A stretch of 64,000 nt of DNA from Penicillus capitatus (taxonomy: Eukaryota > Plantae > Chlorophyta), in assembly GCA_965649825.1 (NCBI GenBank), contig OZ287696.1, forward strand, positions 165,001 to 229,000, in the 5' to 3' direction. The notes under the pieces are model-generated. The model ran no database searches, was not told the DNA's origin, and worked only from the letters and a program-made list of their open reading frames with translations. The first letter of the stretch is position 1. Each line of letters starts with the position of its first letter. The position numbers and the translations under genes are program-made. Shown here piece by piece: positions 1 through 64,000 of this stretch.

Positions 1-3000
1 TGAGTAGCAGCTCGGCGCAATACCATCTGGACCTTCACAAGACGACGGAAGAGATCGGACTTCGTACGGATGTTGACAAGAAGCTTCTTGACGATGAGCG
101 GCGCCGAGATCTGACATACGGCCACGGACGGCATGCCATCTCGTGTTCCTTTCATGAAGGACGCCACCAGTCCCAACAGAGAAGTCGAGAGAGCCTAGAT
201 CGCCATCCTGAGTCTTAAGTCACTGAATGCGTTCTCTGCGGACCTCTCTCTTGAACTCGAGCCGAATGGTGAAATAGCCGTTCCGCGGTGTGTGGATGGA
301 AGCAGCTGCAGCAATGTCTTCGCGGCAGGCCAGCAGCTCATTCACGAACTTCTGCACAGACCAGTGGGATGAATGAGCCTTCAGGAATCGCCAAAGGACA
401 GTCGCCCACCTCTATGGTATCTGTCATGTGCGGAATCTCTTGTTCGCTGAACGGCGCGATCGTACCTTCCGTTTCGTCCGTTCCTTTTCCCACGACGAAC
501 TCGAGCCTGTGCTTCTCGGGTTGCAGCGGAAGGTAAAGCTTATCGAAGAAGAACTCCTTGGTTAACTGCCCGCACCACACACTCCTGCGGAAGTTGTCGG
601 CAGATTCGGGGTTCTTACGATCTCATTGACGCCTTCCGTATAGGCCGCGAGGCCCTGACGGATGAATGAAGATTCGAGCTCCACGTCAGAAGCGATGCGA
701 TTCGCATCCTGTGTCCCGGCTTCGGACAAGCCGAGCCGTCCACTGTCGTGCACTGAAATGCCGTTCCCTGCTGCCGTTTGCAAAAAGGAGTGGCAGCCGC
801 CGAGAACGCGGCAGTACTGTTCCCACCGTTTCAGATCTCCTTGAGACGCGTCGCCGCAAAATGACAACGCAACCTACCGACCACACATCTTGACATGCAC
901 TGGACAACATGACGGCCTCGCACATCTTCGCCATCCACGCACAGTTGAAGCATAGGCAAGTAGCTCTGCGCCATTTTGAGCGATGCAAACGTTATCTCCG
1001 AGAAGAGTGAGAACATAAGATTCCGCAGATGCTGAAGGAGTTCTGGATTCGAACGCAGTGGACCTTCTGCCTCCTTGATCCACGACATCGCTGCCTCTCT
1101 GCAGGCAGCGCCTTCCGTGTCAGTCACATCACGAAACAGCATTCACCTGTCTCGATGGGAGGATGAGACATCACGGCATGTGGCCTCTAGGTTGGATAGC
1201 GTGACATCGACCATGGTCACTGCGGGTCCTTCCGGATCATCCAGTCGATGAAAACCCTGTCTCTTCAGCGCCTCCCATTCCTCCAGCCAGAATCGTCCTT
1301 CCTGCAAACTTAACTGTCATTGATCTGCGAGAAAGCAACGAGGTAACCGTATATAGCTGCCGTCTTTCTTGCTCGGAGCGATGATTGAAGCCTCTCAGAG
1401 CATGGTGCAGCCAATGTGTGAGACGTTCAGCTCTCAGGTGCCGTGCATACAATGGAATGAGACGATACTCTTTCTTTTCCAACACTAGTGCCAGTGCACA
1501 CTCCAACACTTCGTCCAATGTCGCCAGTTCTCTAAATGCCATGGTCGTGACAATCGATTGATCAAGAGGATGGGAGGAGATACGAGGGCGCCATGTCTCG
1601 TTTGCTGAGATGCCCACAATTTACGAGGAAGACAAGAAGATTGGCGATCGTCGTGAGCCACATCTGTTGGTACTTGGCAACGTTCGAGTGAGATCTCTGA
1701 ATCTCCTGGACGAGGGAGTGTATGGGAGTCCTCAGTTTGGTGAGCACGTGCGCCTGTGTTCTCAGAATGAGAGACATCTGCACGTTCCTGAAAAATTCTT
1801 GAAAGGGATGTCGCATCTGATGGGCTGCGGAAGCTGCCAAGAAGGTCTGTTCAAGATCCGTATCATCGGATCCCGAGAACGGATCCTGTCCTTCAAGGAC
1901 CTCTGCCCCCTGTCGATAGATCTGCTGATGCTCTCTCGACGTCAGTGCACTCTCCAACTGCATCAAATCCTGCATAACGGTTAAAAAACGTACATGATTG
2001 AAAAGTGCCACTTGAGTGAGATGATCATCGTGATGCAGTCCTTGATGGAGTAGCTGTCGCAAACGGCCATGAATTCCAACAAAGATACTGGAATGCCAGC
2101 TGGAAGGACACGACAGATTCTCCTTTCTCTTTCTTCCACTCATCAAACAGTAAAACGCATGTTCATTTCTCTTCCCTACAGAACAGTCATCACGTGTAAG
2201 ATGTGACAGGTGACGAGATTTCGAAGACCATTACGAGCAGCTGTGTCTGCTCTGACAGCACAGATCCAGTTCTGTAGTACGGCTCGGGTACTGCTGCCAA
2301 AGTGTTTTTCATTGCTTTCTGCCACATCCATCCATGTCTCAATCGGTAAGCCATTGTCGTTGCGTTGTCTTTTAGTAGATGATCGTACGCCTCTCTCATC
2401 CATTCGGGACGATCGGACATCTGCTGGTGGATCTCCCAGACAGTGACGATAGAAATCCCGTCCTTCGAGGAATGAGAGATTTAGGGGAGGGACAAAACTC
2501 GAATATAGTGGCGCTGCGTAGTGGCTGACGCGAGAAGAAATGAACAGATCTCCCGCCGCTGATCCCAGTCCTATCTCACACATTGCGCTTCAGTCTCACT
2601 CATTTGGAGCTAGATGCCATCCCTTACCTGCAGCGGCGTACTTAAGGCACCGTTCGAACATCGGTTCGTGATCAGGTATCCCAAAGTTGTCTCCTTGTAC
2701 GAACGAACCCGTCACATCTATCACAGAATCGTGAGAACTGACGGGCCGCGGAGGACGGCCCTCTTCTTCGATATACAGATCCTTCCTGAGCTCCAATTGC
2801 AGCCAGCTCATCGCCCGGATCAGATGTTCAGCCTCAGGCGACGGTGGCAGCCAGGGTGTCAAACTGGACGATGGGCCTGACGTTTCTGTGGCCGTTGCAT
2901 CGCGTCGTCCGAACGGCGAGAAAGTAACATCGAACAATGCCTCCACCAGGAGCCAAGTCGACGTCGTTTCCAACTGCAGAGCTTCGAGGACACCGTCACG

Positions 3001-3192
3001 GTCGTGTCTATTCAGCGACGGTGTAGATCTCGTCGTCGCGCGATGTTGTGAAGTGCTCGGGGCAACCACACTGAACGCCTGAGTGGCGAAATGGGCTGCT
3101 GGAGGGATAATGGCGTCACGGAGGGAGAGTCCATTGAGAAAGTGTTGCCGCAGTGCGTCGGTAAAGAGCAACGTTGACGGTACGTCCTCCAT
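1..3192 (-). CDS. Probable nucleoporin Nup107/Nup84-like protein, multi-exon; 3' end runs off the window
   Basis: A chain of minus-strand ORF segments (2596-3390, 2176-2583, 1562-2146, 1237-1617, 831-1142, 562-867, 338-580) is separated by short introns. Segments such as LETTSTWLLVEAL, RAMSWLQ and YRLIPLYARHL resemble Nup107-family motifs. ATG of MEDVPSTLL is at 3192. The family assignment is by eye and tentative. Confidence 0.45.
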
Positions 3193-3316
3193 GGCACAAG
3201 GCGAACAGGCGTTCTGAGATGGAACGAAATTCAACTGTTCCGCTAGTCGATGACTGCTTGAACGTGATTCGCGACAGAAAACGAACAAACAAACAAACAA
3301 ACTGTACGAACGAACC

Positions 3317-4461
3317 ATGCAGGAGCGACGGCTAAAGGAGCGCATGGCCACGGCAATGTCCGGGGCACTGTCGGGAGGATTGGTCAGCATCTGTGTGCAG
3401 GTAAGGAGTCACTTCACTCATTGAGTGATCCCTGACGGTATGTAGCCTCTAGACGTGATTCGAACACGGATGCAAGGGGATGGAGCCAAGGGACAGATTC
3501 GGTGCGAAACGCTCAGTGCTTTGACGTAAGAAGCAATGAGAGAGTGGTGTAGAGGGGCTTGGCCGACAATTCAGCGGATCTATGGCGAGAATGGAGCCGT
3601 GGGGTTTTGGAGAGGGACAGGACCAACTGTGCTGCGAATGACGGTGGGGGTGGGATTGCATTTTACCTGCCTCGAAGTGCTCAAGACGCTTTTACATGCC
3701 ACACAGAAGAACAAGAGCGATTGGCTGAAAGATGCCACGATTGGCGGTCGCTTCTCGCTGACTTCTGTATCACAAATGATGTGACGTGATAGGACTGTCC
3801 AGAGGCGCAGTGACGATCATCCTCTGCCCAGTCACGGTGATAAAGACTCGAATGGAGTACGTCGATCCGTCATACACGTCAACTTTGCATGCCGCTCTGA
3901 CAATCGCCAAGAAGGAAGGGATGAGGGGACTCTTCAAGTGAGTGGCGTGTCTCTATGTTTGTGTGAGAAAGTGTGGCAGAGGTGTGGTGCCCACCTTCGC
4001 TGCCAATGCCCCTTTCTCAGCACTACATTACATGGTCTATCGTAAGATGCAGTCGATCATGCACCGAGAGGGTGATGTGACGACCACCTTCGGTAACTTC
4101 GTGTGCTCTGGTGTTGCTGCAGCGACAGCCACGCTGATCACTCAACCTGCCGATGTGGTCTGCCCATCTCTGTCACATGTCCCCTGCTGTCACATCGAAT
4201 GCAGGTCCGGACTCGGATCCAGCTCGGAATGGGAACGGCCGGTGCACTCTCCTCGATCGCGACGCTCAGACAAGTGTTGGTCACCCAAGGCGTCTTGGGC
4301 ATCACAATGGGTCCACATCGCTACCGTTTCTCTGCTGCTTCTGATGCAAGGGCGTGAGATTAGGTGTGGCACCGAGGATGATGAAGCGGATATTGCAGAC
4401 AGCATTGATATGGACATTGTACGAAGAAATCGCACCAAGGATGCGCCGAAGCATGGAGTGA
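3317..4461 (+). CDS. SLC25A38: Mitochondrial carrier, SLC25A38/Hem25-like (glycine carrier family), multi-exon
   Basis: Carrier repeats after removing short GT-AG introns: GFWRGTGPTVLRMTVGVGLHF, CPVTVIKTRME, EGMRGLF.GVVPTFAANAPFSALHYMVY, TQPADVVRTRIQ. It ends TLYEEIAPRMRRSME-TGA at 4461. Confidence 0.85.
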
Positions 4462-4489
4462 TGAGTCCCAGTTCACAACGACATCGCAT

Positions 4490-5563
4490 TCAGAACGAAG
4501 CAACGGTATTTCGATCGTGTTCCCATGCTAGATGTGCGGCCATGGTGAGAAGAGATCTTGCATCTCGGTCTTCTTCGGCTTCTCTTGGAAACGACACTCG
4601 CAGAACATTGTTCTTTGAATGGATCGTGTCATAAGAGATGTAGAATCCCAGGCAATCGATCCAGGATAGCTGAGCATATGTCATCTGTCATACGGCTCTG
4701 TCTCAGACCTGCATCTTCGTGGTTAGGTCTTACCTCGATGAGAGGAATGCCTGTCTGTTGCTTGCAGATGCGATAGATATCTTCCATTCTTTCTCTAAAA
4801 GAGTGCGATTCCGGATGACAGGGAGGTCGACAAGAGTGAGATCAGTACGTGTTCCATTGATGAATGATCTCTGGTGCTTCGAGGCGGAGGGGATCGGGCG
4901 AACTCTGCATGAAATCTGTGCCGCTGACCTCTTCTGCTCGTTTTCCGTCTAATCCACCCACATAGAACACCTATTCAACGCATTTCTCACACTTTCTCAC
5001 TCCTTTTGATGTGACTTTATTGATGCAGAGCCGTCCAAATTGATCTTCATCTCGAAGACGGTCAATACCACGTGCCTCTGGATGGAATTCATCGTAATGT
5101 CCGCGAGCACGATCCAATTCCTTTTCCCCCACAAACTCCACAGATCCTGACATCACACATTCTCACTTTTCTCTCAGCTTCCCATCTCACACCCAACAAT
5201 GTCACTCGTGCCAGTCTCCTTGCTGGCTCTTGTGGGGCTTGAACAAACAGGCTGCACTTAGGGCATCTCTCCAGATTCCGCTTGTGCACGGCATCAGCCC
5301 TCAGTCGCATCAACGGCATTCCCTGGGTACCACCACTTCACAAAATCTTGCCTCCTTATGTTAAGCCATTTTCTTACTTCTGAGTCAAGGACGTAGGCGA
5401 CATAGGTGCCAAGGGGAGTGCCGTCTTGTGTTAGGGTCGAAAGTGTTCCATGGTGGACAGTACTGACAACGGTCTTGGCCGTTTCACCGATAGAAGGCGT
5501 AGCGAACTTACGCACACGAGTGCATGGTCTAGCGTGTGTCGGCAGCACTGTCAACGCACGCAT
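4490..5563 (-). CDS. Glutamyl-tRNA reductase-binding protein (GBP/PGR7)-like; PNPOx-like split barrel plus DUF2470-type C-terminus, likely plastid
   Basis: It has a transit-peptide-like start (MRALTVLPTHARPCTR), then HGTLSTLTQDGTPLGTYV and CSLFVQAP. The C-terminal WIDCLGF...RVSFPREAEEDRDARSLLTMAAHLAWEHDR resembles the plant GluTRBP C-terminus. The start codon is inferred. Confidence 0.7.
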
Positions 5564-5625
5564 CTCCGCTGGAGTGTCGTACAACGCCTCACTCGTCGAT
5601 CTTGATCTTCTACTTCTGTCCGGAG

Positions 5626-5626
<1 letters not shown>
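5563..5626. promoter_or_regulatory. Putative bidirectional promoter between GluTRBP-like and ZEP
   Basis: Inferred divergent ATGs at 5563 (minus) and 5626 (plus) are separated by only 62 bp. Confidence 0.4.
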
Positions 5627-8159
<2,533 letters not shown>

Positions 8160-8343
8160 TGCCACGGAGATCGTGGAATGGTGGGAAGAGAATTTCGCCG
8201 TCCGTATTTTTCCGTTCCTCTTATGCAACGCCTACGGTTTTCTGTCGTCGCCGTTTTCTTTAGAAAACGGAGAGCGTGGTTGCGTATGGGAGGGAACATT
8301 CAATTGGATCATTGCCAGAAACACTCTGGTGTAAATCATTGTT

Positions 8344-10452
8344 TCAGGGGAAACTCCCATTTTCAATGTGAGAGATCAGCATCGAGACAGAAGCTGTCAG
8401 CAACGGACAGCGATTGGCATCTTGGATGACGATCACCCGGATGTCTCCCGGGACACGCGAACCTTCGTCCGTGCACTCCACCCGAACAGTAGAACGATAC
8501 ACCGGACCTGAGATGAGCCAGGGAAGCTTCAGATGTTTCTTTTCCAGGCAATAGAGTGCCGCATCAGCCGATAGACAGAGGGCCACGTTTTGCAAAACGG
8601 CGGCCTCTTTCTGATTTGTGAGCTCAAATTGCAGCCGGAACCTTCAACAGATCATGTCAACGGTGGCAGTTAGATGGTGCGTTAGGGGAGACATGGGGCC
8701 CAGGCCCTGGATCTCGGCATGGAGCTGCAGTTGGTGCTCCCTGTTCTCAGCAAATGGCCCTTCGCCATCCTTCAACAGCTTCGTGTAGGTTTTGATCGTT
8801 TCCAACCGAAGAGAGTGAAGCTGCTGCTGAAGAGAGAGATGCTGATCGCAGCGTGTATCGTGTTGGATCGTGTGGGAACGCTGTTCGATCTCTGACAGTC
8901 GATCTTTGTCCGAGGCTTCCGTGAAGTGTATGCCCTCCACAGCAAAGTGCCTGTTTAGAATCTAGGAATGCTCACTCTTTTGAGTTGAGACTAAAAAGAG
9001 TGAGAAAAGCGACTTTGATGTCGATGGCGCCGTTCTTGAAGACCGTTGCCAGGACACAGTCTTCTGTACCGTATCGTCCAAAGGCCACGCCAGAGATGCA
9101 CGATGGCATGCAGAAACGGTAAAGGAGGCGATGTTCGTGGTAGATAGACATCTGGCCATTCCGCAGCGCCACTGAAGAAACGTCACATCATCTCACACAC
9201 GACAGGGCCTACCTAGCAAACAATTTACTGCTGCAGCCGGTATGTACATGGAGACAAGCGAGTGCACGGCACTCTCCATCTCCACAGAACCATTCTTTCG
9301 ACCATCTGGCCCATAGCAATGTATCGTATGAGGAAGACATGCAACCCAGAGCTTTGTCCCCACCATCACCATATCACAGCAAGGCGTCAACAACTGCTGG
9401 ATGGTTGTGGGATGTGAATGACTGTCTACACAGCAGTCACATCAAGTCACAGCAAACGATGTGACGGTTTGCCTCTGAGACACTGGATCAGACCGTCTCT
9501 GGTGCACGAGATGACGGATTGTGGTTGACAGGAGCAGAGATGAGCAAGGGGCTTTCCGATGAGGACTCGGAAAGACTCTTTGGTTCCGGTGGAATCCATC
9601 CACACCACAAAACCCAATTCTGTCCCTGCAGAGATAGCTCCATAGCAAAATGCGCCCCTCTCAAGAACGCACAGACCCAAAACGAGCTGGCCTTGTAAAC
9701 TGGTCTCGCTGTGGAGGACAGCGAGACATGTGATGACATCCCGACGGCAGAAATTCTGGATGTCGGTACGAAAGTTGGCCAAATGCTCTTCGAGCACAGC
9801 CAGTTGGTGTGACCGCTCCTTCTGGATCAGCACCTCGCGCGAAGCGGATGTCAACGGCCGATCTGCTTGACGGATCTCCTGCAGTCTCGTTATCCCTTGC
9901 TCGACGGCAAGACCCCCTGTACATTACACAGATGCCGCATATATGATGACCAAAGCTCCCATCTATGCCTTGTTTCATGCTCGACCAGATCTCTGCCTCT
10001 TCGTCATTAAAAGGCTCCTCCTGATGCACTGGCCCTTGCAACTCAAATCGATAGTGTGGCTGCATCTCTACAATGTAGGAAAGGTCATCTGCATATCCTG
10101 CCCCGCCTTTCTTGCCTTTGAAGTAATACAACAACTCGCCACCCGCGACAGCGATGATGCCCTGCCCGAGATCGGCCAATGCTGTGCTGTTGGATCGAAC
10201 AACGATTTCCCTTTCCATTTCCGTTCCGCTGAAGATTCTGAGTGCCCTCGTGACGGTCTGCGTGCCCCCTCCTTGCGAAGCAGAGCCTGCTTTTGCACCT
10301 CTATGCGTGTGAAGGGCGATGCATCTGTTTTGACGGTCATTCATGGGATCGGCCATCAGCAGATGATGTTTATTGTTAAGAAGGCACAGGTCACAGAACG
10401 TATCACGGAACACATCGATCCATACGGTTTGCTGCTTGACGAGCGCTTCCAT
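8344..10452 (-). CDS. BBS1: Bardet-Biedl syndrome 1 (BBSome subunit), multi-exon
   Basis: The N-terminus has W(I)D.F.D, LRIFSG, IIAVAGG.LLYYFK and PHYRFEL. Later segments are ALVFGRYGTEDCVLATVFKNGAIDIK, RSEQIEQR and DIRVIVIQDANRCPLLTASVSM, all typical of BBS1. Confidence 0.8.
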
Positions 10453-10867
10453 ATCTGACCAGTCAACGGGTCAAAACATGCAAAGCCACTCATTGGTTGA
10501 ATATCAGCCATAATGAATTTGTTAATGACGCTATCTGAAAGACAAATGTCAACAACAAGACTCAGTATCCCAGAATAGCCTGTCTAAACTCTTCGTAATC
10601 AATCATTCCGTTGCCGTCGCGATCCACCTCATCTGCAAGGCACGGGTGAAGGGGAGAAAGAACAAAGGGTAGTGGTGGTGGTCTTACCTAACACCTTTTC
10701 CAGATTCTCGACCACGCCGTAGCCCTTCAGGGCCTCTTTTAGCTCATCTCGTGTGATAAAGCCGGAGCCGTCGGTGTCGAAATGCTCGAAAGCTTGAATC
10801 AGATTCTCTTCTTTGGCGACGTTGGCGGCCGAAAGCGTCGCCGCCAGAAATTCGCTGTAGCTCACGG
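10161..10867. repeat. Copy 1 of a 707-bp direct duplication (BBS1 5' end/upstream region plus CDPK 3' end)
   Basis: Base-by-base comparison with 14295-15001 shows identity except for 4 substitutions (offset 4134). Confidence 0.97.
10562..10867 (-). pseudogene. Duplicated 3' fragment of CDPK (last EF hands, last intron and stop), lacking the kinase domain
   Basis: Encodes [10 protein letters not shown]...[21 protein letters not shown], an intron, then [18 protein letters not shown]. It is truncated at 10867, where insert sequence begins. Confidence 0.9.
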
Positions 10868-10869
10868 CG

Positions 10870-11900
10870 ACGGTAGCTCTTGTTCGCGTCGTCCTTCTTG
10901 CTCCCACTGGGCATTGTATGGGATAGTTACCAACTCGTAGCCCCCGGGTACATTAACTCTCTGGACTGCCTTTCGGTTGTAGCGACCCGGTGCATTCAAA
11001 GGGCACTGGGCAAACAAGTGCCCTGGCTGATTGCGTCTGAAACATCTTCTTTCCTCTTGTTGTCCGTACTGCCGTCCCTGCTGTGGGTTTTGTCTAACGT
11101 CCCTTATGACAGGTTGAACTCTCGCTGTATGCGGTGCTACCCTGGGAGTTGTTCTGTTCTCCGGAGGTGCTGTCCACTTGCAGAAATTCTTCCACTTTTG
11201 AGCACTGTATCCACCTTCACTTCATCGAGATTGAGATCCTGCAGGCCTTGCAGAAATTCTCGAGAAAAATGTTGTTTCAACACTCTCAGAAATCTTGCGT
11301 CCGAAATCTTGGGCGTCAGAGTCTTCCACTACCCGACAAGTCTGTCAACGAAGTCTTGGAGTCTTTCTTCTTGATATCGACGAACTTGCGTCAGTTCCTC
11401 GTAACTTTCAATCGAGTCTTTTATCTTTTCGCTTTTCCGCTGTTCTCAAGCTTGGGTTTTCTCTCCAACCATCTCCGCAAGAATTGGTATGTGGCCCACA
11501 GTTTCAACACCAACCACACAGAGTTTTTGATGGCGCTCGGTACGGTACAGATCGTGTTGAATGCCGTGAAGGTCGACATAGACTTTGGCATAAGGTCTCC
11601 TTGATCCAAGTTATACCCCATCGGCCTACGATGTCAACTATGGGCTCATAGGATCCACGGAAAAGCAGACATAGACATTCTTTGAAGCAATGCCACGTCT
11701 CCGACGTAAATTCTGATTCCACATCGAAACTCCGCGGTCGCCTTTTCCCTACCTTTGCGGCCACAGCTTCCTCGACATTGTTGAGATATTCCGGCAGATT
11801 TTCAATCTCCTGCTCGTTCCGGTGTAGTGACTAGAGTATCTCCTTGTAGTTCATGTCGTTCGGCTTCATTTTCTGCTCAATGGTAGAATTCGTTCGCTTG
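10870..11900 (-). mobile_element. Decayed retroelement gag-like remnant
   Basis: Minus-strand frames broken by stops and frameshifts read IENLPEYLNNVEEAV..., ELTQVRRYQEERLQDFVDRL and a zinc knuckle with one Cys lost, CFR(R)NQPGHLFAQC (about 11001-11045). No pol domains are visible. Confidence 0.55.
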
Positions 11901-12299
11901 CGCCGCAGCTGCACCAACCACGAATAGAAACAGAGCTGCTAAGGCATATAGAGTGCGTCGCATCGTGGATTGACGTTCGAAACCATGTCGCGCTCGCGGT
12001 AAACACAAGTACTTGAACGCAACGATCTTACAAGCCATAGATCGTATAGTGCCCCCATTGTATACTGCGATGTAACAACGGTCAATTAACCCCCATTTTT
12101 AATGATGATGTGTGACGGAGAGACTTCTCACGTCACTCACGGCACCTGCCGCTTACGCCTGGCCATGATGCTCGGCACGCACTTGCTCCAGCTCTTCACG
12201 AAATCTGGCGATATTGTCAGCTTCATTTCCTATGACCGGCCTCATGACAATCACACTTCCTGATGTCAGCCCGCCCTACATTACATTTATCGCTCTCGT

Positions 12300-13900
12300 G
12301 CCATTCACTGTGGACATAGACGCACTTCTGCAACTGTAAGATGAAACATGCGAATCCGTGTGATGTCATTCTGCGGATGTACGCAAAAGAACGAGCATTC
12401 AAAGCCCCTCACTCGTCCGCCGAGTGCATAAATGTCTCCGAAGCAAACGGAGTGCAAAGGGGTTTCCTCGCGCACCAAGACACTGCCAAGGTATATCATC
12501 TTCCGTGCTTGAAGGTCAAGGAAGACGCAAAACAGAAGAACGCCAGCTTGCGGTCGATTGGCATCCGGAGAGGCCGCCACTCTGAAGAAGAAAGAGACTG
12601 TATCGATCGCATTCGGTCGGAGATCTTTGCAAAGCGAAGCCGGGAATGTGGAAGATGTCCATCGACGCACGTGCCGCAAAGTTCTCGCTGACCACTTGTT
12701 CGTTGAGAACGCGGACGGGGATTTGTGGCCTTGCTAGAGCATGTTGTTGCGGCACATATCCCTCGAGTACTGTCGGCGTAAGAAGCAATCCAATCTTCAG
12801 GTATTCGTTTTGCACGTATTCGTGCAAAGCTATATGCCCAAAACAGTACGAAGAGTAACTCAAAGGCGCCAAAGGGTCGTCGGATGGGACCACAGGATTA
12901 TCTAAAAACACACCTGAAGGTTTAGTAACTCTTGCAGAGGTTAAAAAACGTTACCAGCACGCAAACTAAAGTCTGGCGCATGCTGACGAACAAACAAGAT
13001 GCGACACCTCATCTCGGGAGGTTGGACACCTTCCAAATCACCGAATGTGCAGCGGAAATTAGATTGCTGCGCAAAATGACAATCCAAACGGACTCCCCTG
13101 TAAAAATGCAGTTCTCTTATTCGCGTCGTCAAAAGGTAGGAAGATACACTTACCATTCCCTTCCACGGAAGACAAGTCGGTCTGTCCAAAAAAACCGTCT
13201 GTACATTTGCGGTCTGAACCACAGCTGCAACACAGTCGCGATTCTGACTAAGGAATTGCATCTTCGATAAAAAGCTTACCACGAATCCGATCTCGTGCTC
13301 TCCCCGGAAGGTGCTAAAGCTCTCGCCTCGACTGAACAAGCATGCCTGTATACATATCTTGAATGAGTCTGGCGTTCTCCTTGTGAAAAACGTTGCTCCC
13401 CATTCGGCACCATGTCGCAGAAGAAACGATGGGCCCGCAGAAAAACTTCCTGGAGAAGAATCTCCAGCTTTAGATCGAATGCCCGAAACGAAATGATACC
13501 GTTGTCTTTTGGGAAGTTCACCGCCCAGCAGAATCGATACTGCTGTTGATTTCCTTGTATCTGAGAGGCCAGATGCCAAGAAACAATGATGTGATCAGGT
13601 CGTGTTCTGTGCAAACGTATCAACCTGTATTGAACAAAATGATCAGTAACGTTTAAAACGCGTTCGTCTTATGTCATGTGACTTACCAATCAAATCCAAG
13701 GAATCTTATCACTTGGGTGATGAAAACGTTGTACAGCACATCTTGCATGTTCGCGGCGGCAGATATCTAAACCAAAGGAGTGCTTAGGTCGATGAGCAAC
13801 AATACTACACGCATACATGAACTTCGCCAATGGATTCCTCAACCTGCACGCATTCGATTCTGAACGGAACACCATTCCAGTTTCCATCGACCGACGTCAC
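12300..13900 (-). other. Spliced-looking ORF fragments of unknown family inside the insert (possible gene or pseudogene)
   Basis: GTAAG donors and pyrimidine-rich AG acceptors join ...NVFITQVIRFLGFDW/LIRLHRTRPDHIIVSWHL... in phase. Later joins hit stops, and no family is recognised. Confidence 0.3.
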
Positions 13901-13992
13901 AATGTCTTCACGACATTACCCTTGCAACAGGCGTTTGACAAGAATTCTTACTGTGTGCAGCCATCAGGACTCCGAGTGGCAAGAGACGAAGA

Positions 13993-14113
13993 GCAGAGGG
14001 TTGGCTGAGGCACTGGGTGCGTCAGGAGAGCGGCAGAGGGTTGGCTGAGGCAGCTGGGTGCGTCAGGTGAGCGGCAGAGGGTTGGCTGAGGCGCTGTTTG
14101 CGTCAGGAGAGCG
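13993..14113. repeat. Tandem minisatellite, 3 x 40-41 bp
   Basis: The unit GCAGAGGGTTGGCTGAGGCA(G)CTGGGTGCGTCAGGAGAGCG occurs three times with few changes. Confidence 0.95.
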
Positions 14114-14294
14114 TCTGGCTGTAAAGACGGCAGTTCGCACAGAAAGAACGCAAATGTACGAACGATGATGCAGAACCGACGGATAAGAAGAGCAGGGCGT
14201 CGGCGATGTCCGAGCTACTGTCTGCAGGTTGTCGGCATCCGTTTGCAGGTAAGGAAACGGCATTCATCGAGTGAACCCTGACGACGTTGCGTAG

Positions 14295-14586
14295 CCTGCC
14301 CGAGATCGGCCAATGCTGTGCTGTTGGATCGAACAACGATTTCCCTTTCCATTTCCGTTCCGCTGAAGATTCTGAGTGCCCTCGTGACGGTCTGCGTGCC
14401 CCCTCCTTGCGAAGCAGAGCCTGCTTTTGCACCTCTATGCGTGTGAAGGGCGATGCATCTGTTTTGACGGTCATTCATGGGATCGGCCATCAGCAGATGA
14501 TGTTTATTGTTAAGAAGGCACAGGTCACAGAACGTATCACGGAACAAATCGATCCATACGGTTTGCTGCTTGACGAGCGCTTCCAT
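14295..14586 (-). pseudogene. Duplicated 5' fragment of BBS1, running into insert sequence
   Basis: MEALVKQQTVWIDLFRD...TALADLGQ matches the BBS1 start except for one V>L. It then continues into unrelated insert sequence (ORF 14215-14586). Confidence 0.9.
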
Positions 14587-15001
14587 ATCTGACCAGTCAA
14601 CGGGTCAAAACATGCAAAGCCACTCATTGGTTGAATATCAGCCATAATGAATTTGTTAATGACGCTATCTGAAAGACAAATGTCAACAACAAGACTCAGT
14701 ATCCCAGAATAGCCTGTCTAAACTCTTCGTAATCAATCATTCCGTTGCCGTCGCGATCCACCTCATCTGCAAGGCACGGGTGAGGGGGAGAAAGAGCAAA
14801 GGGTAGTGGTGGTGGTCTTACCTAACACCTTTTCCAGATTCTCGACCACGCCGTAGCCCTTCAGGGCCTCTTTCAGCTCATCTCGTGTGATAAAGCCGGA
14901 GCCGTCGGTGTCGAAATGCTCGAAAGCTTGAATCAGATTCTCTTCTTTGGCGACGTTGGCGGCCGAAAGCGTCGCCGCCAGAAATTCGCTGTAGCTCACG
15001 G
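14295..15001. repeat. Copy 2 of the 707-bp direct duplication
   Basis: Matches 10161-10867 with 4 substitutions. Confidence 0.97.
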
Positions 15002-17065
15002 TACCATTGCCATCCATATCGGCAGCCTAGAGATGTCATCTAGTCTCACGCTGTCTGTTTGTATGAACAGGCACACTTTGAGTATCTTTTCGAATTCCTC
15101 CAGGGGCATCTTTCTGCTCTGTCCGGCATAAGCGTTACGCAGTTCCTCTGCTGAGATGTTGCCGCTGTTGTCGACATCCATATTCTTGAACATGTTGCTC
15201 AGCCCTTCGATCTCGTCCATCGGCAGATTCTCGGCGATCACTTTCCGTGCGACTTGCTGAAGACGATTCATTCCCGCAAATTCACGGACGCGGCTCTGGA
15301 CGCCACTGATGACTTTATTTGGCGCCACACCATCCTCGTTGATCCATCTATAAAAAGTGTGACATGAGTGAGAAACGCATCGATGATGTGTCGGACAATG
15401 TACGTACTCATGTTCGAGCAGCTGTCGAGCCGTCCATCGTTTGTTCGGTTGATGTACGAGCATTTTCTGGATGCAATCGCGTCCCGCTTCCGAGATCTCT
15501 GGCCACGGCGGGCCTTCAAAATCGATGCCTCCTTTGAGAATGTTGTCAAACACTTCGTGCAAAGTGTCGCCGAGGAAGGGAGGATATCTAAGACATCACC
15601 ATCCACATGTCATGTAAAGGCCTCCGCATTCCATGAGTGAAGAGAGACCCAGTCAAGAGCATGAACATGACGACACCACAGCTCCAGATATCGGCCGAAT
15701 TTGTGTAGCTCCTTCTCAGCACTTCAGGAGCCACATAGTACTTACTCCCTACCAAATCTCTGCAGCCATTCAATGAGATAAAGAATGCGGCCAGATATGG
15801 CGGCTCCACCTGAAGAAGGCGCCCTTGCGGTAAAAGTTGGACAGGCCAAAGTCAATGGCCTTCAACCTTGTGAATGACCCATCTGTCCACAGAAAATTCT
15901 CTGGCTTGATATCACGGTGAATGACACCTGGAGGCAACAAAGCTGTCCGTTATGAAGGCACGATAGGGAAGAGGCATGGACGGACCCATGTTGTGACAGT
16001 GTGCTGCGACGGTCAGTATCGTTCGCATGACGCCGGCGGCATCCTTCTCGGTATAGGATCCGGCAGCGATGATGTGGTCAAAGAGCTCTCCCCCTGTTAA
16101 GGCAATCAGATCACGAAGAATACGTGACGTCGTTTTGCATACCCTTACAGAGATCCATCACTAGATGGACGTTATTGCGGTCTTCGTAGACGCCGTACAG
16201 TTCAATGATATTTGGATGTCCCCTCAAATGATACATGACCTGCAGCATGGGGACGAGGTCGGAAGGGGAGGATCAGGGTAGCAGCTTTCTCTACTTCGAT
16301 TTCTTTTTTCATGTCTTCGACGTCCTGTCGTCTCGTAAGCTTCGCTTTCGATATGGACTTGCATGCAAATTCCTCTCGCGTTTCTCGGTTGATCACCTTG
16401 TCACATCAGAAAAGAATGAGATGATCCTCTCACCTTTGCTTGATGTCACACTTTGCGAACAATACTCGTCGAACCGCGTCCCAAGATCGACCCAAATTCG
16501 TAGAGAGAACGGATTTCCGGCGTCGGTTTTCCTGAACAGAGATCATCAAATCACATCTCACTCTTTTCTGATGTGACAGCCAGTACCTAAGAGCCGACGA
16601 TATGGCCTGTCATATGTCGGCTTTATCTGTGGCGCTTCTGGATAATGCTCCGGTCCCTATACACCAACCAAACTCAACGCCGCTCTTCCTTTGTCTACAC
16701 CCTCACCGAGATAGCACTGCCAATGGACGGCTGTGAGACAACGACTTGGGGAGCCGGAGTCGAGACATTGATCGTATAGTTTGGGTCTCCTGCTGCTGAC
16801 GACATCGTCGAATTTCCAGGAGCATAAGTTGCAGGGGCGTAGGTATAGTGAGGATGAAGACCCTGTCAGGTGTTGGGGGCAAAAGGGAGTGGTGGTTAAG
16901 GAACGCGACCTGTGAGCCCGAGGGCGGACCCGAAGGCACGCGTTCGTATTTTCCGCGGCGGTTGTCACCCTCACTCCATTCCAATTCGCAGCAGCATCCA
17001 AAGAAACAGTCAATACAGTTTCGCAGCCATGGCTTTGCGCCTTTGATGCGTGGCAAACTTGACAT
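14696..17065 (-). CDS. CDPK: Calcium-dependent protein kinase (kinase, junction, four EF hands), multi-exon
   Basis: Motifs seen: [54 protein letters not shown], junction [18 protein letters not shown], and EF hands [48 protein letters not shown]. The start codon is uncertain. Confidence 0.92.
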
Positions 17066-17256
17066 TTCAAGAAAACGAACGTACACACCGATTGTCTACC
17101 AATCACTTCGGTCGATTGCTTGTGTGTTCGTGCGTTCGCCGAGAGAATGTTTGTTCGTTGCGCCGTTATTGTGCTTGTATACGCCACCGACCATCGCCAT
17201 CTTCCTACTCAGTGCCGTGTTTCTGTTCTTTAGTCGTTGTTTTCGTTTCGCGCCGG

Positions 17257-20200
17257 ATGCAAAGGACGACCAGCCGTCGTACTGGCGGCCTGGGGCGAGC
17301 GGAAGCGCCTCCTTTGAACGAGAGCGTCACCATTCCCCGCGCCCTGTCAGACCGTGTGAATCATCTCATTCAAGGCATACGTCCAGGACGGGCCTCCGAA
17401 CAAAGACGACACGGAATTGCTGATTACGTTCGACGTCTCATCGTCAAATGTTTCCAACCCGAACACAAAGCAAAAAATTTTTGACGTAACTCCCGTGTCC
17501 ACAATGACGCGCTCAGGTCGAGGCGTTTATGTTTGGTTCGGTGCCGCTTCGAACGTACTTACCTGATGGAGATATCGACGTATCCATCTTCTGTGAGGCA
17601 AAAGGTCTTCAGGTGGGTCGCACTCTTGAGGAAGGGGGTCCTGAGTCAGATGACAGGAAACGTGGTGCGATAAATTGTCGACAGTACTGGAGAGCGAGGC
17701 AGAAAGTCCAGATGCAGAGTTCAAAGTGGCGAACGTGTCCCTGATCAATGCAGAAGTGCGAGCATGGAAAGATGATGTGACACATGATTGTTGGGTGATG
17801 TGACAGGTGAAGCTACTGAAGTGCCTTGTCGATAACATCGTGGTGGACGTATCATTCAATCAGATCGGAGGTCTCTGCACCCTCAATTTTCTAGAAGCTA
17901 TGGATCGAAAAATCGGTGGGAAACATTTGTTCAAGAAGAGCATCATTCTGGTACAAAAGTGTGACCATTGTGTGAGAAATGATCATTGGCTGTACAGATC
18001 AAAGCCTGGTGTTATTACGAAAGCCGCGTTCTGGGAGCACAGCATTCATTGCTATCGACGTATGCTTTGGAAACGATGGTCCTGCACATTTTCAATGTCT
18101 ACCACTCCGAGCTCCAGACCCCCCTCGAAGTCCACAAATATCGCCGTTACGCGTAAGAGCATTCTAAGATCGCCGCTGCTGGTGTAGGTTCTGTATAAGT
18201 TTCTGATCGTATTTCATCATTTCCAGTGGGACGATTATTGCCTGACCCTGTCTGGACCTGTCAGTCTGAAAGACCTCGACATCAATTCAGGTGCATACAG
18301 CCGAGATCGCTGTTGGAAGTGTGAGATCAATGTGTGATGTGTTGTGGCAGTGAATGTTCCTACCGAGCATGGAAAGACGTTACTCATTCCGACGTTTATG
18401 AATGTTATGCTGGAATCCTATTCCTACACACCAGTTGTGCCTGCCAATAGCAAAGGACCTGGATACCCCAAATACATGAACATCATGGATCCATTACTAC
18501 ACAGCAATAATCTCGGACGCAGCGTCTCCAAAACGAGCGAGATTCGCATTCGTAATGCGTTTGGCCATGGAGCGCGTCTTCTGAATCAGATCTTCAAAAA
18601 AGCAAGCGCCAACTGGATACATTCTCTTTGCTGATCTGTGTGGCGTGATGTGTATGTGTAGGAGATCACAGAGGCGACCGACGTGCTGGATCAGTTTTTC
18701 AAGAATACATGGCTGGCTCAACAGCGACCGAGATCATCCCCACAACCCCAGATCCCTCGTCCTCAGCCCACACAGGCAATGCCATACAGTGCTCCTGCCG
18801 CAAAAACCGGAAACGGATTGCTGGATCTACTGAAGGAGCCGCATAAAGATCTGACCGAGATGCACGAACGCGATGCCATCTCGCATCTTTATAGCATTGC
18901 TGGATACCATGGAGGAGGACCCCCTGCAAACGGCACTCTGCCTGTCCAAGTCGCTGCGACGATGGGAACTGCCTTTCCACCACCTCCGCCTCGAGGGCCA
19001 GAGGACAAACCTGCCGCACAAACGGCCGCTCTTCGGGGGTCCGAAATGGAAAAGCTTGGCAGGCAGCTCCATGCTGCACAGCATCTACGGAATCCGTTGG
19101 AGATGCCATCTGCAAAGAACGAAGCGGGGGCACAACAAGCTTTCAATGCATTTGCCCAGGCACACCTCGAACTCGCCTCCGCTTATCAGACGTCCATCTA
19201 CAATCCCTACCATCCTGTCAAGTTCCTCCCCCAGCAGAACGCAGCGCATTTGCAGAGAGGTCGTATGGAAGGCGGACTCCAGAGGACGCGTTCGGAGCCC
19301 AATATCGGCGATCTCTGTCCAAAGAAGAAGGACAAGAGTACAGTGAAGCGCTATCAGGCTCCGTTCCATGTTCAGCATCCCAAGACATTTACTTCGCAGC
19401 CTCTGGCGGATGAGGAACATAAAGTCATGAAGCCCAAGGAGCAACCATCTCCCGTTCAGAAGCAGACGTCGACAGGTGGATCTGTTCTTTGTGCCAAGGC
19501 ACTGGACGTTTTGAGACCGCTTCCCGGAAAGAAGGAGAAACCGACCTCCGTTGTCAGCAGCCTCGAACAACTGAAACTGAAAGACGATGTGCTGGAGAAA
19601 CTAAATGTAATGGAAAGAAGACGCAAGGCAGCGGAGAAGGAAAAAAATTCAGAGAGCTCTGAAGGTGAAAAGGACCCTCCTCCGTGCCGCGACACGGACG
19701 AGACTTCTTCCAAAGAGACAGAGACGAAGGAGGAAACCACAGCAACAGCTGAAAAGACAAGATCTGGAACAGCAGATGTGCCAAAATCGATGCTGCCGAC
19801 ACACAGCGATGTCCATGATCAGTCGATCGTGATCGGAGAGCCACCCGAGCCGCCATCTGTGGATTATCATCAACGCATGGACCGTGGTGAGTTTTTTGCG
19901 GCACCCCGTTCCTTGAATCGTCGATCGGGTCGTCCATTTGATTTGCATCACACCAACATGCACTCTGCGGAAATGCGCAATTCTTTGTTTCAAATGGCCC
20001 AGGGACAGCGACAGCAGCTTACGAGGATGGGCCTGGGCGAGCGGCAGATGCAGGCAACTGTTGAGATGCGGCCAAACGGCGAACTCGTGCCGTCATTTAC
20101 GCCTGTCTATCCTTACATCTTCAATGCCGCAGCAGGGAATCAATTCTCTCAGACGCCACTGTACGGTATTCTCTCGGCACAGGGAGATCTCACAGCTGCT

Positions 20201-23200
20201 CAGATGACCCCTGCCCGTGCCGCCGTGCCAACAGCTGGAATACGTCATCCTGCTGTTGCCATGCCCAAGGCAGACGCGCGTAATGCTCTGGTGGATCTTT
20301 TTCCCAATCCTCATCAGCCTACTCAGTGGTTCCGTCCGGACGTAACTCCAACGACAGATCGGCGAATGAATGGAGGTATTCCGCTGACGCTGTCCCCTGG
20401 ATGGACCACTCCTTACACGACTGTGAATCTGAACGGGTCTTCGCGGCCACGGGAAGAGATTCCGGTCCGCGATTCCGATGATGTCTTATCGGGAGACATC
20501 GAGACATTGACACAGCACTTGGAAGTGGCACGCAATTTCATTGGATGCAAAACATCTGTGCCCTCTTCAGATAAGGAACGCAGCAGTCGGGCCTCAAGCG
20601 CTGGACAGACACCCGAGAGAACAAGACCCAGTACAGGACATCGCAAGGGCACACCCTCTCCAACTTTGACAAACCGACAGGAGAGCAGGAGCAGTTCACG
20701 GGAAAGACTTCCAAAGAACCAGATGGAGAACCCATCGATCTATAATCACCCTCCTCCTGTGCCACCAGGTGGTCCGGTAGGGTATCCTGGCAACTATCCT
20801 GCGCAGCCACCCAATGTGCTCTATCAAGTGCCGCCTGGTCTTGTGACACATCCGCCGCCGCCGCCAGGTGCCGTGCATGAAAGAATGTCGAATGAGAATG
20901 AGCTTCTGGCGCAGTTGCATGGCAATGTGAATCTGGTCGCAGCACCTGGATACAGTTATCAGGGATCAGTGCGCGGCGTCCATCTTCCGATGACACATGT
21001 GAACCTCGCCAATGGAGTGCATCCGCAAGGAACGATGCCGCATCCCACGACGGTGGATCCAGCCAATCTCCAACTTCCTCCTCAGCCGCCACATTCTGCC
21101 TCTCCTGCTCGCGTCAAAGATTCTCAAGTCATTCGCAGTACCAAAGCGCCTGGTGGGAGTCGTCCCATGACAGCAGAGGATCCTCAACGACCGATCTCTT
21201 TGCTGACAGATGATGGTGGTATAACGGTCGAAATCGATAACTCTGTGTTACAAGCGGTCAAGGCAGCCATGGCAGAGAAGGCATCGGATGAGCATCAAGC
21301 ATCAAGAGATCCCAACAACCGGACGTCTCAGGGCGATCCTAACTCTCCAAGGCATGGCACAGAAGAGACAGTACATCTGAGAGGCGGCGCCGCCGTCGCT
21401 GCCGCCGCCGGTCTCCCAGATCCTCCGATGCATGGTCTGACAAATAGAAGACAACTGGAACAGGGGGTCATCTGTTACTCTGAACCTAAAGACTTCTCAG
21501 CTCAGTCCAATCGACATCCGATGGGAGGAGAGTTCAACGCCGCAGGAGCAAACGGCCATTTGGCGCATTTGTTTACGTTGTCTGCTCCGGTAGTGACAAC
21601 ACCATTGCCTACCGATCTTCCGATCCCTCCCAGAAGTGCGTGTGTGAGGGAGATGCGAAGATGCTTGATACAGGGATCTGTTTTTAGCTGGCATGGCATC
21701 CTATGGAACGGGAAGCTTCATTCCACGAAACGCCCAGTATGTGACAGAACAGCGAAAATCACGCGAACAGGCCGAGAAAGATGCTCAGGTAACACATAGC
21801 ATGGTAAAGACGCAGGGCGCCTCTACCTGGAATGTCCTTGGAGGCGACGACAACCGAAGGCAATACAGAGGATGGTTGGAGTACTCGTTCCGGATCAAAC
21901 GCTTCCGAAAAGACAGAACAGGTAGAGAACCGGAATCACCCACGCGGCAGGTAGATCGACGGTTGATAGATCGATGTACTTGTGTGATGACTGTCTGCAC
22001 TGTGATGCTCAGGTTTTCTCCCTCTAACCATCAGCAATGGTCGTCCTCTGCCAGTTCGAATCGTTCCTACACGCAAACGCCTCCGCACAGCTACGGTCAG
22101 GTTGAACAGGGACGTCCGATGTCGAATGGGGCCAACGATTCCTGGCAGATTAAACAAGACCGTCCAGGTCCGTCCTTCCACTTCCCGCATCCCGGAATGA
22201 GGGTACCGCCTTTAGCTATCACAAGTGCTGGCGATCTGAGTGAGTATTACAAGGCCTATGGTGAAGTGGCGAATGCCTTTGTGTCCACAGAAGCAATGGG
22301 TCGCGTACCAAATCATGGAGCCACCTATATTCCCTATCCCAACGTCGCAAGTCAACCCCCTTTCCAGCTCGATATCTCCGATATGACCATAACCGTCACA
22401 GGTTTGCCAGCACACCAAGGTTATGCGGAATTCCCGACATCGATGCCAGCAACAACGCCTGCCACGACGTTTCATCCTTCGAGTGTTCCACCCAGACCAG
22501 GGCTCGGACATGGGACACACAATCAGAGTAAGGGAGATGGACGTGCATACGCTCCTGATGTGACGTGTCTCTGCTTGGGCAGATCCACCAAACATCCCAC
22601 GTAATCGCAGAGATGGAGAACGATGGAATACAATGGTTCGCAACGACCGTTCCTCCGTGGATCGCAGTTCCACTCCGGATAGTCTCCACAGTCAAGGACT
22701 GGTTCGTCGAGGCATGGAGAGTGGAAACAGATGGGAAGGAAAGCAATTGATACGCAACGTGCCCAATCTTCATCTGACGCAGCAGCGTCCCATGGATCCA
22801 CTGTTCAAGTCCGTACGAGACGGAAGCTCCGATGATGATGGTGGTGTGCATTCGGGTCGAACCAATCTCGAAACGCTCTTCAATCCTCGGCCTCCTTTTC
22901 GGGGACCGCCTCTTAACACCCGACACCAACGCCATCGACGACCAAGTCCAAGAGACGACCGATCACGTTTCCCTTTGAAAGATGCCGATTTCCCATCGTT
23001 GGAATCGGCACGCGGTGCGAAACGTTCACCCACGCCATCCAGTCAGTCAGAGACACCGAAAGGGAATGAAAAGCCTTCCCACGTTTCAGGCCGTTAGATA
23101 TACTGCTTCTGTTTTTGATGAGGATATGTGTAATCTCTGTGTGTAGCGGACAGCCCTGTCAAGTACTGTTGAGGGATCTTTGTGTGTCTACCTCCCTCCC

Positions 23201-23670
23201 TCCCTTGCCTGCACGTCTGTCTGGCAATCCATCTTCTTTCACTGTGAATTCAGCTGTGAGTATTCGAATCTATCACACTACTCATAGCGCGTTACTTGAA
23301 ATGACGAAGCTGCGCGGCAATGCGTGTCGTTCACAGGCTGATGTATATCTTTGCGTTATCCGCCGTTTTGCCGTTCTTCTAAGCAACCCGTCGTCACTAC
23401 GCCCAAAGAAACCCCGTCCGCGACGCCGTTTCGCCTTATCTCAGAAAACATGTCTGCCCGAAGAATCGCAGTTTTGCAATGGAATGCTCGACATCAAGGC
23501 AGAGTCACAGAGATCGTCACCGAAGAGGAAGCTGAACGAGAAAGAAGGGTAAGGCAGACAGTCACCGCCTGCCGCTTTATCTGAGATGTCAGAGGAGTAG
23601 GAACGCCGACCAGACGGGCCTGGACCCTCCAACCCATCCAGTATTCGACAGGGAGATGAAAATACAATAA
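17257..23670 (+). CDS. PAP/OAS1 substrate-binding-domain nucleotidyltransferase (plant-type) with a very long low-complexity C-terminal region, multi-exon
   Basis: Motifs seen: FGSVPLRTYLPDGDID, INAEV/KLLKCLVDNIVVDVSFNQIGGLCTLNFLE, HLFKKSIIL/IKAWCYYESRVLGAQHSLLSTYALETMV and NIMDPLLHSNNLGRSVS. Distal islands LSGDIETLTQHL and GTGSFIP resemble conserved islands of this family. The 3' exons are less certain. Confidence 0.8.
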
Positions 23671-23990
23671 CAAACGGCGGTAGGATGTCGACCAGTGACA
23701 GCTACGGCCACAACACGCGTCCTTCTTTCTAGCTCTGCCCAAGCGAAACACCCTTTCGAGAATCGCACACTGTGTTCGAAACGGACTGAATCGTGTTTGG
23801 AGACGCAAGAGAGCAGAGAGTATGGACAGATCTCTGGCGGCTGGTGTTGAATGGAAGGTGTGTCTTGTGTAGAGCAACGGTCCAGTGCTGTGGCCGAAAG
23901 GGACGCGATGCCGTCCATCGACAACGATCCGACACGATCAAATGATCATCCCGGCGGTGAAGCGTCGTTTCAGTGTGGTCGCTCGTTGCA

Positions 23991-24519
23991 ATGACGGCGT
24001 TGCTGTTGACAGGCGTCCGCTATTTGAAGGATCTCAGAATCGTCCGGGCATCTTCTTTTAAGCGCGACACTCATGAGGCGGTTCTGTGCGACTGGGAGTC
24101 TTTTCAGGCGAAACCAAAAAGGGGCGATATGGGAAATGTAAATCAGGGATACTTCAAACGTCCTCTCTACTTAGTGCCAGAATGGACACAGGATGCTGGT
24201 GAAGCAAAGGTACGCCGCCTTTGCCGAAGGCACTGTGTATGTACGTACGGTGCAGATTTCGTCATTCGTGTTGCTCACGAGCAAGGATCGACCGGAAGGA
24301 GATTTGACGCTGTTTCGGACGGTGGATAGATATTTTGTTCACCTGCAGCCTATTCGCGATCCGGACACTCGACAACGTATCACGCATCTCAAACTTCTAC
24401 GAGCTCCGAAGGACGAAGATCTGAAACTGTTCTGGCAGCATTCCATTGGAGATATCAACGACCGTCGCGGTAGTCGCACACAGTTGTATCTGTGCTGGCG
24501 ATCAGAAATTCTCTCGTGA
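23991..24519 (+). CDS. Small protein with three internal repeats (putative beta-prism/MABP-like), tandem paralog 1
   Basis: Two exons: MTALLLTGVRYLKDLRIV...GNVNQGYFKRPLYLVPEWTQDAGEAK / ISSFVLLT...YFVHLQPIRDP...GDINDRRGSRTQLYLCWRSE*. The intron is at the same position and phase as in paralog 2. Confidence 0.65.
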
Positions 24520-25229
24520 ACATTCATAAAATTCAGCACTCATAAATCGTTGCGTTTTACATGTATAGCGACCAAAAACCTCAACACTCATTGTACTAGT
24601 TATTAGTTAGAAGTCGAATGCTCGGAGATCACCTTCTGTGATGTCAATGCCTGAGATGTAAGAAGCGCAGTCATCATCGTTGCCAACCCAGAGACCGTTC
24701 TGGTGGCCCGTCGGCTGATCCGTTGACAGATGTCGGCCGTCGTCGGTTAGGAGAAGTTATGCGACAGCAATCATCGCATCAGACGAAGGTGCGTTCGATT
24801 TCTGAGGGTTCGTTCGTCAAGATGATGACTCGGTCGATGCGCAAACGTGTAGAGAGCAACGATAGCGAAAAGCAAAAAGAAAGAAAAAGAAAAGCAAACG
24901 CGACAGCCGTCGAAGAGACCCACGACGCGCCAACGACGGAGACGACCTCCGTGCATCCTCGCAACCAGACTAAGAAAACGCGTGACGCCAGGGCACATGG
25001 GAACCCTCGAGACGAGGGCGCCGACGGTACGGCGAAAGCAAAGAAGGTCCTTCGCCGTCGTTTCAAAATGCCCCTGACGTCTTTGCTTCGTTGAAGCCCC
25101 CGAAGGCCGGAGTCATCTTGAGGAGAAAGCGTAAGAAATCACTGCCTGTAAAGAAGAAAAAGAAAGCTCCCGTGCCGTTCTATTCGGCAGCCATGCGTCC
25201 GAGAAAGCAAGAAGAAGGTGTGTGCCGAG

Positions 25230-25815
25230 ATGACGGACTCTTTGGCAGTCTTGGCACCAGGGACGTTTTATCTCAAAGATCTGCAAATCGTCTGCACGGC
25301 AACGGAGGCGCCACGACCCTCGCGCTGCGTCGAGTGCGTCAATCATTTTAAGGAAGACATCTTTGGCCTCGGAGGCGAGAACATAAACATGGGATTTCCC
25401 GGATTGCACCCCATGTACTTCGTTCCGATCTGGACGACCGAACGCGAGGCAGCCAAAGTAGACCCTTCGCTTTTCAAGCTTTCGAATGTGTGAGATGTGT
25501 TTATTGTTTTAGATCACAGGTTTTGAACTTGTGGTATCGCCAGTCGAAGATCCCTCTCGGCAGAATCTCTATCTTGGTATTCCTGGACGCTTCGTTTATC
25601 TCGTGCCCACCTTCGACCCCTCGACCGAAGGACGCATCATCGGCGTACAGCTCTATCGTTCACGTAAATTTAATCCTCCGGCGTTTGGCTGGTCGAATAC
25701 GACGCAGAATATCAATGAGGGTCGTGGCGGCGATCATCTCTGCCTTCAGTGGGATCTAGGCACCGAACAGGACATCCCCGGCCACAGATTTCGTTTTCGT
25801 TTCTGGAGAAGATAA
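25230..25815 (+). CDS. Small protein with three internal repeats (putative beta-prism/MABP-like), tandem paralog 2
   Basis: Two exons: MTDSLAVLAPGTFYLKDLQIV...NINMGFPGLHPMYFVPIWTTEREAAK / ITGFELVV...NLYLGIPGRFVYLVPTFDP...NINEGRGGDHLCLQW. It aligns end to end with paralog 1. Confidence 0.65.
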
Positions 25816-26313
25816 TCCAAATGCCTGGGCATCTGTGTACTTGACGGCATGACATTGACTAAGCACTTGAGTTTTTTTGTTTCATTTTGGGTTGCCCAGT
25901 GAACGGTTGGCCGTGAAGGAAGGCCCTGTCTCTAGCGGATACTCTCTGCCACTCGACGGTTGACACGAATCGCCTCGAGTTCAGTATTCCGCTACGAATG
26001 GCGCGCCGCGTCCGGAATCTGATGGCCCAAGGCAGCCGTCCGTTACCGCGTTGCAATGAGCTTCGGAGCACAGCAATTTCTTGGTCGATGACTTAGAATG
26101 TCTCAACATTTCGACCGTTCTCCGTTTTCTCCTTGCTAAACTAACCGGCCTTTCAGAGTCAAGCACATTTCGCTAAGTGTTCGACACTTGGCGCAACCCA
26201 TCAGTTCAAGCTTATCCGTCAAACGGCGTCGCGTCTTCCGTTCGTTTTACCTTCCTGTGATCCAAAATCCTTCTCGTGTCTTGCCGAAGCATTCGTGAAG
26301 CCCTCTGGAAAGA

Positions 26314-28112
26314 ATGAAGACTTCTGTTTTGCTACTCCTGATTCTTGCATGTTCCGCATTGACGCACGTGCGTGCCGACAAACGAAACAAAGAAAATTCC
26401 TACCGGGGAACGCGAAAAAGTACGTCGAGGAGAGCGCGCGGCCGAAGAACGTCGTGCCAGAAAGGCCACGCCCGCGATGCCTCTTTCTTCTCGCTTTACA
26501 GCGACGGTTGCCTGTTTGAAATGGATAAACCGAACGCGCGCGTTTAGGGCACGACGCCTGTTGTGCTGTAAACTACTGGACGTTTCCTGTTGTTAGGTAA
26601 AAAGAAGACACAAGAGACATGCTTCTGCAGTGCATTGTTTGACCCCGTCTGCGGAAAGGACGGTCATACCTATGCCAATCTGGGCTGTGCCGCATGCACT
26701 GATACAGAAGTGGACTGTGCTGGATTGTGCCCCTGCAATAGAGCAACTGTTTGCTCATGTCTCGAAACATATGATCCAGTCTGTGGCTGGGATGACAAGG
26801 ACTATCCGAGTCCATGCGAGGCGGGATGTGCCGGAGCGGGTGTCGCCTGTAAGGGCAAATGCCCATGCCGAGGACAACAGGACCCCGATACCTGTGTCTG
26901 CCAAGAGATATATGCCCCTGTGTGCTCCACTGAAGGGGAGACATTCGAAAATGAATGTCGGGCCAAGTGTGCCGGTGCTGCAATCGAGTGTGATCGAAAG
27001 TGCCCCTGCAAGAAAGGTGCGGCAGTTGAGATGTGGATGACTCGGATTTCATGCGTGGATGCTGCTTAGCCTGTGCTCAAGTGCAATGCCTTATGGATCC
27101 CTGCGACGGGGCGACGTGTCCTGGGCATCCAAAAGCGAAATGCATCGCCGATTATTGTGGAGGATGCAACAAAAACTTCTACGTTGATGGAAAAATCGTC
27201 GACTGCGGTAGGCAATCATCACAGCACGCGTTTGTGGAATGTCACTCTATGGATTCTTTGCAGCAGACGATCAAGATCCAGGATGCGTCTGTCCCCAAAA
27301 CGCTGACCCCGTAAGTGTCTTTTCCGAGATCTAAACGTCATCGCGCTGTTCCAGGTCTGCGGTACTGACAATAAAGGATACAACAATGGCTGCTACGCAA
27401 AATGCGCAGGCGTAGAAGTCGCATGCAAGGGAACCTGTCCTTGCAGTACGTACTGCTGACGTCCCACTGTCAGAAAGCGTCAAGGACATATGTTATGTAG
27501 AATGCCAAGCGTCGACCATCAAATGCGCTGAGAATCCCTGCGACAAGGCCACGTGTCCCGCCTATCCCGAAGCAACATGCGTCCCCGACTACTGCAAGGG
27601 ATGCGATGCGGTGGATTTCAAAATCAACGATCGCATCGTGGACTGTGGTGCGTAACAGCACACTCTCGACAATACTCGCCAATCCTTAACGCTTTGTACG
27701 CTGCAGAGGACGCAGGTGGATGTGTCTGCACACAACAGTATGATCCCGTAAGCCTGCCTCGACGTCTGAACGGTGTGCAAGTTGAGTGAGGGGGCTTAGG
27801 TGTGCGGTGTCGACGGGAAGACATATGGAAATGCATGCACTGCGAGCTGCGGCAAAGTGGATGTCGCATGCGAAGGCGAATGTCCTTGCAAACCAAGTCC
27901 CTCATCTCTATCCTGCGTTAGAAGAGGAAAGCCATGCGACTGTTCTAGAGTGCAATGGTGTCATCGTTCAGTGCCTCATCAATCCTTGCGACAATGAGAA
28001 GTGTCCAGCCCATCCGACAGCAAACTGCCAGCCGAATTACTGCAACGAATGCCGTGCCGAGTTCTTTTTGAATGGGGCAAAAGTGGACTGCAGTAAGCCC
28101 ATTGTGCCTTAG
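26314..28112 (+). CDS. Secreted mosaic protein: 5 Kazal-type domains and 3 copies of another Cys-rich module, multi-exon
   Basis: Signal peptide MKTSVLLLLILACSALTHVRA. Kazal motifs are CSALFDPVCG, CLETYDPVCG, CQEIYAPVCS, CPQNADP/VCG and CTQQYDP/VCG. The module C..(D/N)PC....CP.(H/Y)P.A.C..(D/N)YC..C...F...G..VDC occurs three times. Confidence 0.85.
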
Positions 28113-30528
28113 ACGCTGCGCCGTCCTGATATGCCTTCTTCTGTGCTTTCAGATGCGACGCCCAGATGCAGCGAAAAGGTCAATCTCTGATCCAGTGACA
28201 ACTGTTCTGCCTCGAGCGTCTGCCGTGTGCTGTAGAAAGAGGAATGTGAGTTCGCTTATGGACTCTTCTCCAAGTACTCTGGAAGCAAGAAAGAGTGCTG
28301 CGGTGGTCTGCGTTGCTGTCGCTGCAATCCTGTCGAAAGAGGAATGTCGCTCTATTTCGACAATCGTGGAATATGTCTGTCAAACTGCGCTCAATGTGAA
28401 GGGTAGAATAACGTATGGATCCGTTTTTGCTCACTGCGTCTTTTCCTTGTTTATCTGCCAAAGTGAGCCGACCCACTTGAGAAAAACATTCCGATTATCA
28501 CCTCCGTGAATCTTTAAAGATCCGAAGACATTTGATTCATCTGTACTAACTAACTGACTGACGGGTTGGATGATGGATATCTTTACGCTTTGTTGGCTGA
28601 TTAGCTACGGATTGATGCGTTACCCCCACTGTCGCTGAAAGTTAGTGTAATTCCGTGAATCGCATTCAATTCAAACTAATAAGAATAACATCTAAGAGAA
28701 GGGTTTAGCCCACCGTATCATGAGGACCGTGATGCGTGGAGATCTGTTTGTGCTGCGACCTACCTGTTCGATCTCTTTTTGCGCGAATAAGAGAATTCAT
28801 TCGCTACGCGGCAAAGACCAGTTCCGAATGCTCTTCACGTCTTTAAGGGAGTTTTATGAAGAATTGAGTGATATGTTTCCTCCATGCGAATGCACAGACG
28901 GCACTGTTTCTCGTCGCCCTTGTTCTTCGGACAAAGCATCCGTGTAGGGCACATGGATCGTTAACGGAATCGATAAAGCGCCGCGTTTCAGCGCAGCCGT
29001 TCGTACTTCGTATGCATCGAAGTATGCTTGTGACGAGAATGCTTTCCATGACGATCGAGTGACAGACATCCAAGGAAGGTAGAACGACTCGCGAATGCAG
29101 CGCCTCGACAGGCAAATGCCAACAGGTTTTGTTCTGTTGATGGTCTGATTGTCTTGTACCTGACCTGACTGGCTTCTTGTCCATCATTCTCCGGACATAG
29201 AAACAACAGTCGACGATCACTCGGCTCATACAGATGCAACTGTTCACGGCAACATAGAGAAACTGAGGAAACTGCGCAAAAGGAAACCGGTATGAACTTA
29301 ATCGGTGTGCACGTTTACAAGCATGGATGTTTGGGAGTCCCGTTTTGGGAGTTTTAGAAGCGAGGATGAGAGGAGACGGTTGCCAAGCATCCGAATTGGA
29401 TGAGGATGAAAAATGTTCATCAAATAGATGCCTTCCGGAATCATGCCTAAGAACACGCCGAGCATTTCACCGCGAAAGGCAGGAAGGAGGTGATGGTGCA
29501 TACCACTTCGTTAATGATCTGGCCTTGACATCCCACGTCACATCAGCTTTATCTTGTCCAAATCCAAACACAACATTGCGAGGTCATTCATTCGTGATGC
29601 TAGAGCACACGTGGTCAGATCTTCCAGGATTCGATCCGTTCGCGTATCGACGCACGGACACGTTTCATCGTCAAAAGAATGCAGCAGCTAGGAATCTGTT
29701 CATCGCCGTCTTAATGATACGTTTTAACACATTCAGCGTTAGCACGATGGTATATAGATTAAAAGCCGGATTCGAGACAACAGTACGTAACTGATGAAGC
29801 CCCCCTCCGCTTTGTTGATTGATACCATCGTTGTGAAGCTAGAACGTTAAAGTCGAGATTTACCACGAGATCTTATAGCCTAGTGGCGCCATCTCAGTTG
29901 CTCGGTCTGAGTTGTCTGCGTCACGGCCACGGGTTCACAACAGAAGGAATTGGGCAAAACATAGAACAGTCAGCATCTAATGAACGACATGTCGTAAAAT
30001 TCACAACAGGACAAGGAAAAGACCTTTTGATAATGACCAGTTAGTTCACAGCACTTCAGCAAGAAGTTTGAACGAACGCTTGTTCTCTTCGTTGAGCACG
30101 AACATTGCACAAAGATAATTGTGTGTTTTACCCCAAACGCGTCCTACGACAGCTATCCCTGATGAAAAGCGTGGTAATCGCTTTCTTCACAGAAATGAAC
30201 TTGGATTCCAAGTCACGGATGAACATACAGTCAACCACTCAGAGTAACCTCCAAAGGGCAATGGTTGATCAAGTCATGCTAGAAACAGACGAGTTGTTTA
30301 TCCCTCGATCGAGAAGAGAACCTCGACAAAGCGAAAAATTGAGTGAGATACCTTCCTTTGCCGAACAATAATCGTGAATGGCCCACAATGAACGGGCTAT
30401 CCATTGACAACGAACAAAAAGATGCTTTCAAATGGTTGAAACCTTTATGGAAATACCCCGCCGTCGACGGTGTCTGTACATTTCGCCGTGCGATTTCCAA
30501 GGTATGTCCAGCGGGGGTTGATGACCTC

Positions 30529-31132
30529 TCAGTAACGGAATCGGCGTCTCTTGGCACCTACAGCCATATCGCGAACACCGTCGTCACCCCAGTAGTCTCC
30601 GTAATCACCGTCATCGTCGTCGTCATCGTCATCATCTGCGGCTTCGTTAGTTGTATCGTTTTCTGTATCCGTGCCGTTGGCTGGTGCACCATCCTCTTCA
30701 TCATCTGTAGTCGGCGTCGTGCTGGTATCAGGAGTACCCGGAGGGGCACTGGCAACCGGCGCATCGTCGCCGTCATCTGGATCCTCTGGACTGGGAGTTA
30801 CGGAACTGGGAGGCATCGGACTCGCCTCCTCCTCCTCCTCCTCATCATCATCACCATTCGCCTCAGAACCCGGAGTTGCTGGAGGGCTGGGAGATATAGT
30901 CGGAGTTGGGGAGGGGACAGTAGACGGAGTCGGAGTAGTCGGAGAACTGCTGGGAGACGGAGTCGGGGATCGGACAATCGGCGATCTGGTGGGAGATGGA
31001 CGCGGAGATCTGCTGGGAGACGGACGCGGAGATCTGCTGGGGCTAGCAGTAGGTGGACTTGGACTCAGAGTGCCATCGTCGCCAGGTGAGTGATCGTCGT
31101 CGTCGTCATCATCATCATCGTCATCGTCGTCG

Positions 31133-31166
<34 letters not shown>

Positions 31167-31665
31167 CATGCCTGTGTACGTGAACATGCTCGCCTAACTC
31201 GTCATCATCGTGCTTGTGCACGACGTGGACGTGTTCGCCGTCGTCGTCATCATCGTCGTCGTCGTCATCATCGTCATCGTCGTCGTCGTCGTCGTCGTCA
31301 TCGTCATGGTCATGGAAGAAGTGTCTGTGTTTCGTCAATGTGCCGTTTGTCTTGCGATTACTGGTTGTGACGTTTCTGAGTTCAGATGCTCTTTTAGTCC
31401 CACTGACTGCAACCACGGATACGTTCGTGCTAGCAGATGCTGTGAGCACATCATCTTCATCGTCGTCGTCATCATCGTCATCATCATCAACCGGTGTCTC
31501 GGCGGTGGCATTAACATCACCTTCTTTCAGTTGGCGTCCAACGATGCTCTTTGTCTCTGCGCGGCCTCGAAACACATCCAGCCACTTTCTGCCACGCACC
31601 GCTACATACACAAACGCAACTGTGATACCAAAAGACACAAAAGATCTTACGCCGAGCTGAAACAT
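30529..31665 (-). CDS. Secreted highly acidic protein with poly-Asp tracts, His-rich motifs and a Ser/Pro/Thr-rich linker
   Basis: An uninterrupted 378-aa ORF with a hydrophobic N-terminus (FVSFGITVAFVYVAVRG) and an RQLK motif. It has three poly-Asp runs (two longer than 20 D), HVHVVHKH and HVHVHRH motifs, SPSRSPRP repeats, an acidic tail and a basic end (KRRRFRY). Confidence 0.75.
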
Positions 31666-33392
31666 GAGAAAGAAACACGACGGCGAGAAAGAGAAGCACG
31701 ACGACGAGTCGGCGTCCGGGCATTATGCAATCGTCGGCAGCCAACACTGGCAGCCAAACAAATCTCTGTGCCGACTGCTTTAGAAACAAAACGCACAACT
31801 GCGTTAATTCTCGAAGACGGATAACAGATTGTAGAAATGGTCGATCCGCAATGAACACGAAAACGGAGAATAAAATTGCTCCTGCTGTGTCACCGAAATT
31901 GAATACCATGACGCGATTGCTATGGTGATGCCAGTTTCGTGACCACTGCTCTCCATGCATTCGAAGTGAGAACCTCTCTGGCTGATATGGTAGATTCACT
32001 GTCATGTCAGGGAATGTATCTGTGCGAAGGACACACTCTGCTTCACCTCCTTCACTGTCATGCTGCCTCGCACAATGCACACGGTAATTGCGGACGACAT
32101 GCGAAGGGTCTTCGTTTAAGAAGACATGTCCTTATGGTTTAAACTCGAAAAGAAGGTCACGCTCTTTGAGAAGGCAGCCGCCGCCGTACAAAAGAAGTTC
32201 TGTACTTGAACACCGTTTTACTCGTCCGAGCGTGCATGCATGCTTACTCCTAGGGTTGCTAGGAACGAGACAGGCGTCTGATCTCTGTTTTCTTTGTTGT
32301 GTTTACCGCCGCTACGTTCGTCTTCGAAAACGGCGGTCAAGAAGCGTCGAGCCGTTCATCATTTGCATTCGTTGTACGAAACTCCATGAAGGAATTCAGT
32401 CTTCTTCTGATTCTGAATCCATAACATCTGTTATGTCAGTAAAGGACCGCCGAAATTCTCGCAGTCCCTGACAGACAACATGGAAGACGCCAACCATTTT
32501 CGAAAGACGTTCACTCGACTGAAGAAAGGGCGTCTTTTATGTTCTCCCAGACTTTATCTCTTCGCTGAAATCGTTGATCTCTGATTGCCAAGTGGTTTGT
32601 TCCATTTCAATTACGCAACTGCTGTTTCTTGGCTGATGCCTCTCGGAGGAATGCGTTCTGTTCCCTTTAATGGGATCATGCTCCCCTACCTTTTATCTTC
32701 CAATCCGTGGATGCTGCTAATGCGCCACATTGTTAAGTCATCGAGAAAGATAAGACGTCGTCTCGTGCTCTAAAGAGGTAAAGACCTGCTAGATCTGATG
32801 TCATTTTAAGATATGTCGCTTGGAATTGCATTAAAAGCAAAAACAATCGTCGTCGTACTCTCTATTCGAAGATTAGCATAGTACAGTCAGTGACATTATG
32901 TTGCGACTTCCTATTCGCGGAAGATTTCGTGTGATGGGTAGCTCACATTTTGTGTAAGATCGATGTCTGTTGTCAGCGCGTTTTCATCAAGTATTGGATA
33001 GACGTCGGATGCTGTTGAGTGGATGTCATATTTCTGTCCGGGAAGAATTTCTCGACGATTATCGATAACGCGATAGTGGTTCCGCCAGAGGTATACTCGG
33101 AGTGAAAAACTACACATCTTCAGTTCAACTTTTGCGATAGGTCTTCGCGAGAATAATCAGGGAGCTGAATAATACGCGAATGCCTTAGTGTTTATCCCAC
33201 AAGGCAACAACAGCAAATGCCATTGTTGAAAGAATGCTAGCGCAGTGCTGCAATGATGCAAACAAATAAGCAAGTAAAGGCAACTCAGGAAAGTCCTGAT
33301 CAAGTTGTGCAACTGGTGATCTGTAAGAACACGACTCCTTCGGAGTCTTTGATGCGTTCTCACCAAGAATCATCTCTAATAAAAAATCGCAT

Positions 33393-34302
33393 CTAGTAGT
33401 CATCGCTTTCATCATCTTCGCCGTCTTCTTTCAAGAGTCTGCGGCGGTCATCATCATCATCATCTCCTTTGCCGTCTTCGGTCAGAAGTCTGCGGCGGTC
33501 ATCGCTTTCATCATCATTATCGCCGTCTCCGCCAAGGAGTCTGCGGCGGTCATCATCATCATCATCTCCTTTGCCGTCTTCGGTCAGGAGTCTGCGGCGG
33601 TCATCATCATCATCATCTCCTTTGCCGTCTTCGGTCAGGAGTCTGCGGCGGTCATCATCATCATCATCTCCTTTGCCGTCTTCGGTCAGGAGTCTGCGGC
33701 GGTCATCGCTTTCATCATCATTATCGCCGTCTCCGCCAAGGAGTCTGCGGCGGTCATCATCATCATCATCTCCTTTGCCGTCTTCGGTCAGGAGTCTGCG
33801 GCGGTCATCGCTTTCATCATCATTATCGCCGTCTTCGGTCAGGAGTCTGCGGCGGTCATCGCTTTCATCATCATTATCGCCGTCTCCGCTCAGGAGTCTG
33901 CGGCGGTCGTCATCATCACTACCATCATCTGGGCCTTCTTCTCCGCTCAGGAGTCTGCGGCGGTCGTCATCATCACTACCATCATCTGGGCCTTCTTCTC
34001 CGCTCAGGAGTCTGCGGCGGTCGTCATCATCACTACCATCATCTGGGCCTTCTTCTCCGCTCAGGAGTCTGCGGCGGTTGTCGTCACTTTCATCACCATC
34101 ATCATTATCGCCGTTTCCGCCAAGGAGTCTGCGGCGGGCGTCAAGATCTTTCACGCTGATGGACTCTTGTAACACTGTGCAAGGCGAAAAGTCAGCGCGA
34201 AAGAGGAATCTACACGATCTTACCTCTCGCGGTGACTTGGACTGAAAGAACGAGTCCGATAAGAATAACAAAGTTCAGGCGAAACGCAGCCATGGCAACC
34301 AT
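33393..34302 (-). CDS. Secreted polyprotein of 14 acidic peptides, each preceded by RRRLL
   Basis: Exon 1 (34302-34224) encodes the signal peptide MVAMAAFRLNFVILIGLVLSVQVTA. A 49-nt GT-AG intron (34175-34223) joins in phase to RVLQESISVKDLDA, followed by 14 RRRLL-acidic units ending KEDGEDDESDDY-TAG. Confidence 0.85.
33396..34136. repeat. Coding tandem array, 14 units of mostly 51 or 57 bp
   Basis: AG(G/A)AGTCTGCGGCGG recurs on the plus strand every 51-60 bp. Several units are identical, including synonymous positions. Confidence 0.97.
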
Positions 34303-36089
34303 CTTCGCTTGGCAACACTTAGTCTCGTAAGTTCAAGCAAAAGAAATCCTTCGAACAGCAAAAACAGCCGATCTTATAGTCCCTCTACAGCAAAGTCTGA
34401 AAAGACCGCTCGCTCACTATGTGGTTCTCCAGAGCCGTTGGATACTCCGGGAAGCTTTACTCATCCATGACTAACACACGTCCCATCCTTCGAAGCCTCC
34501 TGACCAACCGTTCGCTTTTAGCAGCTTCCCATCTCGCGCTGGTAGGAAGCAGCGACCTCGTCCACGCACGCGTTTTCTGCACGTACCTCCGTCTGTTGGG
34601 TTTTCCGAACCTCGAACCTCGCGTTTTTCTGCTTTCTGACTTTATAACTCTCTGACCTGTCCCATCTTCGCAGATCTACTGAGTGTACGTTCGAGCATGT
34701 TTCGTGTTTCTTTCTTCGCGTCACGAGGCGCTGCAAAGCAAGGCAGATTTCGTCGAACGCCACAAGCGGGCTGACCCGTGGCTGCTTAGTGCTCTCGGGC
34801 GCAACTTCTGCGGCTAGAAAAGCTGTCTTCTAAGATCTTGCCTCGACGAGGCCCGTTTATCTTCTACGAAACTTAAAAAGCGAGAAACTGCACGATGTTT
34901 TAAGACGATCGTGAGTCGGACTTCGGCGAAAACGAGGATCGCCGTCGTCCTTTGTAATATGATGCGTACGTTCCTTGGCCTGTACTGTCTCGCCGAGCAC
35001 TGCCGTAAAGTGGTGCACACGACGAGCCGCGTCTACGTTGCGTCGTGCTTTTTCGGAAACGCAGTGCGACTTCACTCTGCGTGCTGTTGCAGTTTTTCAT
35101 GTCCATGCGTCAAAAGCTGACACGAGATGTCGCAGAAGGCGCTTCCACGAAGCACGCCCCTTCGACCGTACAGCAGCAACGCTTAGACGAAAACTGAGGA
35201 GATGGCGACGTTTTACCTGTCCGTTAGGGTGGACACCGTTTTTCTTCCTTCCTGCCCGAAGTCCAAAAATAGAAGCTGAGAATTGCAGCCAGCCAAGCAA
35301 CATGTTGCAGTTTTCGCAGAATGAGGTATGTGGTGCGGGATCGATGACCAAGAATACCAAGCACCAGCCGATGGCGGCAAAGTTGAGTCATTCTTTCCAA
35401 ACGGCATGATGGAATGTGGACCTGTCCTTCGCCGAAAGCCTCTAGGACAGTGAGAAGGTTCACGATCACTATTACCAACGCAGGCAACACTGACATCCAT
35501 CACAGTCATCCTACTTCTGGCGAACCTCTCGTCTACTTTGCAGAATAACATACCGTGCTGCCGGAGTAGGAAGTTCTCCATGAGTCTGGATCTGCCATTT
35601 GACGCACGTCGAGTACGTGGAGGAGATGTGTCCCGCGTGGGGAGGGTGGAATCTGTAACACTTTTCAGCTGATCTATCGTATCCCTTGCCTACACAAGGG
35701 GTTTCTTTAGTCTGTGTCAGCAAGCTGCGGACCTGTAGTTTGATATGGCCGATGAGAACGTGGTCTACGATTGACACTGTCTACTACCTGAGCATGCATC
35801 TCAGACAGAATCCCTGAACTGTCGAGCACAAGTTTCAGTCTATCCAACAGAGAGTGAGACGGCACAAGTGACTCCGGAGAAGCCGGCTGCAGCTTTCGCT
35901 ACACGGTAAGCTCCACGCGAGAGGTAACGTCCGTATTCCAGAGGCATCATCGTAAAATCAAGTGTGCATTCGGAATATGGGATGCAGCTGTGTCGCACAG
36001 AGACAAATGCTCTCGGTAATCGTCACCCTTCCAAATGATACCTGGTTACAGTATTCGAAGCCAAAAGGCATTCGTCGCCAATCCAGTCC

Positions 36090-37506
36090 TCACTCTAGTT
36101 TGTTCCCGTTTCTTTTTCTCTCTCTAATAACAGCTGTGGCGTAACTGACGGAAGAATCCTCCGAAGTCAGGCATCTTGAGGACTGGTCGTAGAACAGGAA
36201 GGATATTTCAAAGTCCTTGGCACATCGTTGCATCATCTGCAGTCACGCGTCACTGTATGAAAGCAATTCTGAGGAGCGCACATTGAGTAGTATGCCAATG
36301 GGATAACGACCGCAGATGGTATTGCCAGTCTTCTGCAGATATTTCCTGAAGATCATCGGATCGCCCTAGAATCCGATATAACCGTCAGTTGTTCACAGAT
36401 GCGCAGAGAATCATCAAAGGGGACCGTCTTGATGGCGTCCATGCCTTCTCGATCCAACCATTCTATGTACTTCCAAATGGGTCCCTTCTTGGTAGCAGAG
36501 ACGCATTGGAGCACATGAAGGAATGGATCAGGAAAGGACCTGTCGTGCATCGTACGGTGTGTATCTGAAACGGCTCCCCCAATGGCAGAAATCCGAAGAA
36601 ATGACAAAGAGATTGGATGGGTCATTGAGATAGACAGCTAAAACATTTCCAAACATGGCCTCTCTGCATCAAATGAAAATGAGCTGTGAAAAAGATCATC
36701 CATGCGCCTACGTTTCGATGGAAAGGACGCCCACCACAATTGGAACGAGTTTGTAATCTTTGCCCCTGAAAAAAAGAGTCGCGATGGGACCGCACGGAGC
36801 TGCAGAGGCACGTACCTTAGTACGAACTCAATGTACGGAGTATGCAGTTCTAGGCTGTGTTCGGCCTAGAGGAGATACCATAAGCTGGAGATCGAGCAAA
36901 ACGATAGAATGACCTCGTCTATGTCTATGTCCATGACATCAAAGAGTTCGCTAGCCCTGAGAGCGTTGTAGACCTCCTTATCAATCTTCATGTCACCTAT
37001 GGACAGATATGACGCATATGTATGACAGGAGTGACAGTCTCAGTACCAAGTGGCGTCCTGTACGTTTCAGCCGACGATAGGACGCATCGATCCGTATAGT
37101 AATGATGAGATGGCCCAAGTAGGAAAACGCGATTTCTGAAAAACAAAGCACAAGATGCACCGATACGGCAGAGCACCTGCGGCGTACACTCTCGATTTGT
37201 CAATTCTGCTGTAGGCATGGGCCATGACATGACCACAGTAGGAGTATCCAGCGTGGCTGGCAGGCACAGATCGACAAAGAGTGATGGTAAGAGGGCACAG
37301 AAAACGGTGCGATGATGGCTTGGGCATGTGTCTCGTTTTCGCTCAATTCCACTTGGTCTATCCATGACTGTATATGACTCGCCAACTTGGAACCTTAAGA
37401 CCGTTGCTACGTTGGGCAAATTGAAGGCAACGTTGGCAAGGAGTCCATTACCACTCCGTTCGTACCAGCTCCCCGCGTGATGTGCTTTGCGAAACACCTT
37501 CGGCAT
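36090..37506 (-). CDS. MEMO1: MEMO1-family protein, multi-exon
   Basis: Motifs seen: [91 protein letters not shown]...DSSVSYA. Confidence 0.92.
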
Positions 37507-37916
37507 CGTCGAATCGTCGTCGCCGTCACTTCATGACGTAACGTATCGCTGATCTCATTGCATGGGAAGCAGCTTGCTATTGCACGGCGTTCTCTCTTTG
37601 GAACGAGCGATTCGACGCCAGAACAGTCACTTCTTAACAACACTGTTCAATGATCAAGAAACTCATAGATGGAGAGCAGCGACCCCTTATACATGAAGCA
37701 CTATTTACACATGCAGATTCGTCTGTGTGACATGAGTGACCTTCAGATGCAGCTATTCTGTAAGTTACGCCTCTTGCAGGGAGAGGACTTCTTCGGAAGA
37801 CACACTTCATACTTTAGCAATCGTCATTGCATTCGCCTCAGCGGAGTACATTGACTGACGAAGGAACAGAGCAACGCATTCCGCTGCATAGGAAACATGA
37901 CATCCATGTTCGAGAC

Positions 37917-40462
37917 TCAATCGTCTAAGTAATAGAATGTCCCAGCCAGTTTTTGCTCTTTGTCTTTGACCGATTCATGTTTGTTAATTCGCGGTCGATA
38001 GTTTGTTGGGTCGCGTCTAAAGGTAATGTCTAGATTCTCAAGAAAGAGATTCATTCCCGTCTGTAAGGACTGAGGTCGTAAAGCGACGGCCTCGACAGAA
38101 GGTTTACCCTCATAAACCACAACTCTACAACAGGCCGTTCTTGAAGAATGGCATTGGCAGGTGTTGATTGGACGATACCTATCGGCCATATAGGTTGCCA
38201 TGATGAAGTCATGCTCCACCACAAATGCTGTCTTCTTCGCATGCATAACAAACCGTTTGATCACTTTGGCTGCAATGATACGCTGCTCCGAGTCCATGTA
38301 AGCACTCGGCTCGTCAATCAAGTAAAGATCGGCTGGCTGACCAAGAGCGAGAACCAAGGCAACCCTTTGGAGCTCGCCACCTGCAACGCGTTTTGCAGAA
38401 AGCTAATGCACGCAAGAGACAGGACCTGATAAATTCTGGACCTCCTGGTCCATCAACTGTTCAATGGACATCGGCTTCATGACATCTGCATTAAACTGTG
38501 GGTGCAGATAGGATTCGCGAATCTTCTTGTGCAGCAGGTCTCGCACAGTTCCCTGAAACTTTGGAGATATCTTCTGTGGCTTGTAGCTCACCTAAAGGGC
38601 ATTTCTCTTGTATGGCGATGCATCAGGTCGTGTGGCTTGCATTGAATTCTGGCAGTTTGATGTCTTCGTTTCCGTCTTTGATGACTTCGGATTCCGTCAT
38701 ACCGGCCAACATCCGAATGAATGTTGTCTTTCCTGTTCCGTTCTCCCCAAGCATAACAATGATCTCCGAGTCCGAGAACTCGCCGGATTGAACCTACATA
38801 CACAGCAAGAATAGCAAGGAGGATTTTCTGTGCTCTGTAAAGATGGCTTTGCGCTTTATGTACCGTCAGAGTAAACTGTCCCTGCTTTTTCCTGAGGCTG
38901 GGATAGCTGAAACTCTTGAATCTCTTCAACTCTTCCTTCTCTGCCTGGTCTGTCACTTTGAATGTCAGCGCTTCCTCTCGGAATCGAAGATTCTCCGTGG
39001 GGATGAAGCCAGAGAGGAATATATTGATGCCATCTCTACAGAACACGACATTCATTGGCATCGCTCCTTATGCGGCGAGCACACACTCACCGAACACCGA
39101 AAGGCAGTGTCACGACGCCATAGGCACCAGGAGTGCCATAGAGACAGCAAATGAAGTCTGATAAGTAATCCAGCACACTCAGATCGTGCTCGACGATAAT
39201 CACATAGTTGTCGTGCTGCACGAGCCCTCTGATGGCCCGTGCTGCATTCAATCTCTGACGAACGTCCAAGTAAGAAGACGGCTCATCAATCATATAGATA
39301 TCTACAGACAGTCACGATCTCCTTCACTTCTGTCCATCAGCAGCAGCACCTCCTCGTTGTGCAGCAATCACGCCGATCGCGAATCTCTGAAGTTCTCCAC
39401 CCGAAAGGACGCTCACGTCGTTGTCCAGTATCTAAGCAGCAGTCATCGTGAAGATCTCGCACGTTCGGCTGTTCGACAGACCTGTTCCAAATCCAGTAAT
39501 ACGAGCAGTTCTTTCACGGCATTTCGTTGATCCTTGGCACTGAGCACTTCCTTTACAGTGCCTCTCACCTTAAGATGATTCATCAAAGAGACAAAACGGG
39601 GAGATCGTCTGTTCTTGCCGCTTTTGGAATGTGGTCGACGTATTGAGGTTTGACGATGGCGTGCAGATCATTTTCCAGTATCTTGAGGAAATAGTTCTGC
39701 AGCTCCGATCCTCTAAAGTACGCCAGAATGTCTTCCCAATCTGGAGGATTCTGCGACATGCACGCTTCTTAGCACAGAGCTCGCCATCGGCGGTGTCTAC
39801 TGTAAAGCGTCCGAGATTCGGTTTCAGTTTCCCTGCCAAAACCTTAAGCGCGGTGCTCTTGCCTATGCCATTCGTTCCCACCAATCCAAGCACTTGTCCA
39901 GGTCTCGGAACTGGAAGCCTACAGCACAGCGCCGCCATGAATTGCTGGACATACAATAACAGATCTTGCGTGCCGCACCTGTGTAGTTTAAATGAGTTCG
40001 GGCCGTATCGATGGGTCGTCTGCTGTTCCAGGTTCTTTGGCAGATTGATGATGCGTATGGCATCGAATGGACATTTCTATCAGAAAACAGAGCTGTGTTC
40101 TGTCTCCTGGTTTACATTGGGCATCAACTTTGACGCAGAGACCACAACCGATGCAAAGCTCTTCGGAAATGAACGCAATTTTGGAAGTGGCTGTCACCTC
40201 AATGCACAGTTTCCCTGCAAAGACACCGCCATCGTATGCCTCTATCGAGCAAAGATTGAAGAGTGGGTACCCGTTTTTACAACCGGACAACATTTTCGGC
40301 ATTCCTGTCTGCACTTCTTCGGCTTGCACCTAACAAACATCGTGTGATGGGGCTAACTAAGATCCCTCCGTTTGGCGTTGCTCTTCACCTATCTCCGTTG
40401 ACAATGGCAATACGTGTCAATTGTTCGCCATCTTTAGATTCCTTCTTTTTCTTCGGAGGCAT
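37917..40462 (-). CDS. ABCE1: ABCE1/RLI1 ribosome-recycling ATPase (2 Fe-S, 2 ABC domains), multi-exon
   Basis: Motifs seen: [110 protein letters not shown]. Confidence 0.97.
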
Positions 40463-40561
40463 CACTGCTGTCGTCGGAGAATGCTTAAGATGGTGTCCAA
40501 TGGATCGGTCATTAACACGTCTGGCGGCGGATTGCCTGTCGCGAGTGACAGCGGCTCGAAA
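40462..40561. promoter_or_regulatory. Putative bidirectional promoter between ABCE1 and RPL13
   Basis: Divergent ATGs at 40462 (minus) and 40561 (plus) are 98 bp apart. Confidence 0.55.
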
Positions 40562-41429
40562 TGGTGAAGCACAACAACGTCATCGCCAATGCGCATTTTC
40601 GCAAACACTGGCAACGCCGCGTCAGAACGTGGTTTGATCAGCCGGCGAGGAAATACAGAAGACGACAGAGTACGTCATGGCGATCGCCCGACTCCATAAC
40701 GCCATTCGTCTTTCTCAGAGCGCGTGGCAAAAGCAAAGGCGATCTTTCCACGTCCTTTGAAAAAATTGAGACCCGTTGTCAAAGGAAAGGATATACGCTA
40801 CAGCGCACATGAGCGTCTTGGGCGTGGTTTTACTCCGATGGAGCTGAAAGTGTGTGGCATTTGTGGATGTCAAGATCTCTCGCTGATGCGATGCCTGAGA
40901 AGGAGGCTGGTCTGACGCAGTACTTTGCGAGAAGCATCGGCATTGCGGTGGATCGTCGGCGCAGGAACAAATCCATGGAGGGCCTTCAAGTAGATAGATC
41001 ATCATCTAAGCATATGGACTGAGAGCATTGCCCCATGTTCAGCGCAATGTGGCGAGACTGAAGATGTACATCAGCAAACTTGTGCTATTTCCTAAGAATC
41101 CAGCGAAACCGACAGTAAACACCTGCGTTATGACCTACCCGCCTGCCTAGTGAATTGCCATACCTGTCTGTGACGCAGTCTAAGGAGGCATCGGCGGAGG
41201 AATGTCAGAACGCTGTCCAAGATACAAGCGCAAAGATTATGCCACCACAGGCAACAAAACCGGCACTCGCTTTTGTGAAGATCACGCCAGACATGAAGGT
41301 GTGCTCAACCAGGCATTCTCCTTTGCATTGCTCACCGAGCATGTCTTGCAGAACTTTACTGCCTGGAACAAACTGCGAGAAGAGCGTAAGAGAGCGAAGG
41401 AGGCGGGAAAAGACAAAGAAGAGACTTAG
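40561..41429 (+). CDS. RPL13: 60S ribosomal protein eL13, multi-exon
   Basis: Motifs seen: [78 protein letters not shown]. Confidence 0.96.
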
Positions 41430-41785
41430 ATGATACCCTGCAAATGAGCTAGGCGGCTGTTTGCGACGGTATGGATACCTATGCGTGTATACATGCATCG
41501 CTTCACGTCGTTTCTCCCTATCCGCTTCGAAAGCATCGAATTATTACACGGCATCACGATAACTCAAATGATGTCCAATAATAGTATTGCCAATGCAAGT
41601 CATCTAGCGCTTTGTCTGCAGCTCCAGTCGTCAACAGCATCAGAGAGAGCAATCGATAAATTTACTGGGTCTCCATCAAATGATGTTTTCAGTATCCGCA
41701 CAACAGATGGCAATTAAATTAAGGAGTAGAGGGAGGAGGGACTTGACGACGAGTACGGTTTATTTGTTCGATGCTCGACAAAACT

Positions 41786-43954
41786 CTACACGTCTTCGGT
41801 GCGCTCGACTGGTGCTTCTTCTTGCGGTTCCAGGGAAGGCCCAGGATTTCCGTTTGGGACCTTCTGCCCCGTGCCATCGTCTGAATCGATATCATCTGCG
41901 GCACCATACTGTAATCCCAATCGACGATTTCTGTTTGCTCTGTATTTCATAATGAGGAAGATGACACCGATGATGACCAACAAACCCAAGACAGCACCAA
42001 CAACTCCCACGATCGCATCGACCACTGTTTCGTTTCCAGAACCGCTCTCCGATGGCGGCGATGTGACGGATGCATCGGATGCCGAGTTCAACACGGCGAG
42101 ATGCGTCTGGTTCGTCGTCGAAGCAGGATGGTGATGGTGAAGCTCTTCGTACTGTATGTACTGTGATGTGCTGATGTCATTTGCCTTGGACTGGTGCGAA
42201 TGAACATCGCAGTCGAAATTCGGTACATAGTTGAGTGTCTTCCATCGATGGCATCTGAAATGGTTGCCTTCGAGGAACAGTTCTGTCTCCATGATGGTCG
42301 GCGTATCCTCTTGGTACATGAATTCCGGCAGCAGTCCAGAGAGTTTGTTGAAACTGAGATCGAACACGTGGAGGGGACCCGTCCGTCGCGCATTCCCAAA
42401 AACACCCATGGATGAGAATTCGTTTGGTATGGGCCCCGAGAGCTGATTCGTGGAAACATTGAAGTGGGTCATCTTGGGAAACATGCCTTCCATAGCAAAG
42501 AGATGCCCAGATATGAAATTGGCACTCAGATCTAGCCATTTCAACGAATGCGCTTTGGTCAACCGACTTGGCAGTTTCCCGTGCAGCTTATTGTTCTGCA
42601 ACATGACGATGTGTAAGGACTCGGGTGGATGCCAGACGGTTGACCACGATGACGGTAAGCTCGACAAACGATTGTTGCTTAGATCGAGGATCTCCAGATT
42701 TCTCAGCGAGGCAAAAGATTCTGGAATGGCGCCGTTGAATAGATTTCCGTTCAGGCTCAATACTCTCAGTGATTTGATTCGGCCAAGTGACGGCGGCAGC
42801 GTTCCTGTCAAATCATTCTCCGAAAGAGTGAGCGCTTTCAGAGAGGACAGCGGCGAGAAGAGATCAGAGATGTATCCAGTGATATGATTTCTTGAGAGAT
42901 AGACTTCTTCAAGCAACGGCAGATCAGAGAACATACAGGACGGAAGCTTGCCAGTAATGTGGTTGTCATCCAGATCAATGGTGCGCAGATGCTTCAGTAG
43001 TTTAGAGCAGATACTGGCGGCGTGCATTTCCCCATAGATAAAGTTCTTCTCGAACGAGAGGTCCCTCAGATGACGCAGACCGCTCAACTGGACCACATCT
43101 TCTGTAATGTCTGCATCAATGTTGTTGTCTGACAGATCCAGCGATTCCAATGTCGTCAGCTTTAGCAACAAGTCTATCGGCAATTTGCACTTCAGTCCAT
43201 AGGATCGTAGATCCAGACGAATGAGATCGCCCGCGACGTTACAGAGACTGCCTGTTCGGTGACAGAAATCAAACTCGATCTCTTCTGTGGCACTCTTGGC
43301 CCCGCCGTTGGCCTCTTGTTCTTTGAACAGCCATCGATGGCACTGTTTCTCTCCGGAACAGCATCGGTTAAACAGTTCGGTCATCACTTCCTGCTGTTCT
43401 GGATGGAGTGCCCTTTCGTCGAAGCTCATTTGCATTGTCAATTCAAAGGCGGCATTTCCTCCACCGTTTCCTCGGATGGCGCAGGCGAATTCCGCCACTT
43501 GGATGTTCTCTCCGTCCACTATTTTTCGGACGATGGCCTTCTTGTACTGGACACTCTTTGAAGAGATAAACATCTCTCCATTGCGTGTCGTCTGCCAGCT
43601 GGATGTGATGCGATCCGGTGGGAATTGTCGATTGAGAGCGCTTCGCGGTACGCAGTAAACATCGACGCGAGCATCGTGAGGGTCGACGGCTTCCAAGAAG
43701 AGGAGGATGTCCGGAAACTCAGCTCCACGTTGCCGAATACCAAATTCCACGAGCTGACTCTCTCCCTGTTCCACAGCACCGACGAGCGGCTCGCCGATAA
43801 GAAGCTTGCCGATGTCCAATCCTGCATCACTACGACGCGGAGAGGACACGCGTTCGATAAGATGTGCCGTCTGCTCGTCGCTCCTGTCGGAATCCGTCTG
43901 CGCACGAACGCACCATAAGAGTAGACAAGTACAGCAGAGCTTCAATAGCATCAT
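41786..43954 (-). CDS. LRR receptor-like protein (signal peptide, plant-type LRRs, single TM, short acidic tail, no kinase), single exon
   Basis: A 722-aa ORF with a signal peptide and Cys-containing cap. It has about a dozen LxxLxLxxNxLxGxLP repeats (e.g. LKALTLSENDLTGTLPPSLGRIKSLRVLSLNGNLFNGAIP), a Ser/Thr-rich stalk, and TM AIVGVVGAVLGLLVIIGVIFLIM followed by KYR. Confidence 0.9.
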   Translation of the reverse strand: MMLLKLCCTCLLLWCVRAQTDSDRSDEQTAHLIERVSSPRRSDAGLDIGKLLIGEPLVGAVEQGESQLVEFGIRQRGAEFPDILLFLEAVDPHDARVDVYCVPRSALNRQFPPDRITSSWQTTRNGEMFISSKSVQYKKAIVRKIVDGENIQVAEFACAIRGNGGGNAAFELTMQMSFDERALHPEQQEVMTELFNRCCSGEKQCHRWLFKEQEANGGAKSATEEIEFDFCHRTGSLCNVAGDLIRLDLRSYGLKCKLPIDLLLKLTTLESLDLSDNNIDADITEDVVQLSGLRHLRDLSFEKNFIYGEMHAASICSKLLKHLRTIDLDDNHITGKLPSCMFSDLPLLEEVYLSRNHITGYISDLFSPLSSLKALTLSENDLTGTLPPSLGRIKSLRVLSLNGNLFNGAIPESFASLRNLEILDLSNNRLSSLPSSWSTVWHPPESLHIVMLQNNKLHGKLPSRLTKAHSLKWLDLSANFISGHLFAMEGMFPKMTHFNVSTNQLSGPIPNEFSSMGVFGNARRTGPLHVFDLSFNKLSGLLPEFMYQEDTPTIMETELFLEGNHFRCHRWKTLNYVPNFDCDVHSHQSKANDISTSQYIQYEELHHHHPASTTNQTHLAVLNSASDASVTSPPSESGSGNETVVDAIVGVVGAVLGLLVIIGVIFLIMKYRANRNRRLGLQYGAADDIDSDDGTGQKVPNGNPGPSLEPQEEAPVERTEDV

Positions 43955-44461
43955 GTTTCGTATCCGGAGCAGTTGTCTCCTGTCTTGCGGCGAATGTTAT
44001 GCCAAGTCGAGCCTGGCTTGTTAGCGGGGTCGTCGGTTACGACGGACGAATGGCTCAGATTCTACTTCAAATGGGAAGATTAAGGCTAACAATGCAACGA
44101 ACTTCGGGAACAAAGGCCAAATAAACACACCAAACACATTCATCCACATCTGAACCGTATTCATACAAACAGCACCAGCTAACTCTTTGCCTCGACTCTC
44201 TAAATCTCGGACGACGGGTTAGTTGTTGTCTTCCTAGTAAGGGACATTAATGGTGGACATCAATGCCAAGTCATTCTCCTTAAGAAATGCATGCATGAGT
44301 GGAACAAGAAACAAAACAGAAGAGAATAGATGATCTGATTATCGCCCCATCAAACAAATAAAATCTACACAGGGAATCGGTCAAATAAGATTCTGAAAGA
44401 CACAAAGATCCCATATCAAAACCAGTTATCGTCAATGCATTGCTTGTTGTGCATCGAGTTA

Positions 44462-47400
44462 TCAGTAAGGACCACGGCTAGAGTTAAGATGACTGCTCAT
44501 GGAGCCAGCATAGATGGGCCTCATGTTCGGATGATTGAATTTACATGCGCCACCAAACTTGCACTGATGGGTATTCTTATAGAACTCACAGATCGGATCA
44601 CCCGCTCGAACAGGAAGGCCATCCTCATTCAAACGCACTGCACACTCGGCGGGATGATGATATCTGCAGCGTTCGTGGTATTTACAGAACCCTGTCTTCT
44701 GATAGAAGTCGCAGATGGGTGCGCCCGGTCTCTGGGGGAAAGGAAGGAGCGTGTAGTTTTGGTTCTCTGGATCTTCTTCCCATCCAACGATCGGCCTGTT
44801 AGGATCTTCATACTTCTTGCTTCCGCTGCTGAGTTTGATGGGGCTTTGAAGATCGCGATACGGATCGGAGGCATCTTTCTTCGAATCCAGTTCGGCTCTC
44901 GTCTCCCTTTCCGTGTTGATGAGCGAGTTAAAGGCGCGTGGATGGTAACGGCTTGGACTTCTTGGCTGTGTCCGCGTGCTGTAGAACCCGCCATCTGTAC
45001 TGGCCTGAGGAGTGAGTTGTTCTCCCGCTGCTGCTGTTGCCGCTCCTCTTGCTGCTGCTGGACTGTAGTTACTGCCAAGGCTTTGACCACGGAGCAATCC
45101 ACCCTCCTGTTCTGCATTATTCCTGTTCGCATTCTCTCTGATCACATTGAGCACTGTATCCCACGTTCCGCGGGCGGAAGATGTTCCCGACAGGGCAGAG
45201 TCGCCAGAAACTGTACGCACCACTGGATCGGACGGTCTCGTGCGTACCTTGAGATGTGGCGACTCTTCGGCGTCCATCGAATCATTGGCCAGTCCATCCC
45301 GATCATCCATGACAGACTTCTTCATGTCCGTACCATTGTTTTCTTCATCGATCGTCGGCATGCTCGATGGCGACGACAGGGAATCACTCGCTGAGCTTCT
45401 CCTTGCGAGAGTGGGGAGAAAGTACTTGTCCATCGGAGGCTCGGATGAAACGTGATCCTTTGCAAATGTGTACGTCGTCATCAACAACTCTGGAAATCTA
45501 GAAGCAAAGTACCTGCACACAGACACCTCTAGCGTCATCTCCCAGTCCATACAGCAGAGAGGTCTTACCCGTGGTAACCTTCGGGGACTGGACCCATTAG
45601 GTTTCGTAGATCGGCAGGGAGTTCTCTGAAATGATTGTGTTTGTTGCGAACGACTCTTAACAGATCTCTGAGCGAAGTGAACGTGTACTTTCTGTACTGC
45701 CCTAGATTTGTCACCAACAACGGGTCCAATCTGGCACCCCAGTTGCCTCCGGTTGCTTTGGAAGCAACGCTTTCGAAGGAACGAATCAGTGTCTTGTCTT
45801 CTTGGCGATCTTCGTTCTCCATTCGATCGCTCAGCTCGATCAGGAACTGCAGCTTTTGACGCTGACTCCACCAGAATGGATGGTCGATGACTTCATCGAT
45901 CGTCGGTCTTCTGCCTGGATCTTTCTCGAGCATGGTAGTTATCAGATCCATTGCTTCGGGGCAGCTATCTAGCGCATCGAGATGCGGGTCTTTCTTGAGA
46001 ATGTTGTCGTCTCTCTTGTAGCTGCTTTCCCCAAAAGGATGACGGCCGGCAGAAATGCAATGATACATGACACATCCCAGTGAGAAAATGTCCATTGCTT
46101 TCGTCTGGCGCGCGGCGCCTCCGTCTCGAATAATGAGCTGTTCGGGAGCCTGCCAACCGGAACTGCCACCAGATCCAAGACTGAAAAAGGACGTCTGGTC
46201 TGGTACCATTCTGCGACAGAGACCCATATCCGACAGCTTGGCTCTGCCATCTTCTGTCATGAGGACATTGTGTGGTTTCAGGTCTCTGTGGACAACCCCA
46301 CGCGCATGCAGAGCAGCCAGACCTTCGCAAACGCCACGCAGAATGTGCAGACAGGCCAAAGATGGCGGTCCATCTGATCTGGCGAGGGCCACTTGTCCTT
46401 CTTCGGATGTGACAAAGTCAGCAAGACTCATCTTGCATCGCTCCAGGGCCAAGAATACAAAGTCCTTGTCCTCCTCAACGGCAAAAAGCCGTACGAGATT
46501 TGGATGCTCATCGGAGAGGATGAGGATATCCTTCTCGTTTGCAGCCATGTCGTAGAATGCCTTAAGGATTCTCTTGACGGCGACAGGACGGCCGTGGAAT
46601 TCGCCATCGAACACAACGGTCCCTCCAGCACCGTATCCAAGTACACCTGGACCGAACTTCAGTTGTCCCACTTTGAAGACTGCCGAGCCCTCCTTTGCAT
46701 TGTTCATGAACGAAAAACCGTCAGTCGCCACTTGAGAACAGGAGGTTAGGCTGCTCTTCGCACTTGCAGACAACGAGGGCAATGCATTTATTGAGCTTAT
46801 TGACATTCCTACAGACCACACAGCGAGTGAGCGATGCCTGAACAGATGTACACGTTTAAGATTGCCTGGACATTGTAGATATGCATTTAGTGGAATTTGT
46901 CTATATTCAATAGAATTTGTCCTGTCAACGAGACACTCGTCAAAACACTGCCGTTGAGTGTCCCAATTGGCATGTATAGGACTCGCATTAAACGCATGAG
47001 TGGGTGTCAAATCAAATAGTTCCTCTGATATCTGCAGCTCTGAAGGGCATCCTCCAGCACAGAGCATCGAAGGTCGACCAAAACGTTGATCTGCATGGTC
47101 GAATGCACTAGGCTCATTCACTTCGTTCAGCAAAGAACGGCCCAGGATACGATATTCATCTTCTGGCGCATCAAACAAGGAGTCAGGCAGTCCCCTTGAT
47201 GCAGATGTCCAGTTGCAGACGGCTTCTTGTGACGGAAGTCTTCGTTTTGCCATATTCATTGTTTGATTGCCGTAATCAGTCATTCCGTCTAGAGGTGGCT
47301 GCTGCGACAGCATCATCATTTGTCTAGAGCTATATCTCGGGGTTAGATTTCTCTTGGGCTCCTGGAAGGATCGGTGGTGGCCTCTTCGTAGCACAGGGGA

Positions 47401-49605
47401 TTGAGGTGGACGTCCAGTGTGGACACGAAGATGGGGCAACGACACATGTGTGCACGGCGGTGATGACTTGTATGTATGCTTCGCCGGCTTCGCGCTCGCT
47501 TTTGATTTCTCTCCTCGAACAGTGGCCAAACCGTCGCATTCTTTGAGAGTCGGCTCCGTATCATCTTCAATGCCTAGCAGTAAACCAGAAATTAACGTTG
47601 CCATAAATGGTATGTACGAAGGAAGCAATGACAGAGAGTGATACGGAGCCTTCCCCTCATGACGCGATCAGAATTAATACGAGTACGAGTAGTGGTAGTT
47701 AGTTCGTCGTTGTCATCTTTGCTACCCTGTGACTACTACTGTTGGCTATTTCGTCTGTTGGGCTATTTGGGGGAGGTTATGCCTATGCGTATGCGTATGC
47801 GTATGTGTATGTGTGCGTCATTATGTTAGAGGGGACTGGCCCTTACCAGAGGAATGGCGAATTTTCTTGATGCCCGGGAGAGCTTGTTTGTTGTCGCTCG
47901 TTTTGCGCCTCGAACGCAAAATGCCAAAAACAACTGCTCCTAGAATCAGGGTAGATGTTGTGGCTATCACTAGTCCGAGTCTATTGCCATCCATCTCCAA
48001 ATTTTCCAACACCTCCTGTAAAACCACGCACCGTTCGCACCGACCTTGATGTGACGTGCCAAACAATTACCGATTCTCTTGCCGTTTCGGGCAGAAAAGG
48101 AAACGGTTTATCCTTGCCTGAGGAATCCGTCACCTCAAGTACATAGCATTTGGACGCATCCTTTTCGCCTAGTCCACCTCCTTCAGTGAGCTCCATAACT
48201 CTCTTGTCACCAGCATTCGTCCCTACAGCATTCCGACCATACATTGATATCGTGCCGTGTCGGCAGGGGGTACACCATTACCTTGTTCCTCTTCGGAACT
48301 GAGACGATCAGAGCTCTCTGCCGGGATGGGCAGCACATACCTTTCTCCTGTGGCGAAGGATCTGACCAACACCTTGGACAACTTCCGCTGATTTTTTCTT
48401 GCCCAGAATTCATCAGGTGCAGAAGATGCATCGTGGGAAAGCGACGGATCCAATGCCATTGTGCTATGGCCAGCGCTGTCCAGGAGATAGGCAATCACAG
48501 GTGCAGACGTAAAACTCACACTCCATTTATTGTCACCCGTTGCAGGATCCCTTGCATGCAAGGAATTGTCTTCTCCCGTTGTTAGGTAGGATTTTTTATG
48601 CGGATAGGCCACAGACGTATCTTTCTCTTTAATATACTGCATCACTGCAAACGGCGTCTTCGCGATAGACGTATCCAAATGATGAATCTCAGAAAAAGCA
48701 ATCGACCAACGAACAGCTGACGATGTTCTGTCGACGGCTTGTACTTTGTAGTCCTTTCTGGCAATGAGAAGCGCTGATTCGTTTGCATCTAATGGCACAC
48801 GCAGTACGGTAGATGCTGTCACGTCACGTCACGTCAGAACAGCACGTACCGTCGAATGTTGTTGTCTCCATTTCGGAGCATTCCACATCCGAGAACTTCT
48901 TCAGCAATTCTCCGCTGTCGGAATCGATGTAGTACAGAGTGGTACTGAGAGATCCCACAATCACCGATCCATCCGCTGCCATGGACGGAGAATTCTCGAC
49001 CAAATCAGCCACCGTCACACGGCTCAACTGTACGACAGAAGTGGTATAGGATGACAATGATGTCACACGAAGCGCTGTCGCTCTTACTTCGAGTTTGGGC
49101 ATGTTTGCATGATCATCATTGCTGCTGCTGCTGCCGATGTCATGAAGGACATAGATAGAGCCGTCAATTCCAGGGAAAACTTGGACATTCGACGAGACGT
49201 CTTGACTCGTCGATACCAATGGCGAGCCAGAGTCGAATGTCCAGCGAATGTTTCCCGTTTCGCCCTCGACGGCAGAAACGCTTCCGTCGATTCTCCCCAC
49301 CAAAAGAAGACCGGAAATCGAATGGGTTAAAATCGTTCGCCTGTGGGCACAAGAACGTTGACCGTCGCGTTCAGAAAACGTCGTTTCGGGCACACGAAGC
49401 CAAAACAAGGCACGTAGGCACGCGACGGCACGATAGGGATTCGTCGGTTGTGTCTGCCTCTTTACCGATGCGAAGGCGTTCTGGGAACCAAGGCTGTATT
49501 TTCATAGAGTTTATCTTCTGCTCGGACAGTCGCCAGAAGCAGAGCCGAGTAATAGATACAAAGGACCCATGTTGAAGCCGCGTGACAGCCACAACTGTTT
49601 CGCAT
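44462..49605 (-). CDS. IRE1: IRE1 ER-stress sensor (signal peptide, luminal domain, TM, kinase, RNase) with a C-terminal extension carrying two CCCH zinc fingers
   Basis: Luminal LLLVGRIDGSVSAVEGETGNIRWTFDSGSPL, then a TM (LGLVIATTSTLILGAVVFGIL). The kinase has GYGAGGTVVF, VAVKR, HRDLKPHN, DMG and GWQAPE. The RNase has LRDLLRVVRNKHNHF...PEGYHG/YFASRFPELL. Two C-x8-C-x5-C-x3-H fingers follow. Confidence 0.92.
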
Positions 49606-49985
49606 TGGAAAGACGCAGAGGCACAGCCAGTCGCCAAACAAAGATAGCAGTGCCGCGCAGTCTCTAAGAAAACGAATCGGCGTCGCTGGCAGTTTAAGCA
49701 AGTTAAGACGTTCTGAGTTCAGATGCAAAATTTCGAGTATATGACAAAGGCGGGAACAAACGATGTTCCATTTAACATGCCGCCTCATAACGTCATCGAT
49801 GGAAAGCATCATCTCATTGGCGTGACTCGATGATACTGCTAGGAAGTTCGCAAGCGATGTGACGTATGGACGAAAAACGCGTGAACGGACGAATCAGATG
49901 GGATAACAAGAGGGAGAGCCCTAAAAACGTCTCACGGGGCAAGGCGAAAAACAAAATCGTGCAACGACGGCAGCCTCGACATGCA

Positions 49986-52900
49986 TTAAGCTGTGCAGAT
50001 GGAAGGGCGCTCGCTTTCATGACGCATACACTGTACGATTCCTGCCAAGATATCCGCCACTTCTTCCGAACTTGGCAACGAAAACCTGATGCAGGCATAC
50101 ACAGCCGCCATGAGCTATCACTCGACGTCCCTGCAGTCTATGCGTCGCGGTACCTGGCGATGGATTCCATTCTTCCGACGGTACAGGTGAAGAGGTATTT
50201 CGGATTCAGTACTGGAGGCATGCTGTATTCGCGCACGTCTGCGGCGGGAGAGGCACATCTGCGCCGTAAGCCGTTCGATCCGAGAGATGTCGACATCGGT
50301 TGGATGTCCTCCTGTTCGCCGGCATAGGCCAGATGAATGTAACTGGATGACCGTTCGAGTCGTGGCTCCTTGCACATGTTGCGGCCTTCGAAGTAGGCAA
50401 AGATATTTTCGTCTTTTGTCAAAAAATGCCCTAAAAGCACGAACGCACGCACGTCTGCCAGATTGGATGCTGGTGCTGTGTGCTTACCAATGCAGAGAAC
50501 AAATTCAAAACACACGGCCTCGACGCCCAGCATCTCTTCCATACGACCAATGATGTGCTGCATCGTCAGTCCTTTCGTGAGACCCTTTGGCCGCACTTCG
50601 ACGGAACGGGCACCCGGAATGATATCGACTGATTCGGCAGAGATAGGACCGCCTCTCAAATGCTGTAACAGATCACTTGCCTAAACACCACGACCGTTTT
50701 CTCTCCTCCGAGATACGGTGGACGCGATGCCCACTTGAAGTCTTCCAAACTCCACATCTGCATACTTGAAGTTCCAGACAAGGGACGTCTCTCTGGTCTC
50801 GACAAACGAACGCGGCGTCCTCTCACAAAAGTAATCGAACACGAGTTTAACGGCATCCATCCACTCGTTCGATAACCGATCAAAGATCAGCGTCCAGCCA
50901 TGAGTCGGGCCCTCATCCGACAGAACCATCATCCGAGCGTGTCACGGAAGAGATGCGCTTACCACAACGGACGATGGAGGTTTCATGTAGGCACCGTTCT
51001 CAGCGATGAGCCACACAGGCAGATCTTTGAACAGTTCTTCCATTCTCCGACATTCGCTTCCGCTGAAGATCATCACCGTATTCGATTGGTCCTCGCACAG
51101 CTTCTCGATGCATTTGATGGTTGTGGGATTGACTCTGGCCAACTGTCGCATCGTATCATAATGCCGACGCTGATGTCTCGGCGCTTCGACACATGTCGTC
51201 AGGGTCGCATTGTATCCAAGGATAAACAATCGCTGTTCGCTGCCGTGGTATGCAGGCACCAGACTATCGAGGCTCAAACTGGGTGGACTCTTCCTCTGCC
51301 GCAGATCAGCTTCAATCTGACTATCGTTCAGCTCTGTTATGAACGTCTCAGCCCACGCCTGTGCTGTATGCTTCATGATGTGCAAATAATTCTCCTGGTG
51401 TCGCTCGATGCGTTCATCGTGTTTCATCATCAAGCAATCATAAATTGCCTAGAAAGACAGAGAGCCTTGTTTCAGAGGGGACGGTATTTGGTGTTCACCT
51501 GTGCCATTTCTGTCGTATTCCACGGATTGACCAGAATCGATCCTGCTCCAAGCGATTGGGCGGCTCCTGCAAATTCGCTGAGGATCAGACCACCAGGCGT
51601 CGATTTATTGCACTGACAGGCAACGTATTCGAAGCTGACGAGATTCATGCCATCCCTGAGCGATGTAATGAGTGCCACGTCTGTCACCATGTACAGTGCA
51701 ACAAGCTCGTGCAGGTTTAGGGATTGGTTCAGGAAATGGATAGGCATCTCCGTTACCGATCCATAAGCGCCATTGATTCGACCGACCATCTCATTGACCA
51801 TCGATCTTAGCTTCTGGTACTCGTGGACATCTGTCCGCGTTGGCACTGCCACTTGTACAAACAGCACTTTTCTTCGCCAATCTGGCTGCTCTTCCAGGAA
51901 TTTCTCATAGGCAAGCAGTTTCTGTGGAATGCCTTTGATCATGTCCAGCCGATCGACCCCGAGCAATACTCGACGGCCACCAAATTTCTGCGTCAGCTCT
52001 TCGACCTTTCTCTTTACAGCATCTGACGCGACCGCTTGCCGAAAGTGATCAACATTGATGCCGATGGGACAGGTCACGACGCGTGATGTGTGTCCTTGGT
52101 ATTCAACACCCTCTGGCGTACCTTCAACGCCCAGAATGCGACAACTGGATGAGATAAAATGCCGAGCGTAGTCATAAGTGTGAAAACCCAGCAGATCTGC
52201 CGCGAGGACAGATTCCAGAACCATGTCACCCCAAGGCAACGTCCTGTAGATTTCGGAAGATGGAAAGGGCGTATGGAGGAACCATCCGATCTTCATCTGC
52301 GGATTACGATCCTTGAGATATCTTGGCAGCAACATCAAGTGATAGTCATGTATCCACACAATCGAGTCCGTCATATCATGCTTCAATACGTGCTCCGCAA
52401 AGATATCGTTGGCTTTCTGATAGGCCTTCCATTCGTTTTCCATCGTCGTCGTCCCAGCAAGCGAATGCCAAGCCTCGATGCTCAAGGGGACGTAGTGAAA
52501 CAGAGGCCACAGGATTTTGTTACAGTATCCATTGTAGAAATCATTGATCTGCATCACACAGGTATCAGAATGCCTGAGACAGGGGATGTGATAGAGCACA
52601 ATATCCTGATCCAACCAGACAGGGATGAAATTGAGTTCGGCCAATTTGACGGACAGTCTGGCTCTGTCTGGACCCTCTTCCACAAAGACACCTGGCCATC
52701 CGATCCACTTCGTCCGGTAGTTCTGAACACCCTTCAAGGCGCTCACAAGACCGCCGGAGCTCTCCTGTGTAACAATCACTGTGCATAAGGGTGACATGCC
52801 AACAGCAGAGATATGTACGTACAATGAGCTCCCATTCGCCGTCCAATCTCTGCACGGCAGATACGGGCAACCGATTGGACACCATAATGACATTCTCCGT

Positions 52901-53256
52901 CGGCATCTCATCCAAAGGCGGCATGACATTTTCGCTCTCGCTTGTCGGAATGGAGACAATGCTCTGAGATCGATGAATGTGTTTGTTTAACAGCCGCGCT
53001 GGTCACAACAGGACAGGCTGGTTCGGGACACAGATCGCTCAGTGCATACCACCGGCTTACCCACTCTGTTATTTGGCACTCCCGTGTTCGTGATGGCAGG
53101 AAACGACCCAGATCGCGCCATGTCATTATGCGCTTCTTCTGTTTCTAGAGCCACTCTCGCGAGGTCAGCGAAACTGCGAGAGCGATTCGGTTGAACAGGG
53201 TCTATTGCCACCGGTCTGCTGTTTGTGCCATCGAGACTTCTTCGCGGACGCGCCAT
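49986..53256 (-). CDS. TPS1: Class I trehalose-6-phosphate synthase (TPS plus degenerate TPP domain), multi-exon
   Basis: Motifs seen: VSNRLP, SSGGLVSAL, WIGWPG, FYNGYCNKILWPLFHY, WIHDYHL, GWFLHTPFPSSEIYR, GVDRLDMIKGIPQK, RDGMNLVSFEYVACQ, LSEFAGAAQSLG. The class I-type ILGYNATL replaces the DxD box. The start is uncertain. Confidence 0.93.
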
Positions 53257-53596
53257 TCCAGCGCACTCGCCAAGTCCGTTCTTCTTTTGTTGAGGATCCG
53301 TGATTGCTCTGCCACCGAAAGGCGATGCAGAAAAGATGAACGACACAGTTGAAAGATACCCAAAAATGAGAGAGACGTGACCCAAGACGGCACCGTCGCC
53401 GAGATGCAGTTGAAGGCGCGCACGCACGCACTCGCTCGCCCACTCGATACGTATTGCTCGTCGCCTCTTGTGTCAAAGACGTTTTCAATGGCCGTTGTGT
53501 CGATGGCGTCTTTTGGGGATAGCTCGTGTCAGACACGAAAGCGTCCGTATCTACCTTTACTGTCCTGTATCCAGTGACAGGTGACGGGGACATTCA

Positions 53597-54506
53597 TCAA
53601 CACACACGAGGTGACAGCGTTCTTGGTGATGCAGCGTCCCGCGCAGTCGTCGCCTCTGTCAGTCGATACGGAAACGGTGGAACGATCGATTTCCACTCGC
53701 TGCCGAAGCATTCCTTCCTCGTTCCGTTGCTGAAGGACCCGGAATCGATGGTTCCCTCCATGGACCTCCATGTGGAAAGATTTTCTGAAGTGGTTTCTTC
53801 ATGTACGATGCCTTTCATGTTCCAGGCCATGAGCAGTTGACGCTTCTTCTCAGAGAACAGTGCGGTTTTGGATCGTTGTCTGCGCGAGAGACGATGCATC
53901 GAGACGTGCTCGTTGCGTCGATGCTCGAGCTCGAGCAACAACTCGGGTGCCTCTCTCACAACACCCTGTCTGTGATCACCGCCAAGCGACACATCCTCCA
54001 GCAGCTTCTTTCGTCGCAAAGTGTGCGAGATATCGGCAAATGATAGCGACTGATGGGAGACCGGTCACAAGATGGTGCTGTCAGCGTCACGCTTACCGTT
54101 CCGTTCGTCAGGATATTGCTCTGGCTGTCTTCCCTGTCTCCATAGCTGTAGGCTCGCGTCATGAGCATCTCAAAGACGTCCAGATCCATTTCTGCTTTTC
54201 CTTTGTTGAGTTGTCGGACGAGAGATATGAGTTCCCTCTTCCGCGGTTTCAGCCCCAATTGCTCAAGTGCTTCCACGAATTCATCGACATCCAGAGAGCC
54301 TTAGGTAAACTGATCACTCAGCGAAAGGCCTCCTCGAGTGACATACCTGATCCATCTGCATCGATGACGCGGAAGCAGTCTCGGATTTGTTTCCTCCGTT
54401 GCGCCGTCAGTCGCTTTATCGGAACGGCGCCGCCACGACACTGTGACCATCGAGCCGTCTCGCCGTGCAGTATATCCAGACGATCTGCATGGATGCCAGC
54501 GCACAT
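53597..54506 (-). CDS. EF-hand (centrin/calmodulin-like) protein with a unique C-terminal extension, multi-exon
   Basis: QIRDCFRVIDADGSG/SLDVDEFVEALEQLG...ELISLVRQLNKGKAEMDLDVFEMLM forms one canonical and one degenerate EF hand. The start is uncertain. Confidence 0.65.
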
Positions 54507-54972
54507 TGAGAAACGGGCAGGAAGAGGTGGATGGAATTAGGCTGTCCGCTGTCTGGTCGAACCGTCCAACGAGATTTTCATTCGATCTTTTGAAGCGACC
54601 ATTCATCCATTTGCGTGGCGCACGCCAACGACTAACTACGCCGTCGAAGAAGACGAAGCAATAGACCTTTCGTTCTTCTTCCGGACCTACTGACACCCAG
54701 AAGACCACTGTGCTGGTAAGACAAGCACTCATCGTCATGACGGGTGGCGCGAATGCGACGACGACCGAAACGACAAAAGCCGTGCTGGAGACACGGCCCC
54801 TTGTATATTTGCTGAGTCGATGTCTGTTCCCGGCATACCCCCACCCCACTGCTTTATCGCCGCGAATTGAGCGCCGTCGTCGCGCTTGTACTTTGTGCTA
54901 ACGCGCCGAAATCGTGTTGGTTTCTTGTTTTGGTTAGGGCATCGTGTTTGCAGGTGAGAGGAGAGCGTCATC

Positions 54973-56459
54973 ATGAGTTCTGGCGGATTTCGCCCTTTGA
55001 ATCTCGTTCGTCCTTTTCTATCTATCCTACCCGATGTGGCACAAGCCGACCGTCGAGTTCCCTTCAAAGAAAAGGCCATCTACACAGCGGTGTCGCTCTT
55101 TGTGTTCTTGGTCTGTTCGCAACTGCCCCTTTACGGAATCAAGTCCAATGCCGGATCCGATCCTTTCTACTGGGTCCGTGTCATCATGGCATCCAATCGT
55201 GGAACCTGCATGGAACTGGGCATCAGTCCCATCGTAACATCCGGACTGGTCATGCAACTCCTCGCCGGATCCAAAATCATTGACGTGGACAACAGTGTCA
55301 AGGCAGACAGAGATCTCCTGGCCGGTGCACAGAAGCTGTTGGGTGTACTCATCACCATTGGCGAAGCTGTCGCGTACGTCGTTTCCGGAATGTACGGAGA
55401 CGTACGCGATATCGGTGCGGTGAATGCTATTCTGATCATCGTTCAGCTGTTCGTGGCGGGTCTCATCGTGATCTGCCTCGACGAGTTGCTGACCAAAGGT
55501 TATGGTCTGGGATCTGGCATCTCCCTCTTTATCGCCACGAATATCTGCGAGAGTATCATCTGGAAGGCCTTCAGTCCATACACCATTCGTAGCTCCAGAG
55601 GTGCCGAATTCGAAGGGGCCATCATTGCTCTCTTCCATCTACTGATCACGCGCACGGATAAAGTCCGAGCATTGAAGGAAGCATTCTATCGCCCGAATCT
55701 GCCCAACGTGATGAATCTGCTATCAACGGTCATCATCTTCATGGTCTCCATCTACTTCTCTGTGCGTGATGCTCTTTGTGATCTGCCGCTCTGCATTGAC
55801 GACCTTCTCCTGTGCAGGGCTTCAAGGTTGATCTCCCCGTCAGGAGCAGACGCACGAGGGGACAGCAGAGCAGTTATTCCATCAAACTGTTCTATACCTC
55901 GAACATGCCAATCATCTTGCAGTCCGCTCTGGTGTCCAATCTCTACTTCATATCCCAGCTCCTCTACAAGCGTTTCCGCACCAACATGCTGGTCGCTCTT
56001 CTGGGAGTGTGGCAAGAGAACGAGTTTACGGGACAGATGATTCCGGTCGGTGGCCTTGTGTACTACATCTCCCCGCCGCACAGTTTGACACAAGCAGCAG
56101 CGAATCCAGCACATGCACTGTTCTATATCATCTTCATGCTCTCTGCGTGTGCTCTTTTCTCAAAGACCTGGATCGAAGTCAGCGGATCGTCTGCATCTGA
56201 TGTGGCGCGTCAGCTCAAAGAGCAGCAGATGTTTTTCACGGGACACAGAGACAATCAGCAGTCTTTGAAGAAGGAACTGAATCGTTACATTCCTATTGCT
56301 GCGGCGTTTGGTGGCATGTGCATCGGTGCGCTGACCATTGTGGCGGACTTCATGGGTGCCGTCGGTTCCGGAACAGGAATACTGCTCGCTGTGACCATTA
56401 TCTATCAGTACTTCGAGACGTACGAAAAAGAAATGAAAGAACAGAAAGGCGTGTTCTGA
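54973..56459 (+). CDS. SEC61A: Sec61 translocon alpha subunit, one intron
   Basis: Motifs seen: [124 protein letters not shown]. Confidence 0.98.
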
Positions 56460-56507
56460 GAGTTCCGCACCTGATCTGTTGTTTGTTACCTTTGAAGTAC
56501 AAAGCTG

Positions 56508-56512
56508 TGTAA
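56508..56512 (+). promoter_or_regulatory. Candidate chlorophyte-type polyadenylation signal TGTAA downstream of SEC61A
   Basis: TGTAA lies about 50 nt after the stop. The same motif occurs about 40 nt after the MEMO1 stop (36046-36050, minus). UGUAA is the established Chlamydomonas-type signal. Confidence 0.4.
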
Positions 56513-56847
56513 GGATCACTGAAATAAGGAATCCTTCGCTATGAACTCTCCGTGTACAGTACGGAAGGACTCGGCATTCGATCACGAACGGACGCACACA
56601 GGAGGAACAGCATTTGGAATTTTGGCAAAGTGTTCTGAGCACAGTTGGTAACTGCTCAAGGACTTATGTTGTTGCTCTATTGCCAAGCACATCTGTCAGG
56701 GCACAGTGGAGAACGAATGCCATGGACATCCTCCCTCCATTCTACATCAAAAAACTCGTCCTTTGAATTGCCGACTGCGTAAAGGCTCAACAAAAGCCTC
56801 TAGATTCTCATTTGAGAGAAACAAAAAAAAGCAAGGAGTGGTGTTGG

Positions 56848-59706
56848 TTAAGTTGTTGGATACTCTTTTCTGCCGCAGATGACGTTTCCCTCTTTGTCAT
56901 AGATGGTTTTTCCCTCAGAAGGGGGTGGACATTCTGGCCTCGATGCCGTCTTGCCCAATCGACTGGAATGACGGTATCTCGTTTCAGGCCCTTTCCAGTC
57001 AATGCCTCCAAACCACGAAGCAGTGGTCTTCTTGATATCGTGTTTGTAGACGGAACGTCGAACATCTTCTGTGCATCTCGATTTGGCCGGTGGTGCGTGT
57101 TTGCAACGCCGGCGTTTGTGGTGAATGGCAGGTGTGTGTGGTCGCTTCGGCGCAGATTCCGTCTTCTTTTTCTCTGCATGGTGATGCGGTTTGGGAACGG
57201 GTGAAACGGGCAAAATGCTTGGCTGGGGTTCCGGTTTAGGAGATTCTGGTTTTGGTATCTTCGATCCGTGCATTTCCGGAATATCAGCAGAAGCATGAAC
57301 GTCATGCTTTTCACCAGTTCCAGGTGCATCGGGACTGGTCTCAGTAGGAGCGACATGTGGATGCTCCTTTTCAGGCGATGGCTCTGGACTTGGTGCCGTA
57401 GATTGCGGAATTGAGTAACCGTGAGTCTCTCCACGTTTGGAATGGGGAGGTTTTTCATGAACGCCACCACCGCCTCCTCCGCCAGCAGCTGCGGATGCCG
57501 GCTCTGTACCCACTGAAGGTCTTGGTTCTTTGGAGGCTGTACCGCCACCTCCGCCGCCACCGCTACTGCCTCCGCCTCCACCACCGCCACCTCCGCCGCC
57601 ATCTTTGCCTCCTCCACCGCCTCCCAATCTGTCTCCAAATCCTCTGGCATACCCACCACGAATTGTCCCGCCGCCGCCTCCTCCGCCACTGTCTCCTCCT
57701 CCGCCTCCACCAGCTCCGCCTAAGAGTATATAAACATCGTTTGATTGCATGTCCATCAAGGGGCACTCTGAATCGCACCTTGGAAGCTGCTGACTCCTTC
57801 GCCGCCTCCACCGCCGAGGCCACCACTGCCAGAACCGAGTGCTCCTATTGTCTTGCCCATACCTCCGCCTCCTCCACGGCGACGGCGAACGGCACTTACG
57901 GAGGGTCCGCCATGGCCTGATCCAATTCCCCCTCTACCACTGCCACCTCCACCTCCTCCACCGCGACCTCCTCCTCCACCGGATCCAGATCCTTCGACCG
58001 AAGTCCCTCCGCCGCCTTTCGGCGACCCTGCACCCTCTGATTGTCCTCTGCGACCTCCGCCGCCACCACCCCCGCCACCACCGGAAATGTCTTCTTCTTC
58101 GCACAGAAGACCACCACCACCTCCGCCACCAGCACCTCCGTGTTTTTGTGTTGAGGCCAATCCGGAACCAGATCCGATCTTGGAACCGCCACGTCCTGTG
58201 AAGTGAGAGATTGGGATCGCATAATGACGTTCGGTGCAAAGACGCTTACCTTTTGCTTTGGCTCTGTGAGCGCTTCCGGCCCCGCCGCCTCCTCCTGCTC
58301 CCCCTCCCCCTCCAGCTCCTCCATGCGAAAGAGAAGTCCCTCCGCCGCCAAAATAATCGCCGCCACCAGAAGCGGTCCCGAAATGTCCAGCACCTGCGCC
58401 ACCTCCACCGCCGCCAGAGACCTTCGAATCTTCAAAGTCGATAAGGTGACCTCCTCCACCACCAGCCCCTCCACCGCCTCGGCCAGATTTCACAGCCCCT
58501 CCACCGCCTCCGCCTCCTCCAATAACCATTGACTGAGCACCTCCGCTGCCTTCGCCATGCGAACGCTGACCACCTCCGCCCCCACCTCCGCCGCCTCCTG
58601 TTCCGCCACCTCCACCAGAACCGCTGACTCCCTTTCTTCCACCGCCAGATGCATCGCCACCTCCCCCAAAGCGACTTCCTCCGCCACTACCGCCTCCACC
58701 TGATCCACCACCTCCACCACCGCCAGATCCACCATCAACACCTGCTCCGTGATCTATGCCTCCACCTCCGCCACCGCCACCTCCGCCCGGATCACTGCTT
58801 CGTCTTCCTTGCCCTCCACTTCCTCCACCGCCAAGGATATCGCCGCCTCCGCCACTGCCTTTGCCGCTCGGTCCACCTCCACCAGCACCGCCACCACCTG
58901 ACAACAACCAATCGTCATGCGAAGTCTAACATACAGAACACCGGTTCTTTCGTCCATTACACGTCTCTACGAACAGACGTCGCCAAAAGCGTCAGAAGGT
59001 GACGTCTGAATGGTGCATGAGTCTATCTTTACTTCCAGAACAAAAACATTCCAAGATATACCTTCAGCACCGCCTCCTCCCCCTCCGCCTCCTCCACCGC
59101 GACTGCCGCTCTGGGATCCACCACTTCCGCCTCCGCCAGTTCGGTCTCCACCTCCTTCTCCTAGTCCTCCTGGACCTCCCCCGCCTCCGCCACCTCCACC
59201 ACCATGATCGGCGCTGCTTCCTCCTCCGCCGCCGCTACCACTATGCGTGTCGCCTGCACCACCTCCGCCTCCTCCACCTATCATGGTCTTTTATCATGCG
59301 ACAGTGCAACAAGGCGTTGTCGATCGCACCGAGGATTCCTGTGCAATCGCAGTGCTTCTTCTTGCATTCATTAACGGCGACCGCCGAAGTGGACTCGCAA
59401 CAAGTGCAATGCTTTTCTCGCTTCGACCAGCGGTGCGTTTTGGCTGAAAACAGACGACATGCTAAAAATTCGTAAAGAGGTAGCACCGAAAGACACCTGA
59501 AGTGCTTTGGCTATGAAAAATGAGGGTGACCTACAAAAAGGCACAACAGTTGGGGGGAGTGGTGAAAGCACGATACTATGTCGTAAAAAGGAGATGTGTC
59601 ACAACGACAAACTTACCAGCACAACCCAGAATAGTCCTATGGCAGGCGGACGCGATCTGCGCCCTTTAGGCGCCTGAAAAGAGAAAACAGAGATTAAAAC
59701 AGACAT
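56848..59706 (-). CDS. Secreted glycine-rich protein with a Cys-rich N-terminus and a Pro/His/Lys-rich, Cys-containing C-terminus, multi-exon
   Basis: Minus-strand Gly-rich ORFs (58967-59284, 57756-58907, 56848-57759) are joined in phase by GT-AG introns (e.g. CAAG/GTGCGA...CTTAG/GCGGA). Predicted upstream exons give AIGLFWVVL/VTLIFHSQSTSA-CRLF...HCTCC...CKKKHCDCTGILG. The 5' structure is tentative. Confidence 0.65.
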
Positions 59707-60099
59707 AGAGTGAAAGGCGAGAGCAAAACGACCATCACAAAGACAGACAAAGGACTGGCTGCACAGTCGCTACGTATCAGTCGGAGAAAACTGCCGCGGG
59801 ACGAAATTTTCGACGGAGACGGCGCGACGTAAATTTAAAGCGTGATTGCATTATCGTACTTCCGAGACCGAAGCGCACTCCCTGACGAAGTTATTGATCT
59901 TATGTACTACACCAGTTCGAACCACACAATCACTCTCCCTATTGCAGGAGAGCCGGAATGAGAACGCAGCCGCATGCAATCTTCGATTCTGACTCAGAAA
60001 ACCAAATCGCACTAGTCTTGGCTTGATCACAGCAAAGGCATTCACACATCCGCAGAGCATTCGTCTGACCAATGGTAAGAAATTGGGTCGACCGCAGAT

Positions 60100-61044
60100 T
60101 CATGTGGGACGACGTGGAGGATTTTTCAAAATTGTTGGAGGGATGGACGCGACGATGCGCTGAACTCTTGTCTTTGCTGCATATCCGACGAGATATTGAG
60201 CGGTCTTGTACTGATCTGGCAGCTCCATTAAAGCGTTCAGTGCAAAACTCGCCTCCCTTCTTTGGTCGCGTATCGAAGCGCTGCCGTTCATGATTCTGTT
60301 AAACTCCACGAACTGAAAGTTGTCCCATTGTCGACTGGGAAGTTCGTCGTCGAAGTAATGCATAGTCTCCCAGGGACCGTCTCCCACGCCGATGAGCACG
60401 ATGGAGATTGGAAACATGGATGCCTCCACGATCGCCTGCATGGTGTCCTGCCTGCAAGACGAGGAGATTTGCCCATCTGCTAGGATGAGCAGCAGATGAA
60501 ACTGCATCCCTGAGTCGTAGACTTGTCGCATCGCCTGACGGATCAGTGCGGCGAAGGATGTCGGTCCAGAGAGCTGCACGTGGGTAACCAATTCCCTGTA
60601 GCGCTGCACGAGGCTCTGCAGTCCAGTCGAGGGTTGGTTACCAGGATGGAACGAGAAAACAGATGTCATGCCGGTCGTCTCGTCTCCAAAGCCATATCCA
60701 GGTATCAACTGATCGTCGTCGAAACTCTCCAGCGTCCTTGCAATCAAGGAGAGTGATGTGAGGTATGGATTTGGAGGTCCGGTGATAGAGTGCAGAGATT
60801 GTCCTGTGAAGACAGCATCGATACCGACAGACGCGGTGTCCGTAAACTTACCGTTGAAGGTATGTTCGCCGGTCCACATGTTTGACTTTGTGAAATCGAT
60901 TCCAACGATGAGCTGACAGGCTTCGAGGCCCTCCTGTCGCAAGGCCTTCTGAACTTCTTCTATCGTCTCGAACCTGTCGGGAATTCTCTGAAAGCGCTGA
61001 CCCGCCTCTGACGTTTGTGTCTTCTTGCTACTGCACAAACCCAT
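60100..61044 (-). CDS. Copine/RGLG-type vWA-domain protein with N-terminal MGLC acylation motif; no RING detected
   Basis: Motifs seen: EVQKALRQEGLEACQLIVGIDFTKSN, NPY, FDDDQLIPGYGFGD, LSGPTSFA, FHLLLILADGQ, ASMFPISIVLIGVGDGPW, DNFQFVEF, ALMELPDQY. One in-frame 48-nt intron lies at 60804-60851. Confidence 0.9.
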   Translation of the reverse strand: MGLCSSKKTQTSEAGQRFQRIPDRFETIEEVQKALRQEGLEACQLIVGIDFTKSNMWTGEHTFNGKFTDTASVGIDAVFTGQSLHSITGPPNPYLTSLSLIARTLESFDDDQLIPGYGFGDETTGMTSVFSFHPGNQPSTGLQSLVQRYRELVTHVQLSGPTSFAALIRQAMRQVYDSGMQFHLLLILADGQISSSCRQDTMQAIVEASMFPISIVLIGVGDGPWETMHYFDDELPSRQWDNFQFVEFNRIMNGSASIRDQRREASFALNALMELPDQYKTAQYLVGYAAKTRVQRIVASIPPTILKNPPRRPT

Positions 61045-61314
61045 TTTGAAAACCTCTTGTTAAACTAATGCGAACTTCATTGCAGTGTAACGTCTTTTAC
61101 TGTTCGAATCTGTCCCTTTGCCATCTCATTGATTGTGATATGCATGATAAAAGACAATTTTGAATCGCGACTTTTATAGAAGAGCCGAGTTTCCACAACG
61201 ACAAGAACCAGATACGCGAACATAGCTATTGTCCCGAAAGGTTGTAACAGTTCAGTTCTGTTGACTCCCGTAACTAACCGCGAAGGAAACATTTCATGTC
61301 GTTTCATTCTCCGA

Positions 61315-61490
61315 ACGGGTGGCTTGTTCGAGAGCGGGAAGGGCGACGAGAGCGGCGAGATTCAACGATTTCAGAAAATGCCCTACAGACAAGTTTGTGA
61401 CAATAGAAGAGGTCCAGGAGGCTCTACAACAAGCCGGCCTCGAATACCGCTAACATATCCTTGGAATCGACTTTACAGACAACACCAATA
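61315..61490 (+). pseudogene. Inverted, decayed 5' fragment of a copine/RGLG paralog
   Basis: It reads (T)GGLFESGKGDESGEIQRFQKM[frameshift]DKFVTIEEVQEALQQAGLEYR*HILGIDFT, versus QRFQRIPDRFETIEEVQKALRQEGLEACQLIVGIDFT in the adjacent intact gene. ACG is in place of ATG. Confidence 0.7.
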
Positions 61491-62049
61491 AGAAAAAACC
61501 GAGCAACGACATGATGACTGGGATAACGCATCATCACGTAACCCTTTCGTTTTCATGATGCCAGGGTCTTAGTCCATCAATCGCCTACTGGCATGGCGCC
61601 GCACACACGCGGCGCGTCGTCCCGCCTAGGTTGCCAGAGAGAGAACGAGATTTCGTGAACTCGATTCGTTGTTGATTGTGAATAGATGGTCAGAGGCGGA
61701 GTGCCTCGGTGAGGAGGCATTCTTTACGATCGCAACAGCATTGTGTGTACTTAGGCACTTCACGCAGGCTGATCGTCGTCGTCGCTATGAAAATTCCGTG
61801 GTCGTGTCGGAACTTCACGAGCTCAGGGATTTGACAAACATGGACCTAGTCAGTTGACAAACAGAAGAACAACAAGCCGTCATCCGTTTTGACGCGGAGT
61901 TATTCTTTCCATAGGTTACAGACTGTTTGTTTTTGTTGATTTCCTAGACAACGCAGAATGCTAGAAAGATGGGAAGCTCGTTTAGTTCGATGGAAAGAAA
62001 ACTATAATGCCACACAGTTGTGCAAAAAAGACATTAGGATTGTACTTAT

Positions 62050-63400
62050 CGCATTTCACTTAAAGAGTTTATGTAGTCTGGTTGACAGGTCAGTCTCAAA
62101 GAAGATCATCCTTACGGTTTAGAACAGCTAGGGCACGGGCACGGGCTTGGCTCTGATTTCCCTTACGATTTATTCGGGGAATTTGACATTTCATTCACTA
62201 AGCATTATTCATTCCATACGGTGGGAAAAAAAATAGATACCTGGTCGAATTGGAAAGAATGCTAACGCGGAATTGGCAATGGATATTAATCAGTCAGACC
62301 AGGTCAGAGTGATTCTAAAAAAGTGGATAAAGGAGCGACGGTACACTGTCAAGCAAATCGCTTATTCGCTTGAGAACAATGCAATGAACTGCATTGGTTC
62401 GGCAGTCGCGTTGACCCGCTCGTTTGCTGTCGATTAGCTTTATGCAGATTTTGACGGCGCGTGGGACAGCTCGTTGGCGGAGCATTCCAGCTTGTCTGGT
62501 CTTTCTGTCGCGGAATCGTTTGACGTTACGGCAGACTGCGCATTCGACATTGTGGCAAAAATCAACGATTTCCTTCACATGGATCGAATTTCCCTTGGGA
62601 TTTGTGTTTGTGATTTTACAGGCACGTATGTCTTTAGGAAGAAACTCCAGAATAAGAACAAAAACAAGCACTTGTTTTATTCAACTTTTATGAGCGAAAT
62701 TGTAAAAAAGATAAAATTAGAGAAGAAGAACAGCGAAAAGAAGTTGAAAGATTCAACAAAAAAGAAAGCTTTGTCTGTGTGACGTTCGGTGCCCGAGAGG
62801 CTCATCATGCACAACGATGGCATGAGAGAGAAGTGACCTCATTCTGAATATTTACACGGGAACTGTTCTGTTGTATCCGTCTAACTATGTAAATATACAT
62901 TGCCGACGGAGCTTCCCAGCGCGACCCGCCACCCCGTCCGGACTCGGCCGTCAGGTCGGCGTTCACAGTCTGGACTACCAACGTTAATTCCAGATTGAAG
63001 TGGAAGAACAAAGAAGACATCTTGAGCGAACAAAGGTAGAGTCAAGCGATGGGAGGTACCTTTTAGCAAGTGAGTAGACGGGAGAGAGGAAAAGAAAATA
63101 GTAGGATTATATTATCGTTCTTCACTTAAGGAGTTTATGTGGTTGTGTTGACAGGTCAATTTGTAGGAAGATTATCCATACGCTTTAGAACATTAAGATT
63201 TCCTTTGACATTTATAGCCGAAATTGACAGATCAGTCTTTGATAGGACCGAATTTCCCTTTTCATTCACAAGATTGACAAGTCGCTCGTTGAAGTTTATT
63301 TCATACGCATTAGAACATCCATTGGGGCGGCTGTGACATCGGCACGAGTAGAATTTTCCTTTGAATTAATCCCGGAAATTAACAGGTCATTCATTGTAAA
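62050..63400. repeat. Two patches (about 62050-62200 and 63115-63400) of a degenerate AT-rich repeat family
   Basis: CACTTAA(A/G)GAGTTTATGT..TTGACAGGTCA..GAAGAT(C/T)ATCC(T/A)TACG(G/C)TTTAGAACA occurs in both patches. TTGACA/TTAACA cores recur within the second patch at about 50-105 bp spacing. Confidence 0.6.
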
Positions 63401-64000
63401 GACTATGTACTGTGTTCTCCTTATTTGTAGCCAATCCGATTAGAAGCCAATGTGGGTTTTTACGCTTATTCACAAACTGTCTCAAAACGGACGCCCTCCC
63501 CGATCAGAAGCCCCTTCCTCTGCTCGAAGAAGGTTGAATATACGAGTACCGTATGTCATGAACTCCGCCGAACTAGTCTTTTGTCATTATAGACATGCTG
63601 TTTCGACGTCTTGGTATGGGTCCGAGAATCATGGTCAAAGATATCCCCGGACATTGTCCAGAATGCATCGGAAAGCCCATTCTTGCACAAACGCATACAT
63701 ATGTGTAAACGTGAAACACTGGGAGGTCAGTTTCGCGAAGTCCTCCTATCTAAGCCACAGGAGTCCAATTCGGACGAACGCAAAGATGACATCGACGATG
63801 AGATGCTTCTGCACTGAGCATTTCAGAAGAGTGGTGACTGGTGACTGGTGACTGGTTCCTTGGACAGAAGCCACGACACTGGCGCACTCGTACACAGGTG
63901 CTTCGCGGAATTGCATCAGTGCAATACAAGCCCTGCCTAATTAGAAACCCTGTCTCTGCGAATACTGCTCTATTTTTTCAACAAGACCGGGTTATAAATA

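Follow-up and report, generated by a model that had tools for sequence, protein, structure and literature searches.

The 64-kb stretch of DNA analysed here (the window) carries, at 33393-34302 on the minus strand, a spliced gene whose product of 286 amino acids was obtained by manual reading and scripted splicing. Exon 1 (34224-34302) opens with an ATG at 34302 and encodes MVAMAAFRLNFVILIGLVLSVQVTAR plus one base. It is followed by a 49-nt intron in phase 1 (34175-34223) with GT..AG borders (GTAAGA...CACAG), and then by exon 2 (33393-34174), which holds a pro-segment, an array of 14 units and the stop codon. In the neighbouring ABCE1 gene, an intron of 54 nt indicates that introns of about 50 nt are normal for this genome. 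At the N-terminus we recognized a predicted signal peptide, MVAMAAFRLNFVILIGLVLSVQVTA, with cleavage before an R; it has a basic n-region, a hydrophobic core of 13 residues (mean Kyte-Doolittle 2.7) and V-T-A at positions -3 to -1. The 13-residue pro-segment VLQESISVKDLDA (34137-34174) lies between the predicted signal-peptidase site and the first RRRLL, and reads (R)VLQESISVKDLDA when the residue after that site is included. The TAG stop (33393-33395) abuts the last core (…ESDDY). The 3' flank (33150-33392) is probably 3' UTR, and the 5' flank (34303-34440) probably comprises the 5' UTR and core promoter; both can be aligned with the orthologous gene described below. The TGTAA poly(A) signal is absent from the 3' flank in both genes.

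The array itself occupies 33396-34136 and was delimited by repeat finding and per-unit coordinates. Each of its 14 acidic cores is preceded by RRRLL, encoded as CGC CGC AGA CTC followed by CTG, CTT or TTG. In order after the pro-segment, the units are GGNGDNDDGDESDDN, SGEEGPDDGSDDDD (three times), SGDGDNDDESDD, TEDGDNDDESDD, TEDGKGDDDDDD (five times), GGDGDNDDESDD (twice) and KEDGEDDESDDY. Their sizes are 60 nt for the first, 57 nt for three, 51 nt for nine and 51 nt for the last. The cores are 12-15 residues long, consist of Asp and Glu to 47-67%, carry a net charge of -7 or -8 and contain one or two Ser/Thr each. The protein sequence is clearly disordered and of low complexity. Tandem Repeats Finder reported a period of 51 with 12.8 copies (score 702) at 33409-34078. 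A degenerate pattern of three RRRLL motifs matched 12 times here and not once in 100 dinucleotide-preserving shuffles of the window, and no second such array was found within the 64 kb. The original prediction, made from the sequence of this DNA, had described a spliced signal peptide, a pro-segment and 14 RRRLL-delimited acidic units; our reconstruction matches that anatomy residue for residue, with an identical list of units.

The window lies on a 942,848-bp contig of the ENA metagenome assembly ERZ25074695. Neighbouring genes recognized in the window are eukaryotic and encode IRE1, an LRR protein, ABCE1, a Memo-like protein, Sec61-alpha, TPS/TPP and a copine. For the TPS ORF, identity is about 60% to TPS1 of land plants and 56-57% to proteins of chlorophytes, and a EukProt match at 60% bears the accession GHUV, from a Scenedesmaceae transcriptome study. 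For the ABCE1 exon, the best named match is from Chlorella variabilis (70%). With the best named matches of both TPS and ABCE1 falling in Viridiplantae, the earlier assignment of the DNA to a green alga is borne out, and we take such a host to be a reasonable reading of the sequence. Next to the array gene, at 30529-31665, lies a gene for an extremely Asp-rich protein that is also rich in His and in Ser/Pro; it shows no protease-site periodicity.

An orthologous gene in a sister species

An orthologue was reached through an ABCE1 exon 95% identical to that of the window. It lies on a 1.39-Mb contig of ENA assembly ERZ26696514 (L123), which is collinear with window positions 48534-27625 at about 85% nucleotide identity over 20 kb. 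In this contig the start codon, signal peptide, intron position, pro-segment and stop codon of the array gene are all found at homologous places. The predicted signal peptide is MVAMDAFRLTFVILVGLFVSVQASAR; written up to its cleavage site it reads MVAMDAFRLTFVILVGLFVSVQASA before R, with a canonical A-S-A; inspection of the sequences showed typical n/h/c regions and a small-x-small site at the N-terminus in both species. Six of the 13 residues of the pro-segment, VLRNSVSVEDLEL, are identical to those of the window, and the reading frame ends …DDDDR-TAA at the place homologous to the window stop. The alignment that covers the 5' flank, exon 1, the intron and the start of exon 2 has 87% column identity, and that of the 3' flank with the last array unit has 82%. 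The array of the sister species contains seven units (six with RRRLL, one with RRKLL), compared with 14 in the window, and its cores read SGGDEKDDEDDDD or SEDGKK[ED]DDDDDD.

The intron is informative in its own right. In the sister species it is 50 nt long, again GT..AG, and it differs by small indels from the 49-nt intron that had been predicted in the window, while the exons stay in frame. Such a pattern is expected of a spliced intron, and since the frame is held only if the intron is spliced out, the comparison supports that prediction.

The orthologue also bears on the question of whether the array is a gene at all. The repeats might be a non-functional minisatellite that merely looks coding, or the real product might come from the opposite strand, where a Ser-rich ORF spans 33469-34245 (plus). 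In each species, three or four of the six frames run open through the array, codon-usage scoring did not separate the sense from the antisense frame there, and the gene callers behind the public collection did not deliver the window protein to the protein collection. However, the minus-strand frame is alone in having its ATG, signal peptide, GT..AG intron and stop codon at matching places in the two species, and the unit lengths are always multiples of three. The Ser-rich ORF has no ATG to start from and spans the array of the sister species only in part; the other open antisense frame likewise has no start codon. We therefore assign the gene to the minus strand, because its ATG, signal peptide, intron and stop are conserved, and regard the minisatellite or antisense explanation as barely credible. 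On this comparative evidence, for which the orthologue is decisive, the minus-strand gene is real and conserved.

Beyond this species pair the locus was traced less far. Synteny with a less closely related contig (L002; Logan SRR33785046) is conserved for Sec61-TPS only and then breaks, and two further ABCE1-bearing contigs (L124 and L125) were too short or not syntenic.

To describe what is conserved, we compared the units within and between the two arrays. The motif is RRRLL in 20 and RRKLL in one of the 21 units of the two species, which are young and homogenised and thus do not represent 21 independent observations. Where motif codons differ, either within an array or between the two, the change is synonymous (CGC/CGT, CTG/CTT/CTC/TTG) or replaces R by K. 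The comparison of the motif between the species has little power, because they are close (about 85% nucleotide identity): approximately two differences per 15 nt were expected and two were observed, both synonymous. In the cores, all variable codon columns alter the amino acid. Nevertheless, the net charge of the core lies between -6 and -8 in 21 of 21 units, despite their differing sequence and their length of 12-15 residues. Asp makes up 50% and Ser 7% of the window cores, and 55% and 8%, respectively, of those of the sister species. A whole unit has 17, 19 or 20 residues in the window array and 18 in that of the sister species, and RRR is preceded by D or N, never by G, in the units of both. 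Two core types, [ST]EDGK[GK]D6 and xGGD..DDE.DD, occur in both species, indicating that the array is older than the species split and has expanded or contracted since. As far as these sequences tell, selection keeps the charge of the cores and not their sequence. With charge fixed and sequence free, a role as bulk polyanions is likelier than one as ligands.

This pattern weighs against a further explanation, namely that the gene encodes a peptide-hormone-like signalling precursor whose acidic peptides are the ligands, comparable to plant RALF/GLV or to the prohormone-like precursors of Chlamydomonas. The combination of a signal peptide with multiple basic sites is indeed found in those Chlamydomonas precursors (PMC6313938), and plant peptide precursors carry S1P sites (PMC7162652). 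No Pfam-A family matches the window protein, and for the orthologue the only match was GLV1-2 at the N-terminus, which is non-significant (E = 0.5; 11.8 bits against a cut-off of 28.1). In contrast to what signalling would lead one to expect, the core sequences differ between units and between the sister species, with charge alone conserved; the basic site lacks a preceding Gly that would permit amidation, and no Tyr, Pro or Cys is conserved; and the DY at the end of the window copy is missing in the orthologue. We consider a signalling precursor very unlikely, and a receptor-ligand role for the peptides appears, from their sequences, the less likely one.

Several other readings of short motifs were tried and set aside. 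Tyr-sulfation at the terminal DY was dropped, as the orthologue does not conserve this dipeptide. DRRRLL also fits the acidic-dileucine sorting signal [DE]xxxL[LI], which acts in the cytosol and is irrelevant to a luminal protein. An RxLR or PEXEL motif gave no match in register.

Candidate cleavage motif and proposed processing

The invariant part of each unit corresponds to sites known from the secretory pathway. AtSBT6.1/S1P prefers R-(R/K)-X-L or R-(R/K)-L-X, and RRRAL in CLEL6 is a proven plant site, cut in the early Golgi (PMC7162652); the human S1P motif is R-X-(L/V/I)-X. Across the two species, 20 units present R-R-L-L and one presents R-K-L-L. SKI-1/S1P-type subtilases have been reported throughout Archaeplastida (PMC6713707). 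In diatoms, the precursors of silaffin, silacidin, cingulin and frustulin carry RXL at the ends of their repeats and are cleaved there, and the RRIL/RRNL residues are missing from the mature peptides (PMC4557024); the diatom RXL protease itself is described in the literature as unknown. Two assertions of the original prediction can be judged on this basis. It had named RRLL/RRIL as the S1P/SBT6.1 motif, and both RRRLL and RRKLL match the published preference (PMC7162652). It had also stated that diatom silaffin and silacidin precursors are tandem peptides released at RRIL/RRL motifs, in agreement with PMC4557024.

Because RRRLL and RRKLL fit both the S1P/SBT6.1 and the diatom RXL motifs, we consider a protease-delimited polyprotein the best reading of the gene. 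Its architecture strongly suggests a battery of poly-Asp peptides that a protease would dice from one precursor. The reading in its entirety, that is a genuine lineage-restricted gene whose precursor is cut at RRRLL into short polyanions acting in bulk, seems to us plausible, if somewhat short of probable.

In the pathway that we propose, the N-terminal signal peptide would direct the precursor into the ER. A Golgi endoprotease recognising basic-basic-Leu motifs would then cut at every RRRLL. This enzyme would most likely be an S1P/SKI-1-type subtilase, cutting after R-R-L-L; the alternative would be a kexin-type convertase, cutting after RR(R). Subsequently, exopeptidases would trim the basic or hydrophobic remnant, much as the RRIL/RRNL ends of diatom silaffins are removed. 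The expected products are 14 polyanions of 12-15 residues, with 47-67% Asp+Glu and a charge of -7 to -8, and seven in the sister species. Acting as bulk polyanions, these peptides might bind divalent cations, for instance Ca2+, or buffer them, or they might control the assembly of mineral or wall polymers, either extracellularly or within a secretory compartment. We infer secretion, cleavage, trimming, the identity of the protease and the polyanion function from the sequence. Phosphorylation of the peptides is conceivable on the same grounds, as is a role in connection with Ca/CaCO3, silica or the wall.

The kexin-type route deserves a separate comment. Green algae possess prohormone-like precursors, subtilisin-like convertases and CPB-like carboxypeptidases (PMC6313938), so that cleavage at RR(R) followed by trimming would be an alternative route to the same cores. 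A signal peptide with repeats, and RR[RK] ahead of every core, were found in both species. Products conserved in sequence and a Gly before the basic site, as in kexin-type precursors, were not; only the charge is conserved.

The strongest challenge to processing is that the protein, although secreted or held in a compartment, stays uncut. It would then be a blocky polyampholyte with alternating blocks of +3 and -10 and a net charge of about -61, in which RRRLL has a structural or charge-patterning role, and it could serve as a high-capacity Ca2+-binding, wall-matrix or coacervate-forming protein. Intact Asp-rich matrix proteins such as Aspein and Asprich are well known from animal biominerals. 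Strict alternation of basic and acidic blocks at constant block charge would be conserved under this explanation as well, and the adjoining gene (30529-31665) encodes another Asp-rich protein, one without protease-site periodicity. However, charge patterning leaves unexplained why R-R-[RK]-L-L is invariant, including its two leucines, while the acidic blocks vary. The motif also fits two independently described secretory-pathway cleavage motifs, and the first copy directly follows a short pro-segment, as in processed precursors. On balance, we consider an uncut protein rather unlikely, and less likely than the processed precursor.

Even if the precursor is processed, its products might be anionic host-defence peptides instead of modulators of minerals or cations. 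Ovine lung surfactant contains Zn2+-dependent antimicrobial peptides of poly-Asp, which the GDDDDDD in the TEDGKGDDDDDD core resembles, and five units of the window as well as the units of the sister species end in six to seven Asp after G or K. The fast change in copy number between the sister species (14 and seven) is common for defence genes, and the His-rich neighbouring gene could provide a Zn-binding protein. The resemblance to the ovine peptides is compositional, however, and no such algal system was found in the literature searched. A defence function is in our view quite unlikely, and we retain a bulk role in cation, mineral or wall chemistry as the preferred reading of the processed peptides.

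Distribution and comparison with known systems

The spliced protein gave no match in a word-indexed protein search. An exhaustive phmmer search of 1.84 billion representatives returned 44 matches, all of them spurious periodic ones (HEAT-like, neuropeptide-like and other repeats) with a single exception, P0129. When run locally, phmmer scores the true orthologue at 88.5 bits (E = 1e-19). The protein collection contains neither the window protein nor the two gene-caller ORFs from the contig of the sister species, and for this reason the negative protein searches are weak.

Metagenome contigs were searched for related loci at the DNA level. A pattern search gave 600 stretches, 0 of which were confirmed by tblastn, a result that may be explained by low-complexity masking. 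The three-motif DNA pattern gave at least 120 stretches; among the matches listed there was no relative, and all of these were simple repeats rich in Arg and Leu, in which Asp and Glu made up 12% or less. The family may be limited to this small clade, or it may simply be invisible to current pipelines.

P0129, which corresponds to L126 (Logan, SRR31730562), is the sole database match with a comparable basic-Leu and poly-Asp periodicity, in a protein collection that holds neither the window protein nor its orthologue. Its C-terminal tail consists of seven RRxR[NK]L-G[GE]YGPDDDDD units of about 16-17 residues each. It differs in that the repeats are attached to an unrelated N-terminal domain of about 200 residues, and in that the motif is RRxRxL. 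For this likeness, homology is indistinguishable from convergence.

Polyprotein precursors that a protease cuts at a recurring motif are familiar among the biosilica proteins of diatoms, the Kex2 repeat proteins of fungi and the neuropeptides of animals. The limited literature search found no description of a green-algal polyprotein that yields poly-Asp peptides. The earlier statement that this architecture is undescribed in chlorophytes is consistent with that search, which does not amount to proof. We regard it as doubtful, yet worth considering, that a green-algal lineage independently evolved the diatom-type strategy, in which a secretory precursor is diced at S1P/RXL-type sites into poly-Asp polyanions that control cation, mineral or wall assembly; the adjoining Asp/His/Ser-Pro-rich gene possibly acts together with the diced polyanions. 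If independent evolution proves true, protease-delimited peptide batteries of the biomineral type would extend to Viridiplantae, and S1P would gain a role in the bulk dicing of polyproteins that is not known in plants. If the processing is confirmed, the green lineage would offer a natural substrate with 14 sites for a protease of the S1P or RXL type. Defined poly-Asp peptides, which belong to a class of molecule used experimentally to steer CaCO3 crystallisation, would then have a source that is genetically encoded. Confirmation would also provide an example of selection acting on per-peptide charge and cleavage motif while sequence and copy number drift.

Among known systems, Siliplant1 and the Asp-rich biomineral matrix proteins resemble the predicted product of this gene in being secreted, repetitive and disordered, with charged blocks. 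Siliplant1 (Slp1) of Sorghum ends some of its repeats in RXL and has domains rich in His and Asp (bioRxiv 10.1101/518332); the latter find a parallel in the His/Asp-rich gene that adjoins the array gene here. However, Siliplant1 is basic (pI 9.3) and Pro/Lys-rich, has only three RXL sites and shows no sequence similarity.

Fungal Kex2-processed repeat proteins release many short peptides from between basic sites. Together with yeast alpha-factor and the animal and Chlamydomonas prohormone-like precursors, they resemble the array gene in having a signal peptide and many peptides separated by basic sites, and carboxypeptidase trimming is described for prohormone-like precursors (PMC6313938). Their sites are KR/RR without an obligatory Leu-Leu, and their products are conserved, whereas here only charge is. 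Plant substrates of S1P/SBT6.1, such as RALF23, GLV/CLEL6 (RRLR and RRRAL) and the pro-regions of pectin methylesterases, have the same class of motif in a secretory precursor. In these, one or two sites serve to remove a pro-domain, in contrast to the 14 sites of the array, and what is released is a folded protein or a specific ligand and not a poly-Asp peptide.

A likeness in design is also found in diatoms. In silaffin Sil1p of Cylindrotheca fusiformis, the tandem peptides R1-R7 are bounded by RR-x-L (RRIL/RRNL), which is removed on maturation, and an RXL site also follows its signal peptide/pro-region. Its peptides are Lys/Ser-rich and become polycationic after polyamine modification, whereas those predicted here are polyanionic; the motif here is RRRLL, drawn N-terminal to the core (or, equivalently, C-terminal to the previous one). 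The silacidin A-C precursor of Thalassiosira pseudonana combines a signal peptide with a repetitive precursor and acidic peptides cut at RXL (PMC4557024). The same combination occurs here, where RRRLL contains both R-L-L and R-R-L. Silacidins themselves are Ser/Asp/Glu/Gly peptides of about 25 residues, approximately 60% phosphorylated, whose acidity stems largely from phosphorylation (PMC11733937), and silacidin homologues have been reported in centric diatoms only (PMC5649158). In contrast, the cores of the present gene have 12-15 residues, 50-55% Asp and one or two Ser/Thr (7-8% Ser), and the host belongs to the green lineage; the searches of the protein collection and the metagenome contigs returned no homologue. 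The description "silacidin-like" in the original prediction is thus apt as an analogy, given the acidic RXL-delimited repeats, and does not extend to family membership, given the Asp-rich cores and the non-diatom host. By this analogy, the gene resembles a silacidin or silaffin precursor in its design and is a member of neither family.

Conserved gene order around the RRRLL gene

The comparison with the closely related alga rests on locus L123, taken from a 1.39-Mb contig of ENA assembly ERZ26696514. Window positions 27625-48534 and L123 positions 1-20561 are completely collinear, with approximately 85% nucleotide identity. Both species share the gene order IRE1, zf-CCCH, LRR, RPL13e, ABCE1, Memo-like, RRRLL gene and poly-Asp gene. 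At the locus of a more distant relative (Logan SRR33785046), only Sec61-TPS/TPP is retained.

The poly-Asp gene (window 30529-31665, minus strand) is the next gene downstream of the RRRLL gene on the same strand and encodes a product of 378 aa; its orthologue in the sister species (L123 16412-17611) encodes 399 aa. The protein has an N-terminal hydrophobic anchor, Asp runs of approximately 10 to 30 residues each, His-rich blocks of the HxHxH type, an HRGP-like (S/T)P-rich block and several N-x-S/T sites. Its C-terminus, KRRRFRY, is conserved, and no Pfam match was obtained for the product. This gene and the RRRLL gene may be functional partners.

Gene calls and protein-collection coverage

The last ABCE1 exon lies in an ORF at window 37917-38357 (minus strand), which stays open through a 54-nt in-frame intron (GTATCG...TGTAG). 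Because this ORF reads through the intron, prokaryote-style gene calls on the window contig include intron-encoded residues, and the apparent identities to other species are thereby lowered. The searchable protein collection lacked the acidic protein of the window, its orthologue and the neighboring poly-Asp protein, even in the case of the two L123 ORFs predicted by the gene caller. Eukaryotic proteins of extremely low complexity seem to be systematically missed by protein-collection searches.

Other ORFs and repeats in the window

Two long ORFs on the minus strand (57756-58907 and 56848-57759) are extremely Gly-rich, with G runs and scattered S/A/R, and the same stretch has a strong GC skew (-0.30). 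They may encode a glycine-rich protein of wall or RNA-binding type; simple-repeat DNA is the other possibility. An uninterrupted ORF of 1038 aa at 18683-21799 (plus strand) gave no Pfam match; so long an open frame is unusual in this genome, where the other genes are split by many introns of ~50 nt. A 40/41-nt tandem repeat is present in three copies at 13993-14113 (91-92% matches).

A repeat protein of analogous periodicity

L126, a 1351-bp genomic contig from Logan SRR31730562 (GC 48%), encodes protein P0129 at positions 266-1276 with a single intron of ~90 nt. An unrelated N-terminal domain of ~200 aa is followed by seven units of RRxR[NK]L-G[GE]YGPDDDDD, and the terminal sequence is RRFLKRRNFGGY. 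The periodicity of these repeats, basic-Leu plus poly-Asp, is analogous to that of the RRRLL gene.
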